Origin: Hydrolagus colliei | Lineage: Eukaryota | Direction: 5' to 3' | NCBI GenBank assembly: GCA_035084275.1 | Contig: CM068746.1 | Location: 2,170,001-2,234,000 of the forward strand | Length of the DNA stretch: 64,000 nt | In this document: positions 1 through 64,000 of the stretch, one piece after another | Numbering within the stretch: the stretch's first letter is position 1 | Layout of the letters: each line of letters starts with the position of its first letter | Notes under the pieces: generated by a model | What the model saw: only the letters and a program-made list of their open reading frames with translations | Database searches by the model: none | What the model was told of the DNA's origin: nothing | Made by a program: the position numbers and the translations under genes

Positions 1-1889
1 ACCATTTATTCTTTTCTAATCAAATCAAAAACTCTGGTGGTTTAATTTACGAATATTATGTTCAATTATAACACAGCAACTCCACCAGACCATACTAGCA
101 ACCGTAGAAGAATCCACCTTAAGCCTATCAACATTTCATTTCCAATGGTGAAATCCTATCCTACCTGTCTTCAACGCAATAACATCATGCAGAAAAGTCA
201 AAACTGAAACAAGTGTTCACAGAGCACTGTGTTATGCATTGAAAAGACAGAGAACATGACTCAAAATAGTGGCCGATTTATCACTGTTTCAAAAGCGAAT
301 ACTTCTATCCCACCAGTGTTTAAAGATAGTGTGATGAAGGTATGAAAAGTTCCCATATTATTTTGAAACTGTGCGAGATGCTCGAAAGCTTGATGGGTAT
401 CTTACATTTCTGCTTTTGCTTGCCTCTCCCCGTGGGCCTAGGTGACGATTTTATATGATGAATGAGGATATTGAAGGTAAGCAGAAAATCCATACTGAAC
501 ATTTAGTTGCATCGGCAGCTGAGATCACACACTGCTAGGTTTGTTTTGATGTTGTACTTTCTCTTTTTCTCTTGTTTTATTCTTGCATTTCTGTATTCCA
601 TCAGGATGTAGGTCGCTTAACACTCAATTTATTTACGCGTAACTTCTTACAGCGTGATTTTTTTTCTTCAAATTGAACCAGGATGTACTCGTGTTGTGTG
701 GCATTCTATCAACGCTGCATATTGGTGACTGTTGAGGTTTCCATCCTACACTTCTAGATAAGATACAAAAACAGGCTGAAAGTGGGACCTTCTTGAATTT
801 GCATCTTCCTACACCTCTTCACCACAACTTTAATATGCCTCTATGTTTTGCGGCTATTGCCTATTCAACTTTTGTGTCATTTGTTTAAGCAGGATCTCCT
901 TTGAGCTGAACTGGGCTCCAACTCTGACAGTGGAATGTTGGAATCAAAGTCAGCCCTCTTTGGTATCTCGGTAGTCCAATTCCTGAGTTAGGCGAGTCTA
1001 CGGTATTGGCAGCTGGCTTATTGGCAGGACCGGGAAGGGCAAACCAATCTCTGGGGTGGGTAGGGAGTCAACTCCTCAGGTCCTGTTAACCCTACAATCT
1101 AAAGGCCTAACAGGTAGGGTTGTCCTAGTTGGACAAGCATACTGAAAGCTTGCCGGATAGCGATATCAATGGCAACGTATGTGGCTTTAGCTGGCTGGGT
1201 TAAAAGTGACCTCAATCCACACTGTCGGGTTCCCGAGCATTGGCTCTCGCCAATCTGTGTCTAAAACTTTCTGGAATTAAGTCAAGCCGGAATGCCCCCC
1301 TCCAGGAAGAGAGTGCGCATTCCATTCCAATTATCTATCTCTGAGATTTCTCTGAGTGTAGGTGAAGGGCATGGAAATCCCAGCTTGGTTAGGATTCTCT
1401 TCAGTCGGGTGTTGGGTTTCCACATAGATCAGATACGTAACCGACCCACTCCGCCCCACACACAAAAAAAACCCTTTTGTTTTGAAGGTGGTGAAATCTA
1501 GCTTTATTGCAGCATCACCAAGCTTTCGCATCTTCTTCGCAAAATGTACAATCGATTCACTTTATTCTGTGAAGCGATTTGAGAGGTCAAGAAGACACAA
1601 AAAGCGATGTATCAAATGCTAGTATTACTACTTTTTCCCCCTTACTTTCTTCACTCTTCTATTCATCCTATATTCTATGAGTTTTGATTTGGCAGCGCCA
1701 CTAAAATGCTGCTTGATTTATTTTTTCTCTGTTTCCTTGATTCAACTTTGGTAGTCTCCTACAGTGCTTCTTAATAAAACACTGTCCATTGTGTTTGTAG
1801 GCCAATCACCCGCGTCAAACTTTCTCTCTCCTGAAAAGAGCTAGATGAAAATCCACAAATAAATACTGAATGCGGATGACCCCCCAGTG

Positions 1890-2000
1890 TTAGAGGAATT
1901 AATGTGAGCAAGAGCAAGCTAAGCCTCTTCAGTCATTAATGGAGAGGTCTCGGAGGGATCTTATACAGGTACAGAAGATTCTAAATTGGATTGGTTGCAT
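1890..2000 (+). mobile_element. Decayed CR1 LINE fragment (ORF2 3' region)
   Basis: 'aagctaagcctcttcagt...ggagaggtctcggagggatcttatacaggtacagaagattcta' resembles the CR1 segment encoding LGLFSLE.RRLRGDLIEVYKI in younger copies in this window. Confidence 0.5.
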
Positions 2001-2914
2001 TTATTTTATTCCTGAGGAAGAATTTTACAACTTCCTCTGTCATTTTCACAAATTGTGTTCCTTGCTGTGCACTCATCTCATACCATCCATTACATTTCCT
2101 TTATAATTTTTAATCCAAGCCTTCGATAACTTGCTATTTAACAATATCCAAAATCGTAAACCTTTTTTTTTCCTTCGTCAATTTCTTTTCGCCGATTTTC
2201 TCCTTTCAACTTTTAACCTAAAGGCATTTAAAAAAAAAAAACTAGCAGGATACAAAAACTAATTTAAAAAATGCTGTCATCATTCATGAGTGGTACAGTC
2301 TTGAATGACTATTAAAAAAAAATCACAGTTCATTCTTATAGACAGTTTACATTATTGCTCAATATTGCTACGTTGCTCGCATGATCAGTGTTGTAGTTAG
2401 TCCATCATCTCTCAAAAAAATACAGTCAAAATTATTATTAAAATGGAGAGAATTAAAATGTTCAATCCATGTAGCATTTACAATGCAGATATACTATAAC
2501 TAAACATAACATGCAGGTTCCTGATATGAAAAACACTAGATCAAATGCAGGGATTATCATAACAGTAATAAAAAAAAGATTATTACTACAATTATATTTT
2601 TAATACTTCTTACATTTAATACAGCGCCCTTTTATGTCAGGAAGACATCTCAACACATTTTGCAGGATGTGTACCTTGTACGCAAATTGTGGGCAATTTT
2701 ATATCGTAGCAGGCTTCATGAGAAATGGATCATGTTTTACACTGTCGAAAAATAACCCCAGTAATTAACACATATATCGAGCCTTTCACATCATGAGGTT
2801 GTCTCAAAGCACCGTATAGAATTTACTTGGAACCCTAATAGTGGTTAGGTGGAAGGTGAGGAGTGGGGGGTGGAGGAGGGGAAGATGACAAAAAAACAGT
2901 AAGAAAGAATGGCC

Positions 2915-3095
2915 ATAATAATAATCCTTGCTTTAATTTAATATAGTGCCTTATCACATCTTCAAGATGTCTCAAAGTGAGTGCTTTGAGTGCTTGACAA
3001 AATATACAGTGAATTGACTGTGTATTTTTGGAGTGAAACGCGGCAGCCAATTGCACACAGCAGTGTCTCAAAACAGTAGTGGATTGAGTGACCAA
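2915..3095 (-). mobile_element. Deu/L2-tailed SINE, 3' fragment
   Basis: Reverse-strand tail 'taataatccttgc...gtgaattgactg...ggcagccaattgcacacagcagtgtc', homologous to the full copies at 35077 and 44429. Confidence 0.75.
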
Positions 3096-4851
3096 ATCAT
3101 TTGTATTTATTTTGAAGGACCGTTTACACTCCAGAAAAGCGATCTGCCAATGGACTCACAACTGGGTTCCTACTTATTACTGGGTAAACAGAAGCGTTTG
3201 GGGGTAAGGACACTTACCTCACATTTTGCCCTGACCAGGAATCAAATCCGAGTGTTGTATATTGCCTTAACGAGATAAGTGGCGATTGACTGATTGACAG
3301 ACTAAAAGTGTAAAAGGATTATGGGAAGAGTGACTGGGGGAACTTTGGAATAGAGTTGGAAAGTGGTCGATCTGATAGAAGTCAACTTGTAACAGTTAAA
3401 TTAAAGGACCGAGTAAATCTACATGGTGTTTTGTGGAGTAAAGAACATTGCCTCAGGTCCGCTTGCTTGTAAAGCGAGTGCTCTAACCAATGTACTAAAG
3501 GACTTATTGTACCTCCTGCTTATCCCAGTACTGCTGACTTAGCACAACACACATATGAGGACAAGAGAAGACACCATCTCTACCCTTTTCTCTGTCGTAC
3601 AAGACATTTGGAAGGTAATGGAAAAGCTGTTGAAACTTAAATTTGGGGGGATTGGAATATTGACCTCATACGGCTGATACCACATGATGTGTTTTGGAAC
3701 CTCTGCTTGAGGCTGGAGTGGGTTTAATGCACACACGGTCGAGGTTTAAGGGCCTGCGGAATTATCAAACCAAAGAATCCGTGAATATCCAGCTGTTATC
3801 AATGTGGAAATTAATTGGTTTCAGTCACCTTGCTCAATGTGCAGTCATTTGTTTTTAGTCATAGCAGTTATTCAACCATGAATTCTATTTTTATTGTTTT
3901 AGTTCCTCAGGCTCTCAGCTGGTCCAGTCTTTTGTGGTCGTTTTGATCTTTTAGATGCTTTGCGTTACTACCTGAGAAAAGTTAAATTGCAAGGGGAATG
4001 CAGATTCCCACTATAATCCTGTTCCCCTGAAGTCAGTAAACTTTATTCACGAAGCATGAATGTGTTTATATTTATTGGAAAAGTGCAAAACACTGCAACG
4101 TGAACACAGTACTGTAGTATATTTACTGAAGAATTTATTTAAAAGAGTTGTTTAGTCATTTCTGCATCCTAAATGACAGGTGATTAAACATTTGCTATTA
4201 TTTCAATCAGCAAAGCAAACTGTTCAGCTTTTTTATGGTAGTTAATAAAATGATTAATATGAATATGAATCCTTGCATTTGATATAGCACCTTTCACGTT
4301 GGGAAGGCATCTCAAATTTATAGAATAGATTGTTATGAGTAGATCCTTATGTTGTCGGCAACTTTGGGATTTAGTGTACTTTAGCATTAGATCGTCCATT
4401 TGAACAATGATACAAATATCATCAATATACAAATATATTTTTTTTATTGGTTATGTTTCGAACTGATAACCTGTTGAAATCACCCATTGAAGAGTATTAT
4501 AACAATCATGGTATTTTTTGATATAGCACTTTTCACAACTTCTAGATGTCTCAAAGCGCTTCACAGAACACACAGTACTGTAATAATATGTTATAAATTC
4601 ATAGTTATTTTAATATGTATAATATGATTCTAAACCACTGTGCTGATATGTACCTTGAGATGATAATCATGAAGACATAATTGTTTGATAATTACGGACT
4701 GATCCCCATTATCTTTGGTAATAAGTTCATGCTGAGAGTGTGTTTGGATAAAGTTTATGTAGTGTTTAAAAGGTATGCTAGCTAGATTTGCAGCTGAAAC
4801 ATAAAAAATGACACTGCAAATATAAAAACAAGTGATATAAACTTGACCTAA

Positions 4852-4993
4852 CATGCCGCAGTTCTGACGAAGGGTCATAAACCTGAAACGTTGACTCGCT
4901 TTCCTTCCTCCATGGATGCTGCCTGACCTGCTGAGTTTCCCCAGCTACTTCTGTTTTTGTTTCAGATTCCCAGCATCTGCAGTATTTTGTGTT
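4852..4993 (+). mobile_element. Penelope-like element pseudo-LTR fragment with hammerhead ribozyme motif
   Basis: CTGACGA-A-GGGT-cataa-ACCT-GAAAC-GTT core followed by the shark-type repeat 'gatgctgcctgacctgctgagtt...cagcatctgcag'. Flanked by the 9-bp direct repeat TTGACCTAA (4843-4851 and 4994-5002). Confidence 0.7.
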
Positions 4994-6749
4994 TTGACCT
5001 AATTTTAGTTTGTCAAGTTACCAGAATTTGTTCATTGAGAAGTCTTGTGGCTGAGCACCATTTTCCTGCAGCTTAACACGAACAAGACGAAAGCCATTCA
5101 AGGTCCTGCCAATGTCTCCTTCTAAACACTGTTTACCTTCTCTCTTCTTCTGAGCTTGATGTTATATTAAACTTATTCTTCGAGTGCAATTTATCTATAC
5201 GTTTTTCCCAATGCGAAAATTTCCAGCGTCCATAACCTCTCAACCCACAATTGAACCTTGACAATGGTTATTCTGCTCAGACCACCACTGCCAGGAAATT
5301 GGTGGCCAGACTCGACTGTAATTGGGAACAAATTTGTTCTCCTAGCAACCTTTTCTACTGAGGCTGAAAGGCACTTATTAAAGAGGTTAGTGAATTTATG
5401 TTAAAAAGGCAATTGGGCATGTTAGATCTTTGTTAAGAGCTGTTCATCTGAAAACAAGGTAAATTTGAACAGGGGGAAAGAGTGAACCATTCTTGGTTTA
5501 TTTATTCCAATTACGATGGTAGGTTAAAGCCTCAGCAAGGGGGGAAACACATTGAAAGCTAAAGCTCCCAAATATAAGGATAAGCCTTCCTTGGGGTTCA
5601 TCTAGCTAACCGCTTTCTTCCTGCAATTTCTCTTTGATCCAGGTTCTGTCTAGGAAAAGTATATCATAAAATGTTAGTATTTAGTACGTCGCACATTCCC
5701 ACGTTTTGCAATGAGATGAGATTGTTAAGGGGCAGCAGAGGGGGGAAAAAAACAGCTCAACAGTAATGGTGTGCATTTATAAAGTGTTTGTTTTGTAAAA
5801 TAAATATTGTCAACCTTTCTCTAAAGCCTCCGGGGAGTGGCGTGCACCACATGCCTGACATTTGTCTACAAAAAATTTAGTCGCTGAACTTTCCAGGAAA
5901 TCTTGTGAAGTGGTTTGAGACCATCTCCCAACATGGAAGGCACTGTATAAAACTCAACGATAATAATAACTGTTATTATTATAGATGCAAGGGGTGAACG
6001 TGCTGCATTCATTAGTTCGGTTCAGAGGGTTTTGAACACTGTTGATGCGTTTCTGAATATCTCAAACACATTACCTGACGAAACAACTCACAATGGAAAT
6101 GGTGGACATAGAGGAGCTCAGAGAGAACTGGCAAAACACAGTGAATAACAACTTTCAAATTGTCTAATTTATCCATGATTTATCTATTTATCCCCAGGAC
6201 TTTTGTATAGTTTCCATACCCTGCGTGTTTTTCAGAATTAGTTTGGGATTAATCTCGATGTCTTTGAGTAACTTCTTCATGTCCCACACCCACCATCAAT
6301 GGACAAGCTTTCTAATGTACTGCCTCCCTCCACTCCCCCCACTCCCCTAGCCCCGCACTCTCTCTATCTCTCTCCCCCACCACCCCACGCAAAAAAAACC
6401 TTTCCACCTCAAGACCTCTCTTCTCAATTCAATTTTCAGTCGTCTCCTCAGCTTAGACACCCAGTCAGCAACATGAAGTGCTTTGAGGCGTCCTTGAGAC
6501 ATGAAACGCGCCCCCAATAAAAGCAAACAGTTGTTGTTTCAAACTGTCTATCGACCTGGTTTGGAAATGAAATATAAAACATTACAGTAGGGATACTGTG
6601 TCCCTTATATCATCCTCAACTCTCACCTGTGTCCGACATGCAGTTTACTTTAACTTCTGATCTTTACTTAGTCTTGGATGAGAATCCAACGCATTGCCGA
6701 TCGTGTGTTATATTATTGGAGGTGTCGTCCTTCACACCGTTGTATCATC

Positions 6750-7165
6750 TCGGCTCAGTACTCGTATTTTTGCCTCTGAGTCAGAAGTTGTGGGTTTGAA
6801 TCCCGTGTCAGAACTTGAACTCAAATTGTCTTAAGTTGGCATTCACTGCTGGGGGGTGGGGGATGTATTCCACAGTCAAGGGTACCGTCTTTCAGTTGAG
6901 GCATTAGAACCAAGGTCTTGTCTGCTTGTTCAGATGGACAGTATGGATCGCAAGGCACCCTTCGAAAAAAGAAAGGAATTTCTCCTGGTGTCCTCGTCAA
7001 CACTCGGAAAATAGACAATTTCTCATTCACTTCGTAGCTGTTTGTCCGTTGATGCTGTGTACAAACTGAATGCACCATTCATTGACCAAGCACACAGTCT
7101 CTCCACTTTATAGTATATCATGGGAAGTGCTTTGAGATGCCCTCGCAATGTGAAAGACATAAGGG
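6750..7165 (+). mobile_element. Old tRNA-headed DeuSINE (SacSINE1-like)
   Basis: Head 'ggctcagt...gcctctgagtcagaagttgtgggtttgaatccc', Deu-like body 'gtctttcagttgaggcattagaaccaaggtc', and L2-type tail 'tgctttgagatgc...tgtgaaag'. Confidence 0.65.
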
Positions 7166-8199
7166 TCATTTTCGTTTTTATCTTCAACTGTTTTTTATAA
7201 AAATCAGAATAGGTTTGCTCCAGAAACGTTTGCATTTCAAGGAAAGGCCGGTGAGAACGGACAAGAAATGAAACATTGTCAGCCACTGCTGATTGAATTT
7301 CCCTTTGGCATTTTCATTTTAAATTCCCTGTAACTAATCAGCTATTTTAGCTGGGAGCTCTGAAGAAAAGTACTGTTTTGAGGCATGTTGCTTCTCCGAA
7401 GCACCATGATGCACTATAAATTTTTAAAGAAAGTCTATTGATGGTAAATGGAAGAAATGTTATGGTGAAAGATTACAGCAATAATAGGACATTTCTCCCC
7501 ATTTGTTCTTTCCATTATTCCCATCCAATTAACATAGTTAGACCACTTCAGACGCACTTTTGCTGCATTCAGTATGGGGTTCTACGTAAATTAAGAAGCT
7601 CAGATGATTTGCCTCGAATAAAGAAAGATTGATTTCCTTCCATTGACCAGGGCTGATTCCAAACCCTGCTACAAACAGTGCTCTTCAATTAACAGCTTTG
7701 CAAATAAGGCAATCAAATACAGATTTAACATCCTTTTTGTATAGAATTAAGACGTGATGTGGTGGGGGTGGGGGGGGGGGGGGGGACGACGACGGAGGTG
7801 GGGGGCGGGATGGTATTTGTTGCACAAACAGAAGGACTACAATGTAATCACTCTCACAAATTAAACTGTTTCACCAATTTGTGCGAAGATATTGTGTATA
7901 ATCAGCGCCTTGGGACGTTCTCCCGACGTGAAAGGCGCTCTATCAGTGTCATTTTGTTGTTGTTGATAATATCGTTGTCTGCATTTGTTCATGATAACCT
8001 GCTGGCGGATGATATTTAACAAGTAATTTATTCATGAAGGAAGGAAAATTTGGAAACATGGTCCATTCTTTTTTTATAAGGATGCTTAATTACTGTACCA
8101 CAATTGACCTGTACTTTATGAATAATATGTACTCAAATTTTCAGCGCTGCTAAAAAAAAATTAAAAAAAGAAAAATCCTTGCCTAAAATTACACAGATT

Positions 8200-8480
8200 T
8201 GCACAATAAATGCCATTAGGTTCAACTAGTGCCTATTTCCACTCCTCATAAGCCCCCAACCCTCCTTCCTTTGCCCACTCCTGCACAGCTCAATTCCCTT
8301 CTCCCTCAATTATGAATTAAGTATCTTTTTAAACACATTGTTGTTTTGTATTTCAACCATTACATCTGATAACGAGTTCCACATTCTCGCTATTCTTTGT
8401 GTAGTAAAGTTTCTCCTAAACCTCTTTATTAAATCAATTACCATCTCATAATTACGCTCCTTGTTTTGTCCACCAATTAT
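8200..8480 (-). mobile_element. Decayed CR1 3' end
   Basis: ORF 8310-8588(-) contains RRNFTTQRIARMWNSL, matching the CR1 ORF2 C-terminal motif F(F)TQRV..WN.L. Confidence 0.75.
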
Positions 8481-8924
8481 AGAATATCCCGGGAAAGGCA
8501 AGGAATGCTTTATTCCTTCACAATGACACTTCATTTCAGATTTGAGAAGACAATCAATACACAGTTGACAATAAATATTGTGAAGCACGTATCACAATAT
8601 CTCCCTGACCTGAAAGGCCCTATAAGAAATATTCTTATTATATGCTAACTTTAAAAAGTATCAATTCAACGGAATACCCGGTACGAGATTTTGAAAGCCA
8701 TTGCAAAAAACTGAGCTAGTATTCTCAAGGTACTGAATACTATAATCATACTACAGACACAGGTCTTGAGATTGCTAATTCAATGGGAATGCGTGAGTTT
8801 GAAGATGTGACGATGTACTTATAAAACACAAATTGTACCCAGAAAATAAAAAGTAAATGGAAGTATTTCTATCACATTTGTTGCACCCAAGACATTTGAG
8901 TAAAATTAATGCTTAGCGTTGATC

Positions 8925-9060
8925 TCATAGCCCAGCACTAACAATCCTAGGGCTCACTATATCGCCATAAGTGGCTGTGCTTTGGATGAGATGTTAACTC
9001 TGAGGGCCTCACTGTCTATTGAGGTAGATGTTAAAGATTTCCCTCTGAGCCAAGTAGTTC
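8925..9060 (+). mobile_element. Old DeuSINE body fragment
   Basis: 'gctttggatgagatgttaac...ggcctcactgtctattgaggtagatgttaaagat' resembles the Deu domain. Confidence 0.45.
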
Positions 9061-9684
9061 TACGATAGTTGCCTCCAGCTACACTCATTAAAGAGGACCA
9101 AATGTGGCTTTGACTACAATTACATCAACGTGTTATTGTAATAAAATCCACAAAACGACTGCTGAAGGAACGAGGTCTAAGTTTTAACTTTCGTATTTTT
9201 CTTCCAAATTCCTTTTACTTTAGAAAAAACATTTTAACAGAGAATTGCATGGAATTTAGATCATGTGTTATCTTCATTTAACCACCAGGGGATAGTCTAA
9301 ACCTACTTTACTGAATCAATTAGGGATATTTTTCTGTGGATTATTTCACCTGTCCCATAATTCTAAATGTAAAGTGGACTGTATGTGATTGCAAAAGCTT
9401 CTCAAGCCCCGTAAGAGGTATTCAATATGCCTTATTCTTTTTATTAAAATTGATGCATGTATAAAAAGGATTTGTTAAAGCAACTCGGATCTATTAATAT
9501 TCAAATAAGCCTCCAAAGGCACTTCAATAAATCATAAAAAAAACATTTACTGAAATGGAGTAAAGAAGGATTTTTTCATTTTAATTTTCTGCCACTTTAC
9601 AGAGTAGCCTGTACATAATTGTTAATGGATTAAGAACACCAGAAAGTGTGGAGCAGGAAATGGGCATTCATTCACCTCACCTCA

Positions 9685-9772
9685 GGCACTATCATTTATA
9701 CGTTCCTGTTCCACAGATAACAATGTCCCATTCCCCCATCCTTGGCAACAGGAACGTATAAATGATAGTGCC
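9685..9772. repeat. Perfect 26-bp inverted repeat with 36-nt spacer
   Basis: ggcactatcatttatacgttcctgtt (9685-9710) is the exact reverse complement of aacaggaacgtataaatgatagtgcc (9747-9772). Confidence 0.95.
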
Positions 9773-10067
9773 CCCTAATCTCACATAAGTTTCAAAAGCA
9801 GGTTTGTTGCCGATTATTGACACAGACACCAATAGTTTCAATTAATTTCATTAGTTTTCATCGTAAAAGAGCTTACGCCATAGTTTCTTTATGAGATGAA
9901 GCTCATTCCTGGGCAGAAAACAGGAATGGGATAAGGTCATTCAGTCCATGGAGCCTGTTCCACCATTAGATCCAGGGAGATAATTTTACTTGCAATATTC
10001 TGTCTTTCTGCCATACCCTTCATACCTTTATTGTTGAGGAAAATTTCATTTCATTTTTTGGATTAGA

Positions 10068-10236
10068 AATAATCCTTCCATTTGATATAGTGGTTTCCAT
10101 GTCTTCTGGACATCTCAAAGTGCTTCACAGAATCTACTGTAAAGTGAATTGACTGTAAATTTGTCAGCGAAACACAGCAGCCAATTGCGCACAGTGGTGT
10201 CTCACAAACAGTTGTGGATCAAAGTGACCCAATTTT
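10068..10236 (-). mobile_element. Deu/L2-tailed SINE, 3' half
   Basis: Homologous to the 3' half of the SINE at 35077. Confidence 0.75.
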
Positions 10237-10777
10237 TAAAAATAAGCTAAATGTGTAGAAATCCTAAACTTACGGTAGATACTTTTTTTTAATGTTCCTT
10301 AATCAATATATATCTCATACCAGTGTGATAATAGCAAACTGCCAATACAAACCTACACTAGAGTGCATTGTAATAACAATGTGAAGTATCGTACAGATCT
10401 ATCTTTATATCTATTGCTAGTTTCTCCCCCAGAGATGTATTTACGCTGCTACTTGCTCATTTACTGTACCAGATTGTGCTGCTCCTCTTCAAGTATTTAT
10501 GCAGTTCCCTTATAAATGGTGTTTTGTTGTGTATGAATTCATTCTGTAAGTATAGGTTTCAATAATGCAGGCTGGATTTAAGGTGCAATAGACCTTTTCT
10601 CATTGCAGATTGTATGGAGAATCTGCCTGTTGACAGGACAAACGAGAGCTGTTCACTAGAATTTTTCTGAAAAAGACAAAAAACAACAACACAGAATGCA
10701 TATATATCCACATTGAAAGTAAAACCGATTCCCTCTTACACGGATAAAACTAAACAAACAACACAACACTGAAGATC

Positions 10778-11019
10778 AGTATCCTGTAAAGTGAATTGAC
10801 TGTCACTGGACGAAACACAGCAGCCAATTGCGTACAGTCCCACAAACAGTTGTGGATTGAAAATGACCAATTTTTATTATTGTGGATTTTTTGGAGAGAT
10901 TATTATTAGGCGTGTGTGTGGAGTAAGGATACTTCCCCAAGGTTTCGCCCTGACCTGCCTGGATTCGAACACAGGTCCCACGCTTGTAAGGCGAGCGCTC
11001 TAACTACTGAGCTACAGGA
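10778..11019 (-). mobile_element. Young tRNA-derived SINE (chimaera SINE2-type), lacking its 3' tail
   Basis: Minus strand has A box 'tagctcagtagttagagc' and B box 'gttcgaatcc'. Body matches the other copies. Confidence 0.85.
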
Positions 11020-11651
11020 TTGTCATATTCGTGTACCAAATACACAGTTGCAACATCTTACAGAAAATCATGTGAAGTATTTTGAGACGTGAAAAGGCAT
11101 TATGTAAAATGCGTGGATCATCATTACCGATATTTCTGTTGTTTTGAAATACTTTAATGCTGTGGTTTACAACAGCTAAGAATTTTAGTCAGTCAATCAC
11201 TCAATAAATTCGGAAAATCTTGACAAACTGTTGAGTGCAGTTAAGTTGAATGGTAGGACTGAGGCCATGTGTTGAAATGTCCATAACATTTGAAATCCAT
11301 TAACCTTTTTTGTGTTGCAATCTTGCCGTGATGAGGTTGTGTTTCTGGCAGATTTGTCATGATATGATAAATGAACTATCTTTACAGATGTTGATTATTT
11401 GACCTTCTACGTTTAGGATTTCCTCTCGATCGATTGTGGTTAATGGTTGTGTTTAGCTCAAATATAGTAAAATCGGACAGTGGAAAACATATTCTGTTTG
11501 TAATAAAGCTCACTGGTGCATAAATGATTAAAAGAGCTTACGTGTTTGAAGGAAAATTGTATTATTTTACTTGATAGGCAGATTCCATTTGCTTCCAGCA
11601 CTTATATTAACATATGTGTATATGGCCAATAGATGAGTTAGATGATTAGTC

Positions 11652-12220
11652 TTGCTGCAACTGTATAGGGCTCTGGTGAGACTGCACGTAGAATATTGTG
11701 TGCAGTTTTGGTCTCCTTATTTAAGAAAGGACATACTCGCCTTAGAGGGGTTGCAGTGTAGATTCACTAGGTTGGTTCCTTGGATGGAGGGGTTGACCTA
11801 CGAGGGTAGATTGAGTAAACTAGGCCCCTATTCCCTAGAATATAGAAGAATAATAGGGGAATTTATAGAAATTGATAAGATCCTTAAGAGGCTTGACAGA
11901 GCAGACAGTGTGAGACTGTTTCACCTGGTTAAATAATCTAAAACTAGGGATCATAGTCTCAAGGTTAAGGATCAGCCTTTCAAACAGAATTGAGGGAACA
12001 TTTCTTCACTCAGAGTATGAATTTATGAAATTCCCTAACCTAAAAGGCTGTGGATGCTCAGTCCTTGAATGATAGATTTCCAAAATGTAGAGGGATTAAG
12101 GGATATGGGGATAGGGCGGGAAAATAGAATTAGGTTTGAAGATCAGCCATAATCTTAGTAGATGGTGTGGCAGGCTTGATGGGTCAAATGGCCTACGCTA
12201 GCTCCTCTTTCGTATGTTCT
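11652..12220 (+). mobile_element. CR1 LINE, 5'-truncated (ORF2 C-terminus plus 3'UTR), inactive
   Basis: Translation LYRALVRLHVEYCVQFWSPYLRKDILALE. Stops and frameshifts follow, then the CR1 tail 'aatggcctac...tatgttct'. Confidence 0.92.
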
Positions 12221-12380
12221 CTTTAAATTCTAAGGAATCCCCTCTAAGTCATCTTCCATCAGGATTGAATGGCCTGAGCTTGTCTAGCCATTGTTCAAAA
12301 GCTTATTGAGCCATGTTAAAATGATTCTATGAAGCACTTATCTAGTCGTTTTTAAGGAGTTAATTGATTCAGCAATAAGT

Positions 12381-12381
12381 A

Positions 12382-12418
<37 letters not shown>
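12381..12418. repeat. (AT)n microsatellite
   Basis: Direct reading. Confidence 0.95.
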
Positions 12419-12421
<3 letters not shown>

Positions 12422-12579
12422 AAAAATCCTATAAGAAAACTCAAAAGGAGGAAATGGCAATTAACCCATCAAAGCCCATTACTTCAACAACAACAACCAC
12501 AAACATCACTATATTGTGGCCTTCACTCTCCACCACTCTCTTTCTGGGCAAAGTTCTATTTAAACATTCACTGAACCAT

Positions 12580-12806
12580 ACTCCACACGTCTAATAATAA
12601 CCCCTCCCAAAAACAACCACAAAAATAAAAATTGCTCATTTCAATCCACAATTGTTTGTTTGGACGCTGCTGTGTGCGATTGGCTGCCGTGTTTCACCCA
12701 CAAAAATACTGTCAATTCACTTTACAGTACACTCTGTGAAGCACTTTGAGACGTCTAGAAGACATGAAAACCTCTACATCAAATGCAAGGATTTATTATT
12801 ATTATT
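12580..12806 (+). mobile_element. tRNA/Deu SINE lacking its head
   Basis: Matches the body and (ATT)n tail of the SINE at 35077. Confidence 0.8.
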
Positions 12807-14134
12807 GTGTTCTCTTATCCACCTAATCCATGCTCATTCTGTGTGCTCTACTCTCAAACTTTCTTTTTCACGGAAAAATAGTTCAGAACTCTACCATCCT
12901 CCGCTCATAATTCATAGACAAGCTGTTTGATCTCAGAAGCAAGAATGCAGCAGACGTGGAACCAGAGTGACTACAGGTGAGACTGTAAAATGTACAGTCA
13001 TTCACTGAAGCCATAATATTACGTCACTGAGCTGGTCAGGTGGCTGGTTTTATAGGTCATTTTACATATAGGTAAGGAGTGGCAACCAGATAATCAAGTC
13101 ACTGCATAAGAGTCAATATTAGAGATCAAACTAGTTACTGAAAGAAAAAAACATTGATCCAAAGGCATTGTCATGGGCAGTGATATGAAATAGCAACGCC
13201 CTTTCAATTGCTTTGGAAACGAATGGGAAAATTTAATTAATGTCTCACTCCGGAATCTACAAGTCTTGGCTCTTGCCAACCAATTCCTCCGCAATTAGAT
13301 AAGCAGTTGCGAATAGAATATCCTCCAGCAAAAGAATACACATTCCATTTCCAGACACACAGACTATTTCCGTGTGTCTAGTGTGGATACTCTTAAACCT
13401 CGTACGTCATCGGTTTTTCAAATTTGTCGGACGCCAACAACGACAGCAAAATTACACTTGTATAGCGCGTCTTTCACGTCAATAGGACGTCCCAAAGGCG
13501 CTGGGAGCCGCTCAGTAAAAATCCGAATGTTCAGATGAGTTAGATCGAAATTAGCGAAACAATCAATTTTGAAAGCTGGAGACCAACCCATGAGCGGAAG
13601 GGATACTGTAACAACACGTGGCAGAAGTAATCTACCATCTGGACTGCCTGAGGGATTACCTGAGGAAAGAAATGGCATGATTTCAGCCATGCAGTAATGA
13701 ACTGTGACTGATTCAACATGAAGTGCCGTGATGGATAGTACCAGTGTGAATTCTACAGTTCTTAGTTCTGCTGTGTATTATTTAGAATATAACATGCAGA
13801 ATAAAATTGAATCCGGCCATTAATGTAATTTTTTTACGGGAACATATTCCACATTCTTAACATCTCCAACTAAATTATTTCCTCTATTTGAATAACGAAG
13901 TTGCGATTTCCAATAATAATGCTGGATTATAAATGGAAGTGGATGCATCATTAAGCAATAATATAAACGTATAGAAAACGGAGCTGTTTGTTTTATCAAT
14001 CTAAGAAAAAATATCATGTTTTTTTTTACAAATATCAAAATCACAATGATTTGCATTTTATGCATTTAATAAATAGTGTGTTGGAGATTTGCCTCTAATT
14101 CTTGTCTTGGATTTCTTACTTCATTTAGAGATTC

Positions 14135-14385
14135 AGCCTCTCTGCCCCCCACACTCTGGAACTCTATCCCGCAATCCCTTCGTCTCGCTTCCTCCCTTTC
14201 CTCCTTCAAGGCCGGTCTCAGGACCTTCCTCTCCGACCGCGCCTTCTGCTCCCCTCCTTACTCTCCCCCCCCCTCTCCTACTCTCCTCCCCCTACACCGA
14301 CTCTTGCCCCCCGACCTAACTGTTCAATGCCTTGGGATGTCCTCCCGACGTGAAAGGCGCTCTATAAGTGTAATTGTCTTGTTGT
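14135..14385 (+). mobile_element. L2 LINE 3' fragment
   Basis: Encodes PTLWNSIPQSLR..SSLSSFKAGLRTFL; ends in the L2 tail 'ccttgggatgtcctcccgacgtgaaaggcgctctataa'. Confidence 0.88.
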
Positions 14386-16560
14386 ATAATGCCCTGTAAT
14401 GTCTTAAAATGCACCCAGTTACATTTATGAACATTTTTTGTGGCTCATCTCAATTCCTGCTTGCGCTGGTTTGTTGCAGAGAAGAGAGCTGCGAGCTTAT
14501 ATCTTTGCAAACTTTTAATCGTTAGTTTGAAGGACTGTTGGCCATTAAATTAATTTCAGTTCAATAAATGCTGACCTTTTTCTGTTTCCAAGTTGCCTGA
14601 GGCTTTCCTTGGAGGATGCAAATGACACACCTGTACCCGAGTCTATCAAGAAGAAGCTAAGTCTTTCGGAAGAAATAACATGTCCACAGTCTGCTTAAAG
14701 GGCGACAGAAAGATCAATCTTTGCTAAGGTTGAATGAGTTTACTTACAGATGCATTAGTATTCTACGATTGTGTATTTGTCATTAGCAAACCGCTGGTCA
14801 CACTAATGCCAGTAGAATAACAGGGTAGTGGGAACTGGAACTGTCCCTTGTGCTGAAGGAAGATGAGAAGTTGTAGGAAACAGGAGAGGAGAAAGGGAGC
14901 AGATGTTTATTCGAAAGGTGTTGCTTATTGTTCATATTAATTAAACTCAGCTAGAATAACACCTGGATTCATAGCTGCTTCAAACCAGGGTTACTCAGCC
15001 CTGATTGAAAATGCCAATGGATTCTGTTTGAGAGAATGATAGAATACTTAATAATCCTAACAATATAGCTTGAATTTAGAATTGCATCCTTCACATCAGG
15101 AAATAATTTCAAAGCACTTCAATTGATTTACCGTGAAGTGTAGTGACTGTGTGTGTATGTTGCAGTCATACACTTCCTAAACACGGTCAGCCTGGACAAA
15201 ATGGGAAACTCAAATCTGAGTTTTCGTCAGATTATTCATATTACTGTATTATTATTATTCCTTCTCAGAATATTCATACAAATATATAAATCCATTAGAC
15301 ACTACATTTCAATCGTACCACAAAGATACATTTCTTTATGAATAGAAGCATTTATGATTGTAAAATGAAAACAAAATCATAATATATAAATACATTTGCC
15401 CCCCATATCGTCAATTCACTTTTAGTATATTCTCTGGAAACTCTTTGGGACATCTCAAAGATGTGATAATGCCCCATATCAAAAGCAAGGATTATTATTC
15501 TTAGTATTATTTACATAATTAGTATGTTACAAAATTGCTGACAATTGACAATAGTTATTTTTATGAAGCAACGGCGTTGTGTAAAAATACAAAAATAGTC
15601 AATGTGTTTTTGTTTGTTTTCTGAAATAAAAGCTTTATTTAGGTCAGAGGCTCCAGTACATCCCATAATTCTGGCACTAATTATAGACCAGATTGCGTGG
15701 GGATTTCTACAGGACTGCACTATGGCAATACAGATTAAGCAATTAACCTTGATGTCACTGTAATTATTAAGACACTTTAGCAAAATTAACTAATTTTCCC
15801 AAAGGGTAATTTACCTGAATCAAATTCATTAGGTTAAAACCACCAAGTAGGGAAATGCTAATTAGAAAGCGAGGGGATGGTTTGTTTTTGAGTTTTTATT
15901 TTCTCCTGCTGTTGTGATGTATACGCACTCCTCTCTCCTCCCTTGTTGCCAAAGGCCCCACTGTTTTCAGATATTGGATTTCACACTCTTATTGATTTGT
16001 ACCTGATGGAATTCAACGCGAAAGACATTGAGATATGGACATGTATAGCAATGTATGATATCTATCATGTTTGATTTGAACGCAGATAATAATATCATTG
16101 TAGGTGTTCAACAGAGGGCTGTCTTCTGCAGTTGGAAGGAAATTAACTAAAGCAGGCAGAATAATCCAGTTAAAGAATCAGACCATTGATCAAATGAACC
16201 TCTGTCATCATATATATAGGCTTCATTGATTTGCTTATTTTTGTTATTGGTCAGTTAAACAATTGTGTACCAAAATCTGAAAGATCTCAAATTTAAAACG
16301 AAACGTGTATGAAATGGCAATGTTTGCTTTTAAAACAACGTGACATAAAAATAGATGTCAAGCCTGGCTCCGTCAATAACACTTGTCTCTGGGTCAGGAG
16401 GCTAACAATAATCATTTTAAATAATAACCCTCATAATAATAATAGTCATCACCAAAATATAATTTAACTTATCTTAGTGGTAGCACTCTCGCCTATGATT
16501 CAGAGGGTTTGGGTTTTAAAGCCATATAGCAGCCACTGATCAGTAAATCTCCCAGAAAAA

Positions 16561-16643
16561 ATCATAGAATTTTACAGCACAAAATTCCGCCCATCTAGTC
16601 TGTGCCGGCTCTTTGAACAGAGCAACTCAATCCCACTGCCCAG
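16561..16643 (-). mobile_element. CR1 3'UTR terminus, separated from the rest of its copy by a hAT insertion
   Basis: Reverse complement 'tgggattgagttgctc...agccggcacagactagatgggc...aaaattctatgat' continues the CR1 at 18001 and matches the CR1 tail at 52730-52833. Confidence 0.9.
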
Positions 16644-17992
16644 TAGGGAACGGCGATATATCGGTATATCGGTAAAACCCGATATGATTTTCATATCAGT
16701 ATGCCGATATATACATTTTGAAGATACAGATATATCGAAAACCGGTATATCGAGGTAAAAAATCGGGATGCGAGCACAATCAACTACAAGACCCAGAATG
16801 CTCATCTCTATACACAATGCACAGACCGAGGTGCAAAGCCGCCATCTTGTATTCATAGTCCTCGAATACAATATACAGGTATGCAAGGGGTGGGGGGAGA
16901 GAGACGGCTGTGGGTGGGGGGGGTGAGGGGGAGAGAGACTGCTGGGGGGGGGGGAGGAGAGGGGGAGAGAGACGGCTGGGGGGGGGGGAGGAGAGGGGGA
17001 GAGAGACGGCTGGGGGGGGTGGAGAGAGAGGGCGGGGGGGGGGAGAGGGGGAGAGAGACGGCTGGGGGGGGGGGAGAGAGAGGGCGGGGGGGGGAGAGGG
17101 GGAGAGAGACGGCTTGGGGGGGGGTAGAGAGAGGGCGGGGGGGGGAGAGGGGGAGAGAGACGGCTGGGGGGGGTTGAGGGGGAGAGAGACGGCTGGGTGG
17201 GGGGAGGAGAGGGGGAGAGAGACGGCTGGGGGGGGGGGGAGAGAGAGGGCGGGGGGGGGAGAGGGGGAGAGAGACGGCTGGGGGGGAGAGGGGGAGAGAG
17301 ACGGCTGGTGGGGGGGAGAGGGGAGAGAGACGCCTGGGGGGGGGGGAGAGGGGGAGAGAGACGCCTGGGGGGGGGGGAGAGAGAGACGGCTGGGGGGGAG
17401 AGGGGGAGAGAGATGGCTGGGGGGAGAGGGGGAGAGAAACGGCTGGGGGGGAGAGGGGGAGAGAGACGGCTGGGGGGGAGAGGGGGAGAGAGACGGCTGG
17501 GGAGGGGGAGAGAGACGGCGGGGGTGGAGGGAGGAGAGGGGGAGAGAGACGGCTGGGGGGGGAGAGAGAGAGACGGCTGGGGGGGGAGGGGGGGAGGAGA
17601 GGGGGAGAGAGGCGGCTGGGGGGGGAGGGAGAGAGAGACGGCTGGGGTGGTGGGGGAGAGAGACGACGGGGGTGGGGGGTGCGAGAGAGGGACGGCGGGG
17701 GGGGGGAGGGTGGGGAGAGACGGGGTGGATGTGATAATATACAGATAGATAGAGATGGGGGGGGATGTGAGAGAGGAGAGAGGGAGAAAGACATAGAGAC
17801 ACACAGACAGAAAAACACAGAGATGGAGAGAGTGAGAGACACAGAGAGAGAAAGATATTTACCTCCTGAGAAGATAGGCCCCAAATGCGCGCGCACCCGG
17901 AAAAAAACGGAAAATATCGGTATTTCCGTATATCTCGATGTGAGCCCACCGATATATCCATATCCGGAAAATTCCCATATCGCCGTTCCCTA
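16644..17992. mobile_element. Non-autonomous hAT-type DNA transposon (1349 bp)
   Basis: 16-bp TIR TAGGGAACGGCGATAT...ATATCGCCGTTCCCTA. Perfect 8-bp TSD CTGCCCAG (16636-16643 and 17993-18000). Clustered subterminal CGATAT/ATATCG motifs at both ends. No transposase. Confidence 0.92.
16886..17730 (+). repeat. G-rich minisatellite, unit approx. GGAGAGGGGGAGAGAGACGGCT(G)n with a variant unit GAGAGAGGGC(G)n
   Basis: Direct reading; about 30 units with variable G-run length. Confidence 0.95.
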
Positions 17993-18577
17993 CTGCCCAG
18001 CTCTCTCCTCATAACCTAACAGGCCTGTTCTTCCTAAATAAAGATCTAGTTCCCTTTTAAAAGCTGTTATGGAATCTGCCTCCACCACCTTTTCAGGCAA
18101 TGCATTCCAGATTCGAACAACCCGCTGAGTGAAAAAAATTCTCCTCAGCTCTCCTCTGCTTCGTTTTGAAATTATTTTAAATCTGTGACCGTGAGTTACT
18201 GATTCGCCCACCAGTGGAAACAGTCTTTCCCTATTCACCCTGTCGAAACCTCTCATAATCTTATAAACCTCTATCAGGTCTCCTCTCAATCTTCTTTGTT
18301 CTAGAGAGAATAAGCCCTTGCCTATCTAGCCTTTCCTCGTAGCTGAAGTCCCTCATTCCTGGTACCATCCTAGTAAATCTCCTCTGTACCCTTTCCAATG
18401 CCTTAATATCCTTTCTGAAGTGGGGTGACCAGAATTGTACACAGTACTCCAGCTGAGGCCTAACCAAAGTCTTACAGAGGTTAATCAACACTTCCTGACT
18501 TTTGTACTCTATACCCCTATTTATAAAGCCTAGTATCCCATATGCCTTCTTAACGGCTTTGTCTACCTGTTCTGCCA
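17993..18577 (-). mobile_element. CR1 LINE, 5'-truncated ORF2 C-terminus, frameshifted
   Basis: Translations KAYGILGFINRGIEYKSQEV..LVRPQLEYCVQFWSP and RGDLIEVYKIMRG..FFTQRVVRIWNALP. Confidence 0.95.
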
Positions 18578-18719
18578 AATGACCAATTTTATTATTGTGG
18601 TTTTTTTTGGAGGCGTGTGGAGTAAGGAAACTTGCCCAAGGTTTTGCCCTGACCTGCCTGGATTCGAACACAGATCTCATGCTTGTAAGGCGAGTGCTTC
18701 TAACCACTGAACTGCAGGA
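18577..18719 (-). mobile_element. SINE 5' half (tRNA head) fused directly to CR1
   Basis: A and B boxes on the minus strand. The body stops at 'aattggtcattt' and CR1 begins immediately. Confidence 0.88.
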
Positions 18720-20519
18720 CCAAATGTGTGATTTGATGTGCAATCAAATTCAATATCTGTCACAGCCAACCCTGTAGTACTCTACTGGATGCTGATCTCA
18801 ATTTTGATTTCTAATGAAGTCAACGAGTGGCGTTCCAAAGTGCTCAGCCACAATACGTAGCTGGAATTTACCATTGACAATATTGTTTCATAATTCTGGC
18901 AAATTAGACCCGAGTGAGTGCGAAACCACAAATGCTTTTGCGTCTCCAGCAGAAATAAATCAGAACCTGACAAATCTGGGCCATCTTATTTTTCTAAATC
19001 CACTTAAGGATCGACAAACCAGTTTCGCTTTCATTGTGAAACGGGAAAGTCTCGAAATCTTTAAATGAAGGAGAATCTGCTGGGAATCATTCTCTGATTA
19101 TCTGGCGGTTTACTGAACTGGCCAGAATTTTCTCTGGTAACCGGCAAATTTGCTTAACCTGGAGTTATATTGGGAATTTAAAAGTCTCATTGTCAATAAA
19201 TGTATGGCCCAGTGAAGAATGGAATGAGTTTGTTCAATACAGTAAACATTTTTATTGCTGATCAGAGAGGATCATTCAACTTGTCACATCTCTGCCCCAT
19301 TACTTGTGAGCAAGTGAAATAACGGAGTACAAAATGTGGGGAAAAGCAGCTATATATTGTAAATGGCATTGAGAAAACACTATTGTTTTAATTCTCTTCA
19401 ATTCATTCTCACATCGAAATGACAAACAATTAGCTTCAATCAAGACAGAATTATAAACCAAGGATCAGCTCACAGCAACATTCAATTCTAAAGTGCTTTT
19501 TTTAAAAAATCTTTGAATCAAACTTGTCTTAGATTTGTGTTTCATCATTAACCCCCTGGTAGCTGATATAGTGGCTCAAGTTTTGACATCTACACCATGC
19601 TTATTTTATCCATTTAACATCGGCCTGTATAGAACAACTTGAATTTACGTCAAGCTATTTAAGTATATGAGTATCTTAAAACACACAACAACAATAGTTG
19701 TCTGCACAGCGCGAAAGGAAGTGGAAGAATTAAAATATTGATCAAAGACACGTCCAAAGAGATACGTTTGTAGGTATTTTATATTGGCCACTGTAAGCCA
19801 AGTTATATTTTATTGTTCCTCTATCAGTAGAAGCATTGAGCAACGTACAAACACAAAGTGTTTTAAATACTTTAGACAATAAGTGGTTTAGACAATAGTA
19901 CCTTCACCTTGACAAATCACAATAAGTAGGCTTGTCAATTGATGATGGAGTGATGGGGCTAGCGAATGAGCAAATGTTACAGGTTAGAGAAAATGTTGGC
20001 TAAACAACAACAACAATACATTCGTATAGCGCCTTTCACGTCGGGAGGACGTCGCAAGGTGTTGAATAGGATTAGAGAGACCTTGTTATAAATGGTTATG
20101 CATTAGACACACTGTGGTGCATATTATTGGCATCAGGTTTTGTGCATGCTATTGCTGAAAAAGATGTCTTAATTAAGAAATTAATTCAGTATGCCAAATC
20201 CTAGGAACATTACTCCAACACAATCAGAATTGGATTACCTCATGTTGGCAATGAGGTGCCTGATGTGCTTCCTGCTACAAATTTAATTCCTCCTGCTCAG
20301 GAAAAAATTCTCAAGTAAGAATTTTGTTAAAATGCAAACTTCATGCGTCATTTTGAAATGCCTGTCATTTGGATTCCTAAATTATTCTGTCTTCCAACTT
20401 TTCTTGAGAAGTTAGCTTCTAACCGTTTCTTGTCTACAAACGTTTCTTGTCTACAAATGTTGATTGATGCTGCTTATTGGAAGCGTGAATGAATGGAGAG
20501 ACTTTGAGGTTGAGGAACA

Positions 20520-20790
20520 GCCTAATTAGAGAGACAGTATTGAAAATTCTGTGGGGTTTTGATAGAGTCAAAAGGCAGAAATTATTCCGGCTATCTGTGA
20601 ATCAGATAGCAGGAATCTGTGAATGGACGGTATCAATTTAAGTTTGCTAGTAAATGAGCAAATAGGGAGGTTAGGAGAACTACTTTCACTTACTTAGTGA
20701 AAGTGAAATTTTCACTTAGTAAGAATGTGAAATTCCCTACCAGGAGCAGTAGCTGAGGCAAAATACATATTGGCCTTCAGTGGAAATTTA
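20520..20790 (+). mobile_element. Decayed CR1 3' fragment
   Basis: 'ggttttgatagagtc...gggaggttaggagaactactttcact...aatgtgaaattccctaccaggagcagtagctgaggca'. Confidence 0.7.
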
Positions 20791-22599
20791 ACAGGTGTAA
20801 AAATAACAATAATCCTTGCATTTGATGTAAAAGATGATCGCGTCTTCAAGACATCTCAAAGGTGTCTTAAAACAGCCATCTGAGGGTGTGTTGTGGGGGT
20901 GGTGAGTGGTGGGTGGGGAGGGGAAATGAAGGGACTGATTGAAAAGATTGTCAACACATGGACAGTAAGCCAAATGTCCAACTTCTGTGCTGTAAAATTT
21001 GATGGTTCTATTATTATTCAATATAAAACCACATATACTGCATTGAGCCATGAAATCCATAGTGCACTGTAATTCAAAGGACCATGATATTGTTATGTTA
21101 TAAAAAAAACCTCAATTTTTCAAATGCAAGCAGTTACGCCATATGTTTAGATTTAACCCTGATTTATCGTACTGACAGAGTTCAAATTATAGGCAACTGT
21201 TGCCTGACAGAGATGGGCCAATGTTGGTTTAGGTGCTAAAATATTCATATGTCAGTATGTCTAATACTGGGAAAATGAAACTATATATGACTGTGTAAAT
21301 CGCTTCTTCTGTTCAGTTCCTGTATTTGTGCAATGAAACACATCAATCAGAAAGCAGTTAGCTTGCAATGCATAGCCTCCTTCATACTTTGCCTGAGGCA
21401 ATAGTAAAGAATGAACTTGGGGATTGTAATGTAGAAAAATTAGTTTTCAATATGAATATGAAATCTTGTTTTGATAAAACTGTGAGACTTAACAGCATGA
21501 CCTCACATCATGCACTGATATCAATCTAAATCAGCACTTCATAAGAAAAGTCATTTTTTGTTATCAAGAGTATACAGACGATTAAATCTACCAGTATGAC
21601 AAATCACAATAAGGAGCACATATAATTTAAACTTTCTAATAATTCTTCTTAATATCTAATAAAAACGAGAATAAACTGAACATGTTACTTTACAAAATGT
21701 GATTTCTTTTCTGGAAGTACATCAAATATTTTCTTACTTGAAAGGGAAAGTATATTAATTTGAGTTTTCATATAAGGTTAAATGGTATAGGTAGATTCCT
21801 ATGCGTTTGTTGGCATTTTTTTCTCCCTAATTGAGTTATGTTGTACAGCTATAGATAATATATATCGACAGAGGTCAAAACACTCCCGCTTCATAATCAC
21901 CAGAGAGAAAATCTACGCTTGCTTTTCACTTGCCTCAGACTGGTGCTTTTAATGCATAACCGTAGGGACATGGGAGTATTGAGTTACATTAGTAATCATG
22001 CATGAGAGCTTAATAATGTTTAGGACTTTGTAACACTGGAGACTCAAAATGTGATATTCATAAACTAGATAGGTTGCGTGAATTGCAACGTTTGTGAAAG
22101 TCAAATGGCGAGCCTTGCAAATGGAGAATTTGAGAAACCCAACCAATTTGACTAATTTGCTCTTTTTAAATCTGAGTGTGAATTTTGCAATATGGTATAT
22201 TCATACCAGGCGTCTCAAATAAGGTAACTAATCTAATTTGGAAATATCACATTTTAGAGACCCAATTTCAATTAACGACTAAATAAGCTTGAGGTGCAAC
22301 CGGATTAGTTTTATTGACAGTAGTTTTGATGCCCTTCAGCAAATGACAATAATCACACCTATTAAAAGCAACTTTGTGTATTCGCGGACTGAATTTGAAC
22401 ATGCAGAAGAAAGTGTCAGTATTCTCAGTCATGCAGATGATTAGAGATGAGAAAAAAGGTTTTGCTTCAGTGCATCATGAGGTCAATACTTTTCAATTTC
22501 AAATATATTTCTTGGCATCAAAGATGAAGCATATTCTTTTCCACTTTAAATATCTAAGCTCTCAATTTATAATAATATTAACATTCCTTGCCCTTGAAA

Positions 22600-23290
22600 C
22601 AGCACCTTATATTGTCAAATTGTCTCAAGGTGTTTTCTTCTAGAAAAGTACAGTAAGGAAACTGTGTATGTAAGGAAATACTTTAACCAATTTTGCGTGC
22701 AGCAATGTCCCACAAACAGTTGGCATTGAATGGCCAATTTTAACTGTTGACAAGAACCCCAGTACAAATGCCTTTCTGTTTTCAACTAATGCTATGCGAT
22801 CCATAGCTTCCACCTGAATAGGCAGACAAGAATCTGGCTTAACATCTCATCCAAAGACTCGAACTTCCAACTGTGCAGCATTCCCTCAATGTTCTAATGC
22901 AGTGGTTCCCAACCTCGGGTCCCAACCCAAAGCAGGGTCACGTAATTTTCTGTTGTTGCTTTTATTAATGCTGCAAATGCTTTTTTTTTAATGCTAAAAA
23001 GTGCCCAAGGCGACACCACCGACCAATTTGTATGAAAGACCGGACTAGCGAGTTGGGCTGAGTCCACAAAAAAAGACGGAGATATCGTCTTGGCTGAGCT
23101 TCGCTTCAGTCGCGCAGTCGCCACTAAAGGTCGGGAGGACTTGTTGTTGGTCAATTTAGGGTCACAGCAAGAAAAGGTTGGGAACCACTGCTCCAATGGT
23201 CAGCCTACACATTGAACTCCAAGTGTCTGAATTAGGATTTCAACCAATAACCTTCTGAGTGAGATTCGAAAGTCCCATCAAATGAGCCAA
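22600..23290 (-). mobile_element. Old DeuSINE (SacSINE1-like) interrupted by a MITE
   Basis: Minus-strand head near 23230-23290 and Deu body at 22790-22890 ('ttaacatctcatccaaagac'). Confidence 0.65.
22900..23190. mobile_element. hAT-Charlie-type MITE (291 bp)
   Basis: Perfect 16-bp TIR CAGTGGTTCCCAACCT...AGGTTGGGAACCACTG; degenerate 8-bp TSD TTCTAATG/CTCCAATG. Confidence 0.88.
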
Positions 23291-25039
23291 GAGGCATTTA
23301 GCCAGAAGAATAAGGTCTCATCAGAGAGATTAAATCATCTTAATAAAGTCCAACTCATTAAGGGTCAATAATATAAGATTTGGTATTATTTGGTCTCAGA
23401 TTCAGTTATTAAAGGATTTAAAGAGAAATTTAAAACAGCTAATTTCTCAAACATTGCGTCCGACATGACCTTTTGCGCTGCACAAAAGACTGTTTAAAAG
23501 CTGAAGTGCCGGCTCAACAATTAAATCCGAGTGAACCGTGAAACTCTTAAATAAAATAATTCATGTGGCAATACTATTTTATCTTTTGTTATTACAATGC
23601 ATTTCTTATAGGTCACCGACATCATCTGGGTCTTTTACTCCCTGAGGTCTGTTGACAAATTGTGATCTGGCTACAGTCCATTTAGTTATTGCTTTTATAG
23701 TAGACTGTTAGACAGAGGTGATAATGCTGGTTTATAATTACATTCTGTTTAATTAATATGCAAATTTTTATCAGTAATTATCCACATACCACATTCTCAG
23801 GATGGTTCCCGGACTAATTTTTATTATAATATGACGTTGCGTTTAGTGTGGTTTTCAATATTCATTGAGTACAGCAAAGATTTAAAATTTGTCTCTATTT
23901 GCCCTAATCTTGGGATTAGCAGTGGAAGAAAGATGAGCCATTTATTGAGGTCTGATGATTTTTTTTGCTATTAAATGCAAACAGAGTTTCTTATTCAAAA
24001 TTAATCTGTATGTCAAAAGGTTTAATTAACTTACATTTAAATTAGTTGTGGATTACCGAGGAAGAGACATCACGACATTTCCAAGTTTAAATATGTATTT
24101 TGGAATCAGAGCATGTATCTTAAAATGCAAATATATCAGAAAATTCTTTGTGAAAACTTAGGAGAAAGGAGAAAACTCCATCTGGGGCTCGGTTTACTCT
24201 ATTTGCATGGCAATTTTGAGCATCCAGATTTTTCAAATTCTTATGTACATCCTTAATTTGGGGGCAGTATTTTCACTAAGTTTTAAGATACATACAAAAA
24301 CTGATTTCAAAGGCTGAGTTTAAAACTTGCCAGGTTCTGAACATTGAAATGCTATATAAAGTAAAATAATTCCAGGTGGCATTTTTTCTTTTTTTGTTTG
24401 CATAAAAACCTTTCTTTATACACTAATCATATTGAAGTGCACCACTCCCTGAATTCCATAGTATATTTAATTTCTATATTAAATGCACTGTAAAAAATTT
24501 CATAGTTTCAATGCAAAAGAACGGTTTCAACATAATTTGTTTGGAAAATAGAATTGGTGTATTATTTTTGCTGCTGCCATGTTGGGCAAGTTTTCAAAAC
24601 AAAAAAAGAAATACTACATCCTCCCGATGTGAAGTACACTATATTAAAAACAAGGAATCTAATTTAAACATGTTTTAATAAACACATAATATGGTCTGGT
24701 TACATCGATCCCGACGTGAAAGGCGCTCTATAAATGTAAATTGTTGTTGTTGTTGTTGTTGATTGTTTTGTATGGATCGTGCACAGCAGTGACTAAGTCC
24801 CTAATTGCCTCTCACGGTTGGCGTGATGTGAAAATAATAAACAATGAAATAACCATTATTGTGCCTATTACATATCAACATCTCCAAAGCTCTTCTGAGC
24901 TAATTACTGTGCACTGTTCAGACTCGATACTTTTTGGCAAACACACCGGGTTTGGTGCGGAGCTCTGCAGACCAGGCAGATCTTCAGATCAGCGCGCTCG
25001 CTCTTTGTGAAGACGCCCTAGACAAACGTAATGGCCGAA

Positions 25040-25380
25040 AGCCCCCCCCGTTGTTCCCATTTCCACTTGTTATCTTGTGACACCAGGTGTAAAGCACGCG
25101 TGTATAAATGTTGGGCAAAGACAAAGCTAGGCTTTACACTCAGCAATACTTCTGGTGGTCAACTGCTTGATCAACACTCACAGTCTAGGTTAATTTCAGC
25201 ACATCAGGAGCCCACAAGAGCAATCTAATCTAATCCTATTTCCCTGCTGTTTCCGCATATCCTTTTATATCTTCATGCCTAATTATCTAATTGCATTCCA
25301 AATGTCATGAAGAATGGCGACTTGCGTGAACCATCAGAGTGCTGCTGATATCTGTGGAACTGTAGCCCAGCATGAGACAT
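25040..25380 (+). mobile_element. Ancient SINE-like repeat interrupted by a short CR1 3' remnant (about 25195-25290, minus strand)
   Basis: 'acactcacagtctagg...catgaagaatggcgacttg' has apparent antisense relatives near 60750-60880 and 61640-61790; family not identified. Confidence 0.35.
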
Positions 25381-27816
25381 CACTGTCAAAGAGAAAGGCG
25401 AGGAAATCAATCATCCATTCTGCCACCAATCTCTATTAGCTCCATTTCAATGTCCCACCCAATTCTTCCCTTCTCTCTCCTCACTTTCAAAGCCTACTAC
25501 AATGTTTACATCTCCGTCTATGCTTTCAGTCATATTTCCCCCCCTACCGCATTCTCTTTTGCATCTATCCAATTATTCCAAAGTTACATCTTTCTTTTAT
25601 ATGTTTTTAACTCCAATTTAGCCCATGTGATCCTTACAACCAAACATGTCATTCAAAGATCGTTTGGTCCAATCAAATCCTTACACTAGGGTGCCCTGTT
25701 TAGTCTTAGGAATGTGAGAGTTCCTCTGATACGAAGTCTGAAAAGTTCGATTCAACAGTTAATTGCCCTTCCTTGACACCTTCACATCATAAAAATCTTT
25801 TCAAGGTCTCATCTAAGAAGACAGCACAGCACCAAGAGTTCCAATTAATCAGGACAATGTCAGATTAACTCAAAGTCACATATTTCTGATTTTGTGACTG
25901 TTGACTTTTGGGTCTTCTTCGTTGATCAATCAGTTTCTTGCATCAACACAATGTTCCTTTGATTTACTTGAGATAATGCTGTTAAGACGCCATCCTTCCA
26001 AACAAGGAAAGGAATAACACCTATCCATCGAGTCTTCATCAACACAATCACAGAACTTAAACACAGAACGCTCACTTCATTGGGTTCACATTCATTAAGG
26101 TTAATCAAGATTGTTCCAGTTCTTACACACACCCTGGCTATCAAACCATGACTTTAACCATATTCTTACATCCCATATCCCAAGCTGCAAATAATGGCGA
26201 ATGACAAATTTATGATTGGTAGAAGAGTTAGACATATCTCTAGACTCCTGAATTGTGTAACTCTGTGTTGCATTCTTTCATGATGAAGACAGATGGAGGT
26301 GCCCCTTGATCACAGCTTGCATTTCGTATCATGTGAAAAATTGCCTGAGCAGCGAAAGCAATTACAGTATTGGTCTCTGGAACGGAAAATATTCTTTTGC
26401 CACCTGATTCCCTCTCTGAAACCTTTTGCCACGACTAGGGGCAGACAGTAATTCGAGGAAATAATTTAAAGGCAATTCAAGGAAAGACCAGAGAGAGCAA
26501 TCGGAGGGATGAAGAGAGGAAAGACAAAGTGATTGGTATGATTCCCGGCAATTGGAGGTGCAAAATAAAAAAAATAAAGCGGTTGGTTAATTGAAAGTAC
26601 CTAATAATCATTGGCTGCCTCATTCACCTACAAATCCGGTCAGTACACCTAGCAGTAAAAATCCTATTACGCGCTTTTATACTTCTCGACGATGTGATAA
26701 GACACTTTTTTTCTCAAATGAAAGGATTATTATTGGCTAAATTTGCAATCTGAATCATTTGTAGAAAAACCCTTTAATTGTTGTTCGAAATATTTCTTGC
26801 GGAAAAACGCCAGGAATCGGTGTTTACGGTGAGACAGTGATGGAGCTGATAGCCCAGAAAATATTGCAGAGGAGATTCCGTTTTTTTTTGCACACTTTTA
26901 CACCTGTGGTCCTGAAAAGAATTGAAATGTGAATCGACTGTGACAGATGGGAGGTTTCAAAATCTAAAAGGTTGACAAAGGGTGTCCAAAATAATCTGCA
27001 CGTGCTTTCATTATTGTGTCTTTCCTGGGATGTTACCATCTGTTTCACTTGAAATTTTGTTCTGCCGTATACACTCTTGCCTCCTTCTGTGGTTTTTTTT
27101 TAATGTTTACCGTATACAGAATAATAGATTCTGTTTTTAAATGCTTTCTTTACTCAGGTGTTTTTGTCTGGATGTTTTCCCAAATGCAAATCTTAAACTG
27201 CGATCACCCGAGAGTTCCTTTCTTTTCATTCCCTAAAAACGTTGTCAGTTTGGCTTCTGTGGATTCCCAGTGAAGCATGAAAGGACTCGTGATTAAACCA
27301 TTCCTGCCTTCCATCTGCATAAGGTGCCTTCAGATAACATTAAAGACTTGGTTTCACAATGTAGCCCTGCTATAGGTGATGCCTAATTAAATTTTATCAT
27401 TGATTTTGTTGGTCTCAGTCTTAACAAGACTAAATCAACTAAATGTTAAAATCTATGTAAGATACCAGAGTGTGATGAATCCTAACAGGAACAATAGGTC
27501 TCGTAGTACCACAATATTAGCAGAGCTCAAATTGGAAGAGCTAAGGTGGTTGTCTTGTGATGAACAAAATCAAATTGAGGACACTTCAGGAACATAATAC
27601 AGAGATTTATCAACGCAAAATTACGTGACTGTTGGGTGCAAAGTTTAAGCAGTTTCGTAACCGAGATTGACACTCCCAATTGAGTGCTATGGGGATATTG
27701 GAACAAAGAAATGCAGAAACAACAGACCTGTTTCATTGGTAGATATTTAAATCTGAATTCTTCACCAATTTGACATACCCACTTTATCGCTCTACCAGCC
27801 CACTAATAATAAAAAC

Positions 27817-28143
27817 TAATAATAATAATCCTTGCATTTGATATAGTGCTTTTCACATCTTATCGACGTCCCAAAGCTCTTCACAGAGTATACTGTAAAG
27901 TGAATTGACTGTCTATATTTGTGGGTGAAACGCAGCAGCCAATTGCGCACAGCAGCGTCCCCCCCCACAAACAGCCGTGGATCGAAGATGACCAATATTT
28001 ATTATTGCGGGTTGTTTTTAGACAGATTATTGTTAGGCACGTGGAGTACGGAAACTTGCCCGAGGTTTCACCCTGATTTGCCTGGAATTGAACATAGGTC
28101 TCAGGCTTGCAAGACGAATACTCTAACCACTGAGCTACAGGAG
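27817..28143 (-). mobile_element. tRNA/Deu SINE, near full length
   Basis: Head, body and (ATT)n tail all present. Confidence 0.9.
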
Positions 28144-31100
28144 TACATTTATTTCTCTTTTACCGTCCCCGTTTATTCAGCCTCTAAATCATTCCGAGGC
28201 AGAACATACCACATGACAGGTTCGGAATGGAGAAAGATACCAAGGAGATTAGAAGGGTCAGAAGTAACACAGAGTAGGATAGAATTGGGAGATTGCATCA
28301 AATAAAGACTAGAATTGGTAGGAGCCCGAGGCAGCAAAGCACAGAGGTAAGAGAGCGTGGAAGTTCAATATCGTGGAGATCTCAAAAGAGCACCAAGAAA
28401 TTGTGGGAATAGCTGCCAGAGACAGCGCAAAATTTGATCAATTAAAAACCAATCATTGACAGTTAAAGAGGTTATTTGTGAAACAGAGAGAAAAACTGAA
28501 TCATATTGGCGTTCTCACAGTAACTTCCTCTCGCTCGGATTGCTATTGTACAGATGTATTAACAGTTAAATGAATGTGAACATTTTACTATTTCTCGCTT
28601 GTAGATAATCAAACAAAGTTGTCCAAGCTACAGCATTAATATCCAAACTTTCCAAAACGGCTTAATATATAAGATCCCAGCAATCACATTTATTTGATCC
28701 TCCCAAGTTTTAAGACTGATTATTTTAGCATGTTGATGAGCACATTATTTTCAATGTATTCACACTGTAAATCCAAATTCATATCGGAAGATGTATATTA
28801 TTAATGTGTGTGCATTTGGGTCCCGATATATGAGCTAGTTTACCACTAGGTAGCGATGACGAGGTTACTGTGGTGTGTAATTTAAATTATTTTTTGATAG
28901 AGAAATCTGAATACCTAAAGAACAGTTACACCGTCATTGCAATATAGACTTAAGAAGATACAACTTTTTCCTTACAAACAACAACAACAACATTTTATTT
29001 TTAGATGTAAACATATACACAGCGCAGAAGGAGGTAATTTGAACCTTTGGGTCCTCACTAGCTCACAAAGCAAGGAGATCAATCCAACCCCAACCTTCCC
29101 TCCTCATCCCCATCACCCCTTCGAAACCCATTTGTTTCAAATGCCTATCTAGAGAATGAGGCAAATGCATTAATGTAACCCTAATTTAGAAGCCAATTTT
29201 CTGTAACTGATTTTACGAACCGGGGGATACTTACTTCAAAACTCAACAATTTCCCAGAGTCCGTGTGGTCTAAAGTGCTGCCTTGAATCCTGACCAGGTT
29301 GAATTTCTCCCGAGAAACGTACGTAATTAAATTTCAGCTGCAATTTTAAAAAAATGATACGCGAGTTTCTGAGGAAATGGGGTAGCAGAGATATTTTTAG
29401 ATTGTGCGAGCTCAGAATTAGTGGTTTCTTCAGTGACTCTGTGAAGAGGTTGGGGATATTTTGCGCAGTGCACAGTGCTGAACATGACTTGCCTGATATC
29501 TTCAAGCTCACAGCATGTCAAACCCGCCATGCCATTTAGAGTCTGTAATTGTACAGCTCGAGAGCACGTTACGTGTGAGAAACTAGTTTCATGTACATTG
29601 CTGATGTAATTACCTGACCAACCGTTGACCTGATTTGTAAGCACCCATTTCAAATTCAATCCGAACGCTTACCAGCGTACCCAAGTTACATCTTCTCGCA
29701 GGTAATTTTACTCGAGTGAAGGTATAGCTTTTAAGAATCCAATGAATGATTTATCTTCTGGTCAAACCTAAAGCGATTTAATAATCCCTCAAGGCTCATG
29801 CAGATGTATGTCAAAAGGAGGCTATTTGAAATGACATGACAATTCTGCCACGGTGATCATGTCAGAGAGAGCAGAACTGGAACTGTTGTGGAACTCCTGC
29901 TATTTTTACACATCCCAGTCACACTGTTATTCAGTCCATGCTTTACTATTACAGTATTTAGCTTAGGGCACATTCTTTACTGTCTGGTCTTGAGAAGCAT
30001 AGAGACAGAAGAACAGGTACAGGAAATTGAAACGCAGTTTGATTGCGCTTCTTTTATATTGTGTGAACACATGTCTGAAATTCCACTGAGGTTCAGCACA
30101 TTTTGTACAAAAAATTTAAAACCACGTGCAAAATTAGAGAAAATTCTTAACCTCGGTCTTAATTGGGAAACTGGTTCTCTGCAGTTCTTAATAATGAACC
30201 AGCTTTCAAATGAGGACTGAATTTAAGATCCACCTCTTCGATCCAGGCTTTGGACACCCTCATACCCCAACCCTCTCTGCCCTTCACCCCTCCTGTTCAC
30301 AAACCACTGCTCGGGTCCTGACTGACCTCCCAACCTGAAAAGCGCTACAGAAATCAAATTTGTTGTTATTCACCTATGGTGTTGAACAACCCCGTGTGGC
30401 AAAAGTGTATTTAAGAAAATACATAATATGTTAATACAACTGCCTGTAACAAAATAATCTAGATAGGTTTACGTTTTTGTTCCCGATCCTTTTTCTTTGA
30501 TAAAGCGTGGATATAAAATTAATATGGCACATGCCTCAACCATCATTATTCCACTATGTCCAACAAAAGTGCACAATACTCCATATTGTTGAAGGCATGT
30601 GTGACACCTGTTCCTTTCTAGGTCAATTTAAATTAATGGCTTGTTTTATTCATTGACATGTTTTTGAAAATATAATTTTGCAAAAATACTGCATTAAAAG
30701 AAATTAAATGCTTGGGGTGGAATGATGTCAGTGTGGAGATGAGAGAGCAGGTGAATAGGATTCAAACAGAAAAACATCCATATGTGTACCCAGAGGTTAC
30801 TGAGGTTATGAAAATTTTAAACTTAAAATACAATTGAATCCAAGGCATGTGCTAATAATTTAATTAATCAATTTTCTGGAAAATTGTGTGCGAACATTCA
30901 CTTTCATAAAGGTTGAAATGATTATTAACTAAAGTTGCCATCATTTAACTAAATGCATTTCTAATTAATTCAGCCCTAACATTTCTGGCCTGTACAGAGG
31001 TTTGATTTATTAAACCGAGTCTCCAAATCCGCCTCATTATCTGTGCTGTCTTTAGATGGATTGCACTTACTTTAATCAAATCCTCGCTGAGTCCCACAGG

Positions 31101-34004
31101 AGGCAGATGGCTATACAGAACACAACATCCTATAAGGGGTGAGTTGTTCATGGGCTGTGCTGTAATGTAGCATTCTAATCATCAAACCACTGAACACATT
31201 TCAAAATGACAATGGCTGGGTTCAGTATAAAGCAAATAGAATGATGTCCATCATTTTGTTTCTGCTTTGGCAGCAAATAAAAATCAGTTTGGAACCATGG
31301 CATCGTTCATAGATTGTAACAAGTAAAGGATTTGATAGTAACATTTAAAACGCGCGTACACTAATCATATTAAATTTGTAAGTGAATGCAGCAACCGATC
31401 TGTACATTGCAACGAATGTCCCTGGAAACTGGTATGAGGTGAATGATGATTTTTTTGTTCTCTCTCTGGGGAGGTTAATGGCCAGGAAACCTTCACTGTT
31501 TGCGAATGGTACCATGGTGAATTTAACATCCCCCTGTTGTGATGTTTCCCTATAGGTGGCATGCTGACATTCACTGTCAGTGTTTGCACATGAATAATAG
31601 CGTTTTTGAGTGGACATCAGATATAAGAGGCAGAATAGTAGTCATGGAACAGTACTCCATTAGGAGGAAAATGAGTGACAAGCCTTTGGTAGAGGAGGAT
31701 GCGATCAGCATTGCACCAACGGTATCAGGTTTAAGTCTTTTTTACTGTACTATGTATTCTCTTGCGTGTTTTTGACCAGACCACAGGTAACGCTAATTCA
31801 GAGAAGTGACTGCCTCTATAACTACAGTCACCACAAAAATTCCCGACACGATTTATCAAATGTAATCTGTGGGTTCATAAGTTTTCTTACAATTTCATAG
31901 CAGACTCCAAAAGCGAACTACGCGATTCCATGTTGTGAAGATGATCCTTTTAGGCCATAATCTGGCCTAAAATGCGAAAGGATTTATTTTGTCCTTTCTA
32001 GTGTGGAAATCCGCGGAGGATAAGACTTGCAAGTAAGACGGTTTTAAGAAGAGCTTTGCGCTGCCGGAGAAAATAATGAATACAACCTCTGTTATTATGG
32101 GAGATGATTGCTTGCATTTACTTTTACAGATTTATTATGCTTGGGGGGGTGGTGGGGGGGGGGGGAGGGGGGGGTGCTTAGATCTGCTCGATTTTGCAAA
32201 TGTCGCAAATTCCAGCAAAACGTTCGACTTACAAAGTCGACCAATTGATTATGCCTCAGTAATCTACTGGAATTCGGGAGGAAATTACCAAACGAGAGGC
32301 GATTCCACAGACACATATTACAGTACTTCGATTGTCGGAGGCATTTGACGACGTTGTAAGTAATCCTTGCGTCTGATACGGCCGCGTTCAACAGTTTGAA
32401 GGACACTCTCACGTCACACACAGATTGGAGCAGAAATATTTCACAAAACTGCCGTAAAAAGAGACCTGTTTGTGGCCAAGTTGGAAAGTTTCGATTGGGG
32501 TTGGATCAGATCGTGAAACTTCGATGCTGCCTAATCTGTTTAAACTACGCGAGGTTCCATATTTTATCGCGGTCACTTCAGATGATGTAAAGGCAGCCTT
32601 ATAGTGTTGTTGGAATATTTGACCATTCACCCCTCAGACTAGCATCAGTATCTTCAAGGGCAAAAGTGTTCCTGTATTTGCTCTTAAGTATAAATAAATG
32701 CATGAGCATCCAGATCTGCGCTTCCATCAAGCTGTAGCACATCAGTAAGAAGCTGTTTTGTTTAAGGCCAATGTTTTCAGATGTGTCGAGTCAAACCCAC
32801 AATAGGCTTTCGGAGAGATTTTATATTTTGCAAATTAAAGTTCCTTTTTTTAGGGGGGTTTGGGTTATTAATAATTCATACAGGTCTGACACTGGTCTTG
32901 TTGTGTCTCTGTTCAGGGAGGGTGACCTACCTTTGCTTGACATGCTTAAGAAGCTTCAGCAGTGAAAACATACCGGCTTCCAGTTCAGTGGCTTCAACGA
33001 ACTGAATCACTGCAGAAACTGGCTTGGCAGGTGTCAGATTACCTGTCTGTCAAACTGTCTGCTGTGTGAATTCATGTCACAAGGAGCTTGATATCTGTCA
33101 CCAAAGGTACTTGTTGAAATTACAATTGTAAATCAAACCTCTGTTGATCCCAAATTTCCTGGAAAATGTCAGGTACAAATCATATTTTTCAAGCAAATGT
33201 ATAGACACTTCTGCTACCGTGTTTCCATATCCAGAGATGTCTCACGCTTGAGACGTTGCGATAAATTTTAATGCTACAATAAATAAACTTGCTATTGGCA
33301 CTACTTTTTAAGTATTTAAGGACTGGTTTGCAAGATAATTCAGTTTAGGGATATTATATTAAATTGCATTAAAATTTATATATGGGAAGCACACACTATA
33401 CCTATTGATTGGTGTGATATGCAGGATGCGTATGGTGTATACTGATACTGTTTCCATCCTCGTTGCATTTCTACTGTGCCATTACTGAAGTGCTTTTCAC
33501 GCCAGGAAGACATCTGTCAAGTATAATGACTGTGTACTTCGTGGGTGAAAATAGTGGCCACCTTACGTTCACAAAGCGAATGATATTAGTTGGGAGATTG
33601 TCACAAAACACACACAATCATTACACTTTTTACAGTTTATTTTATTTAGTTTAATAATAATAATAATAATACTTGCATTTGATATCGTCTTATCAGGTCG
33701 GTGAGACGTAGCAAAGTACTCACAGAATGTACTGGAAAGTGGATTGACTGTATACAACAACAAAATTACATGTGTATAGTGCCTTTCACGTCGGAAGGAC
33801 GTCCCAAGACGCTTTGTGGGTCAAACTGCACTCAGCAATGTCCCACAACACAAACGGTCGTGGATTGAAAGACCACAGTTTCTTTTCAATTTAAATGTTC
33901 GGTACCAAGTAGAAGGATTATTATGGTTGTTATATATTGTTGTATCAGTCACGGGGATATGGGGTTAAGCCACCAAATCAGTTTATAGACAAAGAATAAT
34001 GATA

Positions 34005-34430
34005 AAATGATAATCCTTGCATTCGATATTTAATCACGTTGTTGTTGAAATGCCTCGAAAGGCTTCACAGGGTTTTACTGGTGGACTGACATGGCATTAA
34101 TCGGGAGGTTGAGTCAAAGTGCCTAAAATGCAGCAGCCAAATTTGTATACATCAATGTCCCACAGAGAGCTGTGAAGTGAACAACCCAATTTTATTCTGA
34201 GGGATTATTTGGCAGGATGCCGGGAGAAACTTCCTTTCTTTATTTCAAACAAACCCTTGAGCGGGGCAGACAGGATTACAGTTCAAGATCTCGTCTGCAA
34301 AAAACATCATCGCCTCCGACAGCGCAACACAATGGATGGGAGTGTCAGCGTAGACCATTGAGTTCAGACCCTTGAACCAACGAGATTCTAACTCAGAGAC
34401 GAGAATGCTTCCAACAGGGAGCCAGGCTGA
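34005..34430 (-). mobile_element. Old DeuSINE (SacSINE1-like), near full length
   Basis: Head at 34370-34430 ('ctcagagacgagaatgct'), Deu body and L2-type tail. Confidence 0.65.
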
Positions 34431-35076
34431 CATTTCCATACAATTGTTCACGCAAAGAGATAATAGTACCCTCTCTTAAACAGAATAACTTACTCGGACT
34501 TTTACACAAAGGAAACCGAAGTCATAAAAAAAAAATTGGTGTTCCGAGTTCTCGGCGTTCTTGGTACGAGCTCCCTGTGAGCTGACGGTAGCTTTCCTAG
34601 ATTTCTGATAGAATCCAACGGAAAAATCATCGATGATAATGCAGTAATAATCCTAATAAGGATTTGGTCACTCGATCCGCGACTGTTTGTGGGACGTTTG
34701 CTGTGCGCGATTGGCTGCCACATGCCGCCCACAAATTCCTGAGGTATATCTCAGCTCATGGTGCGAATAGGTGTCAAACTACACGATAAACAATCAGGAA
34801 ATTATAGAACTAAAGCCTAACAGCACTCACAATCTCTGCAATCAAATACATCTGCAATGAATGGTCATGCTCTAAACATTAGCATATCTTTGTTTGTCAG
34901 TTGCTTGTTGTGAATTTAGATTATATTTAATGGTTTTATTTCTGAAAAGCTTAACTATATTCGAGAAATTTGCAGAGATGCATGTATTCAATATATTGAA
35001 TAGTAAGTTTTACTCTATACAAACACACATATATATATATATATATATGGTATATACATACCATATATGTATATAT

Positions 35077-35419
35077 GTGGAGCTCCTGTGGCTCAGTGGT
35101 AAGAGCACTTGTCTTGAAAGCTGGGGAGACCAAGCTGGGGAGACCTGTGTTCGAATCCAGGCAGGTCAGGGTGAAACCTCAGGCAAGTTTCCTTACTCCA
35201 CACGCCTAATAATAATCCCTCCAAAAAAAACCACAATAATAAAATTGGTCATTTCAATCCATGACTGTGTGTGGGACACTGCTGTGCGCAATTGGCTGCC
35301 GCGATTCGCCCACAAATATATACAGTCAATTCACTTTACAGTATATTCTGTGAAGCGCTTTGGGACGTTGATAAGATGTGGAAAGCGCTATATCAAATGC
35401 AAGGATTATTATTATTATA
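35077..35419 (+). mobile_element. Young full-length tRNA-derived SINE with Deu remnant and L2-type tail
   Basis: A box tggctcagtgg, B box gttcgaatcc, 'gctgtgcgcaattggctgccg', 3' stem-loop and (ATT)n tail; internal 14-nt tandem duplication. Confidence 0.93.
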
Positions 35420-36431
35420 CATGTATTATAACATATATTGATTTGGAAACAGTATGCAAACACGTAGTTTTGCTGCCATTGATATACAATGACAGTCATC
35501 AAATAGATTTATTACTGATAGTGTTGTAGGATTTGGTATTAAAAGTGGTAAATCAGCTTCGGGTCAGTTGATGTGAAAGCCTTCCAAGTGCGTTTGTTGT
35601 GATTCTCAAAGCACCAGACAGCTGGTGGGTGGTGTACACAGCAGTTGTGTTTGTGGAAACTGATGGGTCTTATAAAGCAGTGAAAATGCTAATCACTATA
35701 ATTCATTAACCAGAGGACAAAAAAAAATGTATCTAGAAGATTGGCAGTGATTAAATCACATTATTAATAGAGTTACTTACAACTGTGCCAATATAAGACA
35801 CAGTACGTACATTATGAACAAATTGGAAGCTTCAAAACTAGCAGAAACATGTCATTAGAAAGAACAATTATTTCTCAGTTCGATAATTCAATGTAATTAT
35901 CGCTTTGAACATCATGATTGGCCATGGCATTAAAAACTGAATTACACAGGTTAATAAATATACTGTAATGTGACTCTACATTTAATGGTCCGTTATTAAT
36001 AGTATCATTTCAAAGTTATTAATGCGTAATTACAATTTAAATTAAGAAAACGTTCTGTACAGTTCAGAATAACAAAGGAATAATTAATTTGCATTGCAAC
36101 CAACAGCATCAGTTACAGAACTACAGTTAAATACTAACACTGAAAAATAACAGGATGGCTTTCAATTAAAGCTTTAACCACTAAATTGTTACATCGGAAC
36201 AAATAGAAAAAACTCAAATCTTATTATTGTTATTGTTTTGCGGTGTGAATTTTGTTAAAATCAAGAAGCATTTGTCCTCGATAGATTAGAAGCTTTTATA
36301 TCAACAACGACAACAACTTGTGTTTATCATTGTACTAAATTGATACCTGGATCCCCGTCAGTATTTAAAACAGTAAAAGGAATTGACAGATTAGTCAGTG
36401 GTTTCCGAACCGTGGGGCGTGCATACTGTTG

Positions 36432-36591
36432 GCTGGGTGGGGGAGGGGGGTGGGGGAGTGGGGTGGGGTGGGGGAGGGGGGTGGGAGGGGGGTGGGGGAG
36501 TGGGGTGGGGTGGGGGGTGGGGGAGTGGGGTTGGGTGGGGGGGGCACAACGAAAACTTTGCTGAGTTAGTTGGGTGGGGGGGAGGGGGGGC
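36432..36591 (+). repeat. G-rich low-complexity tract (GGGGT/GGGGA)n
   Basis: Direct reading. Confidence 0.9.
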
Positions 36592-37334
36592 GTTCAGGTT
36601 TCTCTATTAAACCCAAAACCTGCCTTCAATGTGCGTTTTTTTTTAAATTGCCACAAAACTGCTCATCGTGGACTTTCTGTTCCAAAAAGCAGATTTTCAA
36701 AGATGGTTTGCTTTGTGTTCCACCAATACCCTGCCCGCAGGCTGTTGAGATCACGAATGAGAAGAGTACTTGGCAAAGACTGTAGCTTCAGAAAGTCTAC
36801 AGGCAGCCGATATAGCACTTTGGACTGCAGCAGAGTGCAGCACTTCAGATTGCTGGGATCAAGGGAACTCCTTGATCACAGTCGCACTGATAGAGCAAAC
36901 CAACGTGCTCGGCTGAGTGCTCAGTGCTTCTTTCTGAGTACAGTAACGGTGATGGGGACATAAGAACACAGGAGCACAAGTTGACAATTCAATGTGTTGA
37001 TCTGAGTCCTGCACTGTAGGACTTTCAGAAGCTGTAACCCTGTGTTCCGGACACAAGCACCGGGATCAGACTTTCCGCAAACTAACCAGATTTCGTCGAC
37101 CCAATTTGGTGCGTTATATGTTCAGCAACGTCGGGATTTCACTGTGAACCCAGTAAAGCTTCCGGGTGAAAATATAATAATAGGTAATAATTGAGAATAA
37201 TCCTTACATTTGATGAAGCACATTTCACATCAGGGGGATGTCTAAAACTGTGTCCACGGGAAAAAATGTTTTTAGCTGTGTGTTGAAATAGGTTATTTCA
37301 ATCGCAAGCTCATCTAGAAACTCACAAGAATTTG

Positions 37335-37532
37335 TACTGATTACATAACACACCTCCAGTACTGTATTGGAGTGTTAGCCTTCCCAGTGAGGTAGCAACG
37401 TTTTGGCTGTTGAGACCCGAGGTCCAGTTTGAGAAATGTCCGCAGGACATATAAGGAATATTTTTGTTCTACTAATCGGGGTTCAAACCCCTTTGCTTTC
37501 TGACTCAGAGCCAAGAGTGTAACCAACAGACC
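37335..37532 (-). mobile_element. Old DeuSINE head fragment
   Basis: 'ttctgactcagagccaagagtg' matches the head at 6750 in antisense. Confidence 0.55.
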
Positions 37533-37620
37533 CATTTATATGGCAATTTATAATTCTATAGTATATTGAATGCATCTAAATATATATTACACATATAATA
37601 TATGCTATTTAAAATATATC

Positions 37621-37654
<34 letters not shown>

Positions 37655-38614
37655 TATTTATACAGCACAAGTAGGTAGATTGCATTAAAACCAGCAAGGG
37701 GCTTCAGTCAGTTAGATTCATCATGATCTGATGGATGATATTGTATTTTCTATTAACAGACAGGAGTGGGAAGAGATTAACAGATGCCTGGACCAATTAC
37801 GCACATTCTAAATGGCTGTGTGTGTTAATTAACACTTGTAAATGGCCAGTATTACTCGCAACACATGTTCTTCAGAGAAACCACCCATGTCAGTCTCCCT
37901 GCCAGCTATTTAATAAAAAATGAATCCATGCATTCATTATAATAGCTTTAGCAGAAATTATATGGGACAATGGTCCTAACTTGTGATTAAGTTTGTTGAT
38001 GTGACGTCTGAGACTTGACACACAAGTTTCAAACGCACAAGAGTGTCAACAGATTCCTGTTCACAGAGGAGATGTGAAATAGAGTGGGTGAGGGGCAGAT
38101 TCATCCGTCCTGCGTAAGGAGTGAAGGTTAGTCCAGTACAAAGCGAATACAATGTGCTTGTCATCACTCAAGATGAAGATGTCATCTGCCAAGATGCTAC
38201 AATAAGAAGTAGAAAATAAACCTCGGTGAGACTGTCATCACAGCATAATGGTGTCCACCCCCCTTTCTCCTCCTCCTGATGTGAAAAGCGTACGAAAGTA
38301 AGCTGCCGTTGTTCGCTAGAATCCTGACAGAACTTGAATACGTTTGAAGAACTGATGAACGAAACGAAGAATAAACCTTTAATTGAATCATACCTGGAGT
38401 CAACTTTTCTATTGTGACGACAAGACCGTCCCATTCCACGGCTGTACTGAAGGCTCTAACTCGTCAACTCTAGCCTCACCTCCGCTCACTTCCTCGAACC
38501 CTCAAAATCATTTTTTTTTAATCAGCCTGACGATCCTGGCATCTTTCACTATCAGTTTTTTTTTACACACACACGCTCCCTGAATATTCCTGCTATTTCC
38601 CCCAGCGATTGTTC

Positions 38615-38770
38615 CAAGACTGTTTGTGGGGGGAACGCTGCTGTGCGCAATTGGCTGCCGCGTTCCGCCCACAAATATACAGTCACTTTACAGTATATTC
38701 TGTGAAGCGCTTTGAGACGTCGATAAGATGTGAAAAGCGCTATATCGAATGCAAGGATTATTATTATTAT
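38615..38770 (+). mobile_element. Young SINE, 3' half
   Basis: Near-identical to 44615-44765. Confidence 0.9.
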
Positions 38771-39192
38771 CAGTTTTTGTCTCTCATTGTTCTCTTGAAA
38801 GGCACGATACACATGTAATGTTGTTGTTGTTGTTGTTTTCCCCTGTCACACACACACCAGCACAACCAGGAATAACTCTCACTGGCCAATAAATTTAGTG
38901 ATTGTGGTCACAATAAAAGAAAAGCAGCAATGAGAGGATATACCAACCTTATTGCGTTTACCCATAAACAAACAACCATCACCCTTTCTGTTCCCATTGT
39001 GACGTAAAACTACAGCAATAAAACCGACATTAAAAACGCTGAGTGGAAGCCTTCAGGATATTTCCAGAAACCGTTTGGGTCGCAATCACTTCGTAGTACA
39101 CGTGGATCCGATGCTGAGCTAGTTCAGAGACTACCCAGTTAGGATAAGGTGACACTGAAAGAGCTGCCATTTGTTGTAGTTTGCTTCTTTTT

Positions 39193-39277
39193 CCTGCCTG
39201 CCTGCCTCCCTCCCTCCCTCCCTGCCTGCCTCCCTCCCTGCCTGCCTCCCTCCCTGCCTGCCTCCCTCCCTCCCTCC
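39193..39277. repeat. (CCTG/CCTC)n tetranucleotide microsatellite
   Basis: Direct reading. Confidence 0.95.
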
Positions 39278-39639
39278 GAGTTTAGATACAAAGCATGGAC
39301 TTTAATTACTGCATACTGAATTCTTGAAAGTGCTGCGAAAAGAAAGTTGCAAATCTTAATTGAATGCCGATCTAATAATGCAAATAGGAATCTCCATTCC
39401 CTCCTACCCCTCAAGCTGTGTGAATATTAATTGTGTTTTATTCGAAAATTGACAGGTTACTAAAAAGTTTGTGCAAAATAAAACAAGGAAGCTGTGCACT
39501 GCAGGTCTCTATCATCATAACAAATTTTCTGATGAATTAAACATCTGTTTTGTAAACTAATTCTCATAACAATTTATGCACGAGGGCTACATTACATGAG
39601 GCAAATAATAATAATTCTCGCGTACGATGTAATGAAAAT

Positions 39640-40385
39640 GAATCCTTGCGTTTGATATGGTGCTTATCATGCCTTCTGGATGTCTCAAAGTGCTCTACTG
39701 TACATACTCCTTTGTAAACTGACTGTATGTTTGTGGGCAGAACATGGCAGCCAATTGCACACTTCGCACAATTTACCGCAAAGTGATGTGATGTGTTCTA
39801 TGTGTATTTGGCGGGGGGATAAGACAATGAATTTGTTCGCAGCAATGTCCCACAGAGGGAGTGATAAATTATAGTTGGGGGATTGTTGGCCAGGGTCACT
39901 GAGAAAAAACCCTTTCTCTATTTGAATAGTGTCATCATTAATATGTACTCGACAGGCAGTCAGACATTGCCTCAGTTTCTTGTTCAGTCCGAAGAACATT
40001 ACCTCTGCCAGCGCATTGGAATATTAACATGGACTGTACCATTTTCAAGACCAAATTCAGGATTTGACGCCATAACTATCTGACTCGGAGGCAAAGATTA
40101 TAATAATAACGCTTGCATGTAGTCCAGCGCCTTTCGTGTCGGAAGGCTGCCTCAAGCACATTACGGGATTTTTACTGTGAAGGGCAGTGATTGTGTATTT
40201 GTGGGCGAGCGAACATGGCAGTCAATTTGTGCACAGCGATGTCTTAAAAAAAAACACGAATGAACAATTTCATATTTGGGGGATTGTTGGCCAGGTTCCT
40301 GGGAGAAACTCCTGTCGCGTTTCAAAAAGTGCCACAACCTCCTGACTCAGAGGTGGGGTTGCAAAAAAGCAACCGAGCTAGGCCG
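39640..40385 (-). mobile_element. Cluster of old DeuSINE fragments
   Basis: Repeated antisense tails ('atggcagccaattgcacac', 'atggcagtcaatttgtgcacagc') and heads ('ctgactcggaggc', 'ctgactcagagg'). Confidence 0.6.
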
Positions 40386-40504
40386 ACACGAGGGGGATCG
40401 CATAGACATTGTCATCTACGTTCCACACATGGCTCTTCCCATGTAAACTAGCGTTCAACATACAGCCAACCAATTCCTAGCCACTTTCCAGCAAGCGACC
40501 AATT

Positions 40505-40827
40505 TAACAATAATAATAATCCTTGCATTTGTTACAGCTTTCCACATCTTATCAACATCCCAAAGCGCTTCACAGAATATACTGTAAAGTGAATTGACTG
40601 TATATTTGTGGGCGAATCGTGGCAGCCAATTGCGCACAGTAGCATCCCACACACAAACAGTCGTGGATTGAAATGACCAATTTTATTATTGTGTTTTTTT
40701 TTGAGGGATTATTATTAGGCACGTGTGTGGAGTAAGGAAACTTGCCCAAGGTTTCGCCCTGACCTGCCTGGATTCGAACACAGGTCTCCCCAGCTTGCAA
40801 GACAGGTGCTCTAACCACTGAGCCACA
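40505..40827 (-). mobile_element. Young near-full-length tRNA/Deu SINE
   Basis: Reverse complement of the family at 35077. Confidence 0.93.
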
Positions 40828-42214
40828 ATTTAAGATGGGCTGGTTACGCAGTCCCTCTGACTAAACATGCAATGAGATAAGACCTGTGCGCCACCGTGAG
40901 CTTTGTCTGCCCGATGGATTTATCTGTAGTTTGGAAGTGCGAGGCTAGATTAAAAAAAACAGTGAAAGTATGACAGATCTCGCCACGGAGGCGGTGGGGG
41001 GCTCAGTGAAAGCTGAGCGGATTGCCAGTGTGGTCAAAAGCAAGCGCGCGACAGATTTTACACGTCAAAACGCTGGGGGGGTTTTTGTTCATCCAATGCT
41101 GTAAATGATTAATGATTTTGGTTGCTTAAGAAGACAATAATTTCTCCTGGCACCCGTTCAATATTTTCAGAGAATTTCCTTAATGTAATATGTACCCGGA
41201 GGTTCAGCAAACTTCAGCGGTTGCGGTACATTTAATGGGATTCCTCACTGTGAGCACACATTAATAAAGCGGACTAGGCTACAGAGCAGAACAGAACCAG
41301 AGCAGCACATCTTGTTGGCTGTAGCGCAGTCATGTTTGGGAAACACAGCTATACAGTAGACAACACACTTTGCAATATGTGATCTGAGAGAAGTGAGAAA
41401 AGATCACTCTATCATATACGACGCTATCCCGAAAGGAAGCCCTCGCTAGTGTGTTTTTACAATACGTCAGCTGAACCTTTTGCTCGTGGTTACAATGCAA
41501 CCAAACCCAAGGTGTGGGTTCATTTGATTGTGTTTAAGGTCACCTCCCCCCATCCCTCTCACCCTGATTCGAGGTCCGACTCTTGCCACCGGCAAGTGGC
41601 CCAGGAAGCCACCCTGTGTGAAGGGCGCTATATAAATGTAAATCGTTGTTTTGATCAGGTCTGAGAACCTGGCTCGTTTTAGCATTTCTCTATTTCCCTG
41701 CCTAAGATCAAACGCAGCACCGTTATCTGTTTCTACAAACTTAGATCTTCTGGTATTTTTAAGGTTCAAATTTACAAATTTAACAAATAAACTATTGATT
41801 GAGTTCCAGGCAAATATGCTCTCAGGGATTGATTTTTTTTCTACTATATTTTACAAAGTGTTTGCATTTGGCCTGGAATCTGATATCGCTCAAGCGTATA
41901 TGTGAAGCAGGTAGTGAGATCGCTCTCCTATGAATGACCAGTAGACGTTCTTTCAGCGTTTCAATTTTACAATTCAAAGCAGGTTTCACAGCATGAAATA
42001 TTTCAATTTACATCTTGATTGGTTTGTTGCTTTACAGCCTGTCAGCCAGTAATTCATATTTACTCAGGACAATTTTGAATATTCAATTACCTATTAAAGT
42101 CCTAGCTGATTGCTGTAATTACAGAGATATTTGTTCTGTTTACTTAGATTTTTTTTGTTCCTTCCATTAGCCGGGAGACTGACATATGCGGAAACAACTT
42201 AAAATGTGTGTGTT

Positions 42215-42430
42215 TGTTTTCTCCTTGACTCCCTGTCTTGCCTTTGCCCACCTCCTCTCTGTTGGTCCTTAAAAGCTTCTCCCTCCTAACAAGTCTGACG
42301 GAAGATCGTGGACCCGAACCATTGACTCACTTTCTTTTCTTCATAGATGCTGCTTGATCTGCTGAGTGTTGCCTACATCATCTGTTTTTTGTTTCAGGCT
42401 TCCAGTGTCTGCAGTATTCTGGGTTTTGGT
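42215..42430 (+). mobile_element. Penelope-like pseudo-LTR fragment, degenerate hammerhead core
   Basis: 'tctgacggaagatcgtggacccgaaccattgactc...gatgctgcttgatctgctgagtg...tctgcagtatt', homologous to 4852-4993. Confidence 0.65.
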
Positions 42431-44428
42431 TCCTAGTCTAAAGTGATGTGAGTGTTGAAATGTTTTGGGTGATGTGGATTTCAAGCTGGGAGTATGTATG
42501 GTGTTATCATACCTTCAGCCATATACGCAGCTTCTGTAATAAACTCCATATTTTAATTATTTTTTGTTTGAACTCAAGAATTTGACAAAACAGATCAGTG
42601 TTTGACCTTGACAAGTGAATTACGTCAGCAATTAATTAAGCCCCTCATACAACCCTGCTATATGACAAATTGCGATAGTAGGGTTTATTTTGCTGATTGC
42701 TACAAGAGGGAAAGAATCAGAGCCTTCAAATATTACACAGAACAAGCTATGTTCTTCAACCTACACAAATAAAATCAGACACCTGTTGACACAACAGCTG
42801 GATTTCAACATAGAAAACAGTCTCAAAGGAAATTCTCCCAGTGCAAAGGAGATGAATATTTAAAATGCTTCAAACATTAAGCTCTGTCAAAGTCTCTTTT
42901 TTTTAAACAAGTAAAAATATCAAATTAAAATGAATTTAAAGTCATAGTCTCACACCTAGAGTTCCACCTCTGTCTGAAATCAGACTACCAAGCAAATGTC
43001 AAGAGTCAGGAGCTTATCACTGAATCTGTTTTGATCATTTGTCACAGGAATATTGTCAAGATATTGAGAGCGGATTTGCAGTGTTTCTAAAAAGCATTAC
43101 AATCTGAAATGACCAAGTTACTGTATATATATTGTATGTTGTATTTATAGACGGCAATTTTCTAACTCCTCTGTCACTTTAGCAATTCACCTACAAATTC
43201 TGTATCAATTATACATTTTATCTTTGGTCAGCAAATGAGAAATTATTTCCAGAGTGACAGATTTAAACAATACACCTCTTTTATAGAGGAGAGAAGGCCT
43301 GTAATAACATAATGGATGATATAATATATGAAATAGATTAGCTTTTGTTCCACATTATCGTTTTCTGATTATGAATCCCCCCAAAATTGGTCATTTAATT
43401 TTACAATCAATTAAAAAAAATACAATTGTTATATAACACATACAATATATAATTTCACAAATATACAGTCAATTTTCCTACTCTTCTTCATCCTGCCCTG
43501 ACGCCTCTACCTCCTGCTCTTGTCCCTACCTAACTATACAGCGCCTTGGGATGTCCTGCTGACATGAATGGCGCTTTAAGTTTTGATTGATTTTTTTATT
43601 CACTTAATGGCTGTTTGTGGGACTTTGCAGAACACAAATTGCCTACCAAATCGCTTAAAGAGTACACAGTCACTATACTTTACAGTACAATTTACAGTAA
43701 AATCTGTCTGAAGCCATTGATATATTTACGGTCTGAAAGCACTGTACAAGATTTTACTTATAACTATATTTGTTTGATATCCGATTAGTTGTATAGTTAA
43801 AGTGACAAAATTTTGCATTACCTTTTCAACAGAGCTTAACAGTTTCTTATGAACAGTTAAGTTGGATCAGCTCATATAAATCGGGGAGCCATGCATTGCT
43901 TGTGGCTTGAATGCAGAATCAAGAGTGATTGGTCCCTGAGATTTTTAAAAGGAAATTTTATTTACCTTTTTTTATAAATTGGAAGTTGCTAACAGGGTTA
44001 ACAGGGACTCGGTTTGCCATTAAAGTGTGTAATTTAAGTTTAAATGTTGATTCAAATTTTTATTTTGAAGAGCTCTGAGACGCAGTCCGGCGTGGAGGGT
44101 GCTATATAAATCAAAGTTGTTGTTGTTGTCGATTTGTTGTTATAATTTGCTGACAGATTTGCTTTTCAGAATGTTTTCTGACCAAGTTGAGGCTATAAAA
44201 CAGCGCAATTGTTTGACATCGATCACTCATTTGCTTTTGGATTCTTTCACACTTCGCAAAATAATAATAATTATAAGAGTCCTTGCATTTGAAGTAGCGC
44301 ATTCCGCATCAGGAGAAAAAATCTTAAGGCCTTTTGGGGATTTACTGTCAGTAAAGTGAATATTCTACGAGTAAACGCCACAGGCTATTTGTGCAACGTT
44401 CCCCACAAACAATTCTATCTGGAGATTT

Positions 44429-44765
44429 GTGGAGCTCCTGTGGCTCAATGGTTAGAGCCCTTGTCTTGCAAGCTGGGGAGACCAAGCTGGGGAGACCTGT
44501 GTTCGAATCCAGACAAGTCAGGGCGAAATCTTGGGCAAGTTTCCTTACTCCATATGCCCAATAAAAATCCCTCCAAAAAAACCACAATAATAAAATTGGT
44601 CATTTCAATCCACTGTGTGTGGGGGGAACGCTGCTGTGCACAATTGGCTGCTGCGATTCGCCCACAAATATACAGTCAATTCACTTTACAGTATATTCTG
44701 TGAAGCGCTTTGGGACATAAGATGTGGAAAGCGCTATATCAAATGCAAGGATTATTATTATTATT
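44429..44765 (+). mobile_element. Young full-length tRNA/Deu SINE nested in an older antisense SINE
   Basis: Same structure and same 14-nt duplication as 35077; older minus-strand SINE pieces at about 44260-44420 and 44770-44990. Confidence 0.93.
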
Positions 44766-45031
44766 CCTAGCAACAGTAATTGGAGAAAACTCCCTCGGCT
44801 TTTCAAACAGTATAATGGGATCTTTAATCTTTATCTGAACAAGCGGACATTTTCATTTGATGTATGACACCTCCATCAACACACCACGCGCCCAAAACTA
44901 CATCGAACTATCAGGCGAGTTGATATGAATTCAAAGTCTCGATGTGATGCTGTGTCTCAGATTTGTGAGTGCAACCAGTTGAACTACCATCACCTAACTG
45001 TTGGGTATGATTCCACTTGAATTTACTCTAT

Positions 45032-45385
45032 TAACATAACAACAACAAAATCATATTTGAAAAGTGCCTTTCAAGTCGGGAGGACGTCTCAAGGCGCTGT
45101 TTCGGACCAGAGCTGGGAGTCGGGATTGGGGAGGGGAGAGGGCAGAGAAGCGTCTGCGGATCGATCTTGAAGGAGGTAAGGAAGGGGACGAGGTGGAGGG
45201 GTCTGTGGGATGGATTGCAAATGGTGCTGCAAAATGATAGGATGGACGAGGTCGGGGGACTTGAAACCGTCCGGAGCCCGGTGAACCTAAAGGATTGGGG
45301 CAGGTTGGTAGGGGCTTAGTAGGTTGCAGAGGTAATGGGGAGAAAGGCCTTAGAGGGCTTTGAAGGTGAGGATCAGGATCTTGAG
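45032..45385 (-). mobile_element. Older L2 LINE, 3' part
   Basis: Antisense L2 tail plus FKILILTF-coding 'tcaagatcctgatcctcaccttca'. Confidence 0.8.
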
Positions 45386-45395
45386 GATCAGAAGG

Positions 45396-46260
45396 TGAGG
45401 CCCTCCTGATTGGCTCAAGCCAGCGCCTCCGCACATCGGGCGCTGCCAGCCTCAACATCCCAGGCTGTACTCTCCACCTCACAAAGCCAGTCAGGAACCT
45501 CGGCATCACGTTCGATCAAAAACTTTCCTTCCTCCCCCACCATCTGCGCTTTGACCGGCACCACTTATTTCCACCTGCGCAACATTGCCAGGCTCCGCAA
45601 CTATCTTACCCCCCGCGCTGCCGAAACACTCGTGCACGCGTACATCACCTCACGGCTGGACTACGGAAATTCTCTCCTCGTCGGCCTCCCCAGTTCCTCC
45701 ATTCACAGGCTGCAGGTCATCCAAAACTCTGCAGCCCGTGTACTATCCCGCACCCGCCTCCGCGACCACATAACCCCCACCCTCGCCCGTCTCCACTGGC
45801 TCCCCATCCTCCAGAGGATCGAGTTCAAGATCCTCGTCCTCACCTACAAGGCCTTACACGGCCTTGTCCCATCCTACCTAACCGATCTACTCTCCCCCTA
45901 CACGCCCACCCGGACCCTCCGTTCAACAGGACTTGGCCTGCTCCAAGCCCCCCGCCCGAACCGCCCCACCATCGGAGGCCGGGCCTTCAGTTTCTCCGCT
46001 CCCACCCTATGGAATGCCATCCCTCAATCCCTCCGTTTCGTCTCTTCCCTTTCCTCTTTCAAGGTCGGTTTGAAGACTTTCCTCTTCGATCGTGCCTTCT
46101 GTTCCACCCCGAACTCTTTTACCTCCCCTTCGTGTTTTACCCCTTCCCAAACACTCCCCTCCCAGCTCGGGTCACACGCCTCCTGTGCAGCGCCTTGGGA
46201 CGTCCTCCCGACGTGAAAGGTGCTCTATAAATGTAATTTGTTGTTGTTGTTGTTGTTGTG
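45396..46260 (+). mobile_element. Young L2 LINE, 5'-truncated ORF2 C-terminus with (TTG)n tail
   Basis: Translation YFHLRNIARLR..LVHAYITSRLDYGNSLL..IQNSAAR..HITPTL..LHWLP..RIEFKIL..WNAIP; frameshift near 45540. Confidence 0.95.
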
Positions 46261-46261
46261 T

Positions 46262-46630
46262 GTGCTGGGAAGCCAATGGAGTTGGAAGTGGATGGGGGGG
46301 GGGGGTGGTCATGGAGCCTTGTGCGGGAAGGGATATGAGTTGCAGAGATCTGGATGATCTGGAGTTTATGGAGGGAGGAGTTGGGGAGACTGACCTGTTT
46401 GCTGGGAGTTCCTGGGTTGGCATGGATGTAGGGTAGAAAAGATAGTTGAGGGTCAAACAAGACGCCACAGTTCCGGACTGGCTTGGTAAGGTGGAGCGTG
46501 CGTCCATGGGTGGTGAGGCTGGTGAGGTGTGGGGGCACTGACGTGAACCAATCAGAAAGGCCCTCGGTCTTGTTGATGTTCAACCCAAAAAAAGTTTAGC
46601 TCCCCCCCCAGGACTTGATGCCTGACAGAC
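46262..46630 (-). mobile_element. Older L2 LINE, upstream continuation of 45032-45385
   Basis: ORF 46137-46583(-) contains LNINKTEGL..VRNCGVLFDPQLSF..LHKLQIIQ; colinear with the piece at 45032. Confidence 0.8.
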
Positions 46631-47244
46631 ATTCTGTCAATTCACAGTGTGCAGAATGTAACAAACTGTTGAATTCATTTTCAACTTGGAAGCCGGTTTT
46701 CTATGTTTAAAAAGAAACATACGGAAATCCAGCCTTCAAAACTACAGACTGCATTAAAAAACCTTTTTTTTACAAATTTTGGCCACTTCTATCATAATAC
46801 TTTAATAGAGAAAACCAAGATCCAGGTAGAATTTGTACGTCAGATTTCAAGTGAAGAATCTGAGTCATGCAAATAGGAATTCCTGTGTGTATTAAAGTGA
46901 CCTACTGACCTCTACTCTAACACAATCTAGCAAAAAATGTGTATTTCAGACATAATTAATAATAATCCTCGCATTTGATATTGCACCTTATCACATCATT
47001 GAGACCTCACAAAACGCTTCACGGAATATACTGTATTCAAACAGAAACGCATGCCCTATGCAGGTACAAATGAGAATCACACCAAAGGAAAAATATTGCT
47101 GGCCATATTTCTGATTTATTAATGGTTGTGATGGGGGTGGCGGGGAAATAGAGTCTATAAAAAAGGTTAACAGACAATGATCAGAACAAGAAGAACATTG
47201 GAGAACAAAAGTGTGGCTTTTCAACGAAGTAATGTGGAATGGAA

Positions 47245-47289
47245 ATCAGAGAATTTTACACCAGAGGAGCTGGTGTAAAATTCTCTGAT
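47245..47289. repeat. Perfect 20-bp hairpin with 5-nt loop
   Basis: atcagagaattttacaccag-aggag-ctggtgtaaaattctctgat. Confidence 0.95.
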
Positions 47290-48269
47290 ACAGTACAGGT
47301 ATTATGTTGATATTAGGATGTTTTGATAAGCAGCTTTAACGAGTGAATCTACAGTACGCATTAGTGACTTGAAGAACACAGAAATATTGTAATATCGTTC
47401 CTTGTTTGACATCGATAACACAAAAGTCCTTTGATTCAGAATAATTGATGCCCAAAAATTTATATCTTAATTGTCTTGTTTCAACGTGAGGTCAAAAAAC
47501 TCTTGCCATTTCAAATCCGAGCAACTCAATTGAACTATTTGCAAAATGTTCAAAAGTTATTTAACCAAGAGTATTTCAGTTCTCTGCTGATGTATGCCTT
47601 TTTTTTATATTTGTATAATCTCTGCTTATCAGAAAAGACAGATTCTAACATAGCAACATTATTAAGTTACAACACGCTTTCTTTCAAATTCAATATCAAT
47701 GTAATAGACATGAAATGCTTTGCTTGCTGTCCTCAGAACATCAGTAAATTAAATACTCACAGCAGTTTGATGCCTGTATTTAGGGTTGAAGCTAAATTTG
47801 CTAAATTAATGGGCTCTAACATGTAGATTGGACTAAAAACCCATGGATCAAGGCTGATCATATTCAACACCTGAATTATGAGATTAACCAATCAAAAGGT
47901 TAACAGAATCACCTCTAATCGGGTTCATTAGGCTATCAGTCCATCCCACATTTTATAGCACAATAGGGACTGTTACGTCCCAATTGAGTGGTTTAACTCC
48001 ATCATGAGAAGATGTCAGGAATCCAAATGTACCATTTGAATATTTGGCTAACGCAGCCTCAATCCTGATTTCATGTGTATTGTCATGGATCGAAGGTGCA
48101 TTAGTATTGTCGGACACCTTTATTAATATGCATGAAATAGGAAACCTGTGAAATGGCTCCGCTAATTGTTTCCTGATTACAAATGACTAAATGTTAAACA
48201 TGAACGGATTCAATACACCATACATATAGGCATTAAAATTCTCTGCCGGCGTCGGTGATATAATATTGT

Positions 48270-48580
48270 TGAGGTGATGTAGAAGTTTTTGAGTTTAATT
48301 ATCATCGACTTATTCTTTCAGCGGCTATTCAGCACCAAGTTGCTCTAGTTTGAATAATGTGACCCTTGGTGTTAATTAAGTGTGTATCATTATCATTTAA
48401 CCGTACTAATTACAGCAGATTAGTTCCTCAGGAAAAAAAAGTGTGAGGCGGATTTTAATGCCCAAGGGGAGGTCTATTCCCTCATCACCAGCTGTCAGAA
48501 GGGTTTCAAGCCTGTTCAGAAAGGTGACGTCTTAAACCCTGACAGAGATGACATTTATAAATCACTTGGTTCACAAAACA
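48270..48580. promoter_or_regulatory. Candidate conserved non-coding element (enhancer-like)
   Basis: Repeat-free; clustered TAAT/TTAATTAA, TGACAG/CTGTCA and CAGCTG motifs. Conservation not tested. Confidence 0.35.
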
Positions 48581-50149
48581 TCTACATAAGACTTTGACAT
48601 TTATAAAGACAACAAAGTCAAATTTGTGGCATTTTATATTCATAACATGGGTCTATGTTTGTGCAACTGTTGACAAGCAGTTTATTCCTGTAATTCATTG
48701 CTATGAATTCAGTGTAATTCAGTGCCCCTGTTTCCTTGAAATCTTTTCTTTAAATCATATTGATTTATTCTGTAAAGCATTCATCTTTGCGGCTTTATGA
48801 ATGGATATGTTTGTTTAGCATGAGTTCATTAATCTTGTGACTGTTTCACCACCCAGCTCTCTAAACAAACTTTTCATATCACCAATAATTTCCTTCAACT
48901 TTATTCAAAAATGTTATTATATTACAGTAATTTGAAACATTGGACCAGTATTTCCCTCACTTGCCTTTTATTGTTTCCCAACTGATAAAAATGTGGGATT
49001 TAAATTCCGCTAATTCTTTATGGGAATACCTGAAACGCGTCGCTGTTTTGAATTTGTGAAAGAATCTATGGGGAGCTTTGAACACGGAGAATTTGCACTG
49101 ATAGAGGTGCACGGGATTCTAGGTTCTAAAACCCTCTATTAACCACGTTAAACTGCAATTCAGAAACTAAACCCAGGGCAATACCAAGGCAACACAGCAA
49201 TCGGTTTGGTGCTTCAAAGGGCATTTTCACGACAGACAACAGAAATTATATCTTTACACAACATGGTGGAGAAAGGAATAGAGGGGAATAAGGAGGTGTG
49301 AAAACTCATATCAAGTACAAATACCGGCTGATTAGTTGGCTTTTTTTTTGTGATGTATCACCCTGTTTATCTCTGTGAAACGAGAGTCAGGTGGGTATTC
49401 TAAAAGTAGCCCATTTGAAAAACAATTCCTTCTCATCCTCTCGTGATGTGTTGCGATGGAGACATACCGGTACAAATCATTGATCCCTTTTGTTTCCTGC
49501 GTCTGCCTGCAGCAGCGCTGATAATGGCCGTGACCTTATTAGAGATCGAATCCTTACTATCAAAAAGTTAATTTATTTGATAATAAAGCTTAACTTGCCA
49601 ATAGAGGGTTTTAGAATCAGATTCAACGATTAGCGCGCAATGTAAAATATTTACTGCCTTTGATTATCGAAAAATGTTTTCACAGTGATAAAATTAAGCA
49701 ACTAAATCATACCATGTGCCACCCCTCAGATTAATATGTTCTGTACAATGACAGTTCTGTATTTAAAAAAATGTCATGAAAGTCTTCTAGTTTCCAATTG
49801 CTTATTGGAAACTTGGTACTTCAGCCCACTGGTAGAACAAGAAAATTGGAATGGATTCACAAACCCCAGTCAGGTTTATGAATGGGACAGTGTCGATAGT
49901 GAGCACTCTTGATGCTAACTAGCATCTGTTGCTATAATTTATAATGCCTATCAGGTATTAAAATTTAATCTAATGCGTTTGTACTTTTACAATCAATCAA
50001 CAATGTCAGCAATTTGCAAGCCGTTTATTGTTAAAATCACCTAGTTCTTGACAAATCAGTAAATTGCGCTCCAATTACATCAACATGCATTGGTTCAAGT
50101 TTCTGGAGAGAAGCTAGGGGGGCAGCAATGCCTCCACTCCTCCACGACC

Positions 50150-50400
50150 CCCACCCCTCTGACCTCCTGTTTCCTCACAGCAGTACCTGTTGCCTTCGCT
50201 CCATCGGGTCTGGCCTCCTCCTTGTCTCGCGAATCCTCCGCTCCACCCTCGGTGGCCGTGCCTTTAGCCACTACGCCCCGAGGCTCTGGAACTCCCTCCC
50301 TCACTCCCTTCGCCTCGCCCCCTCCTTTCCTGTGTTCAGCTCTCGGCTGAGACGCCGTCCGGCATAGAGGGCGCTATATAAATCCAAGTTGTTGTTGTTA
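50150..50400 (+). mobile_element. L2 LINE 3' fragment (second subfamily)
   Basis: Encodes LRSTLGGRAFSHYAPRLWNSLP; tail 'gagacgccgtccggcatagagggcgctatataaa' plus (TTG)n. Confidence 0.85.
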
Positions 50401-51029
50401 TACAACACTTTGTATAGCCCTCTTTTACCTATACAACAAAAACAACATGAATTTATATAGCATGTTTAACATAACCAAATGCCAGGCATTTGACAGATCA
50501 GATGTGATAGTAGACACCAAACCGTGAAATAAAGTATGAATCGTGGGGTGAAAGCATGGAGGATTTTGAAGTCTAGGTCAAAGATCTTTCAAAATCAATC
50601 CCCAGCAACATGGGAATCAACGGAGCTTAGCAAGGATAGGGTGATGATTACACGGAACATAGTTTAAGAAAGAATTCAGAATTTACTTCATGTTTCTGGA
50701 GAGAAGCGAAGAAACCATTGGAAAAAAAAATCTATCCTTGACATATCATTAATTTCATAAATGCTCTGCCCATACTTCTTTTGGCTTCAGAGGTTGAGAA
50801 ATATATGCATTTACAAAACTAAATAAGATATTTCAATCATATTCCCAACAGTAGATGCATGGGGTTTCCTTCATCTATAAGATTTACCAGAAAAACTGGA
50901 AATATAGTTGTCTTTGTACTATCAGAGATCAGACACAGGCATCCTTTATAGATTTATTATAGGTTTATTAACTAGGGCAGTTCTGTAAAGAGGCTCATTA
51001 CTGGACAAGTGGGAATAATACGCGCGGCT

Positions 51030-52289
51030 TTAAACTGATACAGAATAATTATAACCAGAGAGGAAGTTCTAAAAAGGTTGACGTTGCTCAAGGTGGATAA
51101 GTCACCTGGTCCGGATGGGATGCACCCTAGGTTACTAAGTGAGGCACGGGAGCAAATAGCAGGGACTCTGGCCACGATCTTTCAATCTTCCTTGGACACA
51201 GGGGTCGTGCCAGAGGACTGGAGGATAGCTAATGTTACTCCCTTGTATAAAAAGGGGCAGAAGGACAAGCCTGGTAACTACAGACCAGTCAGTCTAACGT
51301 CGGTAGTGGGCAAACTTCTAGAGTCCATAATCAGGGACAAGGTAAATCTTCACTTAGAAAGATATAGGCTAATAAAGGACAGTCAACATGGATTTGTTAA
51401 AGGCAAATCTTGCCTTACAAATCTGATAGAATTTTTTGATGAGGTAACGGAATGGGTGGATAATGGTAGCGCAGTTGATGTAGTTTACATGGACTTTCAA
51501 AAGGCATTTGCAAAGTGCCACATGAGAGACTTATTATGAAATTAAAGGCCCATGGCGTAAAAGGGACAGTGGCAGCGTGGATCCACAACTGGCTGCGAGA
51601 CAGAAAGCAGAGAGTTGTAGTGAGCGGCTGTTTTTCAGATTGGAGGGAAGTGAGCAGTGGTGTGCCACAGGGATCGGTTTGGGGACCATTGCTGTTTGTA
51701 ATCTACATCAATGATCTGGACTTGGGTGTAGGGAGTACAGTTTCCAAGTTTGCAGATGACACTAAGTTAGGGAGAATAGTAAATAGTGAGGAGGATAGTA
51801 GCCATCTGCAAGAGGATATAGACAAATTGGTAAAGTGGGCAGACACATGGCAGATGAAGTTTAATGCAGAGAAGTGTGAGGTGATGCATTTTGGGAGAAG
51901 AAATGAAGGGAGTACAATGTTAAATGGTGTGAAGGAACAGAGAGACCTGGGGATTTGTGTTAGTGACTCGTTGAAGGTGGCAGGACAGGTAGACAAGGCT
52001 GTTAATAAGGCATATGGGATACTAGGCTTTATAAATAGGGGTATAGAGTACAAAAGTCAGGAAGTGCTGACTAACCTCTATAAGACTTTGGTGAGGCCTC
52101 AGCTGGAATACTGTGTTCAATTCTGGTCACCACATTACAGAAAGGATGTGAAGACATTGGAAAGGGTACAAAGAAGATTTACTAGGATGGTGCCAGGATT
52201 GAGGGACTTCAGCTATGAGGAGAGGCTAGATAGGCTAGGGTTATTCTCTCTGGAGCAGAGAAGATTGAGGGGAGACCTAATAGAGGTCT
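51030..52289 (+). mobile_element. CR1 LINE ORF2 reverse transcriptase domain, 5'-truncated, frameshifted
   Basis: Motifs KSPGPDG, NYRPVSLTS, QHGF, DFQKAF, GVPQGS, FADD, LEYCVQFWSP; 1-bp deletion near 51508 splits the ORF. Confidence 0.97.
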
Positions 52290-52833
52290 CCCACAAAAAT
52301 ACAGTCAAAATCACAATATATTCTGTGAAGCGCTTTGAGATGCCCAGAAGATGATATATTGATGGAGATGAAGGGATGTGAAGGAGTTGCAATTAGTGTG
52401 AGTTCCACGTTAGTGTTAAATAGATCAATCAGACGAAAACTTCCTTGGAATAGTCAATGTGGTTGCCACAAATCTGTCATTTAACCAGTGTTTGACAGAT
52501 ATTATAAAACACCAACTTGTACCTTTCATGTAGGGTATCCAGATTTAAAATAGTTTCAAGGTGAAGTAGAGGGGAGCTGAGGAGAAATTTTTTCACTCAG
52601 CGAGTTGTTCGAATCTGGAATGCATTGCCTGAAAAGCTGGTGGAGGCTGATTCGATAACAACTTTTAAAAGGGAATTAGATGTTTATTTAGGGAGAACAG
52701 GTCTATTAGGCTATGGGGAGCGGGCAGGGCAGTGGGATTGAATCGCTCTTTTCAAAGAGCCGGCACAGACTAGATGGGCCGAATGGCCTCCTTTTGTGCC
52801 GTAAAATTCTATGAATCTATGAATCTATGAATC
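52290..52833 (+). repeat. 544-bp duplicate of 60117-60660 (SINE piece, unique DNA, CR1 3' end)
   Basis: Ungapped match at offset 7827 with about 9 substitutions counted by eye. Confidence 0.95.
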
Positions 52834-53669
52834 TTTGAAAAGCTTAATGAAAATTGGCACTCAACTTGCCAAACCACACAATTTCCCCACTCCCATGTTG
52901 TATAGTGGGAAGAAACCAACATATTTATCCATGTAATTCGGTCACAAAGGCAACATTGAATGAAAAATTAAAGGATAAAATGATTGTTGAAACTATTGTG
53001 GATTTCACCCCACCACTGTCTCATGGCAGAAATGGCTATAGACACTTCCTAGAATCGCGGAGGTGATCACATTTGTAGAACATCCCTCCACCTTCACCAC
53101 GCTATCCTGCTCTACTTCCCTCTGAAACAACCTTCCCTCACCCCCAAAACCCCAGCAACGTGGAAACGCCGTGCCTCGTGTTGGTTCCCTTGCGGAGAGA
53201 AACAAAATGATATCTTGCAAGTTCTCTACCAAGATGTAAAAAAAACACGCCAGCCTTAATGTGAAACAATACAAGTTTAATTAAATGTTGACATTTGTGA
53301 ATTCACCCAAAATGATCTGACTTCAATTTGATTCATTGCTCATCCATGTTCTATTATGAACAAGATTAGCATCTGGATAGCTTCAACCACAGAGTTTTTT
53401 CCTTATTAACCCCTTCCTTTTCTTTTTTTACACACAATCTTAGCATAATATTAACGCTCAAATCCCTTAATGGCCTCGCCTTTTTAAAGCCAGGTTAAGA
53501 GCTATCTTTCGGTACATATTTTCCCCCTCCCACCTAGCCCCCCTCTCACCGCTCCAACTACAACAACTTCAAGCTCCCTCCCACAGATGGGGGCTACAAG
53601 TCAGCTTGGGAAGCAATTTGAGACACCTTATTAAACACTGCACTCATTGTAAATTGTTGTTGTTGTTGT

Positions 53670-54595
53670 TTTCATTCTCACTTTTAAATCCCTCCATCGC
53701 CCTGCCCAGCCTCTGTGACCTTCTAGAGTCCCACCAACCCACTCCCTCCCTCTGCTTGGCAGACAGTGGCTCGCTTCATATCTTCCGCCTTTGCTCACCC
53801 CATTGTCAGCAGTTATGCCTGAACAACAACAACAACAATGACAACAACTTGCATTTATATATAATGCCCTCCATGCCAGACAGTGTTTCAGACCACTTCA
53901 CAATAGTGGAGCCCAAGTCAGAGCCTGGGGGGAGGGGAAAGGTGACCGTAGGCGCAGTATTGAGCAGAAACATCTTCTGGCACGACCTGAAAATGGACAA
54001 GGAGAAGGGGGGTGAAGGCGAAGTTGATTGAGGAAGGGACTTGTAGAGTTTCGGAGGCCGCCGCTGGTGGAGCGGACAAGGAGGACAAGGAGGAGGCCAG
54101 TCCCAGGAGCGGGTACTGCTGTGAGGAGAGAGCAGGTAAGGGAGGTAGGGAAGATGCAGTGGAGTGGAGGGAATTAAACAGGAGAATGAGGATCTTGAAG
54201 TCAATCCATTCTGTGACAAGGAGGCAGCGAAGTCTGGCGAGGACTGGGGTAATCGGGGAGCCAAGTTTGGTTTGGGTGAGAATGTGGGCGTCGGAGTTCT
54301 GCATGATCCGAATTTTACAAACGGTGGAGGAGGGCAGACCTATGAGGCCTACAGCCTTTCTGCCTCCACCCTCTGGAATGCTATCCCAGAGTCCCTGATG
54401 CTTGTCTTACTCAAGGTCATTCTCAAGATGTTCTTATTTAACGTGCTTAAATTTATCTTCTAACCACTAACCCCTCTTCACCTCACTTCTACCGACTCCA
54501 GCCCCCAGCTCGGGCGTTGCACCCTCGACTGTCCACCTTCCTAATGTAAAAGGTGCGATTTGAATGCAATTTATTATTGTGAGTTATTTTGTTGT
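53670..54595. mobile_element. Cluster of L2 fragments (minus 53820-54340; plus 53670-53815 and 54345-54595)
   Basis: ORF 53918-54304(-) contains QNSDAHILT..ITPVLARL..IDFKILIL; separate L2 tails. Confidence 0.78.
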
Positions 54596-55483
54596 ATTCA
54601 TTTTTAATTTGGCTCCTTTGTAGTCTATCCGGTTCCCCTGCCGGGAAAGCAAATCTTTGATTAGCTTTCTGTTGAGTGTTGCTTTGTTTGTGTAACATGG
54701 CGGAAATGAATGAACTTCAGCGTCAGTGGCGCTGGGCTACATCGTTTCCCGAATGTCATGAATAACTCGAGAAACTTCAATTTTATCTTCATGAATCTTC
54801 CCGGGTGCGTTTGTCATGCTAATAGGTTTAGATTATTCACCGATGCTAATTGCAAGCCATTTGCAGGGGGAATTTCATTTGGTGAGAAAATCCTCTTTCC
54901 TTTGTAAAGTTGAAACAGACTGGCTGATTGTGAAATTTTGACAGTGTATTCATTGCACTATTACTCGTAACATATTGATCAATTAAACTGTTAACCTTAA
55001 TTTGTATGTAGCAATTAGTTTGTTTAGAAAAAAATGTTTTCCATATACCAATATTGTTAATCACTCAAATGTAGTAGTGTTGTTTTATTATGTTTTGCTT
55101 CTGCCATTTAATTTGACTGAATAAGTCTATTTAATGTCACATACTGCTCAAAATAAATACCTCAGCTTCAAACCAATGCATTTAACATTCTGAATGATTC
55201 CAATATGTGACTGCCGTAGGCCCTTCGAGCAATTGGCAGTTCTTCACGCATTGGCAGTATCAAACTCTTCCCTATCGAATCTCCTTTCATAACATAAACA
55301 ATCCTTGCCTTTCACGTCAGGAGGATGTTTCAGGTTGCTTCACATGGTTTACTGTGCCATCCTTTCAACGCTGTGTTAAACCGAGGTCCAATCTGTCTGT
55401 ACAGTGGATGTTAAGGCCATTCATGGCCTTGCCCCCTTCCTATCTCTCCAATCTGCTGTCCTCCTATGAACCTCCGTTCAACA

Positions 55484-55730
55484 GGTTACAGCTCGATAGT
55501 CCAAAGGTTCGTTAGTCTGAAAGGTTCATTAGTCCGAAGGTTTGTTAGACCGAAGCTTCCCCAAACCCTAACCCTAACCCTAAACCTAACCCTAAGCATG
55601 GAAATGTTCGGATTAACAAACCTTATTTCATAGTTGGTTTGGACTATCGAGCAGTAACCACGGTAACTGCCCCGGGTATAGGAAATTTGTGTGTTTGGAC
55701 TATCAAACCTTCGGACTATCGTGTGTCCCC
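55484..55730. mobile_element. Short foldback / MULE-like non-autonomous DNA transposon with internal (CCCTAA)n
   Basis: Both ends are built from inverted ~15-nt repeats (GGTTCGTTAGTCCGAA-like). GG...CC termini, candidate 9-bp TSD CGTTCAACA/CGTTCAGTA, splits an L2 fragment. Confidence 0.65.
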
Positions 55731-56516
55731 CGTTCAGTAGGCTCTGGTCTGCTTCATGCCCCCCGCCCTACCTTCGGTGGCTGGGCTTTCAGCCTCTCTG
55801 CCCCCACACTCTGGAACTCCATCCCACAGTCAACCATTGTCTTAGTAATATAGATTTGGGGGTAATCTTATGTAATTACCTGTCTATAGGATGTAATTTC
55901 GATGCAATGTAATACTTTCCTCTCTGTTGCTATCAGTCATTTTCAGATCAGCTGTAATATAACCAGCACAGAACAAATCTATATCTTCTTTGTCCCAACT
56001 AAAATCATAACTTGAAGAAGTTAATTCACTTTAAAAAATTCTTCATAATAGTTCTACTTTTTGGTGCGCTGATTAATTCAGTGAAATTAATTAATTTCTA
56101 AAATTAAATATAAAGAGCCCATTCTTTCAATAGTGATGTGGATTTCCGGGATGTAGTGATTAGTATATAGTATTAAAAAGACTAAAGAGTATCAAAATAT
56201 TCAAATTTTTTATTTACATATTAATAATTATAGCTTATATCAAATGAAAGTTGCTTTATCCAGCACATTTCACAATTCTAATTGTTAAACTGACTTCTTT
56301 AATTAACAATTCCGTTTCTTGTATAATAAAGATCCTTAAATATGTTGATCATACTTTAATTATTTCCGATATAGCATTTCAAAGACATTAATATCCCATC
56401 GTTTGCATCTCACTATTACTTATAGTTACATACTTGTAAATCTGTGAAAGTTTTAATGTAAAATAACATGGAATGGAATAATATGCCTTCAAAAACATTT
56501 TATTTTATTGTCTTCA

Positions 56517-56842
56517 TAATAATAATAATAATCCTTGCATTTGATATAGCGCTTTTCACATTTTATTGACGTCTCAAAGCGCTTCACAGAATATACTGTA
56601 AAGTGTATTGACTGTAGATTTTGTGGGCAGAACGCAACAGCCAATTGCATACAGCAGTGTCCCACAAACAATCTTGGGTTGAAATGACCAATTTTATTAT
56701 TGTGGTCTTTTTTTGAATGGATTATTATTAGGAGTGTGCGTGCGGAGTAAGGAAACCTGCCCAAGGTTTGGCCCTGACCTGCCTGGATTCGAACACAGCT
56801 TGTAAGGCGAGCGCTCTAAGCACTGAGCTACAGGAGCTCCAC
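56517..56842 (-). mobile_element. Young full-length tRNA/Deu SINE
   Basis: Reverse complement of the family, beginning GTGGAGCTCCTGTAGCTCAG. Confidence 0.93.
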
Positions 56843-59689
56843 GTTGGGGGTTCTACTGCTACTAGAATTTAACCAACAAAAACCCAACAAAGTCTGCCAT
56901 TGAGAGCAGATTTCCTGCGGCTTGTGCTGAGACTGGCCGACCAAGATCCACCGTACGGTTGACTCAATTCTGACATTCCGTTGCCAAATACCTTGGAGCC
57001 AGCTCAGCTCTAAGGAAACCCCACTAAACTCTCCCCAAGGAAGGGCAGTTGATTAACTTCTATGAGTTGCGATGTTTCGATGCTCATTTAATTTGGATTC
57101 AGCTAACGACAGTGTTACTGATCCCATAGACAGCTCCAAACCAAAACAGAAAACTAAAGCTATCGATACACCGACAGGTCAGAGAATAAGACTTGATTTA
57201 ATCCTCAAAAATTACGATTCTCTAATTATCGGAGTATTTTAGGCAAAAAGTAGATTATCTTTTTAATTGATGATTAATCTCTTAATCCTTTAACGGGTCA
57301 AATTGCACAGCAATTTTTTAATTCCACATTTGAGATTTAGAAGTTAGAAGAAATTGCTTTATTGACTATGCAACCCACGGATCCTGTGGCTAAAGAAGAA
57401 ATTGGCGACAATCAATATGGACCTTTCGTATCATTCAGTTGCTAAGATAAGACTTTTCACCTAAGGGATGAATAATGACTTTCAATGAAGCATTAGGCAT
57501 TTAAATGTATCTTTAGAAGGCTTGCAACCTTGACATAGTTATTTAAGAACAATTAATAATCAGAAAAGCACACGTACCATTTGCATATTCTGCACAAAAC
57601 TTTTTAAGTGCAAAATTGAAAGGGAATAAGGGTATCTTCTGTGCATCTCGCTGGTCAACGAGTCGGCGACTAGAAAAGAGAATTCAGTAGAAGACAATAG
57701 GGGAAGTTTTGAAGATTTATTTAGCAAGGGTCCATAACATCAGATAAAGAGGCATTTCATAACCAATTGAAAAATAATACTAAAGGATGAGACAGAATTA
57801 ATGTAGACATTATGTGCTGAGTGACATGTTTCTGTGCTGTGAACATCTATGCTACATTGGCACGTTAAACAACAGGAACAGAGGCAAACTTTGCTACATT
57901 AACAATGAGAACTCTGAACTCTAAAGCAAATCTAGAAACACTTGAGTGAAGCACTTACTGAGAAATTTACAAAATATCGTGGCAGTAGTGTGGGAAAAAA
58001 ACAACAAAAATACACAAAGTACTGACGTAAAATCAGACCTGTGAAGTACTTCTAGACTTTGAGGTGAGGTAAGGTGCTATATCAAATGCAAACATTATTA
58101 TTGTGTTATTGTTTGTTGTTTTGCTAATTAAGTGAGGATCAATATATCTTTTGCATTACAAACGCAATATCCTGTATCATATAAACCTAAAATGATCGCG
58201 AGAGAGTTTCAGATGAAGAAAGTCAATAATAACCTAACCAGATTTGTTCTGCTCTCGTTTCCGTGCATTCCTGCAAAAAAATGAATGAATGAATGAATCT
58301 GCCAGCCTTCCAGAACACTGCATCAGTCACAGTTTGAATCCGCGTGAAGATGATATCTTTGACCACTGGCGTTGAATTCAAATCCCGTTGCCTAGAGAGA
58401 TCTAATGGACAAATAAATTAACGACTCCTGTACCTTGGGCAGTCACAGGTAAAGAATTAGACTCGCTGTGAAACCCTTCGTACTTGGAGCCAACATTTCA
58501 CAAATCTCCGTCATTACTCCATCAGAGTATGTGCTGTAGCTTCATTAAAGCCAAAGTCACCCAATGCTTTTATGACTTGTACAGACAAGGCATTTTACAC
58601 AGAGTGTTCCCCTTACAAAGGTGCATTTTCAAATTATTTTATGTTCCTTCTCAGACAAAATAAATAACCTCAGAGGCAATTTTTGGTAGTTGCTGCATTG
58701 AGTAAAGTCCCCTTGAAGTATTTAAACCTGTTTACATAGGTTACTCAAAGGCCTGGTGTGATACGGGTAGTGTGTCATTGGGACCATAAAGAAAATTCAA
58801 TAAAACATTTTAATCCACGTCAAATTCAACCTTTATTTTCTTAGCGTCGCAGAACATCCAGAAGGTGGTAAATTCTTAAATACAATCTTAATTTTAAAGC
58901 CATTTTCCTGAAAGTTACTTAAAAAAGAAAATTTGACCTCCAGAATAAATCCTGAGAACGTTCTCGGGACATCTCAAAGATTTGTTAGGATGATTTAATA
59001 ATTGTAATAATAATAATCCTTGCCTTTGAAAAATCACTTATCATCTCAAAGCACCTCACAGGGTATACTGTAAAGTAGATTGACTGTATAATTGTGGGTT
59101 AAATGCAGCTGAATTTTGCCTCTGGGGGTGGTGTGTGTGGAGGGAGGGGTGGGGGGTGGGGGGATGAGGTGGGAGGGGGTGACGAGGACGGGAAAGGTGG
59201 CAAGGGGCAAGATCCTAAGGGGTACATTTTGAGACGTTCCTCGAAAGAGGCGAGGCATTAAAGCAAGTTAGGAGTTGTTGAATTCTAGTTGTCGAAACTT
59301 CATGGCCACAAACGTCGTTCGTATTTTTCACGGCAACATTTAAACGGGCTTTCGAAGAGAACTTTTGAAAAAAAAGAATAATCTTCTTGATGATATGTCT
59401 TTGCCTCCTTTAACTTTCGCCATTTAAGGCAACGCGTGGCACAGAATCTCGTAGGATTTCATCGTGCAGAGTTTTATCCCCAAAGCTGTCTTGAGGGATT
59501 AAACCAGCATACTTATTATAGTCTCACAAGATTTAGCTACAAATAAAGATTGATAGCTCACTGATGTACATGTTGGTTTCCACCTAGAAGATAAATGTAC
59601 ATTGTTTCCAAGGTAATTTTTCATAGAATTTAGGTGTTACAAGGTAATGTGAATCACTAATGTAGCATTTCTGACAGCAACTGTGTATT

Positions 59690-59906
59690 CAAAAACACAA
59701 AATACTGTACGGCAGATGCTGGAAATCTGAAACCAATACAGGAATCGCTGGGAACACTCAGCGGGTCAGGCAGCATCTATGGAGAAAGGAAGAGCGAATC
59801 AACGTTTTGGGTCCACCGCCCTGCCCTTCGTTAGAACACAGCGACTCACTTTTCCTCTCTCCATAGACCTGCCGAGCGTTCCCAGCAATTTCTGTGTTGG
59901 TTTCAG
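59690..59906 (-). mobile_element. Penelope-like insertion: pseudo-LTR (minus) plus inverted partial copy
   Basis: 59690-59837 is antisense to 4852-4993 and 59840-59906 is a sense partial copy. Flanking 15-bp direct repeat CAGCAACT(G/T)TGTATT (59675-59689 and 59904-59918). Confidence 0.75.
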
Positions 59907-60059
59907 CAACTTTGTATTAGTAGATTAAAATGATTCATTTAAAAACAAAATTAAAGGCATGAATTTGTGTTCCCTGGATGCCAAATGTACGGAGATTAGG
60001 TAAGAAATTGTGATATGTAATTGACCGTGTGGTTTGAAATGTTTTGTTCAAAGGCAATA

Positions 60060-60180
60060 CTTCAATCCACAACTGTTTGTGGGACACCGCTGCGCGCAAT
60101 TGGCTGCCACATTTCACCCACAAAAATACAGTCAAAATCACAATATATTCTGTGAAGCGCTTTGAGTTGCCCAGAAGATG
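60060..60180 (+). mobile_element. SINE 3' fragment
   Basis: 'ttcaatccacaactgtttgtgggacaccgctgcgcgcaattggctgcc...gaagcgctttgag'. Confidence 0.8.
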
Positions 60181-60366
60181 ATATATTGATGGAGATGAAG
60201 GGATGTGAAGGAGTTACAATTAGTGTGAGTTCCACGTTAGTGTTAAATAGATCAATCAGACGAAAACTTCCTTGGAATAGTCAATGTGGTTGCCACAAAT
60301 CTGTCATTTAACCAGTGTTTGACAGATATTATAAAACACCAACTTGTACCTTTCATGTAGGGTATC

Positions 60367-60660
60367 CAGATTTAAAATAGTTTCAAGGCGCAGTAGAGGG
60401 GAGCTGAGGAGAAATTTTTTCACTCAGCGAGTTGTTCGAATCTGGAATGCATTGCCTGAAAAGGTGGTGGAGGCTGATTCGATAACAACTTTCAAAAGGG
60501 AATTAGATCTTTATTTAGGGAGAACAGGTCTATTAGGCTATGGGGAGCGGGCAGGGCAGTGGGATTGAATCGCTCTTTTCAAAGAGTCGGCACAGACTAG
60601 ATGGGCCGAATGGCCTCCTTTTGTGCCGTAAAATTCTATGAATCTATGAATCCATGAATC
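60367..60660 (+). mobile_element. CR1 3' end, heavily 5'-truncated, with (ATCTATGA)n tail
   Basis: Encodes RFKIVSRRSRGELRRNFFTQRVVRIWNALPEKVVEA. Confidence 0.95.
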
Positions 60661-61477
60661 CAGGGGCTCTTAAATATTATGAGATCATACAGTAGTTCAG
60701 TATGTTACATTTGTTCTCCCATATTCATCGCTTAATTGTCTCCCTTCTGCTCCACAAGCCAGCGATTTGGGCTTGGATCCATTCTCGAGGCACCGCTGAC
60801 CAGTTCCACAAATGTGCCAGAGACTGTTTCTTCATGAGAGAGCGTGGACGGTGAATGTCAGCTATGGCGTTCAACAACACGTTGCTTCCTCACCAGCTCT
60901 GATGAGTAAAACACACTGTCGCTTCCTGAAATAAAAAAAGCTTACAGACCATACGTTTCACAGCTGTTTCATCACTTTGGTCATAATTCGAGCCATGCTT
61001 TCAAACTACCTCCCTGAGCAGGCTGAGCTCTAGCTACAGGCAAACCACCCTCCCCACTCACCTCCCACCCCAGGTCTCCTCGGAACAGTAGCTATGGTTG
61101 GTGGTGAAGGTGCGGACGGAGGATGGGGGAGTGGGGGGGAGAGGGATGTGGAGGCATCAACCCAGTTTGTCTGACTGGGATTCCCTCCTATGGATACAGA
61201 GGCACAAAGATTTTGTTCTTACAGTAATTAGCTGCTGGTTTTGGGGATCCTGTCATCATCATTACAGCTCACAGCCAATTCAAATCCAGAATGAGTGAAA
61301 CGTATGGGAATAAAAAATGTCAACCAAGCGATAGGTGTTCATTGGCTGTTGGTGAGTGACTGGTTTACCAGTAAGATTGCCTGAAGCAACTCTGAGCAAC
61401 ACTATCAGTAAGTCCTGTTACGAACCGTCATTCTTAGACCCAGTCGATCCTTGAAATTTCCACTGCTGCACTTCTCA

Positions 61478-61558
61478 CCCCCACCCCAAACCCCCCACCC
61501 TCAACCCCCACCCTCAACCCCCACCCTCAACCCCCACCCTCAACCCCCACCCCCCCAC
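61478..61558. repeat. 13-mer minisatellite (CCCCCACCCTCAA)n
   Basis: Direct reading. Confidence 0.9.
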
Positions 61559-62032
61559 TCCCATCTTGACATGATTGTCATTTTCCCCTATTTCCTAGGA
61601 AGAACCATCTTATTTTTATTCATGCGTGAATATCGCTAGTGAACGCTGGAGTGTCTCGAGGATTGCTGGATAGGGAATCAGCAGGCGTGGCAACCTCTAT
61701 GTGAATTTAAACACACAGCCAGTTATTGCCGTGCCCTCTTTCCTTCTGCCAACTCGGGCTGAGATTCACCTGAATTCAGAACTGATCAGGAATTCATTCT
61801 GGGCACATTCTGTTCTGGGGCATTCGGTGATGCGCTGGGTACATTTAATGAGCCACCAGGAAATTATTACTGACTGGTTTCATGAAAGGAGTCAGTCTGT
61901 GTCCCACTATATTAGGCTGATCACAGCTTGAGCTGCACCGTTGTGATCCTGAAGGTGTGAGACAAAAATGCAGCATTGGATGCTGTCGGTAACATTACAG
62001 GTACAACGTCAATCAATCCTGTGTGGCTTCTG

Positions 62033-62114
62033 GGGTGGGTGGGTGGTTGGGTGGTTGGGTGGTTGGGTGGTTGGGTGGCTGGGTGGGTGGGTGGTTGGGT
62101 GGCTGGGTGGGTGG
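62033..62114. repeat. (GGGT/GGTT)n microsatellite
   Basis: Direct reading. Confidence 0.9.
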
Positions 62115-62174
62115 ATTATTTCACCCTACACAGCTACTGCTAACAATCGTCTTTGTATTTCATTGTATTTCTGT

Positions 62175-62580
62175 ATCCCTGAGAGGATGGACTTCAAGAT
62201 CCTCACCCTTGGTTTCACTCCTCTGCAACCCCCGACCTCTCTGATCTCCTCTCTCCCCCAAACCAACACCCGCTGCCTTTGCTCCTCTGGGTCTGGCCTC
62301 CTCCATGTCCCCCCGAATCCTCCGCTCCACCCTCGGCGGCCGTGCCTTCAGCCACCGCGCCCCGAGGCTCTGGAACTCCTTTCCTCACTCCCTTCGCCTC
62401 GCCCCCTCTCTTCCCAGTTTTAGGTTTGCAGCTAAAGATCTTTCTCTTCGACCGCGCCTTTGGTCATCTTTCTACCCCCTGCCCCTGGCTCGGTCCCGGG
62501 ATCCGTTACTGTGAAGCGCTCTGAGACGCTGTCCGGCATGGAGGGCGATATATAAATCAAAGTCGCTGTTGTTGTTGTTG
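62175..62580 (+). mobile_element. L2 LINE 3' fragment (second subfamily)
   Basis: Encodes RMDFKILTL and LRSTLGGRAFSHRAPRLWNS; (TTG)n tail. Confidence 0.87.
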
Positions 62581-62995
62581 GTTTGCTGATCAGTGGTGAT
62601 GCAGTTTCATTTTCCCCTCATTTTTGTCAATGGTATTTATGTTAATTTCAATATTTCAGTGAAAAAAAAGCAGATTGTTTGTTGGTTGTTTCAAGTAAAG
62701 TGAACTGAGGATTCAATGGTAACTTAGCTCTTTAGTACTTGTATGGCTATAGTGAAAACTACTGCTTTGTTTTGGAGGTTCAAGCTACTTAACCTAGAGA
62801 TCACTAGGTTCCAATAGGATATTAAATCTCACCAGAGTCTTGTGAGCTCAAGCTTCACATCAGGATTTTGATCTCACAGTCCAGGCTGACAGTCCAGTAC
62901 GCTGTTGGGGTGGGGTGTATGGATGGAGGTGCCAATTCTTCAGTTGAGATTTTTCACTGACGTTGCATCAGGTGAATGTGACTCCACTTGAAAAG

Positions 62996-63828
62996 CAAAC
63001 AACAACAACAATTTACATTTATATAGCGCCTTTCACGTCGGGAGGACGTCCCAAGGCGCTGCACATGAGGCGTGTGACCCGAGCTGGGAGGGTAGTGTTT
63101 GGGAAGGGGTGAAACAAGAAGGGGAGGTAAAAGAGTTCGGGGTGGAACAAAAGGCACGATCGAAGAGGAAAGTCTTCAAACCAGCCTTGAAAGAGGAAAG
63201 AGAAGAGACGAAACGGAGGGATTGAGGGATGGCATTCCATAAGGTGGGAGCGGAGAAACTGAAGGCCCGGCCTCCGATGGTGGGGCGGTTCGGGCGGGGG
63301 GCTTGGAGCAGGCCAAGTCCTGTTGAACGGAGGGTCCGGGTGGGCGTGTAATCGTGTGGGAGAGTAGATCAGTTAAGTAGGATGGGGCAAGGCCGTGTAA
63401 GGCCTTGTAGGTGAGGACGAGGATCTTAAACTCAATCCTCTGGAGGATGGGGAGCCAGTGGAGACGGGCGAGGGTGGGGGTTATGTGGTCGCGGAGGCGG
63501 GTGCGGGATAGTACACGGGCTGCAGAGTTTTGGATGGTCTGCAGCCTATGAATGGAGGAACTGGGGAGGCCGACTAGGAGAGAATTTCCGTAGTCCAGCC
63601 TCGAGGTGATGTATGCGTGCACGAGTGTTTCGGCAGTGCGGGGGGTAAGATAGTTGCGGAGCCTGGCAATGTTGCGCAGATGGAAATAGGCGGTGCCGGT
63701 CAAGGCCCGGATGTGGGGGAGGAAGGAAAGTTTTTGATCGAACATGATGCCGAGGTTCCTGATTGGCTTTGTGAGGTGGAGAGTGCAGCCTTGGATATTG
63801 AGGCTGGCAGCGCCCGATGTGCGGAGGC
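62996..63828 (-). mobile_element. Young L2 LINE, 5'-truncated, close paralog of 45396-46260
   Basis: ORF 63176-63745(-) is near-identical in translation; small frameshifting insertion near 63350. Confidence 0.95.
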
Positions 63829-64000
63829 AAAGCTACATTCTCTCAGTTTCCTGGCTGACAAACCCACAAATAAAAGAAAATAATTGGTCACTGGCTTTTC
63901 GGTTATTTGCGGGGCATTGCTGTGCGAAAAACGGCTGCCATTTTCACCTGCGAAATACCGAGTCACTACAGTTCACAATAAAACCTTGTGAAGCACTCTG

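Follow-up and report, generated by a model that had tools for sequence, protein, structure and literature searches.

The window analyzed here, a 64,000-nt stretch of Hydrolagus colliei contig CM068746.1, carries two young, 5'-truncated LINE copies on the same strand, the first of which is interrupted by a 250-nt patch (Y) of DNA that also lies directly upstream of the second (Table 1). The interrupted copy presumably belongs to the CR1 clade, a name that rests on its 3' structure and, in part, on motifs typical of the clade. It combines an RT domain (PF00078, RVT_1, found in two frames), 5' truncation, and a 3' hairpin (z = -2.99) followed by an 8-nt microsatellite (period-8 repeat at 52808-52839), the latter pair of features being given as a CR1-clade mark in the available text of PMC8665684. 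Two deletions, of 1 nt near 51510 and of 18 nt near 51910, disrupt its RT region.

Table 1. Coordinates of the interrupted CR1 copy, the donor locus, and related features in the window
Feature	Position	Strand	Basis
Recipient CR1-type LINE body, 5'-truncated	51042..52287	+	Pfam RVT_1 in two frames; 95-98% to family copies; 5' end from run X5 empty site
Non-homologous left junction	52287..52289	+	1-nt donor microhomology and two letters; 81 nt of CR1 missing
Y, copied 250-nt patch: ~64 nt of SINE remnant, then unique DNA	52290..52539	+	2 mismatches to 60117-60366; 2 genome matches
Homologous right junction, interval in which donor copying must have stopped	52540..52563	+	First lineage-diagnostic difference at 52564; run X21 merged contig ends at the 52563 equivalent
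Native CR1 3' end with a hairpin and a tandem repeat of 8 nt, not donor-copied	52540..52837	+	Shares no derived base with donor tail
Old SINE remnant across donor breakpoint 60117	60059..60180	+	Sequence comparison
Donor Y, ancestral flanking DNA abutting the 5' truncation point of the donor CR1	60117..60366	+	Run X9 contig
Donor-side CR1, 294 nt and 5'-truncated, of the recipient's young family but from the other source lineage (C at 60391)	60367..60660	+	Absent in run X9
Older CR1 copy, 88-91% alike, reference of the initial annotation, outside the event	17989..18577	-	

Anatomy and extent of the copied segment

Self-comparison of the window aligned 52290-52833 with 60117-60660 over 544 bp, gapless and with 9 mismatches, two of them in the non-CR1 part (52340 and 52389; 2/250 positions of Y, 0.8%) and seven in the CR1 part (52562, 52564, 52637, 52666, 52682, 52760, and 52826). 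The initial annotation, made by eye, had reported 2 and about 7 substitutions, and the recount gave exactly these numbers. The two copies are offset by 7,827 nt, with a gap of 7,281-7,283 nt between them. On the left, the annotation was right that CR1 gives way to non-CR1 DNA and misplaced the exact point at 52289: the match to the CR1 family stops at 52287, where there is a 1-nt microhomology (52287 with 60114), and the two letters at 52288-52289 are either filler or donor-derived with one change. Its estimate of about 80 nt of missing CR1 became 81 nt, replaced by Y, once young family copies were used for comparison. This left junction is non-homologous; the right one is homologous, with CR1 resuming near-colinearly. 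Neither a poly(A) tract nor a target-site duplication was found around Y. The old SINE remnant that crosses the donor breakpoint (~60059-60180) is represented at the recipient by just its final ~64 nt (52290-52353). An LTR-like element bounded by 544-bp repeats was considered and rejected; the "repeats" consist of flank plus LINE tail, and no Pfam match was found for any non-repeat frame searched from the interval.

In a DNA search of the 1.0-Gb genome, in which very common words were skipped by the tool, the unique core of Y (52345-52535) gave 2 matches, as the annotation had anticipated, and Y occurred in 0/87 other CR1 loci. A composite CR1 subfamily carrying Y, which the annotation had raised against its own reading, was rejected on both counts.

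The 544-bp match invites the view that all of it was copied, and the annotation had indeed described a 544-bp duplication. The comparison of SNPs between the two tails that it had proposed was run, with a short tract as the answer. At no site do both tails share a non-majority base, either against 79 copies (8 of the 87 loci having been dropped as apparent duplicates, along with 5 self loci) or against 96 copies (with 3 further loci, located in the contiguous stretch, dropped). At site 52564, which 17 of 20 unbiased local copies cover and where these are divided 8 A to 9 C, the recipient has A and the donor C, with a reversion probability of ~0.001. The recipient body has the A-linked allele at 5/8 linked body sites (51784, 51931, 52083, 52154, and 52172); at the other three (51537, 51640, and 52084) its allele is commoner with C, though each is also common with A. 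Tails that have no common derived base and that differ at 52564 show that the recipient tail was not copied from the donor, and these same data rule out copying of the whole 544 bp. The copied tract consists of Y (~250 nt) and no more than 24 nt beyond it; the 294 nt of CR1 in the alignment reflect family similarity, the two tails being alike because the CR1 family is young. By mismatch counts alone, Y and the tail are indistinguishable (Fisher P 0.19).

Other individuals and the direction of copying

Six of 24 listed sequencing runs (X1, X4, X5, X6, X9, and X21) were examined, all as contigs. In run X9, from a relative, a contig of single depth over 60151-60364 is joined to 60658-60823 without CR1. 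The 60-kb locus is the donor, as the annotation had proposed, since this relative has a single Y, connected to the downstream flank, and no CR1 at 60 kb. Run X5, also from a relative, has an empty recipient site in which 51041 is joined to 52838, i.e., the whole 52-kb CR1 is absent.

Run X21, from another study and with its own flank variants, yielded one contig over 52341-52563 at a depth of 78.6 versus 39.9, 42.3, 50.3, and 46 for its flanks. This contig is bounded where the two copies differ, and the CR1 with Y is present. The duplication is real, X21 carrying it at roughly double depth, and these contigs show no sign of the mis-assembly that would have undone the annotation's reading. In favor of an assembly error, or of a CR1 subfamily in which Y is standard, the Y core is not covered by any contig in runs X1 and X4 (one sample, S1, with the same organism label), X5, and X6. 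Given the two genome matches, the depth in X21, and the absence from X4 of the flank upstream of the donor as well, a sign of contig dropout, we give this explanation practically no credence. In sample S1, the Y core is missing at both loci together with the donor's upstream flank, such that the hole is uninformative about a CR1 without Y, as are X5 and X6 at the donor. An individual with the 52-kb CR1 lacking Y was not seen among the six runs as contigs, X1 and X4 being without a contig over Y.

Probable break repair and competing explanations

With anatomy, direction, tract limit, and native tail observed as above, Y is probably a repair scar, left when one end of a break invaded the neighboring 5'-truncated CR1 (one-sided invasion) and was then end-joined. 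Both CR1 copies would have inserted first, with a germline break then arising in the 81-nt stretch or at most 24 nt after it. The tail-side end would have invaded the nearest same-strand copy, ~98% identical and 7.3 kb away (the donor is the nearest young CR1 copy to the recipient; the next ones are 21 and 25 kb off). As the donor is truncated just there, synthesis would have begun at its 5' edge and run straight into unique flank; a start at that edge is expected if the break lay in the 81 nt that the two copies do not share, and it is observed. After 250 nt, the strand would have been released and joined to the other end with 0-1 nt of microhomology. One homologous and one non-homologous junction, along with copying beyond homology, are the features of one-sided invasion found here; we infer the break from the junctions only, and its timing and the enzymes likewise. 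The annotation's preference for one-sided invasion thus holds as the best reading, as does the role it gave to LINE homology, at the right junction; its 544-bp tract does not. Against this repair stands the observation that the Y-to-Y divergence of 0.8% equals the recipient's nearest-neighbor divergence (0.8-1.3%), with a likelihood ratio of 1.0-3.1 toward a same-time origin of Y and the insertion.

The matching ages fit an origin of Y during retrotransposition itself, a possible though clearly less probable course. The cDNA would leave its RNA after the 294-nt tail, pair with genomic CR1 7.3 kb off, copy 250 nt of flank, rejoin the RNA 81 nt on, and extend for 1.25 kb. Copying runs in the cDNA direction; the native tail and a single-lineage body are predicted equally well; templated insertions of human L1 are so explained in the available text of 10.1101/2024.08.27.596794 (22 instances among ~3,600 insertions); and all three homology-led cases in the present data enter the donor's 5' flank (P 0.125). 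However, two switches are needed, one of them back to RNA at 0-1 nt of homology; the L1 cases, as that text describes them, typically span <250 bp and lie no more than 15 bp from the site; the two remaining homology-led inserts seem to postdate the SINEs that host them; and no further example was found in the 87 searched loci or in the 1.664 Mb surveyed, which holds 20 other young CR1 copies. The ages fit both repair and such a cDNA detour, and mismatch dating is too weak to decide between them.

A switch onto nearby genomic DNA during insertion is nonetheless a stronger rival than the alternative named in the annotation, a reverse transcriptase switch to read-through RNA from the 60-kb locus. 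The orientation would be the same, RNA-to-RNA switching has been proposed for LINE chimeras (PMC13174262, available text), and RNA-derived patches at breaks are reported in that of PMC5110952. However, site 52564 excludes priming on the donor tail, an RNA source leaves the choice of the nearest copy as donor unexplained, and no host coding exon was found: 0/147 non-repeat reading frames had a Pfam match (among 148 listed of 153 candidates), a search that short exons would escape. We consider this route very unlikely. Equally improbable are two steps, in which unequal crossover between the tails would first duplicate 7.8 kb in tandem, and a deletion would afterwards take away nearly the whole additional copy. 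The parts would end up in the observed order, and human retroposon-mediated duplications with later deletions do occur, per the available text of PMC9675761; yet the crossover must fall in the first 24 of 294 nt, the deletion must start no farther than 81 nt from the colinear point, and just 250 nt out of 7.5 kb must survive, three coincidences that one-step models explain.

Comparable events and other inserts nearby

One-sided invasion, or coupled homologous and non-homologous repair, was reportedly treated by Belmaaza and Chartrand (1994), by Richardson and Jasin (2000), and by Tremblay et al. (2000), with experimental breaks in cultured cells. As there, one end would prime on an ectopic homolog, copy beyond the homology, and become end-joined; unlike those experiments, the present case would be a germline fossil. 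L1 templated insertions were reportedly described by Gilbert et al. (2005). They resemble Y in building non-element genomic DNA into a LINE, in the local duplication, and in the cDNA-switch model, but usually lie within 15 bp of the site and are made at insertion (10.1101/2024.08.27.596794), whereas here the donor is 7.3 kb away and the patch internal.

The event class itself has been described in vertebrates with hallmarks of SDSA, as the repair-mediated duplications (RDs) of mammals, chicken, and zebrafish (Pace, Sen, Batzer and Feschotte 2009; PMC2671141). In the available text of that work, RDs are single-donor inserts of 50-619 bp interrupting a transposable element and explained by SDSA. 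Shared features are an insert of at least 50 bp inside the element (250 nt inside CR1), exactly one other place of occurrence with an intact donor close by on the same chromosome (2 matches), and the lack of a poly(A/T) tail together with deletion, filler, or microhomology at a junction (81 nt, two letters, and 1 nt). Different are the donor distance (7.3 kb versus their ad hoc cut-off of 5 kb), the loss (81 nt versus a filter of 30 bp and a sample of 1-15 nt), and the 294 nt of paralogous LINE homology at one junction versus their 2-9 nt. Since the RD filter drops inserts whose flanks match a second place, the homology-led form would likely have been missed. Templated insertions at induced breaks also involve donor invasion or annealing, then acceptor end-joining, with NHEJ marks at junctions (10.1101/2022.09.30.509517), as do class 2 TSIPs; unlike Y, TSIP donors are distant, thought to be RNA-derived, and without guiding repeat homology (both according to the available text; PMC5110952 for the latter). 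A natural homology-led case was not found in the literature, in which subscription papers and supplements (e.g., Table S1 of PMC2671141) may hold some.

The locus is probably a tidy example of a known repair by-product, set apart by long retroposon homology at one junction. No function of Y is evident, and as one locus, at which a LINE that was defective already gained 250 nt of non-coding DNA, it is of little weight. It is a clean fossil, in that lineage-marking SNPs fix the end of copying within 24 nt and relatives show both empty sites. If the homology-led form is common, dense young retroposons would steer local duplications of small size that are lost from existing screens; exons or regulatory sites can travel with duplications of this kind (PMC2671141, available text).

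The survey of interrupted retroposons spans 1.664 Mb plus the 87 loci. Of 15 two-copy clusters, seven were kept once four tandem or fold-back ones and three with copies >100 kb apart had been set aside and one had been merged, and four other inserts into retroposons were found in the 1.664 Mb, two with one-sided SINE homology. In three of the four, insert and donor differ less than do the host repeat and its nearest relative (P 0.011, <0.001, and <0.001; fourth, P 0.21), with the nearest-neighbor ages of these hosts being upper bounds that include CpG sites. That these inserts are younger than their hosts indicates that a post-insertion route operates in this genome. Case 4 stays microhomology-led because the repeat inside its insert is unrelated to its host; the search for case 5 was narrower than genome-wide. 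A broader and rather doubtful proposal is that retroposon-guided flank capture may be a recurrent route of local duplication here, in which nascent CR1 cDNA or a broken end would pair with a copy kilobases off, exit at its 5' edge, and return to its own template, with the CR1 case as an RNA-to-DNA-to-RNA double switch during retrotransposition. If true, three cases in 1.66 Mb, each entering the 5' flank of its donor, would scale to roughly a thousand events across the genome, of a kind that would not pass the published RD screen. Among the 87 loci, one other internal insert, of 95 nt, was observed (L027), and it looks like an ordinary retroposon tail.

The duplicated segment and its host element

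The duplication is real and well resolved. In a pairwise comparison within the window, 60117–60660 aligned to 52290–52833 without gaps and with nine mismatches, two in the 250-nt non-CR1 part (hereafter Y) and seven in the 294-nt CR1 part, i.e., the counts that the initial annotation had made by eye. As expected there, a search of the 1.0-Gb genome with the unique core of Y gave two matches, both within the window, and the Y pair is the only dispersed two-copy segment of ~98% or better in the surrounding 1.664 Mb. In the recipient CR1, Y stands in place of 81 nt of CR1 (initially put at ~80 nt) that most of 87 other CR1 loci carry between their counterparts of 52287 and 52540. None of these 87 loci carries Y, which is therefore not a normal component of a CR1 subfamily, the possibility that had been raised against a duplication. 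No function of the Y copy is evident.

Copies of the family, searched with the recipient body and with each of the two tails, are mostly 95–99% alike, and the recipient 3′ end has the structure described for CR1 in PMC8665684 (a hairpin and an 8-nt tail repeat). The left junction of the Y copy comprises 1 nt of microhomology plus two letters, either filler or altered donor letters; the right junction is the start of the donor's short CR1. Six identical letters at 60364–60369 and 60658–60663, i.e., both ends of the donor CR1, are possibly a target-site duplication with overlapping microhomology, and the contig of one sequencing run (X9) has two further letters there.

Features in the window and at loci of the source genome G000 (contigs C13 and C6; RD, repair-mediated duplication)
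Feature	Position	Description
Recipient CR1	51042–52837	RT domain split over two frames; 3′ hairpin; 8-nt tail repeat
Y, recipient copy	52290–52539	
Y, donor copy	60117–60366	
Donor CR1	60367–60660	5′-truncated
Older CR1	16562–18719	Minus strand; split; 3′ part broken near 17989 by ~1.3 kb; SINE adjoins 5′ end at 18577
G-rich minisatellite	16893–17723	Within the ~1.3-kb interruption
830-nt repeat pair	45425–46251; 62998–63828	Inverted; 94.8% alike; 16.7 kb apart; family has more copies nearby
Small element	55470–55720	16-nt tandem repeat; six telomere-like hexamers
L121	C13:2317941–2318216; 2323936–2324213	Inverted 268-nt SINE 5′ flank copy inside another SINE; 5.7 kb apart; host resumes with ~60 nt repeated; 2 genome matches; 7/268 differences
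L233; L236	C13:3039721–3040170; 3065940–3066395	Inverted 450-nt copy inside SINE; 26 kb apart; begins beside short SINE tail at donor; piece itself an old repeat remnant; two close copies only
L102	C13:2060630–2060870; 2061920–2062155	Classic RD-like insert, 240 nt; donor ~1.1 kb off; microhomology only
L251	C13:3217131–3217261; 3218311–3218441	As L102, 131 nt
Fold-back duplications (three)	C13:~1777070–1777310; 1941700–1941910; 1966660–1967120	Young; unique DNA; arms 106–158 nt; spacers 2–153 nt
L034	C6:41145482–41149078	At least three young same-strand CR1 pieces, two head to tail; tandem insertion or recombination product

Direction and extent of copying

Contigs from other individuals and relatives bear on the order of events. 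In X9, 60364 is joined to 60658 with two letters between them at single depth; Y is therefore ancestral at 60 kb, the locus already proposed as donor, and the short CR1 was inserted beside it later. In X5, a relative with flanks ~4% diverged, 51041 is joined to 52838, and the 52-kb CR1 is absent. In sample S1, labeled as the same organism as the window, the two junctions of the 52-kb CR1 are present; its contigs cover neither Y nor the donor's upstream flank, a gap that has no bearing on the presence of Y. X21, from a separate study and with its own flank variants, yields one 223-nt contig over Y that begins just past the first Y difference and stops just short of 52564, at a depth of 78.6 vs 40–50 in the flanks, as expected from two collapsed copies. 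It carries the donor letter at 52389 and 52562, so these differences may be recent.

Each CR1 tail departs from the family majority at three of 273 sites, none of them shared, and the tails differ from one another at six, on par with the median of seven among body-selected copies. Position 52564, which splits the family (A in 8 and C in 9 of 17 unbiased local copies), is A in the recipient and C in the donor; the recipient body has the A-linked allele at five of eight linked sites, the remaining three alleles being common on both backgrounds, and the computed chance of reversion is near 0.001. The recipient tail is therefore native, and copying stopped no more than 24 nt from the 5′ end of the donor CR1. 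The duplication proper is about 250–274 nt; the 544 bp of the initial annotation is too large, and the tail comparison it suggested points to a short copied tract.

Other inserts in the neighborhood

The 1.664-Mb stretch, at least 24% of it repeats, holds 15 two-copy clusters, seven of which are dispersed pairs less than 30 kb apart; in five of these seven (the Y pair included), one copy sits within a retroposon whose sequence continues beyond it. Two of the four other inserts have a tail-side junction with SINE homology and, as with Y, copying ran into the donor's 5′ flank; the remaining two show microhomology only. L121 is a second clear homology-led case; the 870-kb case (L233/L236) is less surely so, the evidence being 45 nt of matching sequence and then a 23-nt gap. 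In three of these four inserts, divergence from the donor is clearly below that between the host and its nearest relative (2.6 vs 5.8%, 3.3 vs 7.9%, and 3.1 vs 17.5%); for the fourth, the values are 6.9 and 8.6%. An insertion-independent route thus operates in this genome. Neither the 20 other young CR1 copies in the 1.664 Mb nor the 87 loci held a second case like Y.

Origin of the Y copy

One-sided invasion is known from experiments; the open papers searched contained no natural homology-led case. A break inside the 81-nt stretch, or just past it, would leave an end on the tail side with homology to the closest young CR1 copy, which is the donor, 7.3 kb off on the same strand. This end would invade the donor CR1, its unpaired end being trimmed, such that synthesis would begin at the donor's edge and copy the flank at once; strand release, then end-joining, would give the observed structure. 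A cDNA detour while the recipient CR1 was inserting, modeled on L1 templated insertions (10.1101/2024.08.27.596794), would copy in the direction that repair does and is expected to leave identical letters. Age does not separate the two: from five private non-CpG changes in ~1,467 nt of the recipient, 1.7 Y differences are predicted for a Y of the same age as the insertion, and two are seen (1–3 by how the junction and a recent site are counted), with a likelihood ratio of 1.0–3.1 for a same-time origin. The insertion-independent route indicated by the inserts in nearby retroposons shifts the weight toward repair; break, one-sided invasion, and end-joining probably produced the Y copy, and the detour is less likely. 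The invasion of a paralogous CR1 put forward in the initial annotation is favored to that degree.

The Y locus is a variant of an already described duplication class. Pace et al. 2009 (PMC2671141) report 824 duplications of this proximal kind within human transposable elements, along with further ones in ten vertebrates; the Y locus shares the structural marks of these RDs, but falls outside the 5-kb and 30-bp cut-offs of the pipeline. The pipeline's flank filter would probably also remove it, given the long element homology at one junction. Mechanistically it resembles an RD; it is not filed as a strict member. By small numbers and a method different from the published one, the two RD-like inserts, set against no less than 0.39 Mb of repeats, exceed the highest published density, 0.65 per Mb (P 0.03).
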